Part shown: one piece after another, positions 1 through 64,000 of the stretch
How the letters are laid out: each line of letters starts with the position of its first letter
Position numbering within the stretch: position 1 is the stretch's first letter
Origin: Ascidiella aspersa
Lineage: Eukaryota
Assembly: GCA_963924565.1 (NCBI GenBank)
Contig: OZ004607.1
Span: forward strand, 29,760,001 to 29,824,000
Reading direction: 5' to 3'
DNA length: 64,000 nt
Notes under the pieces: generated by a model
The model's input: only the letters and a program-made list of their open reading frames with translations
The model's database searches: none
What the model was told of the DNA's origin: nothing
Program-made: the position numbers and the translations under genes

Positions 1-838
1 TTCAGGCGTGTTTTAATCAGCATTGTAATGCGTCGAGCAACTATCCCCTTGCACACCACACACAGCCGCTGTGATTGGCAACCGCTCGGAAGCAAACACA
101 TCGACCGGAGCCTTTGTTACGAGGCTGCGGGCAGAACTGGCTGTGCAAGAAAAGAGAAGGTCGCCGCTGGGGTTGTTCGACCGTTAATTGCGCGCTATTC
201 CTGAAGACCTGGCGATGGAAAAAAGCTCCATCGATAAGGCTTGAGACGGTGGCGATCGATCAGATCTATTGCTCTGCCCTTGTGTTGTTTTGAGGGCGGT
301 GGACCGATGATCGTTGCTTGTTGCTATTGGCCTTGTGCGTACTATGCAGACACGGTTCAGTCGAGTTCAGATTATGTTTCGTTACAATTGCGTTTTAATG
401 CGCGGTTTAGCAATTAGCCGCGCGCCCGATGAGGGATGTGGTAAAAGCATCACGTGACGAGTTTCCTTTTGCGTTGTGGTTTTCAGCTTTGTTGAGGCAG
501 GCAGAAGCACTGGTCAGTTCTTAGGTAGACTGTTGTCACGAGTTCTTGTTGTAAGTATATGGTAGTGTGATTTTTTGTGTTAAATTAAACTTCACGACTT
601 GTAAATGTGAGTTATGCAATTGCCGAATAGAAAACTGTTCTAATGGTAGTTTGCTACTGTGTAGGAAAGAAGTTGTAGTATCACACCACAGAGGTCAGTA
701 CTACTAGATGTTCTTGCAGGCGATCAACCTTATGTTTCTGCTACTCAGAGTATATAAACATGTAGAAAAGATGTTGCCTTGTGTTCGCCGCAACGGAAAG
801 CCATAAAACTTGCCAAGAGCCGTTGTTCTGTCCCTGGC

Positions 839-3800
839 ATGTCGTCTCCCAACGCCGTGGGCGCGCGTCGTAAGGGCGAGGAAAACAAAGACGGGTCGTT
901 GAGTAACAAAAGGCTGACGTCGCAGTCCATTTTCCGGGTCTTTACCAAGAGCGGGCGCTTTCTTTTGCGCGGCTCTGCGGGCGGCAGCGTCAGACGGAGT
1001 GCAGCGTCGTCGAGCTCTTTCGTCCAGCCTGGCAGCAGCTGTAGCAGTGAAACCAGCAAGAGCAGTAGCTTCATCAAGCAAGTGTACAGTCCGAGAAGGG
1101 AGCTGCTGTGTACGGTGAGCGCGCCCCTGGCCGGCGGCGTGAACATCAACAGGGAACTGACGATCCGGCGCAGCTTTGAGGTCAAACGCGACAGGAACAA
1201 GGTGGCGGACAGCCGCTTCACACCGCAGTGTCCACGTTCTACCGCCGCCACCAAACACGACCTGTCCTACCAGGGCGTGCGCTCCCGAGTCCAGTCAAGC
1301 GGTCTTTATACTGAAAGCCTACTGATTGTGGACAACGAAGACGACGACGACGAGCCTATAGAAGACGAGGACGATGTATTCGATTGCAACGTGGCACTCA
1401 GACCTTCGCCGAAACCTCTGATGCGAAGCCACACGCACCCCAAGCAAAAGACCAAGTCCGTGTCCAGCGGCTGTGAGTTGGACAGCCATATATGTCTATC
1501 GCATTTTTGAAAGAAACCTGTGGCCTTTGCTGGTTCTCTACGCGTATTCTAAAGTAGGATAGGAGTTTGTTTAGCAATTCTGGTTTGTAATTAGTGAAAA
1601 ACAGAATGCAAAGTGAAGTGTACCGTTTTTTGCAAGGCAGCAAGCTGTTCTATGCGTTTATTTTTGTTCTATGCGGTAAATCCGACCGATTCTAGTTAGA
1701 AAGACTTTAGAAAAACACTTGTAACCTAACAAAGTCTTTCTAAACTAGAATCGGTCGGATTTTAAAAATGATTTGTTTGTATTAGGAGTAGTACAAGAAA
1801 TAACAATTGAAAATGTCAATCTATGTGATTAAACCCATATGGTGTTCTTATTTCCTAAGCTATTATCTAGAAAATCTTCTAAAAACTCAGCCAAAAAATA
1901 ATACCGATACGTGTGGATCGACTAAACTTAATCCGTTCTTATATCGCAGGTATTTCCAACGAGTCGGGGTATGGAACCATGACCAGAAAGGGAAATCAAC
2001 AGCGAACCGGTGACGATGAAGACGTTTTCATCAGCACCAACGCGTCGCGAGTAAGTGCAACTTTGTTTTCTTTAACTCCCAGGAATGTGGTTTGTTTTCA
2101 CGGGCAACCAGCTCGGCTAAAACTAAGGGCATTTGAAAACTTTTTACATTTAAATGAGTTTAGATAGGATGCCTTATAATGTTTATAAGGCATAACCTTT
2201 CATCTACATCAACTCGTTTGTCATATCAGTGACCAAGCTTGGTAACATCATAACAAAATGACTCAGTTGGTATTTTTAAACACTTTAAGCATGTGTTATA
2301 GCTTGGGGAATGTTGTATTACAGGTTACAGTATTATTTAATTTACACGTCCTTATTTTTAGTCGCGAGTCATGTTATCAATTTTAGTGATCTGTGGCCAA
2401 AAATAAGTAGGAATTTCCTCAAACCAAGCGTTTGTTTTGCTTATCGCCGATCTAAGTTTGTTTAGCGCAACCAATATCCGGTGATCATCTCTTATCAAAC
2501 AATGAGTTCGAAATTTTACACAAGAAATCAATTAGTTTATATTTAGTTATCAAACTGTGAATCAATCAATCTCTACACTCGAAATTTCAAGTAGAAAACG
2601 TTGAATTATATAGATAAGTAGTTTATTCTAGTAACCAGTTTAAATGAAATATGTATATTTCTGGGAAATTGCATTGATAACACTGGTCAACAGCAAATTT
2701 TAAACGGAGATGTGATAGATAGATTGTTTTCATGCGCTGATCCTGAAATTGCCCTAAGTGTTTTTCTAGCACACCAGGTTTTTGAATATTCGCATTTTAA
2801 TGTTTTCATTTTATTTTGCAATCAATAGCAACCTTGGTTATGAACGTTAAAAGGCGGAATAGCTTTCAAAGTGTTGTCACTTAAGCTGTGGCCTTACTGC
2901 CCAAACCAGCTTCCTAACATAAAATAATTGAAATGAGACAACAAAAATGCAGGTCTAAGAACAGCGTACTCCCACGTATAATGCCAGGCACACAAAATGA
3001 ACTTTTTTTATTTGCACAGCGCGACGGACAGGACCCAAACTCCCACAACCACCATCACGCGCATCCAGACGGCATCTTCGTCGAGGCCCTCTGGGATCAC
3101 GTGACCATGGATGACGACGAGCTCGGCTTCAAAGTTGGTGACGTCATTCGCGTCATCGACATGAGCAACGCTGATTGGTGGTGGGGCGAGCTGGACTCGA
3201 GCGAGGGCTGGTTCCCCGCCACCTTCGTCAGAGTGAGTGTCAATTTCGTTTGTATTTGGTTTTAATAAATTTGGACGTTGGTTTGTAAATTGGACATTGG
3301 TCTGTAAATTAAGAATATATGTATTTGTTTTTCTTTATAAATTTTTTCCCAAGTCTTAAGGCTAATTGCTGTGCTAAAAAAATTGATTGCATATGATAGA
3401 AAAAAATTACTCAACCATTAGGTTTGTGTCCCTAATAAATATACTGAATTTTAACGAATGCTAATAACAAATACCAGTGAATATACTTTTCCTGCCAGGC
3501 ATTGTTTTAATTGTAAAATTGTTCTTCCGGAAATTTTTTATTAACGTACCAACGTTTTAACCCCCTGTTCGAAAAATCTTCTTTCATGAAGAATATTTGA
3601 TGGCCTAAACGTTGCTACTTCAATACATTTTTGCCGAAAAACAATTTTACAATTGGAACACATACCAATGTTGTTTTTCGCCCATATTAAACGTATTTTT
3701 ACTCTCGATAGAAAAATAAACCAAAGCTCCCAGAAAACGAAGCATATCTCAAAATTCACCAATATTTCCTTCGTAACCTTAACCCCTGTTGTCTTCCGTA

Positions 3801-6800
3801 GATCCTGGTCAATCAGCAACTGAGTGATGATGACGAGGTCGGCATAGAAATCGTAGTCACACCGTCCCCCAGCCTCCTTTCGGCGCCTCGCGACCCGCAA
3901 CAGTCCAGGACGCGTTCAGGCTACGACGACCTCTGCCAATGCACCGACCGCCGTTCCAACACCTCCATCCACTGCCCGATGTGTGGTCGGCCCCTACGCG
4001 AGGCCCATGAGACCCCCAGGGCCCGTTCGGGGGCCAATTCGCCCCCTAAGCCCGACGCGACCCCCGCTATGCCAGCAGCCACCCCTGTGACTGGTTCGGT
4101 GATTTACCCGCGTAAGCAGTCGCTCAGCAAGGACACGATACGAATTAACGTAATCAACGAAATCGTCAGCTCCGAAAAGGTGTTCGTCGGCCATTTGAAG
4201 GACGTCGTGCAGGTTGGTTGCGAAACAACATCATTTTTCTGTAGTTAGTCTAAAGCGAGGGTTCCTAAAGTGGGGTCCCTCGGGGGTACGTAGACTCGTT
4301 TAAAGGGGGTCCATGAAAGCCTAATTGAAAGATTAGTGTATATTTAACAAGTAATTAAATTTTTAAAGAAAATAGTTCAATTAAAAATAAAACATTTTTG
4401 CATTGAATGTATTTAGGCTCCATTTCACTTTTACATTTTTTGGATCGAAAACAGCAGATTCCCAAAGTCTATTTGTATTGTGACGTAAATTTATGACGTC
4501 ATCTCTAAAAATTTCTTCTCTAACGTGGTCCATGCGTAGATTGCTTAAGTACGCGATCCGCTGCGAAACTTTTTTAGGCTTTCTTGGCTTTCGCAGTTTT
4601 GTTTCAAAATTGTTTTACGTTAGGAAGCCGGGTTGGACAGTAACAACACAGCTGATGTGAACAGCGCAGTGGAAGCTATTCCGCCTCTATTCAAATTTTT
4701 TTACCGTTTATTACCATGGTTGCTGTTGATTGCAAACTAAAAATTGAATTTCACTGCTAAAAAAAAAAAAAACTTAAATAAAATATAGTTTAAATTTTTT
4801 TAATGGCGACATATTTTTCATTCATAAATGATATGCTTCGGATTAAATACTGATAGTGTGACTTATTTTTGGCGGCAAAGCCAAAATTAAGCACGTTTCT
4901 AAGAAGTATAGGCACCGTGCTATTTTCTACATATAAGCTACTGCTTATTCAAAGTAATTGCGAATCATTGAAATAAACTCGCTTTCTACTGTACGCGTTT
5001 GGCCGTCAAGGCGGGTATAAAAGGGCTGCATGTATAGTCATGGCTTTCATTGTTGGCCAGCTTTGCACGACTATTGCGTCACAATGGGCAGTGAACAACA
5101 ATGGTCCGCTTTAAGCAACGGCAACCCAGCCAGAAATAGCATTTACAAAACACTTTCAACCTTGCCTGTTGTTTCAGGGCTACCTTGCTCGCTGCCGAAA
5201 CAGGCCCGACATCTTTACCGAGCAGCAGATCGCCACCATCTTCGGCAACATCGAGCAGATTTACCACTTCCAAACCGACTTCTTCCAACGACTTGAGGCT
5301 GCCGTCAACCGCGACTGCATTCATGCCACGGAACTGGGAAACGTGTTTATCGAACACGTAAGTTTTACTTGCTATACCACATTATTAAAGTGTAGCATAG
5401 CTTAGTTGTGATTGTCATATAGCCTGCTTAAATTGAATTAAAACCAGGTTTAATTACGTTAAACTTGTCCTTTAAATAAACGAAATCTTTCTACTCGCAC
5501 ATTATTGCAGCTACTGATGCCGAGTGTATCTCTAAAACATTAACTAAAACATAAAGTTGCGTCTCACAAGGTCAATCACTGTCGCATCCTTCGATATATT
5601 AATCAAATATAGTCTGTCGACACAAAATCTACGGTTTAATTTCATATTTATTAAATAATTGTGATTATTTCAAGATTACGGATTGATCGAATAGGCATAT
5701 TGATTTTGATATAAATAAAGTATAGCCTATACCTAAATATATTACATGGCGAAAATTTTAATCGCTCAATTAACCCCAAGGAAGCGATTTACATTTAATT
5801 GCGTGAGGTAATTTAACAAACTGAAGTGACATTGTTGCTTAACTGTAGATAAGCAACAGACATTTCTTGTTGCTAAGTTATGCAGCACGGTAGTGTTGCG
5901 GTGCGCTATTAAGTACTGTTTAACACTTTAGGCGGCCGCTTATAGAGGCTAATGGAATTTCTCATAAGCTTTAATGAAGCTTAGTTTCCCTAATCAGATC
6001 ATGGAATACATTAATGCGGCAACATTATTAAAACCGTAATGGGTGGCAACACATTAGCAGTGGACCTAAAAGTAGTTTGTCTTTAAATTATTGGACCACT
6101 TCACACAATGATGGAGAAGTTTTTTTTTAATACATTAAAAGGTATCAGAGTGAAAATCTACCGAAGTAGTATGATCAAATTAAACCTGGAATATTTGCTT
6201 TTGCAGTTGGTGTTAGCCATTGCGCTCTGTTCCATGTTGTTTCCAGCAACTGGTTAAATAAAAACGTATATCAGTAAAAATACATTTAATAAAAAACCTA
6301 AAAAGCGTGCGTCCAATTCTATATACTTAACTTCCCCGTCTGATTTTGCGCCAACGAACTTTCTATACCGGCCTAAATAACAAGGACATTACATTTATTT
6401 TAAATATCCTATGCTAACCTAAACGCTGACGCGAACAGCTGTTTTCCACGCCAATTTATTCTTGCGCATAAATATTCACGAGAGCGTTTGCCATTTTGCG
6501 CAGAGAGACGGCTTCGGCATCTACTCGGAGTACTGCAATAATCACCCGCAGGCGCTAGCCCAGCTCTCGCAGCTGCTGGCCGTTAAGAAGTACGTCCAGT
6601 TCTTGGAGGCGTGTCGGCTCCTGCAGAGGATGATCGACATCCCGTTGGACGGTTTCCTGCTCACTCCCGTACAGAAGATTTGCAAGTATCCGCTCCAGGT
6701 AAGATTGTGGATTTTACTGTTTCTCTTTGCTTTGTGAGATTTTCATAAGAGATAATGCAGTCTTGCCAAATAGGCTGTCTAAAACTGACCTTACTCTATA

Positions 6801-9800
6801 AGTTCTATGCGAAATAACCTGAGGTCCCATTATTTTTCACGCCGGTGTCCTAAGTCGTTTTGGAAAATTACCAGGCGTACAATTAGCGGACGAGTCCTAT
6901 TAAAATAGAATTAACAAAACAAGTTAATCATTTTTTTTTGTAAAATAGTTTGAAAATAATAGTACACGTCCACTATTAACACACCCTCCCCTAGAGTACG
7001 CACAAACACTTGTACGAACAAAAGCATCGTGATACTTGTCATCGGGCGGATTTTGACTAACACCCACCGTCACTGTTACTATTTTGTAGTATCCTGGTTA
7101 CTCGGGCAGACAACTTTTACATAATCCCCGTTACTCAGCAAACTTTGCATAACTGGTGCGGGACCCAGTGTCGCGAATCTGCGATGATGCGTTTTTGTGA
7201 GTCACCTCACACATTACTTGCAGGAGCGGAAGCTGTTACCTTACTAAGCGCCATGTCACTCCAAGTCATTGTTTGGATACTATCTTTGATTTTAAAATAC
7301 ACAATTTAGTCTGTTATAAAATACATTTTAGTTTGTTTAGAAATCGCTCTTTTGTATAATACCAAAGTATACTCCGTTGTAAATTAAGTTCGTATAAACG
7401 TGTCTGTTTTTTCTGTAATTTTTGACATATTATCCTTACAGACTGTTACTGAGGGTAGCAAATTAAGCTGTAGGCCTACACTTAAACATTTTTCAAGTGG
7501 CTTTCATGTCTTTCTGAATTTTAGTAACGATAAAACAGGTTACTAATCAGGTGACACTTTTAAAGTATAATGTTACCTTAAACGCGTTTTTGTATATTGC
7601 TGTCTCACCGAACTGACTAGAAGTTAACCGATTTGTGTTTTCGTTTCGCAGTTGGCCGAGCTGCTAAAGTACACCTCCCCTGAGCATCCCGACTACGAAC
7701 CAGTCAAGTCGGCGCTGGAAGCCATGAAGGGTGTGGCGCGGATGATCAACGAGCGAAAACGACACATGGAGAACATCCGGAAGATTTCTCTCTGGCAATC
7801 CTCCATCCTAAACTGGCAGGTACGACCGCCCCCGGGATCGTATATGTGTAGTAATACTAAAAATAAGTTATTCTGGTGTATATTTGTTTGTCCAGCCTTT
7901 TTGTTTGTCCAACGTTACAAACAAATACATACCAAAAGAACTTATTTTTAGTATACTATGCCTGGTAAAACAACATATTTATGTGTAGTTATATTCTAAC
8001 TTAAAACAGCCTGTTCGCCAGTCTTTGCGCAAGTTTGTCATAATGTTCCCAATAGTTTATTTTTAATCTAAATCTTGTTTTATTTGATTTCTGGTTGGGC
8101 CCGTTATTATTTTGAAGAATAATAGTCGCGCAAAGTTAAGGTCAACTCTTGCCCAATTTACGTGGTTACCTTAAACAGCTGGTGCGAAATCAGTCAAAGC
8201 TGGGTTCAAGTGAACTCGTTAAGCTCAATTGTTAAATTTCAACTTTCGTCACGTATTTAACCACAATGGACCTGCTTTTAGTTCGCCTTCATGGAAAAAC
8301 CAAGTACTCTTACAGCATGCGGCGAATTTCAATTTAAGCTGGTTTTTGGAATCGTGTTTTTAGTTGCTATCAATAAATGGCGCTTTCAGTTGTACTTGTT
8401 CGATTAGTGGTGCTCAAAACGAATTTGTGCAGCAAATTTAGGCGCATTACCAAAGGAGATTTATGTTGGGCTTCATGGAAAACCCAAAAGAGCTGCTTTT
8501 CAGCAGCTAGGAATTTCAATTTAGCGTTTTTTTCTGGAAATCGTTCAGTACCTATTTAAGTGAAACATTTATTTAAATAAATTGCACTCTTCCTGGAAAG
8601 TTATTAATAGGGAGATGGTTAGGAAAGTGTTTAGACTACTTATATTAATGGAAAAGGTATTTTATAGCCACAACAGCAATTTACCCACGGCAGTGAGTTG
8701 ACTCACAACATCTGCAGTTCGTTGCTGGACATCTTGTCATTCTTCAACACTTTAATAATAAAACTTTGTTCGATTACAGGACGACGATGTTCTGACGTCA
8801 AGTAGTGAACTGGTTCACTCCGGCGAGGTTTATGCCCACACGGTCGCCAAAGGCAAACCCAAGATGCGTACAGCCTTCTTGTTCGACCGGCAAATTATCT
8901 TCTGCAAGAAGGTAATATATTTTGCGAGCAGACAATATCCGCTGCACTCTGCTATGAGCGGCTTTACTAGGCTATTGAAAATAGGCAATAAAACGATGAT
9001 TTAAGAGGGTTACGACCAGGCGGTAAAGAACTCGAGTTTGTTGTATTGTCAGAGAAGTTTTGTAAAACTGTTGTAGGAACAGTTTGCTTACTAATGCCTA
9101 CGGTCTAATGGAGCTAATGATTTAGAAATTGAATGTGGCTAATGATTTTAAAACATGAAAAAAACTTAATAGAAAATTTCCATTATTGATTTAAGAGCTT
9201 CTTTTTTAAAATGATTAGATTTGTCGAAATCGGTCCAGAAAAAGATTTCTTTAAAATTTGAGTAAACTGAAATACCAAGACCTGGCTTATAGGCTAATAC
9301 TTGAATTCGCGTTTATTCACGCTATTTGTCTTACGTTTTGTTCACTTATAAAAAAGTTCATTAATCAGAATTGGTCGCCAAAGCTTCGCTGTTATATAAA
9401 CTCATAAAAACTCTTAGCACTTGGGTCGCCGTGATAAAATGTTTGACAAACACCAAGCCATAGAGGATTTTTTCCATCCGTTCACACAACTCATCTCTCC
9501 ATGTTAACCCAACGCTAACGATCCTCCTAATTTTTTTTCATTAGGACATCCTTCGAAGAGACCTTCTCTACTACAAATCCCGCGTCAACCTTGACTCGTG
9601 CGAAGTCGTGGCCTTGGAGGTCGACTCGCCCCGAAACAGCTCGGCGACCGGCACCGACTCGATTCCGAGCGGCGCCAGTGGTTCCCAGCGCGGCTGGAAA
9701 ATCACCGAACGCGCCACTGGCGAAACCACGCACGTCTATTGCAAGGGCGAGGAGGACTTCAACAAGTGGACCAAGGCATTCGACGTGGAAAGAAAAATGT

Positions 9801-10597
9801 AAGTTGACAGGTTGTTGGAATCGATTACGGGCGATGTCGCCCAAAACTGATGCTTTAGTGATGTTTAGGCACACATTTTTTAACTGTTCTTAATTTTCCT
9901 TTTTTAATTGAGAATGTTACATTGTCATAGTAATGACAGTTTAAATGTAGTTTTATGTGGTAATAAGTTATATTTGTCATGATTACTTGACGTACGTCTT
10001 CGTCCTTCAATAACGCATAGGAAAAACTAAACTCAGCTACGTTTGGGATTTTACTCTTTCATTTTGACAAAAAAAAGTGTCAAGCGTGTAAAACTTAATT
10101 TAATTTCCGTCTACAATCTATTTTTTCCCCTTAGATCAAGCGTTGCGCGTTCTGACCTTTCAGAAGAAGACAGCTCCTTGGCGAAAGAACTGCTGCAGAA
10201 AAATTCGACGTTGTCCAGGCGCCCAAAAGGTAAATAAGCATTCCTAAGTTGTATGTGTTCATTGGCGTTTCTTTTACCTTGTCTATATTTTACCACACAC
10301 TTGACTACTTCCCTACAACAAAATTTGTCTTCAGATTTTATTAACTTTTTGTGTGCGAGTGTGTAGCGGTTCATTAAAATTTCATGCTTTTTGGTCGCAG
10401 AAGCAACGTCGGTCCGCCTGCCCCTCTCCTACCGCTACCGGGTCAAAATGGCCCAGGGGGTAAACGACCTTTCCGCCAAGCAAAAGAACATTACAGTGGC
10501 CTCTGAAAAGTCGGCCGGTTTCTTCAGCAGCATGGCTGGCAAGCTGACACCCTTCCGACGAACGCCAGCCTCGCGAGAAAGTAGCTTTGTGTTTTAA
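839..10597 (+). CDS. ARHGEF4: Rho guanine nucleotide exchange factor, ARHGEF4 (Asef)/ARHGEF9 (collybistin)/SPATA13 family (SH3-DH-PH), 11 coding exons
   Basis: Phase-consistent GT-AG exons: 839-1472, 1950-2050, 3020-3232, 3802-4212, 5178-5357, 6504-6698, 7652-7819, 8780-8911, 9545-9798, 10135-10229, 10401-10597. SH3 ([38 protein letters not shown]), DH ([20 protein letters not shown]; YSEYCNNHP; [26 protein letters not shown]), PH ([31 protein letters not shown]) and the family-typical C-terminal KLTPFRR. Start ATG (839) is less certain. The symbol denotes the family; likely co-ortholog of the three vertebrate genes. Confidence 0.93.
1678..1762. repeat. Near-perfect hairpin (31-bp arms, 22-nt loop) in the first coding-region intron of ARHGEF
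   Basis: aaatccgaccgattctagtt(-)agaaagacttt versus the reverse complement of 1731-1762; single 1-nt bulge. Confidence 0.85.
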
Positions 10598-11485
10598 CGT
10601 ATTATTTCCAGCACAAGATTACCGTTTACCGTTTAATTATTTCTATAATTCGATCTTTCGGTTTGTTTTCTCGCCCGATCTTTTCGGTTTGTTTTCTCGC
10701 CCGATACACAAAACACATATTTAGCAAACCACACTGTCACCTTATAAAATGGCCAGACGCGGCCGGATAAGTATTACCAGAGAACCTGTTGTTTTTGCGT
10801 TTGTTTACTTTTTAAAATGCAAGCTTTCTACTGTATTTCTTTCTTACTGTCGCCGCACACTCCTGACCGAACGACGACCCTCCGGCGCCACCCAGCGGAT
10901 AAATATCACTGGAAAATAATAAACCATAGGGTCGCCGCCGATCTTTGTGTTTTTTCTATCCACTGTGTTCTCGCGACCCCATCACCCGATGCGTTCCAAC
11001 CCTTGAGCGAGTTTCTTTCTTTCTTTCTTTGCTGACGTTTTTTTTTGTTCATTTCATTGTGCAGCAGCCACTTTCGGCGAGGATGCGCGCGTCATGTGCA
11101 ATTCTGACTGCTCTGGTAAGCGGGATTTGGCCCCCACTCTATCCCTTCATTCTCTTTATCCTTTTTTTCGCGCTCGCCATCGCTTGTTTTGTTTGAAATA
11201 AAATTCGTTCGATCTCACGTTTCAAACTCTTTAGTAAAAAAGGAACAAGAATCATGGGAAATAATATTAAAGAATCAACCATTTTATTGCACATATTGCA
11301 TCGACGATTTAAAAGATTAAGAGTGAAAATCGCACATTTTAGGATAAATTTATGGCAGGTGAAAAACATAATATACAACAGGGTGACAAATGCGGAGGTA
11401 AAAAAAACACTTGCAGGTTGTAATTGTAAGCCTACAGTAATCTCAAGGCAATGGAACTTGATTAGTCAATCCAAAGTCTATTTAT

Positions 11486-13072
11486 TTAAATCGATATTGT
11501 TTCGCTTGACACTGTGCCAAGCTCATGAGCTAACAAAAAAGAAATACCTGTTGTCCTTCTGTGATACCAAAAAACAAACACAAAGGTAACAGCAATTAAC
11601 ACCACCAAGTCTATTGTAATCCAAACTCCCAGAAACACGGAATGGCTCATGGTCCAAAGGGGCTTTTTCACTTTGCTTAGAGTGTGACAGCTATCAGTTG
11701 TTACAGCCCAAACACCAAGGCACCAAGATCTGCTAAACATCCATTCGTCATTAGAGACATAGTCTATTACTTTAGTACCCAGATCCAAGATGCTTGGGGT
11801 GATGGTCTGGTGAGGTAGATTAAAATATTCTATTCCATATGCAGATGCATTGGGGAAAGCACTGTGGCTTGCTAAGTGAAAACCGGGTGCCAGTGAGTTG
11901 ACAACTTCCTGGTAGTTGCCGTAAAGCCAGATTACATTTTCTTGTGGCAAGGACGAACTTAATAGCGTTTCCACAGTTATTTTGACATACGTTTCTCGAG
12001 CTGGGTGTCCCACCGGCGGTGTAAACAAATCAAACATAACAGTTTTGTTGTGAGTTTTCGCTAACGAGGCATAATCGTAGAGTGAGGGAATCTGCTGCTG
12101 AGATATGTTTTCTCTTTCAATGCTGGACAACAAATGAACATTCAGATAAGGATTTGTATTTAAAAACCACTGCCCAGCATTTAGCTGACTTAACTCACTC
12201 CAGGAAAAGGTTTCTGCCCTGTTGTGCTTCCGGTCTGGAAAGATGTCAGCAACATTAGTTGTCCTTAACAAATTGTCGTCATGCATTAGAAAAGGAATTC
12301 CGTCGGTAGAAATTCTGACATCTGATTCAAAGCAAAACACATCATATTCCAGGGCTTTCTTATAGGCAAGGATAGTGTTTTCTGGCCTTAGTATGTCTGC
12401 TCCTCTGTGTGCAAAGATAAGAGGTTTTCTATTTGTCCCAGGGTCAATGCAGGGCGAGAAAAACCACAAGGGAATTGAACACAGAAAAATAAGAATTGCA
12501 GAATAGAACAGTAACAATGACACTTTTAAAGTTTTGTTCGATAAATTCTTAAAAATTCTAATGAAGCAAACCAAGCTCAAAGCCCAGGAAATGACTGCAG
12601 CCAACTGCAAAAATGGGCCAGTAATTTGAAACGATACAGCGATTAGTTGGAATTGCTCGGGCCAGAACATATCAATCAACACAAAGCCTGCAACAACCAC
12701 TGCTGCACATAATGGAAATAAAATTTTATGACAGCAGTTTAAATGCAGTTGGTGTTTGGTCAGTACTCGAAAACAGCCTGATAAAAATGCAATAGCCATG
12801 TAACTGAGGGCAACTGAAGTGAAGCAAAGAATAAGCAAGTACCAATGAAACCAAGACCCAAGTTCTTCGAAAAAGAAGTCATCCACAAAGTTGTATTCAT
12901 TGCCGATAATACACCAACAGTACAGCCATATCAAGGCCAGTAAAATTACAGAACTTAAAATCCAAAAGATTATGCGTTCAAAAGGAGTGGATCTTTCTCC
13001 GTAGTTATCATTGTTTTCTTGCTTTCGTTTGCAAATATAAACATTTAGGCAACAATTTTTTGTGGACTGCAT
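11486..13072 (-). CDS. GDPD5: Multi-pass membrane glycerophosphodiester phosphodiesterase (GDPD5/GDPD2/GDPD4 = GDE2/3/6 type), single coding exon
   Basis: 528-aa ORF: several N-terminal hydrophobic segments, a GDPD catalytic domain (IFAHRG; PENTILAY; FESDVRISTDGIPFLMHD..LLRTTNV), WCLGVWAVTTD and a C-terminal TM. Acceptor-like tttctttgtag ~20 nt upstream of the ATG. Confidence 0.9.
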   Translation of the reverse strand: MQSTKNCCLNVYICKRKQENNDNYGERSTPFERIIFWILSSVILLALIWLYCWCIIGNEYNFVDDFFFEELGSWFHWYLLILCFTSVALSYMAIAFLSGCFRVLTKHQLHLNCCHKILFPLCAAVVVAGFVLIDMFWPEQFQLIAVSFQITGPFLQLAAVISWALSLVCFIRIFKNLSNKTLKVSLLLFYSAILIFLCSIPLWFFSPCIDPGTNRKPLIFAHRGADILRPENTILAYKKALEYDVFCFESDVRISTDGIPFLMHDDNLLRTTNVADIFPDRKHNRAETFSWSELSQLNAGQWFLNTNPYLNVHLLSSIERENISQQQIPSLYDYASLAKTHNKTVMFDLFTPPVGHPARETYVKITVETLLSSSLPQENVIWLYGNYQEVVNSLAPGFHLASHSAFPNASAYGIEYFNLPHQTITPSILDLGTKVIDYVSNDEWMFSRSWCLGVWAVTTDSCHTLSKVKKPLWTMSHSVFLGVWITIDLVVLIAVTFVFVFWYHRRTTGISFLLAHELGTVSSETISI

Positions 13073-13149
13073 TATTCATTATAGTAACTACCTACAAAGA
13101 AACATAATATTAACACATAATGCCTTCGGAAAAGATTATAAAAATCAGT

Positions 13150-13247
13150 AGGCCTAATCAGGATTTTTGTGCATGCAAGGCCAGGCTAGAAAAAAAACTC
13201 ACTACCTCTGGCCAAACAGGGACGGTCACCATCTGAGCTACGCAGAC
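13150..13247 (-). mobile_element. Second tRNA-derived SINE fragment, upstream of GDPD
   Basis: Minus strand gtctgcgtagctcagatggtgaccgtccctgtttggccagaggtagtgagtt...ttctagcctg, homologous to the 47.6-kb copy. Confidence 0.65.
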
Positions 13248-14988
13248 TCAGTTGGAGCTGGACACGAGTGACCATGTAGTACCATTGCCTGCCGCATCCT
13301 GTTTGTACATACAACCTCATTTAAAAGCGATCAACAGCCAGTATTCAACTGAAACATCATTATACATAATGTGATCAAAGATTATACACATTGTGTATAT
13401 GAATGTTCCAGTAATATTAAAAAAGAACACCTTCTGTGGAACTTTTATTCGATTTTAAAATACATGTACTATTTTTTTATTGTATTTTTACCCATACATA
13501 TAAAATCAACTAATCTAAGGTACAAATATTTTCATTGAGCATTTTTTAAACTTTTTCATTCATCTTATTTTTATACATAAAACAATTTTCTTGCTAAATA
13601 TTGTGTTTTTTTGTTTTTTTAGTTCAGATATTGCTCATAATCGGATAAGTTTGTTGATTTTAACAGTTTATCATTAAATTTTGCATGACAAAGAGTTGAC
13701 TTGCTCTAATTATGTGTTAGTTATTGTTTGTTCCGAAAGACTTGACTTGAGCGTAAGTAATTTAACGATTGACTTGCCTAAAACATAAGTCATTTCAAAA
13801 TGATTTGTTTACAACACTGGATGAAGATACTCCATTCTATTTTGCTATATGTAAATAATTTATTACCTTACTTTTTGCATCGCAGCATTGAGAAAGTAAA
13901 ATACTAGTTTTACAGGAACTGTTTTGCATTGGACCAATAGTAATATATTTTCCAAAATACAATTTTATTTTCAAATTGATCAATAGTATTTTATGTTTTA
14001 AGTAATTGAAGCAAAGCAATAATTAAGTTTAAATATCAAAGGATGGAATACTAAAAACACACTAAGTACAATCATCATATTTTGTTTAAAGTTATGCTTT
14101 CTTATCAACATCATTTGACATGAAACTAGTGGGATTTTGTGTTTATGCAAAAAACGCAACATTAATGATTTACCAACTGACTACCTCATAAACAAAGTTC
14201 GTTTAGCCTGTAATTGCTGTATGACAACCTTATCTGCCACGTTTAACGTTTACATAATGGACAAAACAAGAACAGTTGTGATATGCTAGGAAAATATGAC
14301 GTCAGTAAGCGCTAATCCTGATAAAGTAAACACTTAAGTGAGTTGTATTTTAACTGATCGACCAGAATTTCCATTCAACCCCATATCTTACTTTCATTAA
14401 CAAGCAAACTAGGCTATGAATTGTATAATAAACTGCAACTGTTGTCAGTTTGACTGACCCAAAATCCCCCGTTTAGATATCGTGATAAAACATCATGATC
14501 AGTTACCAAAATTACAAAATACGCCTTTGTTGGTTTAACCCCAATTTATGTCAAACTGGGCACTTGACTATATAGCTCAAAAATAAAAAAAGCTAAATTG
14601 TGTGCCAACTTTATATTATTGCTAATGATCACTTTTGAATAAAAAAAGTATTTTTCACTATGGCTGCTTTACTCAGCTTGGCGAACACCCAACAGTGCGA
14701 CACTGCATGTTTAACCAGTGGCACAGATAAAAAAATCAGGGCCTATACCCGCTCGTAAAAACCATAAAAGCTGGCCATGCTGAATAAGATTTCTTGGTAA
14801 TCTAAGTGCTGTGTAGCATTGTTAGAATTGTTTAAGAGACAACAACTTTTTAATAATTGATAACCGTCGCTACAAAACAGAAACGATCCCTGTTCTTTGA
14901 CATTATCTACGTTTTCGAACGACGATCGGCTGGGAACACAAACAAGGCCTACAAAGCAACATTAACTAAATCAGAATAACCTATATAA

Positions 14989-17900
14989 CAGTGTTGTAGC
15001 GACTTAACTTGACTTAAGCCATTTGGGCAAAATGACTTGACTTGACTCAGAGGCGTAGCGAGGGTATTTTGCGCCCGGGGACAAACTATAACTTTGGCGC
15101 CCCCTCCTCTATGTTTCATCATATTTTCTATTAAATTAACATAATATACCCTACTTCATACGGAAAACAATTCAAATTTTAGTAGAACAATGTAAGTATT
15201 TAAAGAAAAAGCGTTATACAAACTACAGCATATGACTCACTCAGTCACTGTCAAACATGAAATTTTACATAGTCTACAATAGATAGATTTATTGTTCTTG
15301 ATTTCACTGTCGCAAACTGGTCAATCACGTCATCGAAATCTGTTGTTTCCAATATTTCTCTTTCAACGCTAAGAATAGCAAGATCACTGAGAAAATCCTG
15401 TCCCATTAATGCACGCAGATACGACGAAATAAGTTTTAATTTGCTGAACGACCGCTCATAACTTGCAATTGAAACTGCTCTTGTTAACAGAATTTGTTGT
15501 GAAATCCGCAGATTGGGAAATCCGTCATCCCCATAAAACACCATAAAACCAATAAACTCTAAAGGACTCCAAAAGGAGTTTCTGGTAGAATTTCAGTTCG
15601 ATTAGTAATAAGCATTCGGCAATCACCAATTTCAAAGAAAAGTTCGTTGCCATTGATGTCCGTGTCGTAGAAATTTGCAAAATCTGCACAATTTCGACGC
15701 ATACTGCATCCTCGTCAGTGTCAAATAGAAGAGTCTTAACGTCAAGCAAAAATCCAAATTTATTGTTTAGGTCTTTTAGTCGTGAAACACGTTTTAACAT
15801 CGCATGTTGAAGCTGATCAAATAGATTCTTTAAAACGCGCACAATTTCTTCTTCTGATAAAAGTCCTACATTTTTTGCTTTTTCTCCAGGCATTCTCTTA
15901 CGTCGTCTGTTTCTTCTGTTGAGATAAATACACCAGATCAAGCATTTTGTTTGGGTCTGTTTTACAGCAGCTCGGCTCAAACCATCACGAAACGAGTCTT
16001 GGCTTTTGGCGCAGATGTGTCTATTGCAGTTTTACGTATTTTTATTAATCTTGTCGACTATTTTCCATCTAGGTTTGTTTTTTGTCAGCGAAGTGCATCG
16101 AAGTAACAAACGAAAAGATATAATACTTTGTGTTTTTCTATGGTGGAGAATTGAAAGTGTTTGTGCCTATAAGGGTGCCAAGCAATTCTTTAGGGGGGCG
16201 CGAGCTCTAATTTAATGTTTAACTTTATGTAGTGATTTTAATGGTTTAGTTTGGTGTTCATTCTGTTTTTTATGATATACTGTACAATAAAATTACACAT
16301 GTAGATGACTGAAGACATTGTTCGTGGATTTGCGATTTGCGAGGTTCGCTACGAACTAATTTTTAATAGTTTTTCAGTTGCTGGACTATGATTGCTACAT
16401 TTTACGACCAATTACGACTATGTTTATTCGGAACAATGGTATAGTTGCAAGTTGTGCAATTGAGTTGGGCACCACTAATACGCCTGTACAAACTCTGTTT
16501 TTGCCCAACTTTACGATTAAAACTTAAAAAAGGTCTCTTTTATTTACTTTTTCTTGTTTTGTTGACAATTGTTTTTAGCACAAAGTCTCTGTGAGTAACT
16601 TTGCATGTTTTGTGAAGATATAACGTGCATAGAAGATATAACGGTCCTATGCAAGTTATAGTTTGGCTAACTTATAGATAAACGATAAATGTTATGCCCC
16701 TTTCCAACTATTTTATGTATGATAACAGGCTAAAAACATGCACGGAGACACGAACCTGTTTTTAGCTAATTGTCAGTGTCAGTTTATTTGGTTGAAACTG
16801 AATATTTTTCGCTACGCGCGACCAACGATACACTTTACTATTTTTTATGTTGTCTAACTAATATGTAATTCAAACATACCCAATTGGTTGATGTTGTTGT
16901 AAGGGGGCGCAAAGCGCAGACAATTACCAAGGGGGCGCGGTTTAATAAAGGTTCAAAAACACTGAGTTAGACGAAACCAGCTGCACGCAGAATCAGTATC
17001 TTGGCTGCTGCTGTGAATGGCTGGCAACAGCATCAGTAAGGGTGGCGTATCAGATGACATCTGCCACAGCCGCTGGAGCGATCTTGCTTATGATCGTTTT
17101 TTGCTTGTTGTGAAAATTGTGTAAGCCTCATTTTGGCGCCCCTGTACCTTGGCGCCCGGGGACATATGTACCCCCCCCCCCCCATATGACATATTTTTAA
17201 ACTTTGTAGTGGTGTACGAGCTTATGGCGCCATATAATGAATATTTCAAAAAATGGTAAAATTCGTTTCGCGCACTCGCGCAAAGCGGCGTTTTTCAGAT
17301 TTGCAGAGACGGTTTAAGTGACCGAACGCTGACCTCGACTATATAATAACTAACTTATATCCAAGTACAATTAAAAGCTTTTTTGTTGTTAATGCAAATC
17401 TGTATCAGAACCAGCCTGCCAATACTTCATCCGGCCCGCCGCCTCTTTGACAAATTAGACACGAGTCCATTTTAAATACTTTTTGACTATTTTAAGTGTG
17501 TAAATGCAAAAAAGTTTCGCGCTTCGCACTAATGATCTTTATACATCCAGTGTGTTTACGTTTTGATGCTCTTTTTGAACTAAATCAGCGCTTCTTTACT
17601 GTTGCGCCGTGGAAAGCTGCCAAGTGCGTCGCGGACAAACGAAAAACGTATTCAAACATAATCGACAAATATTTTTTAACCATTTTTTTTTAATGTAACA
17701 AAAACAAGAAATTGAAAAGAAATACCGGTATACCAAAAAATCGCGCTCGCTTCGCTTGCCAGGTATGCCCCAAATGGTTAACAAACACTAAAATAGATTA
17801 CCTATAACATTTATCGCGTTTTCTCACAGTAGTTTTATTACACTTTTTTAATAGTAGAAGGGGGGTGGCGACGTTTTAAATCAAGTATACGCTTTTTAGC

Positions 17901-18709
17901 GAATTTGCGCCAAGACTTTACTGCCTCCTTTAAAGTAATTATAAACACGTTTTTAAAGTGCAAAAAAATCCGAGGCCCACCTGATTCACAATTGTTATAA
18001 AGTTATAATAACACAAAATCTCATTTAACATATGTTGTGCGGCCCGCAGAGATCTTTCTGAGTTTGGTTTTAGCCCGCGACTATAGCCCGCGACTACTAC
18101 ACAAAGGTTGCCGACCCTTGTGTAAGGATTTGAATAACCTATCCAATGTTAGGATTAACTCTGCATAGAGTTTTGCTCATTTCAGCAACCTTATTTGACA
18201 AAAACCAACTACAGTAACTTAAAAATTGAGAGAAGTGTCATGAAAGAACCACAGCTGACCGCAGCAGACAACGCTATATGGTTTTATTGCGACGTGACCT
18301 CGGCGCTTTTTCGGAAGCATGTGCGGTTGCTCTCGCCTTTTCGGGAAAAAGCAAGATATGTAGACAATAGGCATGGTAGCTTCTTTCAGCGATATTCTTC
18401 ATACCGGGTCAAACTAGGAAACCGGCCCACTGTAGAGGCTAACCTTATTACTTTTTCGTGCTTTCAAAAGGTCTGTTTTTCGCGTTATTTTGCAGGAGTT
18501 AGTTTATTCGGCCGGCCGATGTTATTTTTACCTGAATTATGACGTCACGCAGTGGTATACTTTTGTGACGTCATATCTGAAAAAAATTGTGACGTCATAT
18601 CTGAAAAAATTTCATGGCCCTCCCCAAACTGAAATCCTAGATCCGCGCCCGACTTAAGGTACCTATTTTACAAATGACTTGAGTTTGAAATGACTTGTTT
18701 ACAACACTG
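14989..18709. mobile_element. Composite/nested hAT element: GACTT-repeat MITE shell containing several younger insertions
   Basis: Termini cagtgttgta...tacaacactg with perfect 8-bp TSD ctatataa (14981-14988 / 18710-18717). Inside: an element starting cagaggcgtagc (15048) with the transposase remnant, an element ending ...aaacactg (~16964), a copy of the 38806 family (~17420-18120) and an end ...tagatccgcgcccg (~18650). Confidence 0.8.
15251..15980 (-). pseudogene. hAT transposase 3' remnant (hATC dimerisation domain, ZMYM1-like group), frameshifted
   Basis: Two overlapping ORFs in different frames: RRRKRMPGEKA..KFGFLL, and FPNLRI..ILLT.AVSIASYERSFSKLKLI.SYLR..M.Q..LS.LAILSVERE..DFDDVIDQFA, the typical hAT C-terminus. 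The N-terminal part is absent. Confidence 0.88.
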
Positions 18710-18792
18710 CTATATAATACCATAGCTTTAAGACCGACGACATAATAAAGCAAAATACGCCGCAATATCTAAGTCAGAATGTGAACTAAAAT

Positions 18793-19381
18793 CAGGGAGT
18801 CGAACCAGAACCGAACCGGAACTTTATGAACCGGTTTTGGGTCATTTTTTTTCCGAACCGTAACCGAACCTGAACCGGTTTTTATAAGATTTTAAGGAGC
18901 CGAACCGGAACTGAACCGAATAATTTGAAAGTACCTGAACCTTAACCGAACCCGAACCTGTAAACAAATGCGGTTAGCTCCAGCATGACGTCACAACTTT
19001 ACAGAGACAAGTTACGCGATGTTCGAAATTTTAAGAAAAAAATATGAATATTGAATAAAAAAATCGTTCATTTTTTATTTTTTAGATATTTCAATGTTGA
19101 GTTGCTGTTTTTTTAATAAGTCACGGAACTTAGATTAAATGACTTACAATTCAAAGATTATTTTCTAGATTTATCGGCCCACATTTTGAGATTTAACGCA
19201 AATTATATTGTATCTGAACCGGAACTTTATGAACCGGTTTTCAAATAACGATGTTCGAACCGGAGCTGTACCGGAACTTTTAAATTACTCCGAACCAAAA
19301 CCGGAACTGAAACTAATTCCGAAAAAATCCTTGAACCCGAACCGAACCTGAACCGGAAAAGTCAAAAGGTTCGACTCCCTG
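18793..19381. mobile_element. hAT MITE with GAACCG subterminal repeats
   Basis: TIR cagggagtcgaacc / ggttcgactccctg; perfect 8-bp TSD actaaaat on both sides. Confidence 0.9.
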
Positions 19382-19936
19382 ACTAAAATCGTCTAAAGAT
19401 TGTTTGAAACAAACCTCGGCACAAGTTCTAAATTCTGCGAAATAAGCTTTAATTAAAAAAAGATGCCTTTCAAAATTATTGCTAAACAATTTCGTCATAT
19501 CTCATAGTGAGTGGCACAAAAATACTTACATTTAAAGTGGGTCACCAACTGAAAAAGGCTGGGAATCACTGCCCTAGTATGACCGGCGATGTTTTGGCCA
19601 GGACTGCGAGGACGGGTTTGTTTTGCTGGAATCGAGTAAGACTACCCAAGTTTGACGTGCCAATGCGAAGTATCGATTTCGACGGGTTTTCCGAATATTA
19701 GTTAGATTTTCGTCCTATTCCGAACTGTGTTTAATTGCGACATAGATGTTGTTCTAATTTCGGTAAAATGGCTTGAGTCCGATCGTCTATCTTACTTTGC
19801 GAGCCACATGCAGTACCTAAACTTTTTTTTCATTTTTAAACCAGAACTAAAAACTTAATTGAAATCCACGCGAGTTTTTTTATTCTTCAATTAAAAACGC
19901 TGCCCTAACGTCAAAAGTTTTATTTCAATAGAAAGG

Positions 19937-22000
19937 TTAAACGACAAACGCGTCCTCGTCCGGGTCTTTTTTAGCCGATTCGGCCTTGGATTGTTGATAG
20001 GAGGTGTCCCAGGGATCGATCAGTGGTTCGCCTTCCATTACTGAAACGTGGCCCATTTTATTTGCGACCAGGTCGAGGCTGTGCAGTTCGAGAAGCTTGA
20101 GCGGGTCGCTCTCCTCTGGAGCCACGTTGAACTGGTCGTCAAATCGCGGTCCGAGCAGCCAGAGCTTCTCGAGCTGGTACCTGAGGGGTTAAAAGAAATA
20201 CAATTATAATTGGAATACTATTTTCAAAGCTTAATGACTTGACTTAAGTGCACTTAAGTAACTGATTTTAAATGACTTAATATTTTTATAAAACGAGTTA
20301 CCTAATTTGGTCCATTTTATGTTTTTGTGTTTTGTTAGTTTTTAGTTGTGTTATCGCTAAATCGGGCGAGTTCATTAATTTTCATAATTTAACATTTGAT
20401 TTTTATGACAAGGACTTGACTGGAAATTGACTTGGGACTTATTTTTTTTAATGAATTGTTCTCAGCACTACATTTCGCGTACAGACGTTGTTATTACGCG
20501 TCTTTAACATAGATGTAATAGAAGTGCTAACGTATTAATGTCAAACTTTTTGCTAGTCAGTACAACACGAAGATCGTTTTTTCGCCATTTTAAAAACCAC
20601 TTGGGTCTTTTGTGGCACAGTGACTTTGTAATGACATTATTCTAAAAAAATATGTATATAAATATGTAGTTACCAAAAGAGATATTCCTTTTCAAGCAAC
20701 AGTTTTCAAATATTAAATTAAAAGGTCTTCATAGATCTGGGTTCTTTCCATAATGACCATAGGACACTACAAATGTAATTACCAGATCACGTATGTTTTG
20801 ATTACATTTTCAATGTTTGTTTGTTTATTAGAGATCTCAAGGCTTTCCACAAGCTACATGCTTTTAGGTGCAACTTACACAACCAGCTTGAAAGCCTTTC
20901 TTCAAGGTTCACAAACTTTTCACTTAAAATAAAAATAAATTAGGAAAATATTTGTTCTTACTTGTTTCGAATTTCTTCAAGCATAAAGTGTACAACGATG
21001 TTTCCAAAATCAATGCACATCCAGTTGTCACAGTCTCTCTTCCCTTCAATAACCACAAAAGGGTCTGACTCCGCTTTTCGTTGTTTGTAAAGCTGGTTGG
21101 TAGTTTCAGCCATTTGCTAAGTGTAAAAAAAATTAAAGCAAAATAAATACATATAGTCAAATATTTTATGGTATGCAATAGTAAGCAAATTTGAACATGT
21201 TTTCACAGCATAACCAACCATAAGGTGTCTTGGAGATGTGGCAGTTACAACAACAAAGTAATCGGCATACAAAAGTGACTTGGATAAATGTAGGACAAAA
21301 ATATCTTCACCACGAACATCATTTAAATGCTCATGTAACTCATCAATAGTAAACACTCCTAAAAATATTAGTTTACAATACTATTTATTATATAAATAAT
21401 TAGAAACTTGCTATTGATTCAGTGCACATTGAAAATCATGTATATTTTAAATAAACTTTTAGTAGCATCTTTAAATTTTTGCTACAGATGGTTTTAACAT
21501 CAGGCCAGAAACAAATCTAAATTGGTTGGGTTTAAACATTGTTTGTAATAATAAAACATATTTTAACTATAAGTGATTAATATTTAATATATACCCTTTG
21601 ATGTTTGAAATTGTTCAGCATTATGAGTATCCATGTTACTCAAGGTAATTCGTTGCTTAATATTATTTGTGGAGCTCTCTGATACTGCGGTATCATCATT
21701 GAAAAAAGCTGTGTTTGTATGGAACTGTGCAGCATTCGGATTAAAATATTGTAATACAAAATGTTTTTTTCTGTGAGTGGCACATTTTGGCTGGAACATT
21801 TTCCTATTAGATATGGACAAACTTGAGAAATGATGTTGGTTGAACTTGGCAGCACAACAGAATTTTCGGGTTGATAAAGTAAAGTGCTGATCTGCTGCCA
21901 CAGTTAAACATCTGAAAATTAAACCAAATATTAGGCAACTTTTTTTTAAATGACATACAAACATACTATGCTACCTTTTTAGGCCAATTCTGATAGACAT
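19937..22000 (-). CDS. MALSU1: Mitochondrial assembly of ribosomal large subunit 1 (Iojap/RsfS family)
   Basis: Exons 22000-21975, 21911-21595, 21358-21219, 21116-20962, 20180-19937 (882 nt, 293 aa, phases consistent). Motifs [76 protein letters not shown] match MALSU1/RsfS. N-terminus MSIRIGLKRCLTV... is basic/Ser-rich like a mitochondrial presequence. An alternative in-frame start at 21964 (unspliced) is possible. Confidence 0.92.
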
Positions 22001-22530
22001 TGTGTGTTACTTGGATCAAATTGATTAACAGTATCAATCACAAGCAAAAGTAACTCAAATAAGGAATTGACCGACACTCTCAACAATCTTGCTTCGGTTG
22101 CCTTCCAGTCCCTAGAAGAGATATAAACTAGGTTACTGTTAGGACTATAAGAAAGTTTTATTAATTCACAATATATATTAATTATGATGATAGATAAGAT
22201 ATCCGGCAAAAAAAAACATATTATATGCTATAAGTTTGGTTGTGAGTTAGAGCTGTCTTGCCAATAAATTGCTGCAACTTTGTTCTTAAAAATTGATTGG
22301 ATGCAGAGTTAAACGCCAACTGTAAATGTGAGTGGAATAATACTAAAAAAACTATTGAAAAATATGACGTACACGAGCAAACGATTTCCGTCAAGTTTAA
22401 AAGTTCTTTCAATTTCTCCTTTTCGCGGTTCCTTGTCCACTTCAAGGGAACTTTTAGCTATGCTCGCGTGTCTTGGACAAGAAAACGGTATCGACACAGA
22501 AAACTGCCACTTTTTTTCAACGCTTTCCAT
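21979..22530 (-). CDS. LAGE3: EKC/KEOPS complex subunit LAGE3/Pcc1
   Basis: Exons 22530-22373 and 22111-21979 (phase-2 intron gtacgt...ttctag), 96 aa: MESVEKKWQFSVSIPFSCPRHASIAKSSLEVDKEPRKGEIERTFKLDGNRLLVDWKATEARLLRVSVNSLFELLLLVIDTVNQFDPSNTQCLSELA. Matches the Pcc1 pattern (PF..A.IA..SL..D.EP...R.....G..L.V.W.A...RLLR.S...F...L.LV..T...F.P). Confidence 0.9.
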
Positions 22531-23116
22531 GCAATTTCATAAGGTTGACAACAGCAAAGAACGGTTTATATTAAACTTTTGCTATTGTTATTTACCTTGC
22601 AATCCAAGCTTAGATTTTGTTTGTCCATGCGTAATGTTGATTAATCATAGTTGCTAACAGGCCCAATACAATTTTACTTAATCTACTACCCATTTATGGA
22701 CTCTATTATTTTTTGTAACGCATTTATTATTTTTAAATAATTAATTTTTCTAAATTTGTTCAGTAACGCTTGAATTTATTGTTTTATTTATTTGTTCGGC
22801 AAATTTTTATGATTTTTCAGAGGGGTTAATCGCATGAGTAAGCAACGTTTTAAGGTTGACTGCACATGTTTAATGATAGTAATTTGTTCTTGACTCCAAT
22901 TGATACAATGTAAAATGACAATAGTTGAACAATAACATGAATTTCATTAACTCCTTTGAGATAATACGTTACATTGATATGTGCGAAAGTTTAACCCAAC
23001 TTCAGTCTGCACATTTGGAAATCTAACGTCTATATCGCACTGGTCACATTGCTCAATAAAATAATAGGTGCCAAGTGCCAACTGGCTTGCTATGATAGTT
23101 TTATATAAGTGTGGAT
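22531..23116. promoter_or_regulatory. Putative bidirectional promoter between LAGE3/MALSU1 (-) and NFYB/PRDM10 (+)
   Basis: Start codons diverge only ~800 nt apart (22530 vs 23335); CpG is locally retained relative to the flanking gene bodies; possible short non-coding NFYB exon at ~22821-22836 (tttcag|...|gtaag). Confidence 0.6.
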
Positions 23117-23290
23117 GCTAGTCTAGAATCCTACCAGAACCCACATTATTCGAGTTAGGGTGTGAATTAGCGTTTGACTCCGCAGCCTGGTTTGACCCAC
23201 CCATACCCAAGCACTAACCAGCACCCTGACCCGAATAATGTGCATTGATTTAATAATTGTTTAAATTCTGTGGTAAGATTCTAGACCAGC
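23117..23290. repeat. Two-stem inverted repeat just upstream of the first NFYB coding exon
   Basis: Outer arms 23117-23139/23266-23290 and inner arms 23142-23162/23222-23242 pair with only transition-type mismatches and one 2-nt bulge. Confidence 0.75.
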
Positions 23291-23334
23291 GCCGAAGTGT
23301 GTACTTGTTAAAAGGAGCAACCTAATTAAATGCA

Positions 23335-25223
23335 ATGGAGGAATCAGCGTTTCCAACTAACTTCTTAGTTAACGATGAGAAAGAAGAAGAGGAATCATCA
23401 GAACAAAGGTATAAATAATGACTTTTTTAAACAAGAAGGAACATATTTTTTTTGTTGATGTATGCTTTAATTCAAATACTGATTAGCATAACATCAATGC
23501 ACATGAAAGCAAATTGCTCTGTTATAAGGTGTGAGATTTATTAAGTCAATTATTTGGATTATCTTTATGTGATTTATCAAAATACTATTGTTTTTTATCA
23601 GAATATACCCTGAACAAAATAAAGGGCCTTTTAGAGAGCAAGACATATATCTTCCAATTGCAAATGTCGCAAGAATAATGAAAAGTGCTGTTCCACAAAA
23701 TGGAAAGGTGTGTGGTCTCCATTGAACATGATATATAATAATTTATCACGTTTTATGCACAATTCTTTATATTCTATTAATGGTTAGAAAAAAATAGTTG
23801 TTTTGTGTTAAAATATTTCCTTATGCAAATATTGTACAAGCTCTCTTGATGCATCCTGTTTTTTATCAATATTATTATTTTCCAACCTTTGGGTTTCAGA
23901 TTGCCAAAGATGCCAAAGAATGTGTCCAAGAATGTGTGTCAGAGTTTATAAGTTTTATCACCTCAGAGGCTTCTGAGCGTTGTGCACAAGAAAAACGAAA
24001 GACCATTAATGGCGAAGACGTGTTGTTTGCTATGGCAACACTCGGTTTTGATCCCTACATTGAACCATTGAAGATTTATTTGCAAAAGTACAGAGATGTG
24101 AGTACTTACATTTGTGGAATGTGTTTAAATGTTAGGCGACAGTTTTTCCAGTAATTTTTTTGCACAGTTATTTACAGTAACCTTGAGGCTACATTGTGAG
24201 AGTTAAGTGTGATTTACTATTTCCATTTTGTAATTATTCTGCAAGCTTGTAGCACATTGAAAAGCCAACTCCATATGCTTTCACACGATCTGTTAATTTT
24301 TATGGGTGATAAAAGCATAAATACAGAAGAACAAGAAACTATGACTGACATAAAGTGTTTATTATCTATGGAAAAAAATTGATGAATAAGTCGAATGAAC
24401 CCAGCATTTATACAATCTCCAGAACTTACTTGTTTGCAGTTTTCTTATCATGGAATGGTACAGAACAAAAGATCAGTTGACAGTGCAGCTATAGATATTG
24501 TAAAAGCCACTCAGGTATTCAAGTATTTAAATATTAACACAGTGATGAGTGAACCAGTTTATACATTAAATTAGTCCTAGTTGTGTTAGCCTATGCCAGC
24601 CTATGCCAGCCTAGTCATTTAATTGTTTCTTGTACTTAACTTAGCTAACTATTCTGTGTACATTGTTAAGTAGTAGCAGCTAAAATAAGAAGACTACATT
24701 TGTTATATATTCTTATTTCTTGTCACAATTTAAAACTGGTTTGTCACAATATGTTAAAAAATTATGTTGTTGTAAAATATTTAAACTTTTTTTCTTAAGT
24801 ATAACAAATATATATCAAATATAATTTCAAATTTCCAAAATAAATTTAATAGCTAATCATATTCACCTATCTCTTATTATCTTTGTTACTTTTCTGGGCA
24901 TAATGATTAAAACAGCTTTGTACTCAAAATCTGTTGTATTATATATCAGACACTGAAAGCAGAAAAAGGCACTGAGCTGTATCAGGATCCACAACAAGGG
25001 TTAAGTGATGCAGATCTGGTGGACCATTTCTCCCAAAACAATTTTGCAGATATGCTTGTTACAACTGAACCCGCAAATTTGGTCACTGAGTTTTCAGCTC
25101 AGGTATTTTGCCTTTTTATAATGTCAGTTATTTTGTGGCGTTTTGTTTTATTTCAAGAGTATTTAAATATGCCTTCTTTTCTTGCAGGCCTCAGGTCTTG
25201 ATTCTCAAATACACTTTTCTTGA
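23335..25223 (+). CDS. NFYB: Nuclear transcription factor Y subunit beta (histone-fold CCAAT-binding factor)
   Basis: Exons 23335-23408, 23602-23707, 23900-24097, 24950-25102, 25188-25223. Near-invariant core [91 protein letters not shown]; C-terminus QIHFS*. Confidence 0.97.
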
Positions 25224-25838
25224 ATTAGCAGTGTCAAGACTGATTTACAATGGCACCATCCACATTGGATGTTAAAAACATTAAGGCTCTTGCTGTTCCA
25301 TAGTGTTTTTGTTTGTTCTATGTGGACCTTGTTTGTTTTGTAATGCTCTCAATTTTACCTTTTTTATTTCATGTTTTTCCATACATCTAAATTATACTGT
25401 ATAATTAAATGTTTGCCAAATTGAATTGTGTAAGAACCATTTTATGTGCATTATAGTTTGGTGAATTTTAAAATTGGAGTAGTGCATTACATTTTAGTAA
25501 ATGAATATTCCAATGAGCTATTTGCTATTGTAGCATGTTTAAATTTTCGTTTTAAGCACATATTAAATGTTTTACTAAATAATTTCATTTAGAAAATGTA
25601 TTATTGTGTTACGACTGCCTTTTCCTGTTGAATTGCAAGTACTAAATTTACTTTATCGATTTCCTAACTTTCTGTTTTCATTTTTTTTTTAATTTTTAGA
25701 AATTTTCTAGCAACTTATGTAATATGTGATCCCTGTGCTCTATGCTTAGCTGTATAACAGTCAAGCCTTCGGTTTGTTTCATGGAGAAGATTTGCGGAAT
25801 TCTTTCCCTCTTGAGTTGTGTCACCAACTACTTTAAGC

Positions 25839-28800
25839 ATGGCAGACATTGGATATGAGAGCAATGAACCTCCACTTGTATGTGTCCCAGATAAACCGAT
25901 TAAGTCCAAGGCCAGGTCAACACTTCCAAGTCTGCTTGCTATAGGTAAGATACACTACTTAATACCTACAATACATACAAGCCATACACCTACTATATTT
26001 GCATTAAAACATCAAAAAATGGCTTTAATAAATTGTATTTTTGGTGTATATTTTTTATCTACTGCTCTGAGTTGAAGCCCCACAGCTATCATCCGTAATC
26101 AAAAATGTTAATGGTTAACATAGGGTATGTCTGAAAATATCGGATCAGAGCCGATACAACTTGCCAAGTGGTAGAATTGGTACTCGCCTGATACTAGGGT
26201 TGATTAAGTGCTGATTTCAAACTAATTTAATGTGCATGATTTATCCATGATTTGTCACCTATAGTAGGTTCAGAACTGAGGGTATTAAAAGTTATTCACG
26301 CTAAAGTGAATTTTTAACCTAATAACCTGGGAAAAATTATCTTTAAACTTTTAATTTTATCCTTTTTGTTTGGTTGGGCATAGTAATGAGGTCATAGTTT
26401 TCTGGGTAGTAATTTTTTGTGTTTTTTTTTGGTATCAGATTAAAATGTCAGGTGTCGGACATCCCTAGTTATCACTTTGGTGTTTTTACAGGTAAATGTG
26501 CAGATGGAAAGCCATGCATTTTGTCCAAGTGCACAATACAAAGTCGCACCCAGTTTGGACCTCTCGATGCACCTTTGGCAATTGTAGACCAAGCAAAGAA
26601 ATCTAAGTTTCTGATGAAATTTAAGGTGTGCAAATTGCATAATGACACTACAGATTTTTTACAAAAAAACATTTTGTTGAATATTGGATATATGATTGTT
26701 TGTAACTTTGCACAAATAGCACTATTTATTATGGAAATTTTATTTTATGTACATTTACTTCAACTTCCAAACTGACCAATTTTTCAACCTTATTCTTTTT
26801 TAGCCTTTGAATGATAGTACTGTTGCTGACAAATCTGCTGCACAAGAATTATATTATAACGTAAGTAATAAATATGTTATTTACAGTGTTTTTTATATTT
26901 TTTTATCTTCGTTTTTATTTCCGTTACACTTTAAGTACATATACCTTTTTATAGACGGCAGATGAAAATGTGTGCAACTGGATGTCACTGGTTAACCCTG
27001 CCACTGTTTTAGAGGAGCAAAGCTTAACATCCATCTCCAGGGATGGAAAAGTATTTTTTGTAACCACGAAAAAAATTGAGCCAAGGCAAGAGTTGAAAGT
27101 AAGTTTAATATATTAATGATCTTTTTTTTTATAATCTTTTTTTATTTAGCCGACCGGATTTAACAAGTGTAGAATTAAACTGTATTGGATGATCATGTAC
27201 TGTGTTAGAAGCATATTGTCAACAAAGGAATAGCATACTGAAAATAAATCATTTTTAGGTGTGGTATTCGGCAGACTATGCTCGTTTCAATAATAAAGCC
27301 ATTCTACCCGCACAACGCCAACCTTCGAATGACAGGTAATTTGTTTTATATTCTATAATTTGTCGTCACATGATGACTTTTGATGTTGATTTTTTTAGTG
27401 GTTGAAAATATTGTAAAGAACTTATTGCGCGTTAAACTAACTAAACGACCTCCTGGTTCTGCTCAACCCGCTAAACCAACATATTTTTTTTAAATTGTCG
27501 ACTAGCAAAACTCAAATATATATTTATATGGTTTTCTGATCTGTATTTGTCTGGGACAGTGCGATTACAGTTAATACTCGCCGGACCCAGTTTGTGTCAA
27601 GCGAAAATTGGATTTGGGCACTAACTTAACTGTTTGTTTGCGAAATTTTACACGTACATTAAGTAACTCGATTCTTTAGCTTTACTTTAATGTTTAGCTT
27701 TAGTCTTCATTAACCGCAATTATATCAGTACAAAGGTTGAAAGCCACTGTTCTAACAGATAAACGCGCGTCGCGCAAACTCACAGTAACGTAGATCGTGT
27801 TGATTCATTCGAGCAGCCGAAGCAGGCGCCAGCGTAAGCTGAAGTCGGTCAAGTTCCACGCTTACTTCGATATCGAGGAGGAAGGGAACGGACCCGAGGT
27901 TCGCAGTGTCCCGCCCAAGAAACGTGGATGGCGCCGTGCCAACATCAAGCTCGTCAATGTATGTCCAGAGAACTCTTTATTTGTAATTTTCATGTTTCGT
28001 GGCTGCACTGCTTGATTATTTCCTGCTGGGCCGGGAGTGCTTTAATTTTTGTTCTCTTATTTACAACTTTATCAAACGTTGTTTAACTCCAAAACCATAC
28101 CACCAATATATATCAATCGTAATAATTTAGATAAAACGAACTTTAAATATCAATTTCCACTTCTCATTTCCTATGATGGCGACTAGCTGACGACCATACA
28201 TAGATGTTTTTATGTCTGCTGGCAGCACAGACATCGTACATTTTCAGCCCCAGAGTTTCGCTGTGCAACTGAGGTTTAGCTTATTGACGAGTAAAGGCGT
28301 CACTGGCACGCAAACGACATTATTTCACATATCATAAATGAATCATCCCAATTTATCTGTTTTATGACAAATTAGTAAAAATCAAAACAAAAATATCAAG
28401 GCGATGTTGGTTAGAAGACCTCACTGAATATCAATCCGTTGCATTTTGCCGTTCGTATTACTAAATTGTATATTTTGTCTGGGAATGTATATCGCGTCGG
28501 AGCCGATACGCGATGACGTGATGATATCGGTACTCTGATTCTAGGGTGGTATCGGTGCCGATCCGATACTTATCGGTGCCGTTCCGATACTAAATTAATA
28601 TAAGTATTTTAGCCATGATTTTCCGCTGAAAGCAACGATTTCCACCTAAAAATGTAAACTTATCAACAATAGTAGGTTAACAAATAATGGTAATTAAACC
28701 TCTTAACGTTCAAGCAAACTTTGGCCAAATAGCCTTAGAAAACATAACTTAGAACGTTTCAATTTAATATATATTATTTGTATGGGCATTGAAAGGATGT

Positions 28801-31800
28801 GATATGCTATTGGATCGGATCGCGATACTCTTTTCCCAAAAATATCGGTTATCGAAATAAAATATGAAATATCGGACATCACTATTTCTGTCCCAAACAG
28901 GAACAGGCAGCAAGCTCCCAGCAAGCCGCAGCCACCGACGTATCCACGATCGCAAAACCCAACAACGCCAAGGTACTAATCTATAAAAAACATACTGTAA
29001 ATGTTGCGTATACCATACATCAGGGCTATACTCAACTATTGTTTAACAAGGGTCTGGTTACAAAAGTTAAAAATTTGCCTAGGTCCGTTATAACTCCCAT
29101 GGAATAATTTACAGTCATGCAAATTGTAATACGGTATAATTTACATATGTCATTCGCTTCAACTGAGAATTCTGTAATGTCCGTTACTATAAAAAGACAG
29201 ACAAGGCACCGAAAAGGTCCGCATTCGGACCGCGGTCCGCCAGTTGAGTAGCTCTGCAATATACATAGAATGGCAACTTTGCTTTACAGTCTTCAAACAG
29301 CAAGGCTTTACCCTCGCAAAGCGACCTGACGCGAGATGCAAGGGGAACCACCAGTCCCGCAACCGCTCACACCTGTCCAACTTGCGGAAGGTCGTTTAAA
29401 AGGTAAACTGTTCGTGTGCTGATCGTTTTTCTCGGTTCGTCGGACTTAACCCCCTTTTATACATTTTTTGGTGTTCTGCCAAGCCACTACATGCCCAGAT
29501 CCTGATAAGGTTGATAACACTGGGGGCCCATGTATAGAGATGCCTTGGCCTAAGGATAAATATATTTCAATATACGATTAATGATCACTAGGGCGAATAT
29601 TTTTTGACCAAAAAAATTGAAATTTTGACACATTTTGACCTTGAAATTTATTTTTTTGACAAAATTTTGACCTATTAGAAATACATTGATTTAAACATCA
29701 TATTGTTGTATGAAGTACTGCATTAGTGTCTTAGCCTCGTCAACCGCATTAGTTTGATGTTTGTCGAACTCAAATAAGTTATTTTTTCAGGTTTAAATGC
29801 AAAATTCATAAAAATGCTTAATTGAGGTTTTTGTCATTTCAGAAAGATAAACAGCGATAAAAATGCCAAAGAAAAACATGACGCTGGTTATTTTAGAAAA
29901 ATGTTGTGCAAACAATTGAAATACAAGGTAAAAATAATTGCAGAAAATTTCCAATTACGACCGAGTATGTTATCCAAATAAGAAATAGGCTAATTGCAAA
30001 TCACAAGTGAAAAAAAATGAAATACTGTTCAAAACCATTGGACAAATCAGGACTACACAACTATATAAAGCATAACCTAATGCGATAAACTAGACCTGAG
30101 TGGTTAATTCTGCCGGCTCGCGTGCACTGTAATATTGCTCTAATGAAGATTTAATACGGTTAACATTTCGTTAGACGTAATTAAAAACTAAATTGTTATG
30201 ATAAAATGTTGAACGACAATTTCAAAAAGCTGACTATACGTTTTTGAATTTGTAAACGATTTATGTTCCTTTTTAGTAGATTTTGACTTGAAAAAATTTT
30301 GACCTAAAGTGTAAATTTTGACAAAATTTTGACTTTTTTTGACATGTCAAAAAATATTCGCCCTAATGATCACGTTTTTTTTATTTCTACATTGTTTTTT
30401 TGTTGTTAAAAATTTACGACCTTTACAGTAGGTTCTCTGCATTTCCATTAATCTTGTTACATGAGTTGCTACAGGTTTTATATTACTTTATGATAATGTT
30501 TCCTCATGATTCTTGAGTTGTTCATTGTGCGACTCTTTCGGGGTTCTTTACCATGCCCACTACATACGCTTGAGTGTTCATGTTCAGCCAAACTTGTCTC
30601 ACTGGTTTATTAGTTCAACATTGCCGTATTTGTGATATTTTTCCGCAGGCGCTACAGCCTCAAGATCCACTGCGTAGTTCACTCGGAGGTGAGCAGCTTT
30701 CTCTGTCAAGCTTGCGGGAAGCGATTTAAACGCAAGGACAAGCTTAAGGAGCACTTAAAGAGGATGCACTCAGGGAAAAGAAGCGAGACGGGTTTGTCCC
30801 AAATAAATTACCGTTTTCTTCCATGGGGAAGGCTTACATAAATCATTTTAAAGAGCAATGAAAGGATTCACTTTGAAGTGAGATTTACACTTGTGACTTA
30901 AATTATGCAGCGACCGTACATCTTCTCACTGATCAATGTTGGCTCAGCTGCGAAGCAAGTCATGAACCAACTCTAGCTCTGTTTTCTACTGTATTTAATC
31001 ACATACATACATACATATTTATATTATAAATTACTTACTTATTAAATAACTCGTTATCCAGCAACGATTCTTGCAGTAAAATGTGGGGATTTCAGTAAGA
31101 ATTTATTTTTGTTAAGTCAAGTTTAAATTCCGCATGAGGTGAATTTTACACCTGATGCCTTCGGTTAGTACGACTTCAGAAGGGCTTGATCACATATAAT
31201 ACGCATTGTGTATATCAATGTTCCAGTAAGTATATGTTATTTGCCTTTTTCCAATGCTATTTTCTTGCTTTAGTAGTTGACAAACCAATAATAAAGAACA
31301 TCACGACTACCAACAGGGAAGAACTCGCCTACAAATGCCGACATTGCAGTGCTGCCTTTAGGCGTCGTGGAATGCTGGTCAACCACCTGCTCAAGAAACA
31401 CCCGGGCGTCACTTTCGATTCGGTAAATTGCAGACGGATAGCTCAATAGACACGGGTTACACGTTACAGGATCGCTTTGTAAAGCACGGGACTTTTTGTA
31501 GTCTTGTATTTTAGTGAAATTGGCAAATATAGAACAAACAAAAAAAACGATATACTTACCAGCATTTTCCAAAACAGTGATTTAAGATATTTAAACTGAT
31601 TGTTTAGTAAAAGATTTGAGTCACTTTTGGGTTTGTGTTGTCCTATGCTTTGCATTTTATTCCGATACTGATACCAAAAATTGTGGACAAAAACTAGCGC
31701 GATGCGATAGCAAATGACGTCATATCTATGGTAAACCGAGTATAAAAATACCCAAATGTTCCGAGTTTTTCTTTACAGCATTTTTAGCCCAAATTTGCCT

Positions 31801-34800
31801 TGTTGTTAATAAGTTTAGTTACCTCCAGATGTTAAACTATACTATTTTGGGATTACTGTACCTTAAATGTAGAATAGTTAAGTTGGGTCGCAAATCTGGG
31901 CTTAAATTTCTTTAATAATTTGTTATCTGATTAGCAACGGTATAACCCTAGTATCGGACGAGTGGGGTATCGGCTCCGATCCGATATTGTCGGACATCCC
32001 TAGTTTGAGTATAAGGTTAACTTTTCGCTAAAAGAAATACAAAAAAATATTGGTAATTGCTTCGATAAAGTTTACTCTACTACTTTATTTTAATTTAAAT
32101 AAACGGGAAATGTTTTACCCGATGGTTTACCCTACCACCTACTTTTAGTAAGAATTACAACCAACCCAAGAAAATTGATAAGTGAATTTAACTGCTAGTT
32201 CGTTTAAAAGTACAGACCGCTTGTTAAATATACTATACCGCCCAGTACGTTTTAAAACTACATTCCTGCATTGTAAATTGTTAACCTGCTAGCTAGATCA
32301 AAAAGTACATACCGCTTGGTTAAATCACATTGCTCTATCGCCCAGTCCATGCGGCACCCATCTATGTGCATTGTGCAGTGTTGTTGAGACTTAAGTCTCT
32401 GTTTTCAAATGACTTGACTCGACTTAAGTCTTTTGGGTATACTTACTTGACTTGACTTAAGTCATTCAGACGACTGAATTGACTTACACTCAGGTAATTT
32501 GCACAAATGACTTGACACATGTTAACGTGCCTAAATTGAATACTTTTTATTAAAATTGAGTTAACCGAACCAATTATAAAATGTAATAAATCTTAACTTC
32601 GTATTTCTAGAATGTTTTTGGTCAGAATGGAATTTGCTTACCATTTTAGAAAGTTTCTTGACATGCGTAACTATTGACTTGAACCTATGCTATTTGTAAA
32701 AATGACTTGACTGGGACTTCATTTTGAAATGACTGCTTTACAACACTGCCTGTAAGTGTATTTTCCTAAACCGCGTTCTCTCGTGATAGATACCAGAGCT
32801 TTCGGCTCCGCTCACCAAAAGAGCGCTGAGCTTCGTCTGTCCCTACTGCAGCAAGTGCTATGCGTCGGTCACCAAACGCACCCACCACGTCAAAAAGCAC
32901 CACCCCGGCATGGCCCTACCGCCAGGCTTAAGGGGCCTGGCCAAGAAGGGTGTCGTCGGGTCGGCTGAATTGCCACCCACCATTAGTAAGTTTATACGTG
33001 ATTTGTTGCTTAATTTTTAAAAGCTTTTAGTGCGTCTGACTTTGCCTGTTGTAAGTGGATATCCGACATTTTGTTTCTTATTTTATTTCGACAACGTTGC
33101 CAAAATTGTAGGTAAAAACTACTGCGGATCCGATCTGTTGCCCAATGACTCCATTTCCACGTTTAACAAAGTTAATTAAAAAAAAAAGAAACTTAGAAAC
33201 AGATATTTTTTCCATATAATAAGCAAAAAATTACTTTAGCGCTCAGAAAGTTGTTTGGCTTTATTGTTACTATTTAATTTTTCAAAATAATCCACATTAA
33301 AGTAGAAAATAATCACTTGGATGACAGACCGTGGCCGAGAACACAAATTGATACCTGATCCGATACTTATTTTAACTGTTTGTGAAAAGTGTTAGTTATG
33401 GGCCTCCTACCAATGAAATTTCACTTCATTTTTGTTCTCTTTATCATCGAATTACTTTTGTGATTTGTTTAAACGTAGTAATTTTTGGCTTTGAACCACG
33501 TTTTTGTTGTTTGTGTGAAATTCTGATTTTTAATATTAATAAAATAAGTCTCCAATATTCCGCTATTTTATATATGCCCGAGGTCATCAAATCCTTTCTA
33601 TTCATTTGAAGTGAAAATATATTTAGAAACTTTAAAGGATAAAGCGTCTCTACGTTTCTTCGACGAAGCGTTAAATATTCGGCCTTCGCAAGTCCAATGC
33701 ACTTAACCACACGTTGCTTTCTTTCCAGGAGCAGTTGGCGAAATCGAAACGCAGCCGGTGGAATGCCCGTTCTGCGCATGTCAGTACTCCACCTGGAACA
33801 AGATGGCGCACCACGTCACCGTCAAGCATCCAGGACGTAAGCCGCCAAAACCGGTCAAGAACGCTGTCGGTGTAAGTGACGTTGGTGCGACTTTTACGTT
33901 GTTGTGCTGCGCTTCTCGCCTTGTTCAAGTTGCTGCAATATCACATGCGTTGACTTTCACCTGGCGTGCACATGTAGAGTTTAAGGGCTATTAAAAAAAA
34001 ATAAAAAAATTACATATATTTATCACAAAAATATTTAAAAAATGTCACCCAATTTTGCAATAGGGCGATTCGGGCGTATTTGGTCGCTCAGGTTTTTTTA
34101 CTGGTTAACAATGTTTTTTATTTGTTTTATAACTGAGAAAAATTGTCTTGCTTGATAAAAAAAATATATGAAAGTTTTTTTGTTAATATTGTTTGTTGGA
34201 CAACTGTTGTTTTAACCATCTTTCCCAATATGAAGAATTTTTCCAAATATTAGTTGGGAAATCTTCGTCGTTTTAAACCTAAGTAAAAAAAATAATTTAG
34301 CTTTAGCTTGCAAGGATCACCAGTGTATGATGATGTGAACCCATAATTGACGTGACTAAGACCAACATTTTATTCCTCAGGAAAATATTGCGCCCAGCAA
34401 CGAACTACAAACCGCAGATCTTCCCCGAAACAGCGCTCCCGAGGTTCAAAGGTTTCCAGGTAATTTCCTCTTTCGGCGCCAACAGAAAATACCTTAAAAC
34501 GCAACAGGTCCAATTTTAGGCTGTATTAACTTTGACCATGTCCTTTTTGTTACAGGAACTGACCTCATGGCCGGCACGACGTTGCCTGACATGAGCCATT
34601 GTGTAGAGATGCAAAGGACCTTGTTCGATATCCCTTCCACATCGGCTCTGGCGCCAAGTGTAAGTTTGACGCCCGCAGCGCAATATGTTACTCGGTTTAA
34701 GTATAGCAGGTGGTGTGTTTTTTGCTCTGTATTTAATGCCTGGGCGGTGTTACAGTCCGATTGCGCACATGCGATCGATTTTTATGTCAATATTTACGAT

Positions 34801-37800
34801 TTACCGTAAAAATGTGGAAAGTATGTTCTCCTTCAAAATGAACACTAGGATTCAACAAAGCAAACTTTTTTGTGTTATAATTTCTATCAGTTAGACTAGC
34901 CGATACCCGAGTCCGACGTGCACGTGCGCAGTAGCAATTTTTGAAACATGTAAGGCTGCAAGCTGTAAATTGTTAAGGCGAATACTGACTAGCTTATGGA
35001 TGAATATTTTCCAAACATGTATTGGTGGTGGATTATATGACACACCTGTTGGTGAATTACTGAATAATTACCTTATTTTAGTTACGTTATGGGTGAAATA
35101 CAGAGTGTAGGGTCGGAGCCGGACTTGGGTGTCGGGTGTCGGACTTTTGTTTATTTCTTTTATTAAGAAAAAGTAGCTAAGGTTTGTGGCTCTATTCTTC
35201 CCATTGGTCAAGAAAAAAACGGGAATTTCTGAGCAAAGTCAGTAGTGGTCTGAGTCCAGTTTTCTGACGCAGGTGCCGCCACGAAGGTAGGGCCCGAGTT
35301 GTAAACTGTGCAAGGCCGAAAGTAAATGTTATAAGCGCAAGGCCGAAAGTAAACGTTTAAAGGATTCCATAGGAAAAAGGCCAGGTTTCTAGTGAATCAG
35401 ACTTAACTCCACAGGGAGCAAACTTTTTTTTCTCTTTTTTACAGATCGTTTTTCTCTTTTTTACAGATCGACCAAATTGCCGGCAACAGCGCCCTCGCGT
35501 GTTTTAACGATCCAAACCACCACTATGTGGCGCAGCAGGGCGCGACCGTTACTCGCCAGGTTGCGAACATGAGCCAATGTATGGTGAACTATAACCACGG
35601 CGAAAGCGCTGTTCAGCAGGTGGGCGTTGTTCTTTATGATACAATGTCTTCGTGTACGTATTCTGCTTAACTTAGCTTTCACGTAAGAGTGGTTAAAACT
35701 TGTCTATCCCACCCGATACTGAAGTCTTTATCGGTGTACAGGAATATATTAACAACACAGTCGCTTATACTTAAGTGGATATGTATCTTAATTTGAATAA
35801 ATATAAATAGGTACAAAACAATGTTATTTAAACAAAAAGAACATCAGTGTAAGTTAAACATCATTGCCAAACACTAACAAGTAAATACTAACGAAGTAAG
35901 GACAACTACAATGTTGAGAAACCGTATGCTTTCTTACCTTTGACCGCAAGTAATGGACTGCTTACCAAATTAAATAAGTCATAAAACACTTACACTACGC
36001 AAAGTTAACAGTAATAATATTAGAATATTTCAACAATTAGCAGCGCAATTCGTTTTATGTTTAATTTAAATCAGCACGCATTATTATTACTTGCCATAAT
36101 CGATTTTTTTTACCTGAATGTAACCCTAAATATGTCCTGTTGGTTTCGCCATAGAAAGCCGAGATGTTGGTGTGGTTTAAGGCATTCTATAGTCATGTGG
36201 TCTTTTGCTCACCGCTCAGTCTAGCTTAGCGGCAGGATTACCTGTCAACTTTTCCCTCAGATACGCCAACCGGTTGTCCTCGAAGAGTACGGTGTACCTG
36301 GCCACGCCGATATAACCGCCCAACAGCTTCCGCCGCCACAACCCCAGCAACATCATACTCAACCACAACAGCTTTCACAGCCACAACATCAGCCTCAGCA
36401 GCATTCACATCAGCAACAGCTCACCCATCTGCACCCTCGCGATCGCAACGTAAGTTTTACCTCTAACGGAAATAGTGACCCAACCTAAAACCTACAGTGT
36501 TTTTTGACAAAGCTATTGTGGTTACTCAAGAAGCTATATTGTCGCTACTCAAGTGCTTAGTGAAGTATTTTCGAGCATAAGGGCATTGACTGGTTTATTT
36601 TTTATTTTTCTCAGAATAACCGATTCTTTTAACACTATATAATATAGAAAATTGATTAAAAATATCTACACTTTCGAACATTCTGAAATTACAAACAAGA
36701 CACCTGTTTTCAGTCTGCTTGTATACTTAAGCTCGTTTATTTTCCAGAAAGCCTACTTTCGTCCACGAAAACATCATTTGCTGCAAGCTAGCGTCGACTT
36801 CGACCGAAGCAAGTCATCCACAAGGTGCGCTATAGAGTCGTATGCCTAGTTTACCAGGTTCAATCCGTTATAGCGAAGGATAAAAATTGTATGTAACACA
36901 TACAATAGGTCGCGACCTTGCCAAAAGAAACTTGCTTTTAGTTTAACCTTTGCCACTGTTATACAAATACAACCTGGCGAAGCTGATAATACCTTTGCTA
37001 ACGATTTAGAGCTGATACATAATGCATTATTGGACAAATAAAATGTCATTCGATCCAATTTCAACCTCTAACTAGAACGTTGATTTTTTCGTTTTTCTTG
37101 CACACACAATCTGCGTAAATTAATTATTCACGTATTTTAGAAATATTTTTAGAAATAAATCGAGGAATCAGGTGGCACTGTATAAAGACCAATTGTATTT
37201 GATTCTCGACAAGCTTTCGCACAACCGTGCACAACAGGCTGTACTACACCCATCGTACCTTGAAGCGCAGGCCTCGTAGTATAATTGTTTTTGCGTCAGT
37301 AACACGCTTTTGCGAGCATGTGCCTGTGGATATGTTAGACGTCACCATCCTTATCGCCTTTTACGTGCATTTTAATTGTTTTCATTTATACTTTGACCTG
37401 ATGAAGCACGGTTGTGCGAAAGCTTGTCGAGAATCAAATACAATTTGTCTTTATACAGTGCCACCTGATTTCTTTATTTAGAATTAGACAAATACGGCCA
37501 TTTAGAAAGATTTTTAGAAATAATTCACTCTAAAAGGCGTTGTGTTCTCAAAGGCAGTGCAGCCATTTGGGAAAAGGTAATTGTTTTACTTAAAAGTTGG
37601 CCGAGACATCGGGTATAAACGTATAATGGCCTATGTTTTTGCACGACGACCCAAATACTAAGCATAAACATCACAGCTTAGCTTCGGCGAACCAATTCTC
37701 TTCAGTAAACTTTTTGGAAGGATAAAGTAAACAAACACAAATGAGAAATCATCGCATCAATAAATTCGAATTCAATGAATACGAGCCACCGCAATTTTCT

Positions 37801-38742
37801 CAATTTCAGAGAAACCTTAACCATGTGAGCCGCTGCAGTCGGCGACAGCAAAATCAAACGGCATGGAAAACACTACTGTAAATCATAACAAGCCAATCTA
37901 TTCGACGTATTCCACAGTTGTCTGCAGCCGTCATACGAACACGGATCCCAAGTGGAACTCACACTGCCATCGCAGCCCCAGTACTGCCAACCACCCAGCA
38001 CAGCCCACACCGACGATGACCAGTCGGCATTTCAGCATCCTGCCGCGGTGGGTTCGCTTTTTATAGTTGTTTAATTTAATTTTGTTATTTTAATTTTGTT
38101 ATTTTTATTGAATCGGATCTATAGGGGTCTTTTTTTTCTTTAGCCTTGTCGGTATCATTCACCCTGAAAAAAAGGCGACTAATAAAGATAAACGGAACGT
38201 TGGATAATAAGTATAGTTTGCAGGGAAGCTCTTTTTTAATTATTTTTTTGTGTTTTTTGGATGAGAACTAAAGGCGTGTGTTTTTTATCCAGTTAGTCGA
38301 AACAGTGCTGTATACCGCAATTTGTATGTAAATTATGACGTCGAGTTTAATAAGAAAGTGACTTTTGGCGAAATAACCTAAAAATGTAAAAGTAATAACG
38401 CATTGGTTCCGTTGCAATAATTGTTTTGCTGTACTACAAAATACATTTTGCCAAGTTTGTATTAAACATTTTCGAGCGTATGCTAATAATGGCCTTATAG
38501 TTTGCATAATTCCTCGACCCAGGCGATTTAAAGAAATTGTATACTCGTGCCAAATCTGAGATTTCGTATTTTCAAATAATGTTGCACTTTGTTTTGCAAC
38601 TCGTGTTCATAGAAAATTAGGAAACTTACTGCTTCTTGATAGTTGTACTCAACCCTGTCCACCTTGTGTTTAGCAAGCGTCCGCTGGGCACATGGACGAT
38701 CCGCAAACGACACTACATCTCACGTGGCAATGGCAATTGTAA
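25839..38742 (+). CDS. PRDM10: PR/SET-domain C2H2 zinc-finger protein, PRDM10-like, 18 coding exons
   Basis: Exons 25839-25944, 26492-26625, 26804-26860, 26955-27098, 27259-27335, 27817-27958, 28901-28972, 29290-29402, 30649-30791, 31274-31422, 32790-32985, 33729-33871, 34381-34459, 34556-34659, 35467-35619, 36261-36449, 37928-38047, 38674-38742. PR domain (RTQFGP; CNWMSLVNPA..EEQ..; IEPRQELKVWY). Fingers with PRDM10-like strings CGKRFKRKDKLKEHLKRMH and FRRRGMLVNHLLKKHP..IPEL. Q/H/P-rich tail. The last exon is less certain. Confidence 0.88.
26121..26467. mobile_element. MITE, tagggatgtccga family (related copies ~28490-28883, ~31660-32002, ~33055-33365, more distantly ~34900-35145)
   Basis: Termini tagggtatgtctga / tcggacatcccta; shared gatcggagccgatac-type subterminal motifs. 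Confidence 0.65.
29021..29256. mobile_element. hAT-type MITE in PRDM10 intron 7
   Basis: TIR cagggcta(ta)ctcaact / agttgagtagctctg; TSD degenerate. Confidence 0.65.
29589..30365. mobile_element. hAT MITE (tagggcga family) with TTTTGAC repeats
   Basis: TIR tagggcgaatattttttgac / gtcaaaaaatattcgcccta; perfect TSD atgatcac. Confidence 0.9.
32376..32748. mobile_element. Uninterrupted copy of the GACTT-repeat hAT MITE (partial copies ~13690-13819 and ~20230-20470)
   Basis: cagtgttgt...tacaacactg termini and multiple (t)gactt subterminal motifs, as in the shell of 14989-18709. Confidence 0.7.
35428..35470 (+). repeat. 22-nt tandem duplication of a 3' splice site in PRDM10
   Basis: ttttctcttttttacagatcg occurs twice; AG at 35443-44 and 35465-66. 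Confidence 0.85.
37166..37470. repeat. Long inverted repeat / foldback MITE in PRDM10 intron 16
   Basis: ~65-bp arms (37166-37230 and 37406-37470: aatcaggtggcactgtataaagac...cacaaccgtgc) with one mismatch, ~175-nt spacer. Confidence 0.85.
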
Positions 38743-38805
38743 CGTCTTCCGTCCTACTTATAAACGTGATCAAAACAGGTTGGTGTACCTCTCGAGAGTC
38801 TAGAG

Positions 38806-39554
38806 CAGGGGTCGGCAACCTACGGCCCCCCGGCCCGCCGATGTAATTCATCCGGCCCGCCGCCCCTTTGACAAATTAGACACGTCTATTGCACAAACTT
38901 TTTGTCCATTTTAACCACGTAATTGCGAAAAATTTTCGCGCTACGCGCGAATGTTGATTCTACGCCCGGTTTGTTTACGTTTTGATGCTGCCTTTTCAGC
39001 TAGATCAGCGATTCTTGTCCGTTGGAAGGCTGCCAAGTGCGTCGCGCAAAAACGGAAAACATATTAAAAAATATTGGACGTATATTTTTTAACATTTTTT
39101 TTATTTTTCATTTCGGCAATGTAATAAAAACTTGCAAGAAATTGAAAGAAATACCACTATACCCAAAAAAATCGCGCTTGCTTCGCTCGCCAGGTGCCGC
39201 CTTGACTTAAATCGATTAACAAACACTGAGCTAGATTAACTTTAGATGTTCTCGCGTTCCCTTAAAGGATTTTTGTTACACTTTTCGCTAGTAGTTTGGA
39301 TGACGAACGACAACGTGCGAACTCGAATTTTAAACCAAACAAACTCTTTTTTTTACGCTTTGCGTCAACACTTTACTGCCTCTGTAAATGTAATTAAATA
39401 CGTTTTTAAGTGCAAAAAATATCCGAGACCCGTCTGATTCACAGTTGTTTTAACATTTCAATCAAACAATTCTTAGTTATCATTTTGTGTGGCCCGCAAA
39501 GACCTTTCTGGGTTTGGTTTTGGCCCGCGACTAGAAAAAGGTTGCCGACCCCTG
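38806..39554. mobile_element. hAT (Buster/Charlie-like) MITE in the PRDM10 3' region
   Basis: TIR caggggtcggcaacc / ggttgccgacccctg; perfect TSD gtctagag; diverged 5'-truncated copy at ~17420-18120. Confidence 0.92.
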
Positions 39555-42500
39555 GTCTAGAGTCTACTCTAGACCATCAGCAAATAAAACCACTGTTTAA
39601 ATGCCTACATGACTTGTTTATTTGACTGTCCCGCAATTTGCCCGATGTTCATAACTATAAGCATAGAAAATTATATAGGGTGTATTCGGGCGCCCGCCCT
39701 TTTTGGTGGGAATTTCCACGATTTTAATTTACAGTACAGAAAATTATATTTATTTGTATTTTTCTAGTTTGTATTCGCTTTTTGAACTTCGTTATAAACG
39801 CTTGCCATAGTATACAATCAGCAAACACTGTTTTATCTAAAACGTTTTTTAGCTTAAAATACAGAATTGGATTATATATTTATTTAAATACAGTCGCACT
39901 CTCGATTTTTCTATACCGGGTTTAATCTACAAGATTGCCACATTTATTCAAAACAATGGCTTTTTGGATGTAATTGTAAGGGTATGTAACCCATTTGGTT
40001 GTACAGAGAAGAAATATCCCTTTTAAAGGGAGCATGGTACGTCAACGGTTATTCGCTAACAGAAGAAGTGTTCGTGTTGTGTTTTCCATTGCAATATCAC
40101 AAATCCAAAAAAATGAGCTTAAAAAAGCTGAACGTTATTGTATACGCGAAATTTGCGCTTCGCTCAACGTGTGGGTAGAAACTCGTCATTCGAATTGGTC
40201 GACCCCTTAAACCAAAAAAATCACTATTTGACTACAATTTCGATTGCCAGAACAGACGTTGTTCTACCACTGTCACGTTGCGTTAAACTACAAGAGCGGC
40301 GGAATGGGGCGCCGCCTAAAACGGGCGTCAATCAGCATAAAGCCGTCGGTCCTTCAAACCCTAATATCGACGTTTAAGACAGATAATTAGTAAAGACGGA
40401 AATAATAAACAGAGCATACGTCTTAGGTCGCCCGTCCTCCGAGGTTTGCATATTACATGAAGGGAGGGCCTCGTAAGGTCTCCTGGCAATGGCAGCAATA
40501 ACCGTAAGCGAGTGATGGGCGATTTTCGGTCGTACGGTTCTTCAATTCTCGGTGGAGTCGAGTATTGTTTGTGATCTTGGTCGTGATTAGTTGCCACGAA
40601 AGCGCTTAACCCATTGGACGCTCGTTCGAGGCAAGTCCTGTTTGGGCTTCGACATAATGATTTGAGTTTACACGCAATGTTCGCCCTAAGTTGCACAGAC
40701 CAATTGCACAGTACAATTTGCATCTCGCGCACTTAATTGCAAAATTCCATGTTTGAAACTAAAATCCGCATATTGTGATACAAATTCAGCAACAAACTCA
40801 GACAAACTGTTTGAACATTGAAAAAGCACATAAACCAGGAGAAGCTATGTAAAACAAATATATTCTTTGTTTTCTATTGGTAAAATTTCGTAATGATTAC
40901 CATACTACAAGTTTGTCTTTTTAAGGCTTCTGCTAAATTCGCCTTTTAATTTCACACTCAAGCAAACCTTTGTTGGTTAAACCTGAGAGAAATAGTAGGC
41001 TAAACTGAAAAACATATTTTAGTCGGTTAGACTGATGACACAGTTATTTGTCAATCGCAGTAAACGTTTGTTTTATCCACACCAAGGCAGTTGCATAGGC
41101 CGAATTCGGGTATTGATTTGAACGTTCATTTTAATTTTCTTGATGTTTGGCATTCCACACTAGACATAATAAAGACCAATTTTGTTCTCGTTGTCTCACA
41201 TAAAACTGTTTGTTTTTTCATGGCAATTCAATAATTTTCAATGCAAACCCGTCTGGCCAGTTTCGTTAAAGTTCTTACTTCTCACTGGAAAAAAAGTTTG
41301 CTTAATCCTTTATAAAAAAAATATGTGCTCTTAAAAGTTATAAAATTTGCCTTATTAAACTCGTTAAAAAATATTAATCCAATTTTTTGGGTTGTATTGA
41401 ACACGTTGGAATCCCTCTTAAACAACATAAAATATGACTTTATTGTAGTAGTAGTGCACCCTTTATTGTCGTGTATCGGGAATTTATCAGCACTACTTTT
41501 TAGACCTACTGTTTGCCACAATCGCAAAAGTTCATATGTTTTCTAACATCCCAACTTCTATGTACGTGACTCATAAAAAGCTTAGAGGACTAGCGCTATG
41601 TTACATAGTCGTGTTCCTGCATGCTAAACCTCTGACAGAAGGACTGACTCACTAAGTTATCCGCTTTTTATCGCTTCGAATTGATTATGTGTAGCGACCT
41701 GTATTTGAATGCTGGGAGACAGAATCGATACCCTGTTCCTTGAGTGACATATCCCGTCGATTATGAGGCTGCTATTGAGTGCAATCGTAATCTTTTGTTT
41801 GCGCTATAGATCAGTAGCAACGCAACTTACATTCAACTTTGCATAATTAATGAATAAATATTCCACAAAACGTTAACATTAATGTGGCCGATTTAGTGTT
41901 GCCGATATGCTGTTATCATTTATTTCCTGCAACTGTCTCCTTTTTGAAAGCAGTTTTGCCCTTTTACCAGCCTTCGAGATTCAATATTTAGAAGTTTATT
42001 GTCTGTGGAAGATTCAGGGTTGCCGTCCACAAATACGCCTTTCACTATAGACGTGTACGAGTTAGACAATAAGATGAACAAAGTATAGGCTCGAAGTTAA
42101 GCAAAAATAAACAACAAAAATTATTAAACTCATTATTCAATAAAATGCTGTAAAAAAGCGGTGCACCGCAGTTATTATCAACGTCGGTACTTAAATTGGG
42201 CTTGAAAAAAAATAGCTTTAAGAACACGCTAAAAGTACATGGATTGTTATACCAAGAGTAACCGAAGTATGGCCCGCTTTAAACAAAACGACAATTTTAT
42301 TAAGCTCACAATATAATTTGATAAAGATTTTTTCACGTTTTCTTCGATTTTAACAATTAGGTCAATTTGGGTTAATACAAAAATGAATTCGTTAGTCCTT
42401 ACAGTAATGCTAATGCCCAACAAAGACACAACATTTCAGATATTATCGATGGAATGAAATAGAAAATATACCTTACGAAAGTCGCAATATGTTTAAAACT

Positions 42501-42675
42501 TTGCGTGAATTTTAATAACCTCCTCATAAGACTCGAAAGCTGGTCGAACAACCATTGCTTTAAAGCCATAAAACCAACGAAGACTCAATACAACGATGTA
42601 AAAGCGAACAGGGCAAGTGTAAATTTCCGTAAAAAAAAATATAGTGCTCGCCCGGCCCTCAACAACACGCTACAC

Positions 42676-42934
42676 CAGTGATTCCCAAACAGTGTGCCGA
42701 GGCACATAGTCAAGTGTGCCGCGAAACTTTTTGTAAATTCAGAAACCAAATAGGCATACACGCAAACATTTTAGACTTAAATACGCACTAAAATGTTGAG
42801 ACATTTACACATAGTTTGTCGTGTGATAAGGGCGATTGTAAAATAACTCTATTGTTGTTCTGTTAAAAGTCTGCGGCAAAAAGTTTAAGATTTTTGTTAG
42901 TGTGCCGCAAGCCAAAAAAGTTTGGGAACCACTG
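42676..42934. mobile_element. hAT MITE (gtgccgc family) in the ZIP 3' region
   Basis: TIR cagtgattcccaaac / gtttgggaaccactg; perfect TSD cgctacac. Confidence 0.9.
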
Positions 42935-42994
42935 CGCTACACATTCAGTAAGCAAAAAGGGTCAGGATAAAGTCGATCCAAGATGCTCTTCTTG

Positions 42995-45890
42995 TTACTC
43001 CTCCTCTTCTTCTTCATGAGGAAGAGCCTGGACGGCCGCCATGGCCGCGAATCCGAGCAGGAGGCAGACGGTGTTGGCCATTTTGCTCTTGTCGTGTCTG
43101 TCTCCGAACTCGTGCGGCAGGATCTCGATGAAGATCACGTAGACGAAAGTTCCGGATGCAAACGCCTGGAAAATATTGCGGATTTTTGCACGTTTTTTTC
43201 TATATTTGCTTTTGATTTTAAGTTTTAGAAAAGTGCGGTCTTAAGTTATGCGGTTTAGGTTCAACAACTAGGTGAAGCCCAAAAAGGGACAAAGCAGTTT
43301 TAAATTACCCTTACAAGCTAACTTGATATTTAAAAACTTTTTCGCACATTTAAAAAGGAAATCCTAATGGCCACAGATTCGTACAATTTCGAACCAAAAT
43401 GTAAGCTAAATCTTATCTGAAAACAGGCTTCTTTTAAGCTATAGTGTCATAACGACTTTACAGTTCGTTAAGTTTCCGCGATGTTTAACAAAGATGTACG
43501 AGCTTCATTGGGCAGCACAGTGCTACAAAGTACAAAAGCTGATTTGTTACCAACATATCGTCATTAAAACGTACCACTCGACTTGCAGTCTTATACAAAA
43601 AAGGTCTACTGCCGAAGAGGTGATAACTGTACAGTACGTTTAAATTCACCTAATTATAGTTTACCTGTAATACGGCCACCAGCTGTTCAACCAGCACACC
43701 CGCGTCCTGAATCGACGTGAGCCCAATACCAACAGCAATTCCGATCGGCGCCATTACTGAGAATATCATCATCGACGTCAACACAATGCGAACAGTCGCC
43801 CTGTAATTTTTTTAATTTAAATCATTTTTGTTGATTTAATCCAGGGGTCTCAAACTACAGCCCACCGGCCAAATCCGGCCAGCCGGTTTTATACTTTTAT
43901 CCCGCGGCATATTTTCCTAATGATCCCAAAATACTTTCATTAACAGTTGATTTACGGAAAATTTTGTCGAATGTTAATATTGTTTTACTTTAAATGGATT
44001 ACAGTAAACATTTTTAATGTATTATTTTAATAATAATCAAATCAAGTAAGTTTGAAACAAACTGTTATGTCCGACACGAGATATTTAATCGTTACCGTAA
44101 TCCAGCCCTTTATGAAAAAAGTTTGGTGACCCATGATTAAATCAATCATCGTTGGTTAATCAAGACATTTCACAAAACTATGCGTCTCCTCGCATAATCT
44201 GCATGACAGCTTAACTTTGTAACGCTTATCAATATTATTTCGAATTGCAATAAAAATTGCATATAAATAAAAAAAATACACGACTCGGCCACCCAATACA
44301 ACAGTTAAGCATTTGTTTGTTGCATATTGCTAATACCATTTGCTAATACGTAAACTCGTTTAGACTATTTTAAAAATATTCTCTTAATCTTTTAATTCGG
44401 CGATTTTATACAAACTCCACAAAGTATGGGGTTAGACAAAGAATTTGCATACTGATGCACGTATGGTGAAACGCGATGACGCGGACTGTCATTCTAAATC
44501 TTCCACAGACAATAAAATCCTAAATATAAATCTTTGAATTTCGCGTGAAAGTCCAGACTGACTGCCTTTAACAGCAGAATATTTCAGGATAAGTTTCGTT
44601 GGCAGCAATCATGAATAATTAGGCGAATTAAAAGTTGTTACATGTTGTATCAACTAGGCGCAACCTTTATTGTTTTAACTGTCAACCCATGGCCATATTT
44701 TCCTGCTCTGCGGTATGGCATAAAATTAAATGACAAAACCCCAACCCTTCAAACTTTTCTATCGATTTGTTTCATCTCGGTGAACCCCCGTTGTTTTTCA
44801 CCACAGAACAAAACCTATACTCGATCGCACCGGTCTCGTATTTTCGCCAACCGACTGTTTATTGACTCTGAGGTCGGAAATCAATAGAAGTGATAACGTC
44901 GCTCAAGTGAGCGAACACGGGCAAAAGTATCGATTGCTGGCGCAAATGATGCCTTAATGGCGACTGATAAGGCCATTGATCCTGTATATGTCTTTGTGGG
45001 TTTGCCTTAATTGCCAAGATTGACTTTCGAAATACGAGCCCCAAAGTCGATAGGTGGCCGAAATACGGATGTATTTTTCCATAAGCATGTAAAACTTTGA
45101 CCACAATCATTAGGAATTTAAAAAAATTGTTTTTTAGACTTCAAAAAGTGGTTGTGACATATTACTGTTTTTTACCAAAGTTAAGGATTTTTTTCTATAA
45201 TAATGTACCAATTCGGAGCGATTGGAATCGTTTTTAAGCGAACGTTGTCTGATTATATTCCAAACAATTATTTTAGAATTTTAGTCACAGCGTTGGCAAC
45301 GTTATTTAAAAAGATTTAAGGAAGCTGGTTAGCTAACACGCTATTTGTTAGTGTTGAATTTGAAACCAAAATTAGTTCGTTTTTGTAAAAAAGAAATAGT
45401 GAGTGCCCAAGTCTAATATAATTAATAAAAATTTAACCGATTTATATCGACTCCCATTTATATCGATTCTTTTGCATTTTTGCCAAAAAGCTATTTTGCA
45501 ATAGCACTAAATGCAATGCTTTCTAAGCAATAACTGAATAGCTTCAGTTTAATAAATCATTTTAATAACGCATTGAGTTATTCTCATATCATTTTATTTG
45601 CTGCAAGGCGTCACGACTTGGAAAAAGTTTAATTAACGTTCCAATTAAAAAGTTAAAAATTTACGACAACGCTTTCGTTTTTTTTCTGGTAAACAGACCG
45701 ATACTAATCGGACTTCAATGATTGAAGTTTACAAAGTCCATTTAAAAGATCCAAAGGCTTTCAAATTCTGCACTTCTAGACGTATGAAAGGTCTATAAAA
45801 CGTTTGCTGCCGCGATTGTAATTAAAGTTGGCATTTTATTCGACATCAGCTTTACATTTCAATTTCGCATTTTTTTTTTTTTTTTCATTT

Positions 45891-45925
<35 letters not shown>

Positions 45926-48900
45926 TAATAAATATCGGCTTAGTTTTGCAAAAAAATAGTTCAAGTCGGTCTAACAATCGACTGTCTTTGACAAAAAGAG
46001 TCCTTAAGCTTGTCAATACTTTTAAAAGGTTCCATGACAAATCCGCAATTAGGACTGAAACACTTTCGGGAGTGAGGATTCTACCGCAGAAAATAATATA
46101 TAAAAGAAAGATTCTTGTTTTCGTATCAAATGACGTTAAGACTGTTTGTAAAATGCCTATAGGCGAAATATATATTTCTGTGAAATTTTAAGAAATGATT
46201 TTATGTTTTGTACTTATGTGTACAAACAGTCTTAACGTCGTTAGAAAGCACCGAGTCCAGTTATACAATTAATCACCCGAAATTAAGGTCTTTAGTGAAA
46301 ACTGCTCAAACCACAAAAAACTAATACACCTATATTTGCCCACTTGTTTTGTTTTTTTAAGTCAATAGTTTTGCTTGTTTTATTGAACTTCATAATATTT
46401 GTTTCTTTGTTGTATGTGACTAATTATCCAAAATAAAACTAAAAAAGAAGTAAGCGAAAAGACCAAAAGTTTTGACATTTTAGTAAATTTCATTCATTAG
46501 TAGGCCTACAGCATTATTTTACAGATACTTTATCCGAACGGACTTCGTTATTATTTGCCTCGTGATAAGATTACAGTTGTTTGTACATTTGAAACTACTA
46601 AAATTATTTCATTGTCCTGGAGTTGTTAAACAAAGTATAGGTTTCTCTCTTTAGATGGAAGATTTCAGTTCTGTAGCTATAATATTCTTTAAAATGCCTG
46701 CTTTTAAGCCAAAAGTACAAGCTCGCATGATATTGACTACTCTAGGAGTAATATTAAGATAAGATTCATAAAGGTACACCTTAATTCAAATAAATTCACT
46801 CACTTGTTTGTGACAAGGCTCATGCCGTAGCTGAAGGCGAGCGTCATCTTGTGTACAAGGACGGCCGCAACCAGAGTGCGCAGCGCCGCCTTCTTGTTCT
46901 GCAGTCCGATGGCCAGTCCCTCAAAGAGCGCGTGGGATGAAAGAGCAAGGAGGAGCACGAGCGCTCTCACGGAGGAGTGGGCTCCCGGATCATCATGTAC
47001 GTGATCTCCGTGATGATGGTGGTGATGATGATGGTGTTCATCTTCGTCTCCGCCGTCGACTGTAAAGCTGGTCGCGCCGTCCACGATGGATACCTCGATT
47101 TCTTCGGTTTCGACCGACCGCTGCGCAACGCACATTTTCACGCCGCCGTTTGAATCGCGCTCGCCACCAGCGCCAGTTTCTTCGTCTCGTGCGGTGACTG
47201 AATGCTGAAGCGTGTTGTAGTTGTTGTTGTTGACTAGCTCCAGTGAGCCGAGCAACATCGACTGGTGATCGGTGCTGTACAGCGTCGCGTGCGCGTTCTC
47301 GACTGTGTTTTATAGAGAGGATTAGATTTGTTGTTTAATATATTTTTTGTGACTTTATTTAGCATTTACTCACATATACGTTTTACTATAATAAGGTTTA
47401 GTTTCCTGGCGAATGGCGATATAATGCCCATCCTTGCCATTACATTTTACCTTGCGTCGTTTTTAAATATCGGCATGGATTAGATTTCGTACTAAAGTTG
47501 TTCACAGGGTATTAAATATATTTTTCGATTTTATCCCTTGATGTATTTAAGCTCTGGACAGACTAATCCAATCAGTCGATCAATGATGCAAGCAATGCAG
47601 GCTAGAACGACAACCAGCCTGCGGTGAGCTTCGAACTCGGGACGGTCACTCTACCAACTGAGCTACACAGGCAGTATTGATGTTTGGAACTTGTTTAAAA
47701 AGTTTTGCTAAACATTAATAAGACAAAATACCTCTCCATACTATGCAACGACGGACATTTTCTTAAACAAATTCATTCAAGGCTGTTGCTACAAGGCTGA
47801 GCCCAAAGCTAGTTAATAATTGAAGTATAAGTACTGTTAAAACTTTTATTTTTTAAACTACGTAAGTTTGAATTCAAAACAAAATAAATCGAAACTGTTG
47901 CTATTCGGTTTTCTATAAAAAAAAAATGATCCTACTTGATTGACGATTGGTGCAATTAATAGATTTCTCCGAGTCAATCGAAAGTGTCCCGGCAAATTTC
48001 TATTTGTGCTAGGAATGGTAGCAAGTACTTTTTCATTACGTTATATTATTGGCAAAAAGTGCTACTTTCGGATCCCACGCTTTTATTTGTTTATGGAATT
48101 TAATAACGTTTACAGCAAAACAGGTTAAGGTGATGGTAATCCTTAATAAATTCAGATTTTTCTTTATTAGGAATCCTGCGGCTATAGGTTTCATTAACTT
48201 TGTCAGCTAGCCTAATTTGAACAAACCTAGCCAATTGTACTTGTAATTAATTTGTGGAACACCAGTAGGCACGTGCTAATCGCATTGTTTTACGGCTCTC
48301 ATACAATATAACCATACAACACATATCCTGCTATATATACAGAATTGCTACAGTATTTTAAAAAGTTTGAATTAGTTTGCACATTGAAAAGTTATTGAAA
48401 ACCCCTACATTTAAAAAAAAGTATAATTAAATTTATAAGCACGATAAAAAAATACTTATGTTTGTTTTAACCCCTATATGTTTGGTTTAAAGTCTTCGAA
48501 TTGTTTTATGTGTAACCTAAATTACCTGTTAAAAACTTACGTCGTAAAAAATATTAGTTATCGTATTCACATTATTTATCCAAGCGATCGAATTTGAGGT
48601 CTTGGAAAAAACGTTTTTAAACTTATCCTAACAAATAGCCTACATACACATGCTTAAAATACTAAATTACGGACGACAATCCCTCCTTACTTGTGCGGCT
48701 CCCGAGCTCCGTCCTTCTCTTCTTTCCGCATCCGTGCCACATGATCACCAGCTGCTCGACCAGCATGACGAAGAAAAATCCGGTGGAGAGGATCAGCTCG
48801 GCGTAAGGGTAAGAAAGCTCGGGCCCGAACACCTCATTCACTTGCTCCTGCGCCTAGGAAACCGGTCAGAGTTTTATCCTTTACTTTGATTCAGTGCTAC

Positions 48901-51005
48901 CCAAACTGTGTGTCGCGGCACGCTACTGTGCCTCGAGAGATTGTCAAGTGTGCCGCGAAACTTTTTGCAATTTAAAAAAAAGTTATTGATATTACCAATA
49001 AGCATACAAGCATTTACAAAAATACGCAACTATTACAAATCAATAATATTCAGACATTTACATATAGTTTGTTAAAGGCGATCTATAAAATTACTCTTTT
49101 GTTGTTCTGTTAAAAGTGTGCCACGAAATATCAAAGATTGTTTTAGTGTGCCGCAAGCTAAAAAGTTTGACAACCACTGCTTTAATTGTTGCACATTAAT
49201 TTAATTGTTTGATTTGTGGAACATGAAAGGCAATACAAGAAAGAATAAATATCACATGAACACCAAAAAGACTTTCTTTCTTCGCGACAATAATTTCTTG
49301 TTTTGACTGCGATGCTAGACCTATAGAGCTATTTGCGCAAAATAACTAATCGTCATGCAAAAAAGTATGTTTTTTAATATAAGGTTTGGCGTTATTCCTC
49401 TTTTTCTTGTTACAGTAAATGGTAGTTACTGATATACGCAAATAAAAAATGGTCACTGTCCAAAGAACAATTTACATATCTCTCCCTATCGTAAGTTTTC
49501 CTTCATTTGAAATATAGAAAAAGGGTAACAAACAGCAGTGTCGTCTGTTGCCTAGCACGAAAGAGCACAAGAATAATTATAATCTTCTGGACGCTGAAAT
49601 GTATTTTCTCTCATGTCTCTTATTAGCATCTGATTAAAACCCATGTGGTTTATGCCATCCAATATAAACAATTTTTGATATTTGACAGGTCTATAGATAG
49701 CACTGGTGTGAAACGTGGCGTGTTAATTTTTATGACTGTTCTGTAGGCTGCCTGAAAGTTTTCCAGGTCTGCATTGCAGCCGAAATCGATGCGCACTCTT
49801 TCAAATTTACCAATACTTTTGCGAAAATAAAGTCAATATAATTTACGAATGGCCCTAATTTATTTTTAAGAAGCTTTGACCCTATATTAAGAGTTCCCTG
49901 TTTCTAGATTTAATTTTTGAACTGATAAAGCTATTTTTTGAACTGCCAAAGCAAAAAGCAAAACCTGCTCCTCTTTAACCTGATTTTTTTGTTCTTGCTC
50001 TACCGAAAATATAGGCTTACGCCAAAGTTGTCGACAGCCCAGTTTAAATATAGTTTACAACTTTTTGATCGCAGACAACGTATAATATACCACATAATAT
50101 TTATTCTAAGAGCTGATTAGACTACAACTGATAGCGGTAGACCTACTCGTACTCACCTCAGGCAGCATGTGCATAAAGAAGGTGGCAAAGAAGACGCCGG
50201 CAGCCACGCAGTTGAGGAAACTAACCAGCTTCTCACGAAAGCGGCTGCAACAAGAAAAAGACTTTAAGTCCTCGACACAGCAGTTTATCACTCAGAATTT
50301 TAGGTTTTGTCCTCTGTCACGAACAGGAATCGGTGATTTTATAAATTTTTTGGGCCTTTTATTACAATTATTTGTTGTTAAACAGTTGTGAAGTAAATTT
50401 CAAGCCCTCGAGCGCAATTAACTATTTCAATTTAAAAACGACGCAACAACATTTGTTTAAAACAACGTCGGATTGTTTTAGAGTTGAACGTCAAACATTT
50501 TTTGCTTTGACTTTAAAACATTTGAGGTAATATGTCTGTTTCGGCGCGCTTGAATTGTGACGAACTCTTCGGAAACCTTGCGTTCCTTATTAAAACGATG
50601 TCCTATACTGCTTTCACGCTACTTCAATCCTAACAATAATAAAACATACGCAGAAGATGGCCGCTTCGCTGTCTACCCGTCACCAACCGATGTCTACCTA
50701 TCACCAACCGATATCGGCTGCGTCAAAGTCTAACAGCGATCATTATGACTAAATCGAGAATACTTTCGGTGTTTTTTTTTTAATCTAATTTTGACCAGGC
50801 TCCAGCTTGCAAAACTATGTCCACGAGCTTTATAACCCACAGTCGACACTTACACACGGCTTCGAAACGCTCATTCACAGAAATTTTCTGGCTCATACCT
50901 TGGTGAGAGGCATTTGTTGCGCAGGAGGAACGGCAGAAATCCTGCTCCGAATCCGAGAAAGAGCAACACCACAAGGAGCAGCGACTTCTCTGCGGTTAAA
51001 TCCAT
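42995..51005 (-). CDS. SLC39A3: ZIP (SLC39) subfamily II zinc transporter, ZIP1/2/3-like
   Basis: Exons 51005-50899, 50244-50157, 48853-48691, 47302-46804, 43800-43665, 43165-42995. Motifs LNCVAAGVFFATFFMHMLPE, YPYAELILSTGFFFVMLVEQ, His-rich loop, LALSSHALFEGLAIG (TM4), HK (TM5), FSVMAPIGIAVG, QAFASGTFVYVIFIEILPHE. The symbol denotes the subfamily. Confidence 0.93.
43842..44135. mobile_element. hAT MITE in ZIP intron 4
   Basis: caggggtctcaaact / agtttggtgacccatg termini; TSD atttaatc/attaaatc. Confidence 0.75.
45870..45922. repeat. Long poly(T) tracts in ZIP intron 4
   Basis: Two consecutive homopolymer T runs, seen directly. Confidence 0.8.
47560..47672 (-). mobile_element. tRNA-derived SINE fragment (pol III A and B boxes), anticodon arm deleted
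   Basis: Minus strand GCCTGTG-TAGCTCAGTTGGTAGAG-TGACCGTCCC-GAGTTCGAAGCTC-AC-CGCAGGC: 7-bp acceptor stem, A box and B box, but only 56 nt; shares its 3' flank ttctagcctg with the copy at 13.2 kb. Confidence 0.75.
48892..49179. mobile_element. Second copy of the gtgccgc hAT MITE, in ZIP intron 2
   Basis: cagtgctacccaaac...gtttgacaaccactg; TSD ctttgatt/ctttaatt; internal similarity to 42676-42934. Confidence 0.85.
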
Positions 51006-54000
51006 GCCGGTGTGAGAGAATTTCCTGATTTCTTGGAGAACAAGTAACCGCGGCGCCGACGCATTTGTCTGACGACCTCGATCGCGTAAGTATCGCTATT
51101 TGAAACTGCAGGATGGCCGGTTCGAAATTCCCACGAGGGGCATTTTCCTTCTTCTTCCCGCATTAGCCGGTAAAGCGGTCTTTATTGGGAAAGAAGCGAC
51201 CGAAACACAGGTTTTGTGTTCATTTGCGCGCACGGCAAGTTTTCGATTATGTTGCGCGCCCGGCTCAATCAATACGCGTCGGTCATCAGACGACGTCGGT
51301 AAAGCCATCGATCCTCCCATCGAGCCGACCCCGCGAGAAATCGCTTGTCAGTTTCTGTCGCGAGCGCAATGTACAAAACGCGGGCAATTAAACAGGTAAC
51401 GACGCGCCCCCATTGCGTCTTTCCTTTTTCCCTGTTAACTATCAAAGCTGTTTTGTGACTTTTGCAAACGCCCGTCCACAACATACCATAAATCGAAGAA
51501 TGGCTAATTGCGTTAAAATATATTGGCGCCCACAATCAATCGTATATGATTAATTGCGTACTACAGTGCGATACATTTTTTAAATGAAATAGAAAAAAGA
51601 GGCCTGGAAAAGAGGAGCGGTTATTGTGACTCTTGGAAAGGCGATCACATAAGGCACTAATATGGTTTTATAAAAATTGCTGCAATAAATTATGGAAGAG
51701 GCTATTTACCCGGCTAACAAAGTAATTTAAATTTATGCGTAATAATCATTAATGGGTGTAGCCCAGTGTTCCTCAGCCTTGTTTTGCGGCGACACAAAAT
51801 AAAAGTACAACAGCCAACCTTAGACGACCCAATTCACATCACTGAACTTTTCGTAAGAAAAAAGTAAACAAAATACCAAAAAGACGATAGCATGATTCAA
51901 CTATCTTTATTTAATATCAATCATTTCTTTGTATTGCTTCCGATTTCTTTTTTAATTTTGAAGAAATCTTGCGTAGAACCGATATTAAATCTAACTGTGT
52001 GAACTACGGCAGTCGGCGATTCAAACAAATTAAACGGCATCCGATTTTTTTTTTTTTTTTTTTCTGGTGTAGGCTATGTACAGTATGACTTGCTAACAAA
52101 GTAATTTAAATGGATTAGACCAGTGCTTCTCAACCTTTTTTCGTCGCGATCCAAAAAAGCGTAGGTACAACAGCAAAGCTGTTATATCCCACTTCTCTTT
52201 ATTGGACTAATTATTGCTACTGAACTTAACAGTGGAATTTTTTCAGAACTAATTAATTTAACTATATTTAACTATAGCCGACGGCGACTTTTAAGAAACA
52301 CTGATGTGGACGATAAATCATGATCTAATGCAAGTTGAGGAATTTGAAATTACTAAAAAGTTGACGAATTTGAATTTATTGTTAGTAATCCAGACACTAA
52401 TCCAGGCAACGTATTTTCACGATATAAATACAGTATCATATTTTGTCTTCTCCTAAGAAACATACCAAGTGGGTCACGTCGAACTGCCTTTGAAACGAAG
52501 AATTTCACCATTCTAATTTAGGAACTTTTTGTTACTGAAAATAAATTGTAAGCCTGAACGGCTCGCGGGAATGGCAATCACCAAATCACCGATGATGCAA
52601 CCTAACTCTTTAATCGCTATTACGAACTACGGTCGTTTTACCCTGTGTTATGGAAAATCCATACTATCGATATTTGACATGCATAATTAACGATTAGGCT
52701 ACCCAGATATGCTCCACAGCAACGCAAATCTACCGTTCAACTGCAACCGCTGATATACATATCATGTCGATTCCAAACAAGCGTATATCTGTTTGTGTCA
52801 AAATTGTAAGGTCAGATGATGATTAACCTCAAAGTTTATTTGGCATGGCTCGAAGCCTTATATAACCTATGAGCTTTTCTGCATTGATTTTTGTTTTTGC
52901 AGTTCTTAAAACTGCTTTATCGATGGATCAGTATACGACATTTGCACTTAAGAAGGTATAACGTACTTTTAAATTACCATGAACACCTCAATATTACAGA
53001 CAAAAAGATCCAAAATTAAAGGGTCGCGACTAAGCATAGATCAATTTTGCAAAACGTATTTTATTTTATTACGTTAAAACGATTTTATTTATTAAATATT
53101 AAGCATTCTTTCACGCTGGTTAATTCTTTATGACCAGCAATTTCCATAAACTCAATGAACAGTTTAGGTCACTTGTTCAGCTCCGTTTTGGCTTCGTGTT
53201 GTATGATATGTTGGAAGTGCACCAGGGCTGTGGAGACGGGTGGAAATAACCCGATTTTCTCAAGTACGACCCTGGCAAATTTACCGAACCCAACTAGTCT
53301 CGAGTCCGACTCTCGACTATTTTTTACACCTGTATTTCACCCATTTAGGTAACCAAAAAAGGTGAGTATATACAGAAATGTACTCATAGGGTTGTCATAT
53401 ACTTTATCCACCAACAATATATGGTTGGACAGTATTCCACCACATGCTATTCTATCTTTACAACTAACAGTTTTCGGCCGTATCATTTTTTTTTAAAAAC
53501 CGACTCCGCCGAGTCCCGTGTTGCGACTTCGAACCCGCAGCCAGCTGAAGAGCACAATCAGCGAATCTTTTTTAGGTGCGTACGACGCCTTAGGTTCTAC
53601 GTAGGATCCCTATCGATTAAAGTATATACTGCACATATTAATTCAAATATACCCTTCGACGAACAGGCGTTTTTAGTTATTTTTCGTACGGTACCTATGC
53701 ACTCTTGTATGATAATATTCTTTTCATATTAACATATATACTATTCTTACGTGATTTTTAGCTGTATTTATGGATTGATTTTAAAATGAAAACTGTCGGT
53801 TACGTAGGAATAAAAACATTATTCCGTAGAACGACCCTTATAGGAGAGAGTCCGACAATTAGTTTTTGGCGTTTTATGGGCCTATGGTTTATCGAACTGA
53901 AAGGTATACAATATGATTATCACAATACGTTTACTTTAAAGATTATGTATATATATATGCTTTTGTGTGGTTTGCAGTGTTTCCCAAATTCGTCAGAGGA

Positions 54001-56116
54001 CCGGCGCCAACTTTGTCCGATTTAATTTAAAATCTTTGCAAAAAGCGTATTTAGGCAATATATATGTTGTTTTGCTCTTATGGTTCTGGCAATTGACTTA
54101 GGCCCTTGGGGTATAGTTTTATAATCGAAATAGTGTCGCCGTTTGGCCGAAAGTAGTCCTCCACATTGCTGCAAACTGTCATGACCCTGCACAGCCACTG
54201 CGAAACAAACACTGAGTAAATTGATGTGTTTGCGTTCGCGGTGGTGAGCAAAAGTGATTTGTGGTTGCGCCACTTCAGCAAAATGCAAGGTTATAAATGG
54301 CACGCGACGTCTATTGGTGGCATGCTAAGGGCATGAGCTAAGCAGCACGCGGCCTAAAATTGCCCGAGGGGTCGCGCTTCGAGCGGGCCATGACTTTGTC
54401 GACCTTTCGAGGATCAACAAACACTTGAGTCTACGAGTTTGGCGAGCTTTTTAGTAGTAAACACTACCTGACAAAAAACTAATCGCACCGAAGTGATTTC
54501 TTAGTATTTTGAAGGCAAGCTGTAACAAAGTTATTCTTTTCGTTTCAATATAAAGTTTTTGTAAGCTGGTGCTCTGTCAGTGCTAGGATCAGTTTGGTAA
54601 AGGATGACCCTACTTAGACAAGTCGCCATTTGTTTATAGCTTATGTTGCTTAAGGCTGCGCGTTCTGGCTGCGGGAAATTTTGTATAGACAACTCTATAG
54701 CACCATTAGGCTTTTTAATGATGCAAGCAATATTTCCGTTTCGTAAAAAAAAGCAAAAAAGCATGAGTCATAAGTTCTATAGATTCGGATTTGGCGTAAC
54801 ATTGCAATTTCTGCACGTAATAAACTTTCACAATTAAGGCTTCAGTTTTTTGTAATTAACACAACGAGTAGTTCATGTCAATTGCTTGTCGTATAGCCTG
54901 ATTTAAACGGTCTTCTGAATAACATAATAATGGCTATAGGATTTTAATATCCATACTTACATGAATCATATCACAAGTTCTCAGATTGTAGATAAAATTA
55001 CAAACATGTAAACTTACATTGTAGGGCTAAAAAATGTAAAGGAAGATTTAAATATCGGCTAGTGTTTAAGGATTTATATAATGACATGTTGATCGACACA
55101 GTGAATTGTCAGTCGAGTGTTTTCGATACAATATTTAGTCGTTTCCCACATTACACATTAAGTCCCACTATAAGCCCTTGGTATGTGTATTCACAACAGA
55201 ATCTTACCCTCCAACAGAACACATAATGCCGACGATAAAAGTTCTAAAATTTTTAATAAAAGCTTGAGAAGCGCACCGCTCCGAACAAAAATCAGTCAGC
55301 AAGGTCTAAAACTTTTAATACAAATATGCATTTCGCCATATAAAATGGCATCATCAGTTTGTCTGTACAAATAAATCGTAAAAAAATAAAATGTAAAATA
55401 TATTAATAAAATATACATTCAAGACGAACAAAGACAAAAACAGTCTGCGTATAAACGCCAACCACCAAAGTGAAAACAAAAGCAAAGGGAGCATGCGATA
55501 CGTGTATAGCGGCCGCAGAAAGCCACTGATAAAAACACGGCCAGGAGGGAAGCGGTATGAGAATAAGTGACGTAGAAAAACACGGTAGATAAGAAAATAG
55601 GATGACGGATTGACGGTGGAAAGGCAAAAGCAAACCTAAAACAACAGTTAGACAAGAAACGGCATATAGCTCACATCCCGAAAAATGAAACGGTACAGCG
55701 CACAACGAAAACCGAAAGACGATAAACGAAAACACAAATCCGCAAAATTATATATAAAAAATATATATAAAAAATAAGCCATTGGTTTAAAAAAAAATGA
55801 CCATTTATTTTATGTAAATCGACAAAAACCTTGCACTTTTGTTGCATCCAGGCTTGTCTGTTCATTCATGCCTGTCAATAAAGTGTCCGTCCATCGGTAA
55901 TCCAGCAGAAACGCCTTTCAGTTTTTCACAGAGTAAGCCCGATTTGTTTATTCTCAGCTGTCGCGCACGTTTTACGTCACGTCAATAACAGTTTCAGCCG
56001 CTCTAAAATCGGATTAAATTGGATCGCTCGTGTTTACCTCGAACCGAGGCGGTACGATTCACGCACAAGTTTGGCGCAACTTTCATTTGTGATTTGATCC
56101 GCAGAAACCTAGCGAA

Positions 56117-59100
56117 ATGAAGCGCGGGCAACTCTTGTCTGTTGCGCTGCTATGCCTGGCGAGCAGGGTTCGGAGTCAGTTTGCTTCAGGTAAGTAGGTA
56201 GCGGCTTTCAGTACCTATTTTGCCTGTAAATGCTTGATGTTGCACAAGGCTAGAACAGTTTCATTATGAATAACTGGTTTTACCAATATGAATAGAGTGC
56301 TAGCCACAGCAAACATACTAATTTAGTATATAGTGTAGTTTCAGCAGTAGTGAAAGTAAGCCAGAACGTTTGAGGAATTGCTGACGCTACGGTTCCGGTA
56401 AAAATGTCTGTACCCGTGAAATATGTTTTTTTTTCACCAGGCCATCTATTTTTTTGACAAGCCACTATCTCCTTTTAAATAAGGATTTCGTGTGCATATT
56501 TAGAAAACCTCCTGTTTCCAAAAGTTGATTTATACGTCTCGTTTTGATTTGTTTTAGACGTCGCGTTCGTAACTTTGTAATGGCATCTCTGAAGTATTGA
56601 TGCGTTCCAGGAAAAATAGTTTTTATCGTTTCGGCAAATTATTTTTACTTTTACTTCAAGTTTTAGCATTCATAATATTCGAAATAAATAAAACGTTTTT
56701 TAATTCAATTTTACCATAGAATATCTAATGAAAACAATGAAGTCCAATATGAAACCTTTGTGTACAAAATAAGTTTTTTTATTTGACTTTGGGTCTTTGA
56801 GTTAGGTTGTGCGACACTCGCAAAACGCAAGTTGCTTTTCCAACAGATTATTGCCACGGTCAACCAACACCACTGAACGGCAGGAAATGGTGTAACTTCA
56901 CTTTGAGTGCCAACGAGGTCGGGTCGAAATGCTACTTCACTTGCAACGAAGGTAGGCCTAAGCTAAAGTAACTAATGCGCCTATATATATATACAGTATA
57001 TATAGGCTACTTCCTGTAAACCAGTGAACTACAAACTTTTTTTCAAGCGGCCAAATATTAGGGCTGCGGAGTCAGTTAAAAGTAACCCGAGTCCCGAGTC
57101 CGACTCCGGCTAAATGTGCCATTTCATTAAGTCCCGAGTTGAGCTCCGACTCTATACAGCCTGTATTTCACCGTATTTGCTTAACTAAAATAAGGTGGAT
57201 ATTGCAATCCACTGATAGGAGTGTCATATAATTCACCCAATACACAGTACAGGATTGAAAACTATTCCACCATTTGCCATTACATTTTTACAATTTACAG
57301 TTTGCGGCTTTATCAGTTTCGAAATTTGGTAACACTTATGCACACATCGGACTTGGGTCTCGGGTATTTTTTCTTAGTCTTACTGGAATCCCGATACCCG
57401 GATCCGACTCCAGCAAAACAAACCAACTCCGTCGAGTCCCAAGTCCGACTCCGACTCCTCAGCCCTGTCCAAAATACTCTTGTAAGAGCTATTGAAGCCT
57501 GAGAGATAAATAATGCTAGATTTTTACTAAACCTTCTGTCTTTTATTCATATAACAGCAACATTTTTAATACAATTAATTTCAAAGTATAGGCCGTTATT
57601 TGCTTAAAATGAAAAAGCTATTGGTTTATATTTTAGAGCATAATTGTTGGAGGTTGTAGTAAGACGTATAGTAAGAATATCAAATACCATTATGAAGTCG
57701 GTATCATATTGAACGTATCAAAAAGCTCTTTATTAATTTTTAATATAGTGAAAATGCCCTGATTTTAAGTATATATATATACTGCTGAGGCAGTCTGCAG
57801 TAAAGAACCTTGTTTTCTTCTTTTGTGTAGTATGCCTCGGCAATATATATAATTATATATATACTTAGAATCAGTGCCTTCTCACTATGTTGAAAATGTA
57901 TTCGAAACGTTCAAAATGATACCTACATTTATAAGGACTTTTATATTCTTACACGGTTTATGTTTTGGTTTAAATATATTAGGCTACTTTTGGATATGAA
58001 TAAAGCATAATTATAAAAAGTCATATTGGGAATTTAACCCTATTCAACAAAGTTCAATTTTGTGTTTTTTTCACCATTTATTTAAGTAAAGTTTTTAGTA
58101 AGTTTATTAAGATAACACGATATACCTTAGTTGGTTCAGGTAAGGAAAGAAAGAGGATAGCTCATCCATTGAATTACTCACTCCGACCCGCTATTATTAC
58201 AGTAGGCTATGGCCTTGGCGTCTTTCGGAAACCTGATTTATATTTGCAGGCTTCTACTTGACCGAAACGCCAACGAACGAGTGCGTAAAGACTAAGATGG
58301 TAAACAAGAATATCGTCATGTTCTCTAAAAGACCTGGACTGTGCCTACGTAAGCTTAATGTTTTCAAGAAAATAAAGGTTATGATCCATAGGCCTACATC
58401 AAATAAAGCACTCTTGGTGTTTGCAAAAAAGCCTTAAAAAAGTCTTTGGCTTTCGTGTTTAACGAAAAAATTGAATTAAAACAAGTTTGTCTTGAAACTG
58501 GTTCAACATTTTAACTGTCATTTTTGGTGATAGCAATATGTGTATCAAATTATAAAAAAATAGTGTATTCTAAGAATTTGCTCTTTTTAACAACTGGGTC
58601 TTTAGCCCTTCAATTGCAACATGCAATCTTTTTTACAAGATTTCGCAAGTTGGAAATGTTGTTCGCGCTTTTTGGAACAAATTGCAGATATATCACCAAT
58701 GGCTGTTCGTATTTTTGTTTGGATAACAATGGCGGGGACTTTTACACTCTTCTAAAACATATGCTCTATAAACTTCGTCACAATTCTACATTTTGCGCAA
58801 TCTCAAGCCTTGGTTATACCCCGAAGGCAATGTAGCTTTATAATATAGAACCACACATGATATGTAGAGCTATCGCTAAACTTTTTCTTCAGATCTATTA
58901 AAAGGGTCTTGACGTGGTTCTCTCGAAGATTATTAAATGTAGTACATTTAGTCTTCTGCAAAGGTGAAGTGTATCAATAAACGTAAAATGCTTATCCCGT
59001 ACGCAAAATAAATAAAATTTATAAGAAATTGTCAAAACGGCACCGATATTTCTTAATTTTTAGTCGCTTTTTGTTAACTTGGAGCCCCTAAACTATATTT

Positions 59101-62100
59101 TTTGCCTACGTTGCAACCTCCCTTCCATTTCCGGCATATCTTACCGATTTTGATAAATTTGGGTTGGTCCATTACAAACTAAACAATAAAATAGCGTTTT
59201 GTTCACTTTGTGAGATTTGATAACATTTTTGTAATATAGATTTTTGTGTTGAAAGTAACACCACTTTAACAAAATAAACGAAATGTGTCGCATTTTTAGG
59301 ATTCTTTATTGCGTCACGTGAAGATATAACTTTGTGACGTCGCGCTTTGACTTAACGTTGTGATGTCATTTATGAAAACTTTAAACTAAGCTATACGTGA
59401 AAAGCATGGCACAATAAAGTGCACAATAGTCAAGTGGTTAGCAACGCAATTAAGATAAAACGAAACTGCATTAGCAGCTTTTTTGCCTTCGCAGCGCGGG
59501 CGCCCAAGTTTCAGCTGGGCGACAACGGACCATTCCAGATTGTGGCGATGTTCAATTACCACCACTGGTTGGTGAAAGACGACGACAGCTTGAGCGACGG
59601 CTCACCTACCAGTTCTAGGCCCTTCTACGTCAAGAGGCCCGGGCTCACTGAAGAAGACGACAGCGTGTCGATATTTATTTCACATTCGCAGGTAAAAGTC
59701 TTTTTTCTCCTGGTGGTTATGTTACTTGATGGGCACCATATGAAATCAGTAATAAATATTGGTGCAGCTGGTGTACCGCATAAGTCAGTGCTTCTCAACC
59801 TATGGGTCGCGACCCAAAATTGGGTCGCTGTTTGATTTGGTTGGGTCGGTGACTGCAGAATTCACATGTTTATACTAATTGAGATTGTTTCTGAGCAAGA
59901 TTTCTAAATTAGAAAAATTAAGGAAGCAATACAAATAATGTCTAATAATTATAATAGTTATTAAAATTCGAAATTCTTTATGCTAATGCCTAGTTTTTGT
60001 TTGATTGCAAGCAGCTAGTTTTTTAGTTCGCTTACAAGAAAAAAAAAACCTTAGTCGTCATACTTACACTTAATATTTGGGTCGCCGCGAAAAGGGTTGA
60101 GAAACACTGGCATAAGTAGTACAGCTGGTGTACAGTACTTCAAGTGAACCAAACGAGATCAAACAAATAAACAAAGTTTGAGTACCACTCGATGAAGTGA
60201 ACTTACATCTTAATTCTTCCAAACTCTAATGTATATAGGCCTATTCATTTACTCAAAACAAGCATCAGTGTTTTTGTGATTTGAAAACACTATTGTCGTA
60301 TAGTTTATATCTAACGAGATGAGGCCATTCTACCAATCTTTTTGTAACACTAACTAAGACAGGTTGGCAAGGTAACATGTTATCAGTGATATTTACCTTT
60401 AGTACAATAACTGACTTTCAAATAAAAAAAATTTATTAAATTCAAATACGAAACTGAAACAAGGTAAACTTGTCGCTCCAATGATAAGAAGTAACAAGTT
60501 TTGGGAACTTGGAACTTTATACAAAGGTAATATACAGTAGTGTGTACACTGCTCCCCCTTAAAGGTAGAAGAACCAGTTATTTTTAAGGTTTCTTTCCTG
60601 CGCAATCTTAAAAATGTTGGTTATATAATGTTTTGGTATTAACTATATTGTACACGTGTGTTGTGTAATTTATATAAAGCCACAGCAAATTTGTAAACTT
60701 TTTCGAAAGAGCCCTGTGTCTTCCAAAAAAAGATGGGAGAATAGATTAAAAGTTTACCTTGCATGTATAGCAATGACCGTCAAACGTAATAAATACAAAG
60801 GACCCTTGTTTTAGTAATTAGGTGTCATGTTCTGTTTATCCAAAAAAGCTTAAATATCGCACTAAAAAAATGGAAAGTTAAATAAAACGTTGCTATGTTT
60901 TTGATTTTAGTAAATTATTATTAATGTTCGTTTGGCATTTCGCAAATTTAATTTATTGCGGGCAGTGTTCCATGGATCAACAAAGGTTCAAGAAAACACA
61001 GCAATATACCCGTTTTAGGTGATGATTAAAAGTAAAAATCCCCCCTCTCCTAAAACGCTCTCCACGCACTTAAATCAGTTCGCGCGTTCCAGCGTGGGAA
61101 TCACTGGTCGAATCTAATATAAAACAACAACATATTTCTATGTTAAAGATTGGAACTTATAAGTGACTGTCTTTGACTAAAACAGAAAAGTCTAAAGTAT
61201 AATTGCTCCCATTTGAAGTCATTGTTGTCAGGTACGTGTAAGTTTCAAGTTTAACACACGCAAAATAGAAAAGTAAATAACGTTATCGGATTTGGGGAAG
61301 GATCAGCCTTGAACCACAAGTGGTTATACAAAGAGACCGACCCTGAAACCGACCCTGTAGGGGCGAGGAGATAACTTTCCTATTTTACACATTCAGTCTG
61401 TCATATCAAACAATTCTTCCGTTTCAGGACAATCACGCGGGTATTATGGAAAAGCCGTCTGAGCTTGATGCGAAGTACATTATTAACATGGAACACATCT
61501 TAATGCTGCATACGCCTATTCTAGACGGTACGGGAGCTATGGACTTCATGAGGATTGCGACCTTTATTATACACGAGGACTACTTCTATCCGGTGCGTAA
61601 AAATATCCAATACTAGAGCGAAAAAAATACCTAAACCCAGTATGAGATCAATTATTTTGCTTTCAGTATAAGAAACCTTGAACTAATGCTTTTATTGGTG
61701 TTGCAAATCACTTTTTGAGTCATTGTCCAAAAGTATGACAAGGCGATACACACTCAGTCACATGTTTCGTAGAACTCTAGATATGTCGCGCAACTTAAGC
61801 TACAGTTATCTTCCACTAAATAATTAGAATCGCAGAATAACATTTTTGCAACGTAAAAAATTAAGTTAAGAAAAAATAGAATTTAAGTTAGGAAAATATA
61901 AGGTTTGAAACCATATTAATTTTATTGTTGCGATATTTTGGTTTGAATGACATTGTGTTGTAAGACGGAGAAAAACAATTTTAGCATAATCGAGGTTTAA
62001 CTATAACCTTGTGGACCTCCCAACCTTATTTTACTTAGCGGTTCTTTTTATCAAGAAATTATAGGGCCGACAATGAAGAATGAAAAGCCTAATTCACTTA

Positions 62101-63776
62101 CTGTACTTATACCTTTATTAGGATTTGTATTCATGGATAATTCTCACATTATTTTCCAATAAATGTCATTAGTGTGACGAGTCCGACTTGCTGTCCTTGC
62201 AATTTATCCGCTAAGTTGTGCAAAAGAGCTTGCCAATTACGTTAGTTTTACTGATTGCTTTACAACGACCTATACATAATTATTAGGGCGATTATTTTTT
62301 GACTTGTCAAAAAAAGTCAAAATTTTGTCAAAATTTACATGTTAGGTCAAAATTTGCCAAAATTTTCAAGTCAAAATCAAATAAAAATCCACATAAATCG
62401 CTTACAAAATTAAAAAAAAAACTAAAGTCAGCTTTTTGAAATTGGTCGTTCAGTTATTTTTAATTTATCGTTCATTTTATCAAAAAAATTTAGTTTTGAT
62501 ATATGTTTAAAGTCATTTTAATCGTATTATATCTTTATTAGAGCAATATACGGTATAAAAAAACGCGTGATTAACGACGCTTAGGTTATTTAAAACAATG
62601 TATTTCTAACAGGTCAAAATTTTGCAAAAATATATTATTTTAATGTCAAAATTTGTCAAAATTTTAAGTTTTCAGGTCAAAATTTCCTATTTTTTAGGTC
62701 AAAAAATAATCGCCCTAATAATGACATAATGAAATTTTTTGTCGAAATAAAGAGTTGGTCGAGGCTTAAAAGTGATATCTGATCGCAATACTCTCACAAT
62801 TTTAATGCCCTGGACACAGCATAAAACGAAAATTGTTGATAAAAGGTTTTCCAACGTTGATAACACTTCCTAGTTTGGTGTTTAACCTGCATTCAACATG
62901 TACAATTGGACGCCTTGAAAAGAAAAGGCGAGAAAAATGATATGTTAAACCAAACAAAAAATATTTAATTGCAGGGTTATGCTGCTTTTGAATCTTCGGA
63001 ACGCGACGGTAGGTTCATTGTGATGAACGGCGAGCAACTGATCATGGACAAACCGCGTTCAGCGTCGACAAAGCAAAGGGCAAGCTTTCAATGTAAGAGG
63101 TTTATCGTCAGGGTAAAAGTCTTATTGAAACCGATAAGTTAATAGTTAGTTACTAATTATTATGAGTTTTCGACAAAGTTGTGTGTAAGTTGGGTTAAAG
63201 CGCTGCTCTTTAAACTAGGACGCTATAGGTCATGGCTATAAAGTACCGCGCCAAAAACGTTTATCATACTAAAATTACCAAAATAACAATACATTATAAA
63301 CGATATTATTCTGAATAATAAGTTTGTATTCCTAACACACGCATTTGTGACATAAAACTGGACAAATGTAATACTTTAAATTAAATAATGTAGGCTACTT
63401 GATCAATACCGTATTCCAGAATTCTAGATTCTGGAGGACCACAAAATAGGTTGCGCTGTTTATGCGGACCACACACCAAAGGCTAAAAGCTTCCGTTGTT
63501 GAACTAGTCTATAATACTTATTTATTTTTAAATATTTTAGCTTTTATTGTATGTTTTGGGTATTTTGAATATAAGTGGTACGCGAACAACGTAGCATCTG
63601 CATAGAATGATTGACGCTTCACTGAATTAAAGTGTGGTTGCGGATTACAAAAAAATGTAGCCTGCTGAGTTTGGACCACGCTGTGCTATGTTGTTAATCA
63701 AGGTTTTATTCGCCCATTAACTGTTTCAGCTTTTGACCGATGTTTGCTTTTATTTCATATAGGGAAGACGGCATGA
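56117..63776 (+). CDS. Secreted protein: signal peptide + Sushi/CCP domain + AbfB (CBM42-like beta-trefoil) domain, 256 aa
   Basis: Exons 56117-56189, 56847-56951, 58250-58348, 59495-59691, 61428-61592, 62975-63092, 63763-63776 (771 nt, in phase). Signal MKRGQLLSVALLCLAS; Sushi C..P.NG...C...VGSKCYFTCNEGFYL..C...C; AbfB-like FYVKRPGL..DSVSI and ATFIIHEDYFYPGYAAFESSERDGRFIV..RASF. Confidence 0.75.
57059..57467. mobile_element. MITE with GAGTC/GACTCC repeats (related copy ~53223-53545)
   Basis: Termini agggctgcggagtc / gactcctcagccctg; shared internal motifs (taacccga, gagtccgactc, cctgtatttcacc, tattccacca) between the two copies. Confidence 0.7.
59786..60109. mobile_element. hAT MITE (cagtgcttctcaacc family; related copies ~51764-52020 and ~52101-52303)
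   Basis: TIR cagtgcttctcaacc / ggttgagaaacactg; perfect TSD gcataagt. Confidence 0.9.
62284..62717. mobile_element. Second, inverted and internally deleted copy of the tagggcga MITE family
   Basis: TIR tagggcgattattttttgac / gtcaaaaaataatcgcccta; TSD ataattat/ataatgac (6/8); internal similarity to the reverse complement of 29589-30365. Confidence 0.85.
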
Positions 63777-64000
63777 TTGAACTGGGACGACGAAGAACTT
63801 TATTTTCGCCGCTTTTGAGCTTAGTTACATCCGTCAACACAAGATATCCATTCGTCAACCGCCTGTTGCGCTTTTATTCCGGTAACCTGTTTGCAGTGTG
63901 CTTTTTTGATATCGCCATTTTAAATAAAGGCACTTTCACGGTGATTTTGGTTTTTCAGTTTTCGTTGGTGTTTTCACGCAGCACAACAACTTGTTTTCTG

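Follow-up and report, generated by a model that had tools for sequence, protein, structure and literature searches.

Ascidians are the closest invertebrate relatives of vertebrates, and in the accepted view the transcripts of their operons are split into mRNAs of one gene each. At one locus of Ascidiella aspersa, the predicted start codon of MALSU1, a mitochondrial-ribosome assembly factor, lies inside the reading frame of LAGE3/Pcc1, a tRNA-modification subunit, which raises the question of how both proteins can be obtained from such an arrangement. The window analysed here is a stretch of 64,000 nucleotides of contig OZ004607.1, to which all coordinates refer (Table 1). Profile and homology searches were run exon by exon, and exons were joined only for translation and ATG counts. 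One Pcc1 locus and one RsfS locus were found in the 308.6-Mb assembly, and a search of the genome's own DNA for retrocopies returned only the LAGE3-MALSU1 locus itself. With each gene single-copy in the assembly, both proteins must come from this locus. An Rfam search of the 64-kb window gave no match, and no fused LAGE3-MALSU1 protein models were present among the homologue hits. A first-pass annotation of this DNA had proposed that the arrangement couples t6A tRNA modification to mitoribosome assembly; this proposal is unsupported, and a search for papers on LAGE3 with MALSU1 or Ciona found nothing relevant beyond one incidental co-mention of both genes.

Table 1. Features of the LAGE3-MALSU1 locus in the order of the predicted transcript (positions in the 64,000-nt window).
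Feature	Position	Strand	Remarks
Short upstream ORF	22517..22540	-	ATG AAA TTG CAT GGA AAG CGT TGA; ATG 10 nt before the LAGE3 ATG, ORF overlaps that ATG
LAGE3/Pcc1 exon 1	22373..22530	-	52 codons + 2 nt; Pfam PF09341, E=3.8e-11; aligns to relatives
LAGE3 intron	22112..22372	-	261 nt, GT..AG, 28% GC; acceptor 22112 is a candidate SL trans-splice site
Shared exon	21975..22111	-	Final 43 full LAGE3 codons + TAA 21981-21979; in the other frame, 26 nt predicted to open MALSU1 at ATG 22000
22-nt overlap of both reading frames	21979..22000	-	Falls in a C-terminal LAGE3 tail absent from three relatives
63-nt intron (predicted)	21912..21974	-	Donor AAG/GTAGCA (GT 21974-21973), CTAAT branch-like site, tttcag acceptor; 25% GC as in other introns
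MALSU1 exon 2	21595..21911	-	Presequence-like N-terminal region, 35-38% GC
MALSU1 exon 3	21219..21358	-	First half of RsfS domain; Pfam PF02410
MALSU1 exon 4	20962..21116	-	Second half of RsfS domain; Pfam PF02410
MALSU1 last exon	19937..20180	-	Ends ...DAFVV, stop included; AATAAA at 19924-19919

Read on the minus strand, LAGE3 runs from ATG 22530 to its TAA and comprises 96 aa. Both of its exons belong to the Pcc1 family, with profile PF09341 scoring 43.7 bits on exon 1 and 29.7 bits on exon 2, the shared exon (E=9.1e-7), against a curated cut-off of 20.9. The protein is 63-74% identical to the 90-94-aa proteins of relatives; exon 1 alone, used as a query for homologous proteins, gave no match. 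The LAGE3 ATG has T at -3 and G at +4, and the LAGE3 donor (CGT/GTACGT) is without G at -1. The upstream ATG at -10 is present at the same place in L030, a contig from one of the relatives, where the sequences agree at 12 of 14 nt (ATGGAATTCCATGG vs ATGAAATTGCATGG) and T at -3 is also found. Neither AATAAA nor ATTAAA occurs between the LAGE3 stop and 21588, the position of an ATTAAA.

The MALSU1 frame, which differs from that of LAGE3, is predicted to open at ATG 22000 with A at -3 and to continue for 26 nt to 21975. Removal of the 63-nt intron gives an in-frame join at 21911 that reads MSIRIGLKRCLTVAADQHF and leads into the RsfS exons; with the 63 nt retained, the frame from ATG 22000 ends at TAG 21973-21971, and no GT donor other than that at 21974-21973 preserves the frame of this ATG. 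The 63-nt segment combines intron-like GC content with poor codon usage, a weakly informative score, and from 21911 on the sequence is exon-like (38% GC). The donor GTAGCA is weak. A histogram of donor-to-acceptor distances over 264 kb displayed no short-intron peak or class and is uninformative on the plausibility of a 63-nt intron. Taken together, the 63 nt are probably spliced out. Further downstream, profile PF02410 scored 28.8 and 35.1 bits on two exons (curated cut-off 21.6), which assigns the protein to the RsfS family; it also has N- and C-terminal extensions of the eukaryotic type. Among the 89 MALSU1 homologues found, that of Phallusia is one of the best, and the C-terminus ...DAFVV matches the ...DDYVV of relatives, D(Y/F)VV being common to both. 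The N-terminus, including the presequence, is not alignable with the 89 homologues, and its similarity to the presequence of relatives is not significant; the N-terminal motifs TRKFCC and QHHFSS were rejected as matches at chance level.

Two further in-frame methionines of MALSU1 were considered as starts. ATG 21964, which is in frame if the 63 nt remain unspliced, was dropped because this segment resembles an intron, and the later ATG 21799 was dropped because the relatives begin MALSU1 at the LAGE3 stop. The idea that an intron rescues the frame of ATG-21911 was likewise dropped for want of a usable donor. The shared exon, the 22-nt frame-shifted overlap and the 63-nt intron to 21911, all described in the first-pass annotation, were recovered from the sequence, and a gene model with these elements and a start at 22000 is very probably correct.

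The layout can be followed into relatives. LAGE3 homologues of 90-94 aa were found on nine contigs of 923-1604 nt, two of which (L030 and L031, from ascidian-like taxa) were examined in full. Both are intron-less, uninterrupted at the position of the LAGE3 intron, and carry a complete LAGE3 ORF together with a complete MALSU1 ORF, with Pfam Pcc1 and RsfS on each (LAGE3 58-336 and MALSU1 333-1187 in L030; LAGE3 to 273 and MALSU1 270-1064 in L031). On each contig, the MALSU1 start overlaps the LAGE3 stop by 4 nt (A-TGA, AUGA), and ATGATG follows (AUGAUGAUG). ATG 22000 sits 14 nt past the conserved QFD codons, and the first MALSU1 ATG of L031 lies at the identical spot. The position of the stop TGA in L031 is occupied by TGT in this genome; LAGE3 is therefore extended by 7 codons to TAA 21981-21979, which results in the 22-nt overlap. 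Judged by this comparison of sequences, ATG 22000 is positionally orthologous to the MALSU1 start of the relatives, which supports the start proposed within the reading frame of LAGE3, and at least three taxa share the inherited layout of two overlapping cistrons. L030 and L031 appear to be spliced transcripts rather than intron-less DNA. Since assemblers merge overlapping mRNAs into one contig, they are no proof of dicistronic single molecules; the sizes of contigs in the LAGE3 and MALSU1 clusters disagree, except at 1116 nt (L031/P0103) and 1246 nt (L030/P0125).

The explanation that best accommodates these data, with a probability of roughly 0.5 as a whole, is one two-cistron unit in which MALSU1 is made from AUG 22000 mostly via leaky scanning. 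LAGE3/Pcc1 and MALSU1/RsfS would be transcribed together, with the promoter upstream of LAGE3, and MALSU1 would begin at ATG 22000 within the last LAGE3 codons. Removal of the 63-nt intron (21974-21912) and joining to the exon at 21911 would then give a MALSU1 protein of ~293 aa. Ribosomes would scan past the weak LAGE3 AUG, which has T at -3 and lies 10 nt after a conserved out-of-frame uAUG, meet no AUG over 266 nt and arrive at AUG 22000 with its A at -3. The overlapping architecture with a start at 22000 is in itself highly likely; for leaky scanning as the main route to MALSU1, the odds are about even.

The architecture matters for how the unit could be processed. Spliced-leader (SL) RNA genes of the Ciona type number in the hundreds in this genome: the SL with a GT donor directly after it is present 884 times (vs 55 in the control), in 584-bp arrays. 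LAGE3 and MALSU1 are same-strand neighbours less than 100 nt apart, with overlapping ORFs. In the usual ascidian operon, upstream poly(A) is placed on the G of the downstream SL acceptor, a rule that cannot separate LAGE3 from MALSU1 because the cistrons overlap. Any acceptor upstream of AUG 22000 falls inside the LAGE3 ORF, so that SL resolution with two intact ORFs fails, and the same holds for the AUGA of the relatives; poly(A) at an SL acceptor would thus not leave both ORFs intact if the start is at 22000. Comparison with the two relatives, whose contigs hold both ORFs, supports the earlier proposal that the cistrons belong to a single RNA unit which cannot accommodate the usual ascidian resolution, and in this species one molecule probably carries both ORFs.

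Evidence for the translation route comes from the region between the two starts. The 266 spliced nt from the LAGE3 ATG to the MALSU1 ATG contain no ATG in any frame, as first described, and the expectation of 4-5 ATGs given at that time compares with computed values of 5.6 (base composition), 3.5 (dinucleotide shuffles) and 4.0 (local ATG density). The empirical probability of a 266-nt gap was 0.017 for all ATGs in 264 kb and 0.031 for ATGs opening at least 50 codons, and that of an ATG-free 266-nt window at similar GC was 0.015, which places the empirical p at ~0.015-0.03. Shuffling codons while keeping the Met-free amino-acid composition gave a probability of 0.03 for no further ATG and of 0.17 for at most one. 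The ATG-free state of this species' LAGE3 ORF could be due to chance. As for start contexts, the weakness attributed to the LAGE3 ATG holds for T at -3 but not for G at +4, and A at -3 of the MALSU1 ATG was confirmed. The pattern known from human MOCS2, no AUG between the starts and a weak first AUG, is found here, T at -3 though G at +4, and is not kept in relatives. While the overlap expected in related species is retained as A-TGA in both contigs, avoidance of ATGs is not: two ATGs lie between the starts in each of L030 and L031, one of them in frame (FDML). With these ATGs and the AUGA stop-start overlap, leaky scanning is not the conserved route, and the AUGA suggests termination-reinitiation in the relatives; for this species, the data agree best with leaky scanning. 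A shift from ancestral reinitiation at AUGA to leaky scanning here, within an ascidian class of SL-unresolvable fused-cistron units that produce a second full-length housekeeping protein from a dicistronic mRNA, is a doubtful generalisation. If true, a change of route would have been caught by comparing living species.

The most serious competitor, unlikely as it is, is a switch between cis- and trans-splicing. Here, the 16-nt SL would be joined to the LAGE3 exon-2 acceptor (22112) in part of the pre-mRNAs, removing the LAGE3 ATG and producing a MALSU1-only mRNA whose 111-nt leader is LAGE3 coding sequence and whose first AUG is 22000, with LAGE3 made from the cis-spliced form. The 884 SL-donor copies in arrays would supply the leader, no ATG occurs in the 111 nt between 22111 and 22000, and in Ciona a weak first donor favours SL addition at the first cis acceptor (PMC11155486), the LAGE3 donor lacking G at -1. 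LAGE3 exon 1 is also without further ATG (p ~0.09-0.14), which this switch leaves unexplained, and no SL sequence was found on either L030 or L031. MALSU1-only and LAGE3 mRNAs would be merged by an assembler into contigs such as those seen. In the relatives, the same event would leave a remnant ORF of 16-18 codons ending at AUGA, which would favour reinitiation.

Improbable as the main route in this species is termination-reinitiation, in which ribosomes ending LAGE3 at TAA 21981-21979 would restart at AUG 22000, 19 nt upstream. A restart codon may precede the stop after a long ORF, with viral cases within ~20 nt (PMC10275272), and overlapping ORFs are also among the cellular cases described (PMC3923131). 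The distances agree with a start within ~20-30 nt of the stop, as the start lies 19 nt upstream of it here and overlaps it by 4 nt (AUGA) on L030 and L031, and in these relatives two more AUGs follow the overlapping start (AUGAUGAUG). This stop-start overlap is lost here, however, with the stop 19 nt downstream and a single AUG left. Reinitiation after a 96-codon ORF normally depends on a dedicated RNA element, and under this route the lack of ATGs between the two starts would have no reason.

An ordinary Ciona-type operon is just as improbable. LAGE3 would be polyadenylated at an SL acceptor AG (21912, or 21845/21822/21804), an SL-MALSU1 mRNA would start from there and be translated from ATG 21799 (247 aa) or from ATG 21964 (302 aa) if the 63 nt are retained, and ATG 22000 would be a coincidence. 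Ciona operons abut without spacer, 16 of 18 lack AATAAA (PMC1488885) and ~20% of Ciona genes are in operons (PMC2760879); the 67 nt from the LAGE3 stop to the strong acceptor, without AATAAA, agree with this. An in-frame ATG with a G/GTR donor upstream of a random acceptor arises by chance in 12% of cases, the open frame 21911-21799 has p ~0.13, and the RsfS domain would begin at residue 116, as in several relatives. On the other side, the ATG-free stretch would be a second coincidence, and the relatives' MALSU1 ORF begins at the LAGE3 stop, at the same position as ATG 22000. With an SL at 21911, the first AUG of the mRNA would be out of frame and open 34 codons, and the 63-nt segment is intron-like while 21911-21800 is exon-like in GC.

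To our knowledge, it is very rare for a cellular mRNA of animals to encode two full-length proteins that are unrelated and read in overlapping frames, and the relatives' contigs with both ORFs point to such a two-protein mRNA. Canonical SL resolution would be geometrically impossible at the LAGE3-MALSU1 overlap, and the locus would offer a natural system for how a second long ORF is reached, be it by leaky scanning, reinitiation or a cis/trans-splicing switch. It also calls for caution among annotators, who may mis-model MALSU1 or LAGE3 at such loci.

Several known systems can be compared with this one. Mammalian MIEF1 mRNA encodes altMiD51/L0R8F8, the 70-aa uORF product that is a partner of MALSU1 (PMC11837024), so that a factor of the same mitoribosome-assembly module stems from a two-ORF mRNA; the two cases are linked neither by evolution nor by mechanism, and the parallel is a curiosity without weight as evidence. 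Operons of Ciona have no intercistronic DNA and are SL-resolved (Satou et al., 2006, PMC1488885; 2008, PMC2760879). The present locus resembles them in being ascidian, in the same 16-nt SL with SL RNA gene arrays in the genome, in the same-strand pair with one predicted promoter, in the upstream cistron without AATAAA after it and in functionally unrelated partners. In Ciona, however, cistrons abut and the downstream ORF starts past the acceptor, whereas the downstream start of this species and of two relatives is predicted at or inside the upstream ORF, and poly(A) at the acceptor could not release two intact mRNAs. Termination-reinitiation at overlapping stop and start codons is known from influenza B (UAAUG; PMC3035654), caliciviruses (reviewed in PMC10275272) and cellular cases (PMC3923131), and viral efficiency declines beyond ~30 nt of stop-start distance (PMC10275272). 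The AUGA overlap of the relatives and a start 19 nt upstream of the stop here lie within the viral range; viral cases need a TURBS-type RNA element, in contrast to this cellular mRNA, whose overlap of stop and start was lost in this species. According to the account in PMC9607355, which cites Stallmeyer 1999, the human MOCS2 mRNA is bicistronic (MOCS2A/MOCS2B), with a 77-nt ORF overlap and leaky scanning. As described there, two full proteins are encoded in overlapping frames of a shared exon, as predicted here, and ribosomes arrive at the second after scanning beyond the first AUG; the MOCS2 products are two subunits of one enzyme, whereas the proteins of this locus are unrelated, their translation is predicted and SL trans-splicing is an alternative. 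Finally, trans-splicing in Ciona frequently takes place at the first cis acceptor (TS-1stAS class; PMC11155486). Such genes combine a weak first donor with a good first acceptor, as does this locus, and cis- and trans-splicing would compete on one pre-mRNA. In those genes only a leader changes, whereas the choice here would switch between two proteins.

On re-reading of the minus strand, the first-pass annotation, which had proposed a bicistronic LAGE3-MALSU1 mRNA with a frame-shifted overlap, proved correct in every coordinate and sequence statement. LAGE3 encodes a product of 96 aa. The MALSU1 ATG at 22000 lies inside LAGE3 exon 2, in another frame, and opens 26 nt up to a GT donor at 21974; the frame resumes at tttcag/A (21911), 63 nt past the donor, and the two reading frames overlap by 22 nt. 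Pfam RsfS matches both central MALSU1 exons, and an AATAAA is present at 19924 after the last one. Exons were searched singly. In the assembly (308.6 Mb in 75 contigs, the window being located at 29.76 Mb on a 41-Mb contig), Pcc1 and RsfS each occupy a single locus and no retrocopy of the locus was found; therefore, both proteins must come from the LAGE3-MALSU1 locus. The last MALSU1 exon has 55% GC, compared to 35-40% in the other MALSU1 exons and 21-30% in the introns. Additionally, phase 2 is common to the ends of LAGE3 exon 1 and of the 26-nt MALSU1 start segment, so that a transcript skipping the shared exon (22373^21911) would encode an in-frame fusion of LAGE3 residues 1-52 with MALSU1. 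As exons of an NF-YB-like histone-fold gene are located on the opposite strand about 1 kb upstream, the two transcription units probably have a divergent promoter region in common.

Coordinates of the LAGE3-MALSU1 locus, the relatives' contigs and the SL RNA genes
Feature	Location	Strand	Remarks
LAGE3 exon 1	22530-22373	-	ATG 22530; Pfam Pcc1 match
LAGE3 intron	between 22373 and 22111	-	261 nt, GT..AG
LAGE3 exon 2	from 22111 to stop TAA 21981-21979	-	Pfam Pcc1 match
Remaining MALSU1 exons	21911-21595, 21358-21219, 21116-20962, 20180-19937	-	borders fixed in this analysis
Upstream ORF	22517-22540; L030 48-65	- (window)	short, out of frame
NF-YB-like exons	23588-24154	+	
Contig L030 (relative)	LAGE3 58-336; MALSU1 333-1187	same strand	MALSU1 284 aa
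Contig L031 (relative)	LAGE3 to 273; MALSU1 270-1064	same strand	MALSU1 264 aa
SL RNA genes, hundreds (ATTCTATTTGAATAAG, then GTAAAT...)	A. aspersa assembly (G000), C3:5.21-5.45 Mb (L006, L007); copies on C1 and C2 (L002-L005)	both	SL-GT search

A search with LAGE3 exon 2 returned one homologue of 90 aa, and a second search added two with 93-94 aa. The contigs with LAGE3 homologues, nine in all, measure 923-1604 nt, i.e. three to five ORF lengths. MALSU1 exon 4 yielded 89 homologues (the best 60-67% identical, Phallusia mammillata MALSU1 among them), several clusters of which are found on RNA-sized contigs. The presequences of these homologues could not be aligned with that of A. aspersa. Two LAGE3-homologue contigs, L030 and L031, were retrieved by a scan of JGI contigs. 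Each carries a Pcc1 ORF together with a complete RsfS ORF in the same orientation, lacking introns at the A. aspersa intron positions, and in both the LAGE3 stop is overlapped by the MALSU1 start (..A-TGA-TGA-TG..), resulting in three tandem AUGs. That these contigs represent RNA, as opposed to DNA lacking introns, is suggested by a size and ends typical of mRNA, by Logan members of the protein clusters to which they belong and by a sister contig, from a related MALSU1 cluster, that differs by one retained intron. One relative has its MALSU1 ORF divided between P0097 and P0100 on a contig of 1316 nt; the break falls where A. aspersa has its exon 3/4 border and looks like intron retention in the RNA, and the sister contig is 123 nt shorter (1193 nt). 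Since an assembler would join LAGE3 and MALSU1 mRNAs that overlap by more than a k-mer, the contigs show overlapping spliced transcripts and not single dicistronic molecules. L031 (1.1 kb) also contains three TGACGTCA palindromes at about 275-285 and 1060-1105, one of them directly after the ATGATGATG start.

Three relatives end LAGE3 just past QFD(V/L)(K/D).., and the A. aspersa protein is about 10 residues longer. In both L031 and A. aspersa an ATG lies exactly 14 nt past the QFD codons, and by this spacing ATG 22000 is orthologous in position to the MALSU1 start of the relatives. At the same site L031 has TCA TGA and A. aspersa CAA TGT; the 4-nt overlap became a 22-nt overlap because A. aspersa has TGT at the position of the L031 TGA stop. 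As the frame opened by ATG 22000 would hit TAG at 21973-21971 unless 63 nt are removed, we infer that the 63-nt intron is spliced out.

The reading we favor, at a probability of about 0.5, is leaky scanning on a dicistronic mRNA, in which ribosomes would pass the LAGE3 AUG and reach the MALSU1 AUG at 22000. A recount confirmed the 266 ATG-free spliced nt between the two starts, where base composition predicts 5.6 ATGs, dinucleotide shuffles 3.5 and the local ATG density (one per 65 nt) 4.0. Empirically, a gap of at least this size has a chance of 0.017 when every ATG in 264 kb of this chromosome is counted, 0.031 for only those opening at least 50 codons and 0.015 in windows of similar GC. The exon 1 half (155 nt, p ~0.09-0.14) and the exon 2 half (111 nt, p ~0.18) are each unremarkable alone, and codon shuffling of the Met-free protein gives a probability of 0.03 for no further ATG and 0.17 for at most one. 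The stretch is thus suggestive, not overwhelming, and the odds treat it as a single test of a gene pair that is by now known to be special. At the LAGE3 start, 12 of 14 leader nt are identical between A. aspersa and L030, including a T at -3 and an upstream ORF whose ATG precedes that of LAGE3 by 10 nt; this conserved element may tune the share of ribosomes that skip the LAGE3 start. Of the two features proposed for comparison among species, the overlap is conserved in L030 and L031, whereas ATG avoidance is not: the combination of zero intervening ATGs, a weak -3 position and an upstream AUG is confined to A. aspersa and the relatives have two ATGs each, one in frame, so leaky scanning is not the conserved route.

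A tentative second possibility is that trans-splicing of the SL to the acceptor of LAGE3 exon 2 would generate a MALSU1-only mRNA with an ATG-free leader of 111 nt. A 16-nt Ciona-type SL followed by a GT donor matches the genome 884 times (55 for a reversed control), mostly in 584-bp tandem arrays, and therefore SL trans-splicing is available in A. aspersa. In Ciona, trans-splicing often occurs at the first cis acceptor after a weak donor (PMC11155486). Applied to the relatives, such a switch would leave a remnant ORF of 16-18 codons ending at AUGA.

An ordinary operon with a later MALSU1 start is improbable. Operons hold about one fifth of Ciona genes (PMC2760879); no spacer separates their cistrons, poly(A) of the upstream gene is added at the G of the SL acceptor of the downstream gene, and AATAAA is missing from 16 of 18 upstream cistrons (PMC1488885). 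The earlier argument that the locus leaves no room for a LAGE3 poly(A) site or a separate MALSU1 promoter is not sufficient by itself on sequence alone, since Ciona operons abut and a strong acceptor lies 67 nt past the LAGE3 stop, with no AATAAA or ATTAAA between that stop and 21588. However, an SL at 21911 would place first an out-of-frame AUG opening 34 codons and ending 7 nt short of the next in-frame ATG (21799). At 25% GC the 63-nt segment falls within the range of the four other introns (21-30%), and its codon usage is poor, whereas the sequence from 21911 onward is exon-like (38% GC). No stop interrupts the MALSU1 frame between 21970 and 21799 (p ~0.03-0.05). As a caution on this gene model, an in-frame ATG and a G/GTR donor occur 40-150 nt before a random acceptor-like site in 12% of trials, and no clear short-intron class emerged in the 264 kb sampled. 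The first canonical poly(A) signal after the LAGE3 stop is an ATTAAA at 21583-21588 (minus strand), directly past the donor of MALSU1 intron 2, which could terminate LAGE3-bearing transcripts on retention of that intron. Termination-reinitiation, suggested by the AUGA of the relatives and by a start-stop distance of 19 nt in A. aspersa that lies inside the range reported for viral cases (PMC10275272), appears similarly unlikely as the route to MALSU1. The routes are not mutually exclusive.

No paper on the LAGE3-MALSU1 pair, or on ascidian dicistronic mRNAs that are translated, turned up in a literature search; the suggested coupling of t6A modification to mitoribosome assembly is without support, and the altMiD51-MALSU1 parallel (PMC11837024) is a mere curiosity. 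Like a Ciona operon, LAGE3-MALSU1 is a promoter-driven two-gene unit, but it fails the defining release of two intact mRNAs by poly(A) and SL processing. It resembles human MOCS2, in which frames overlapping by 77 nt are translated by leaky scanning (PMC9607355), as well as viral stop-start reinitiation.
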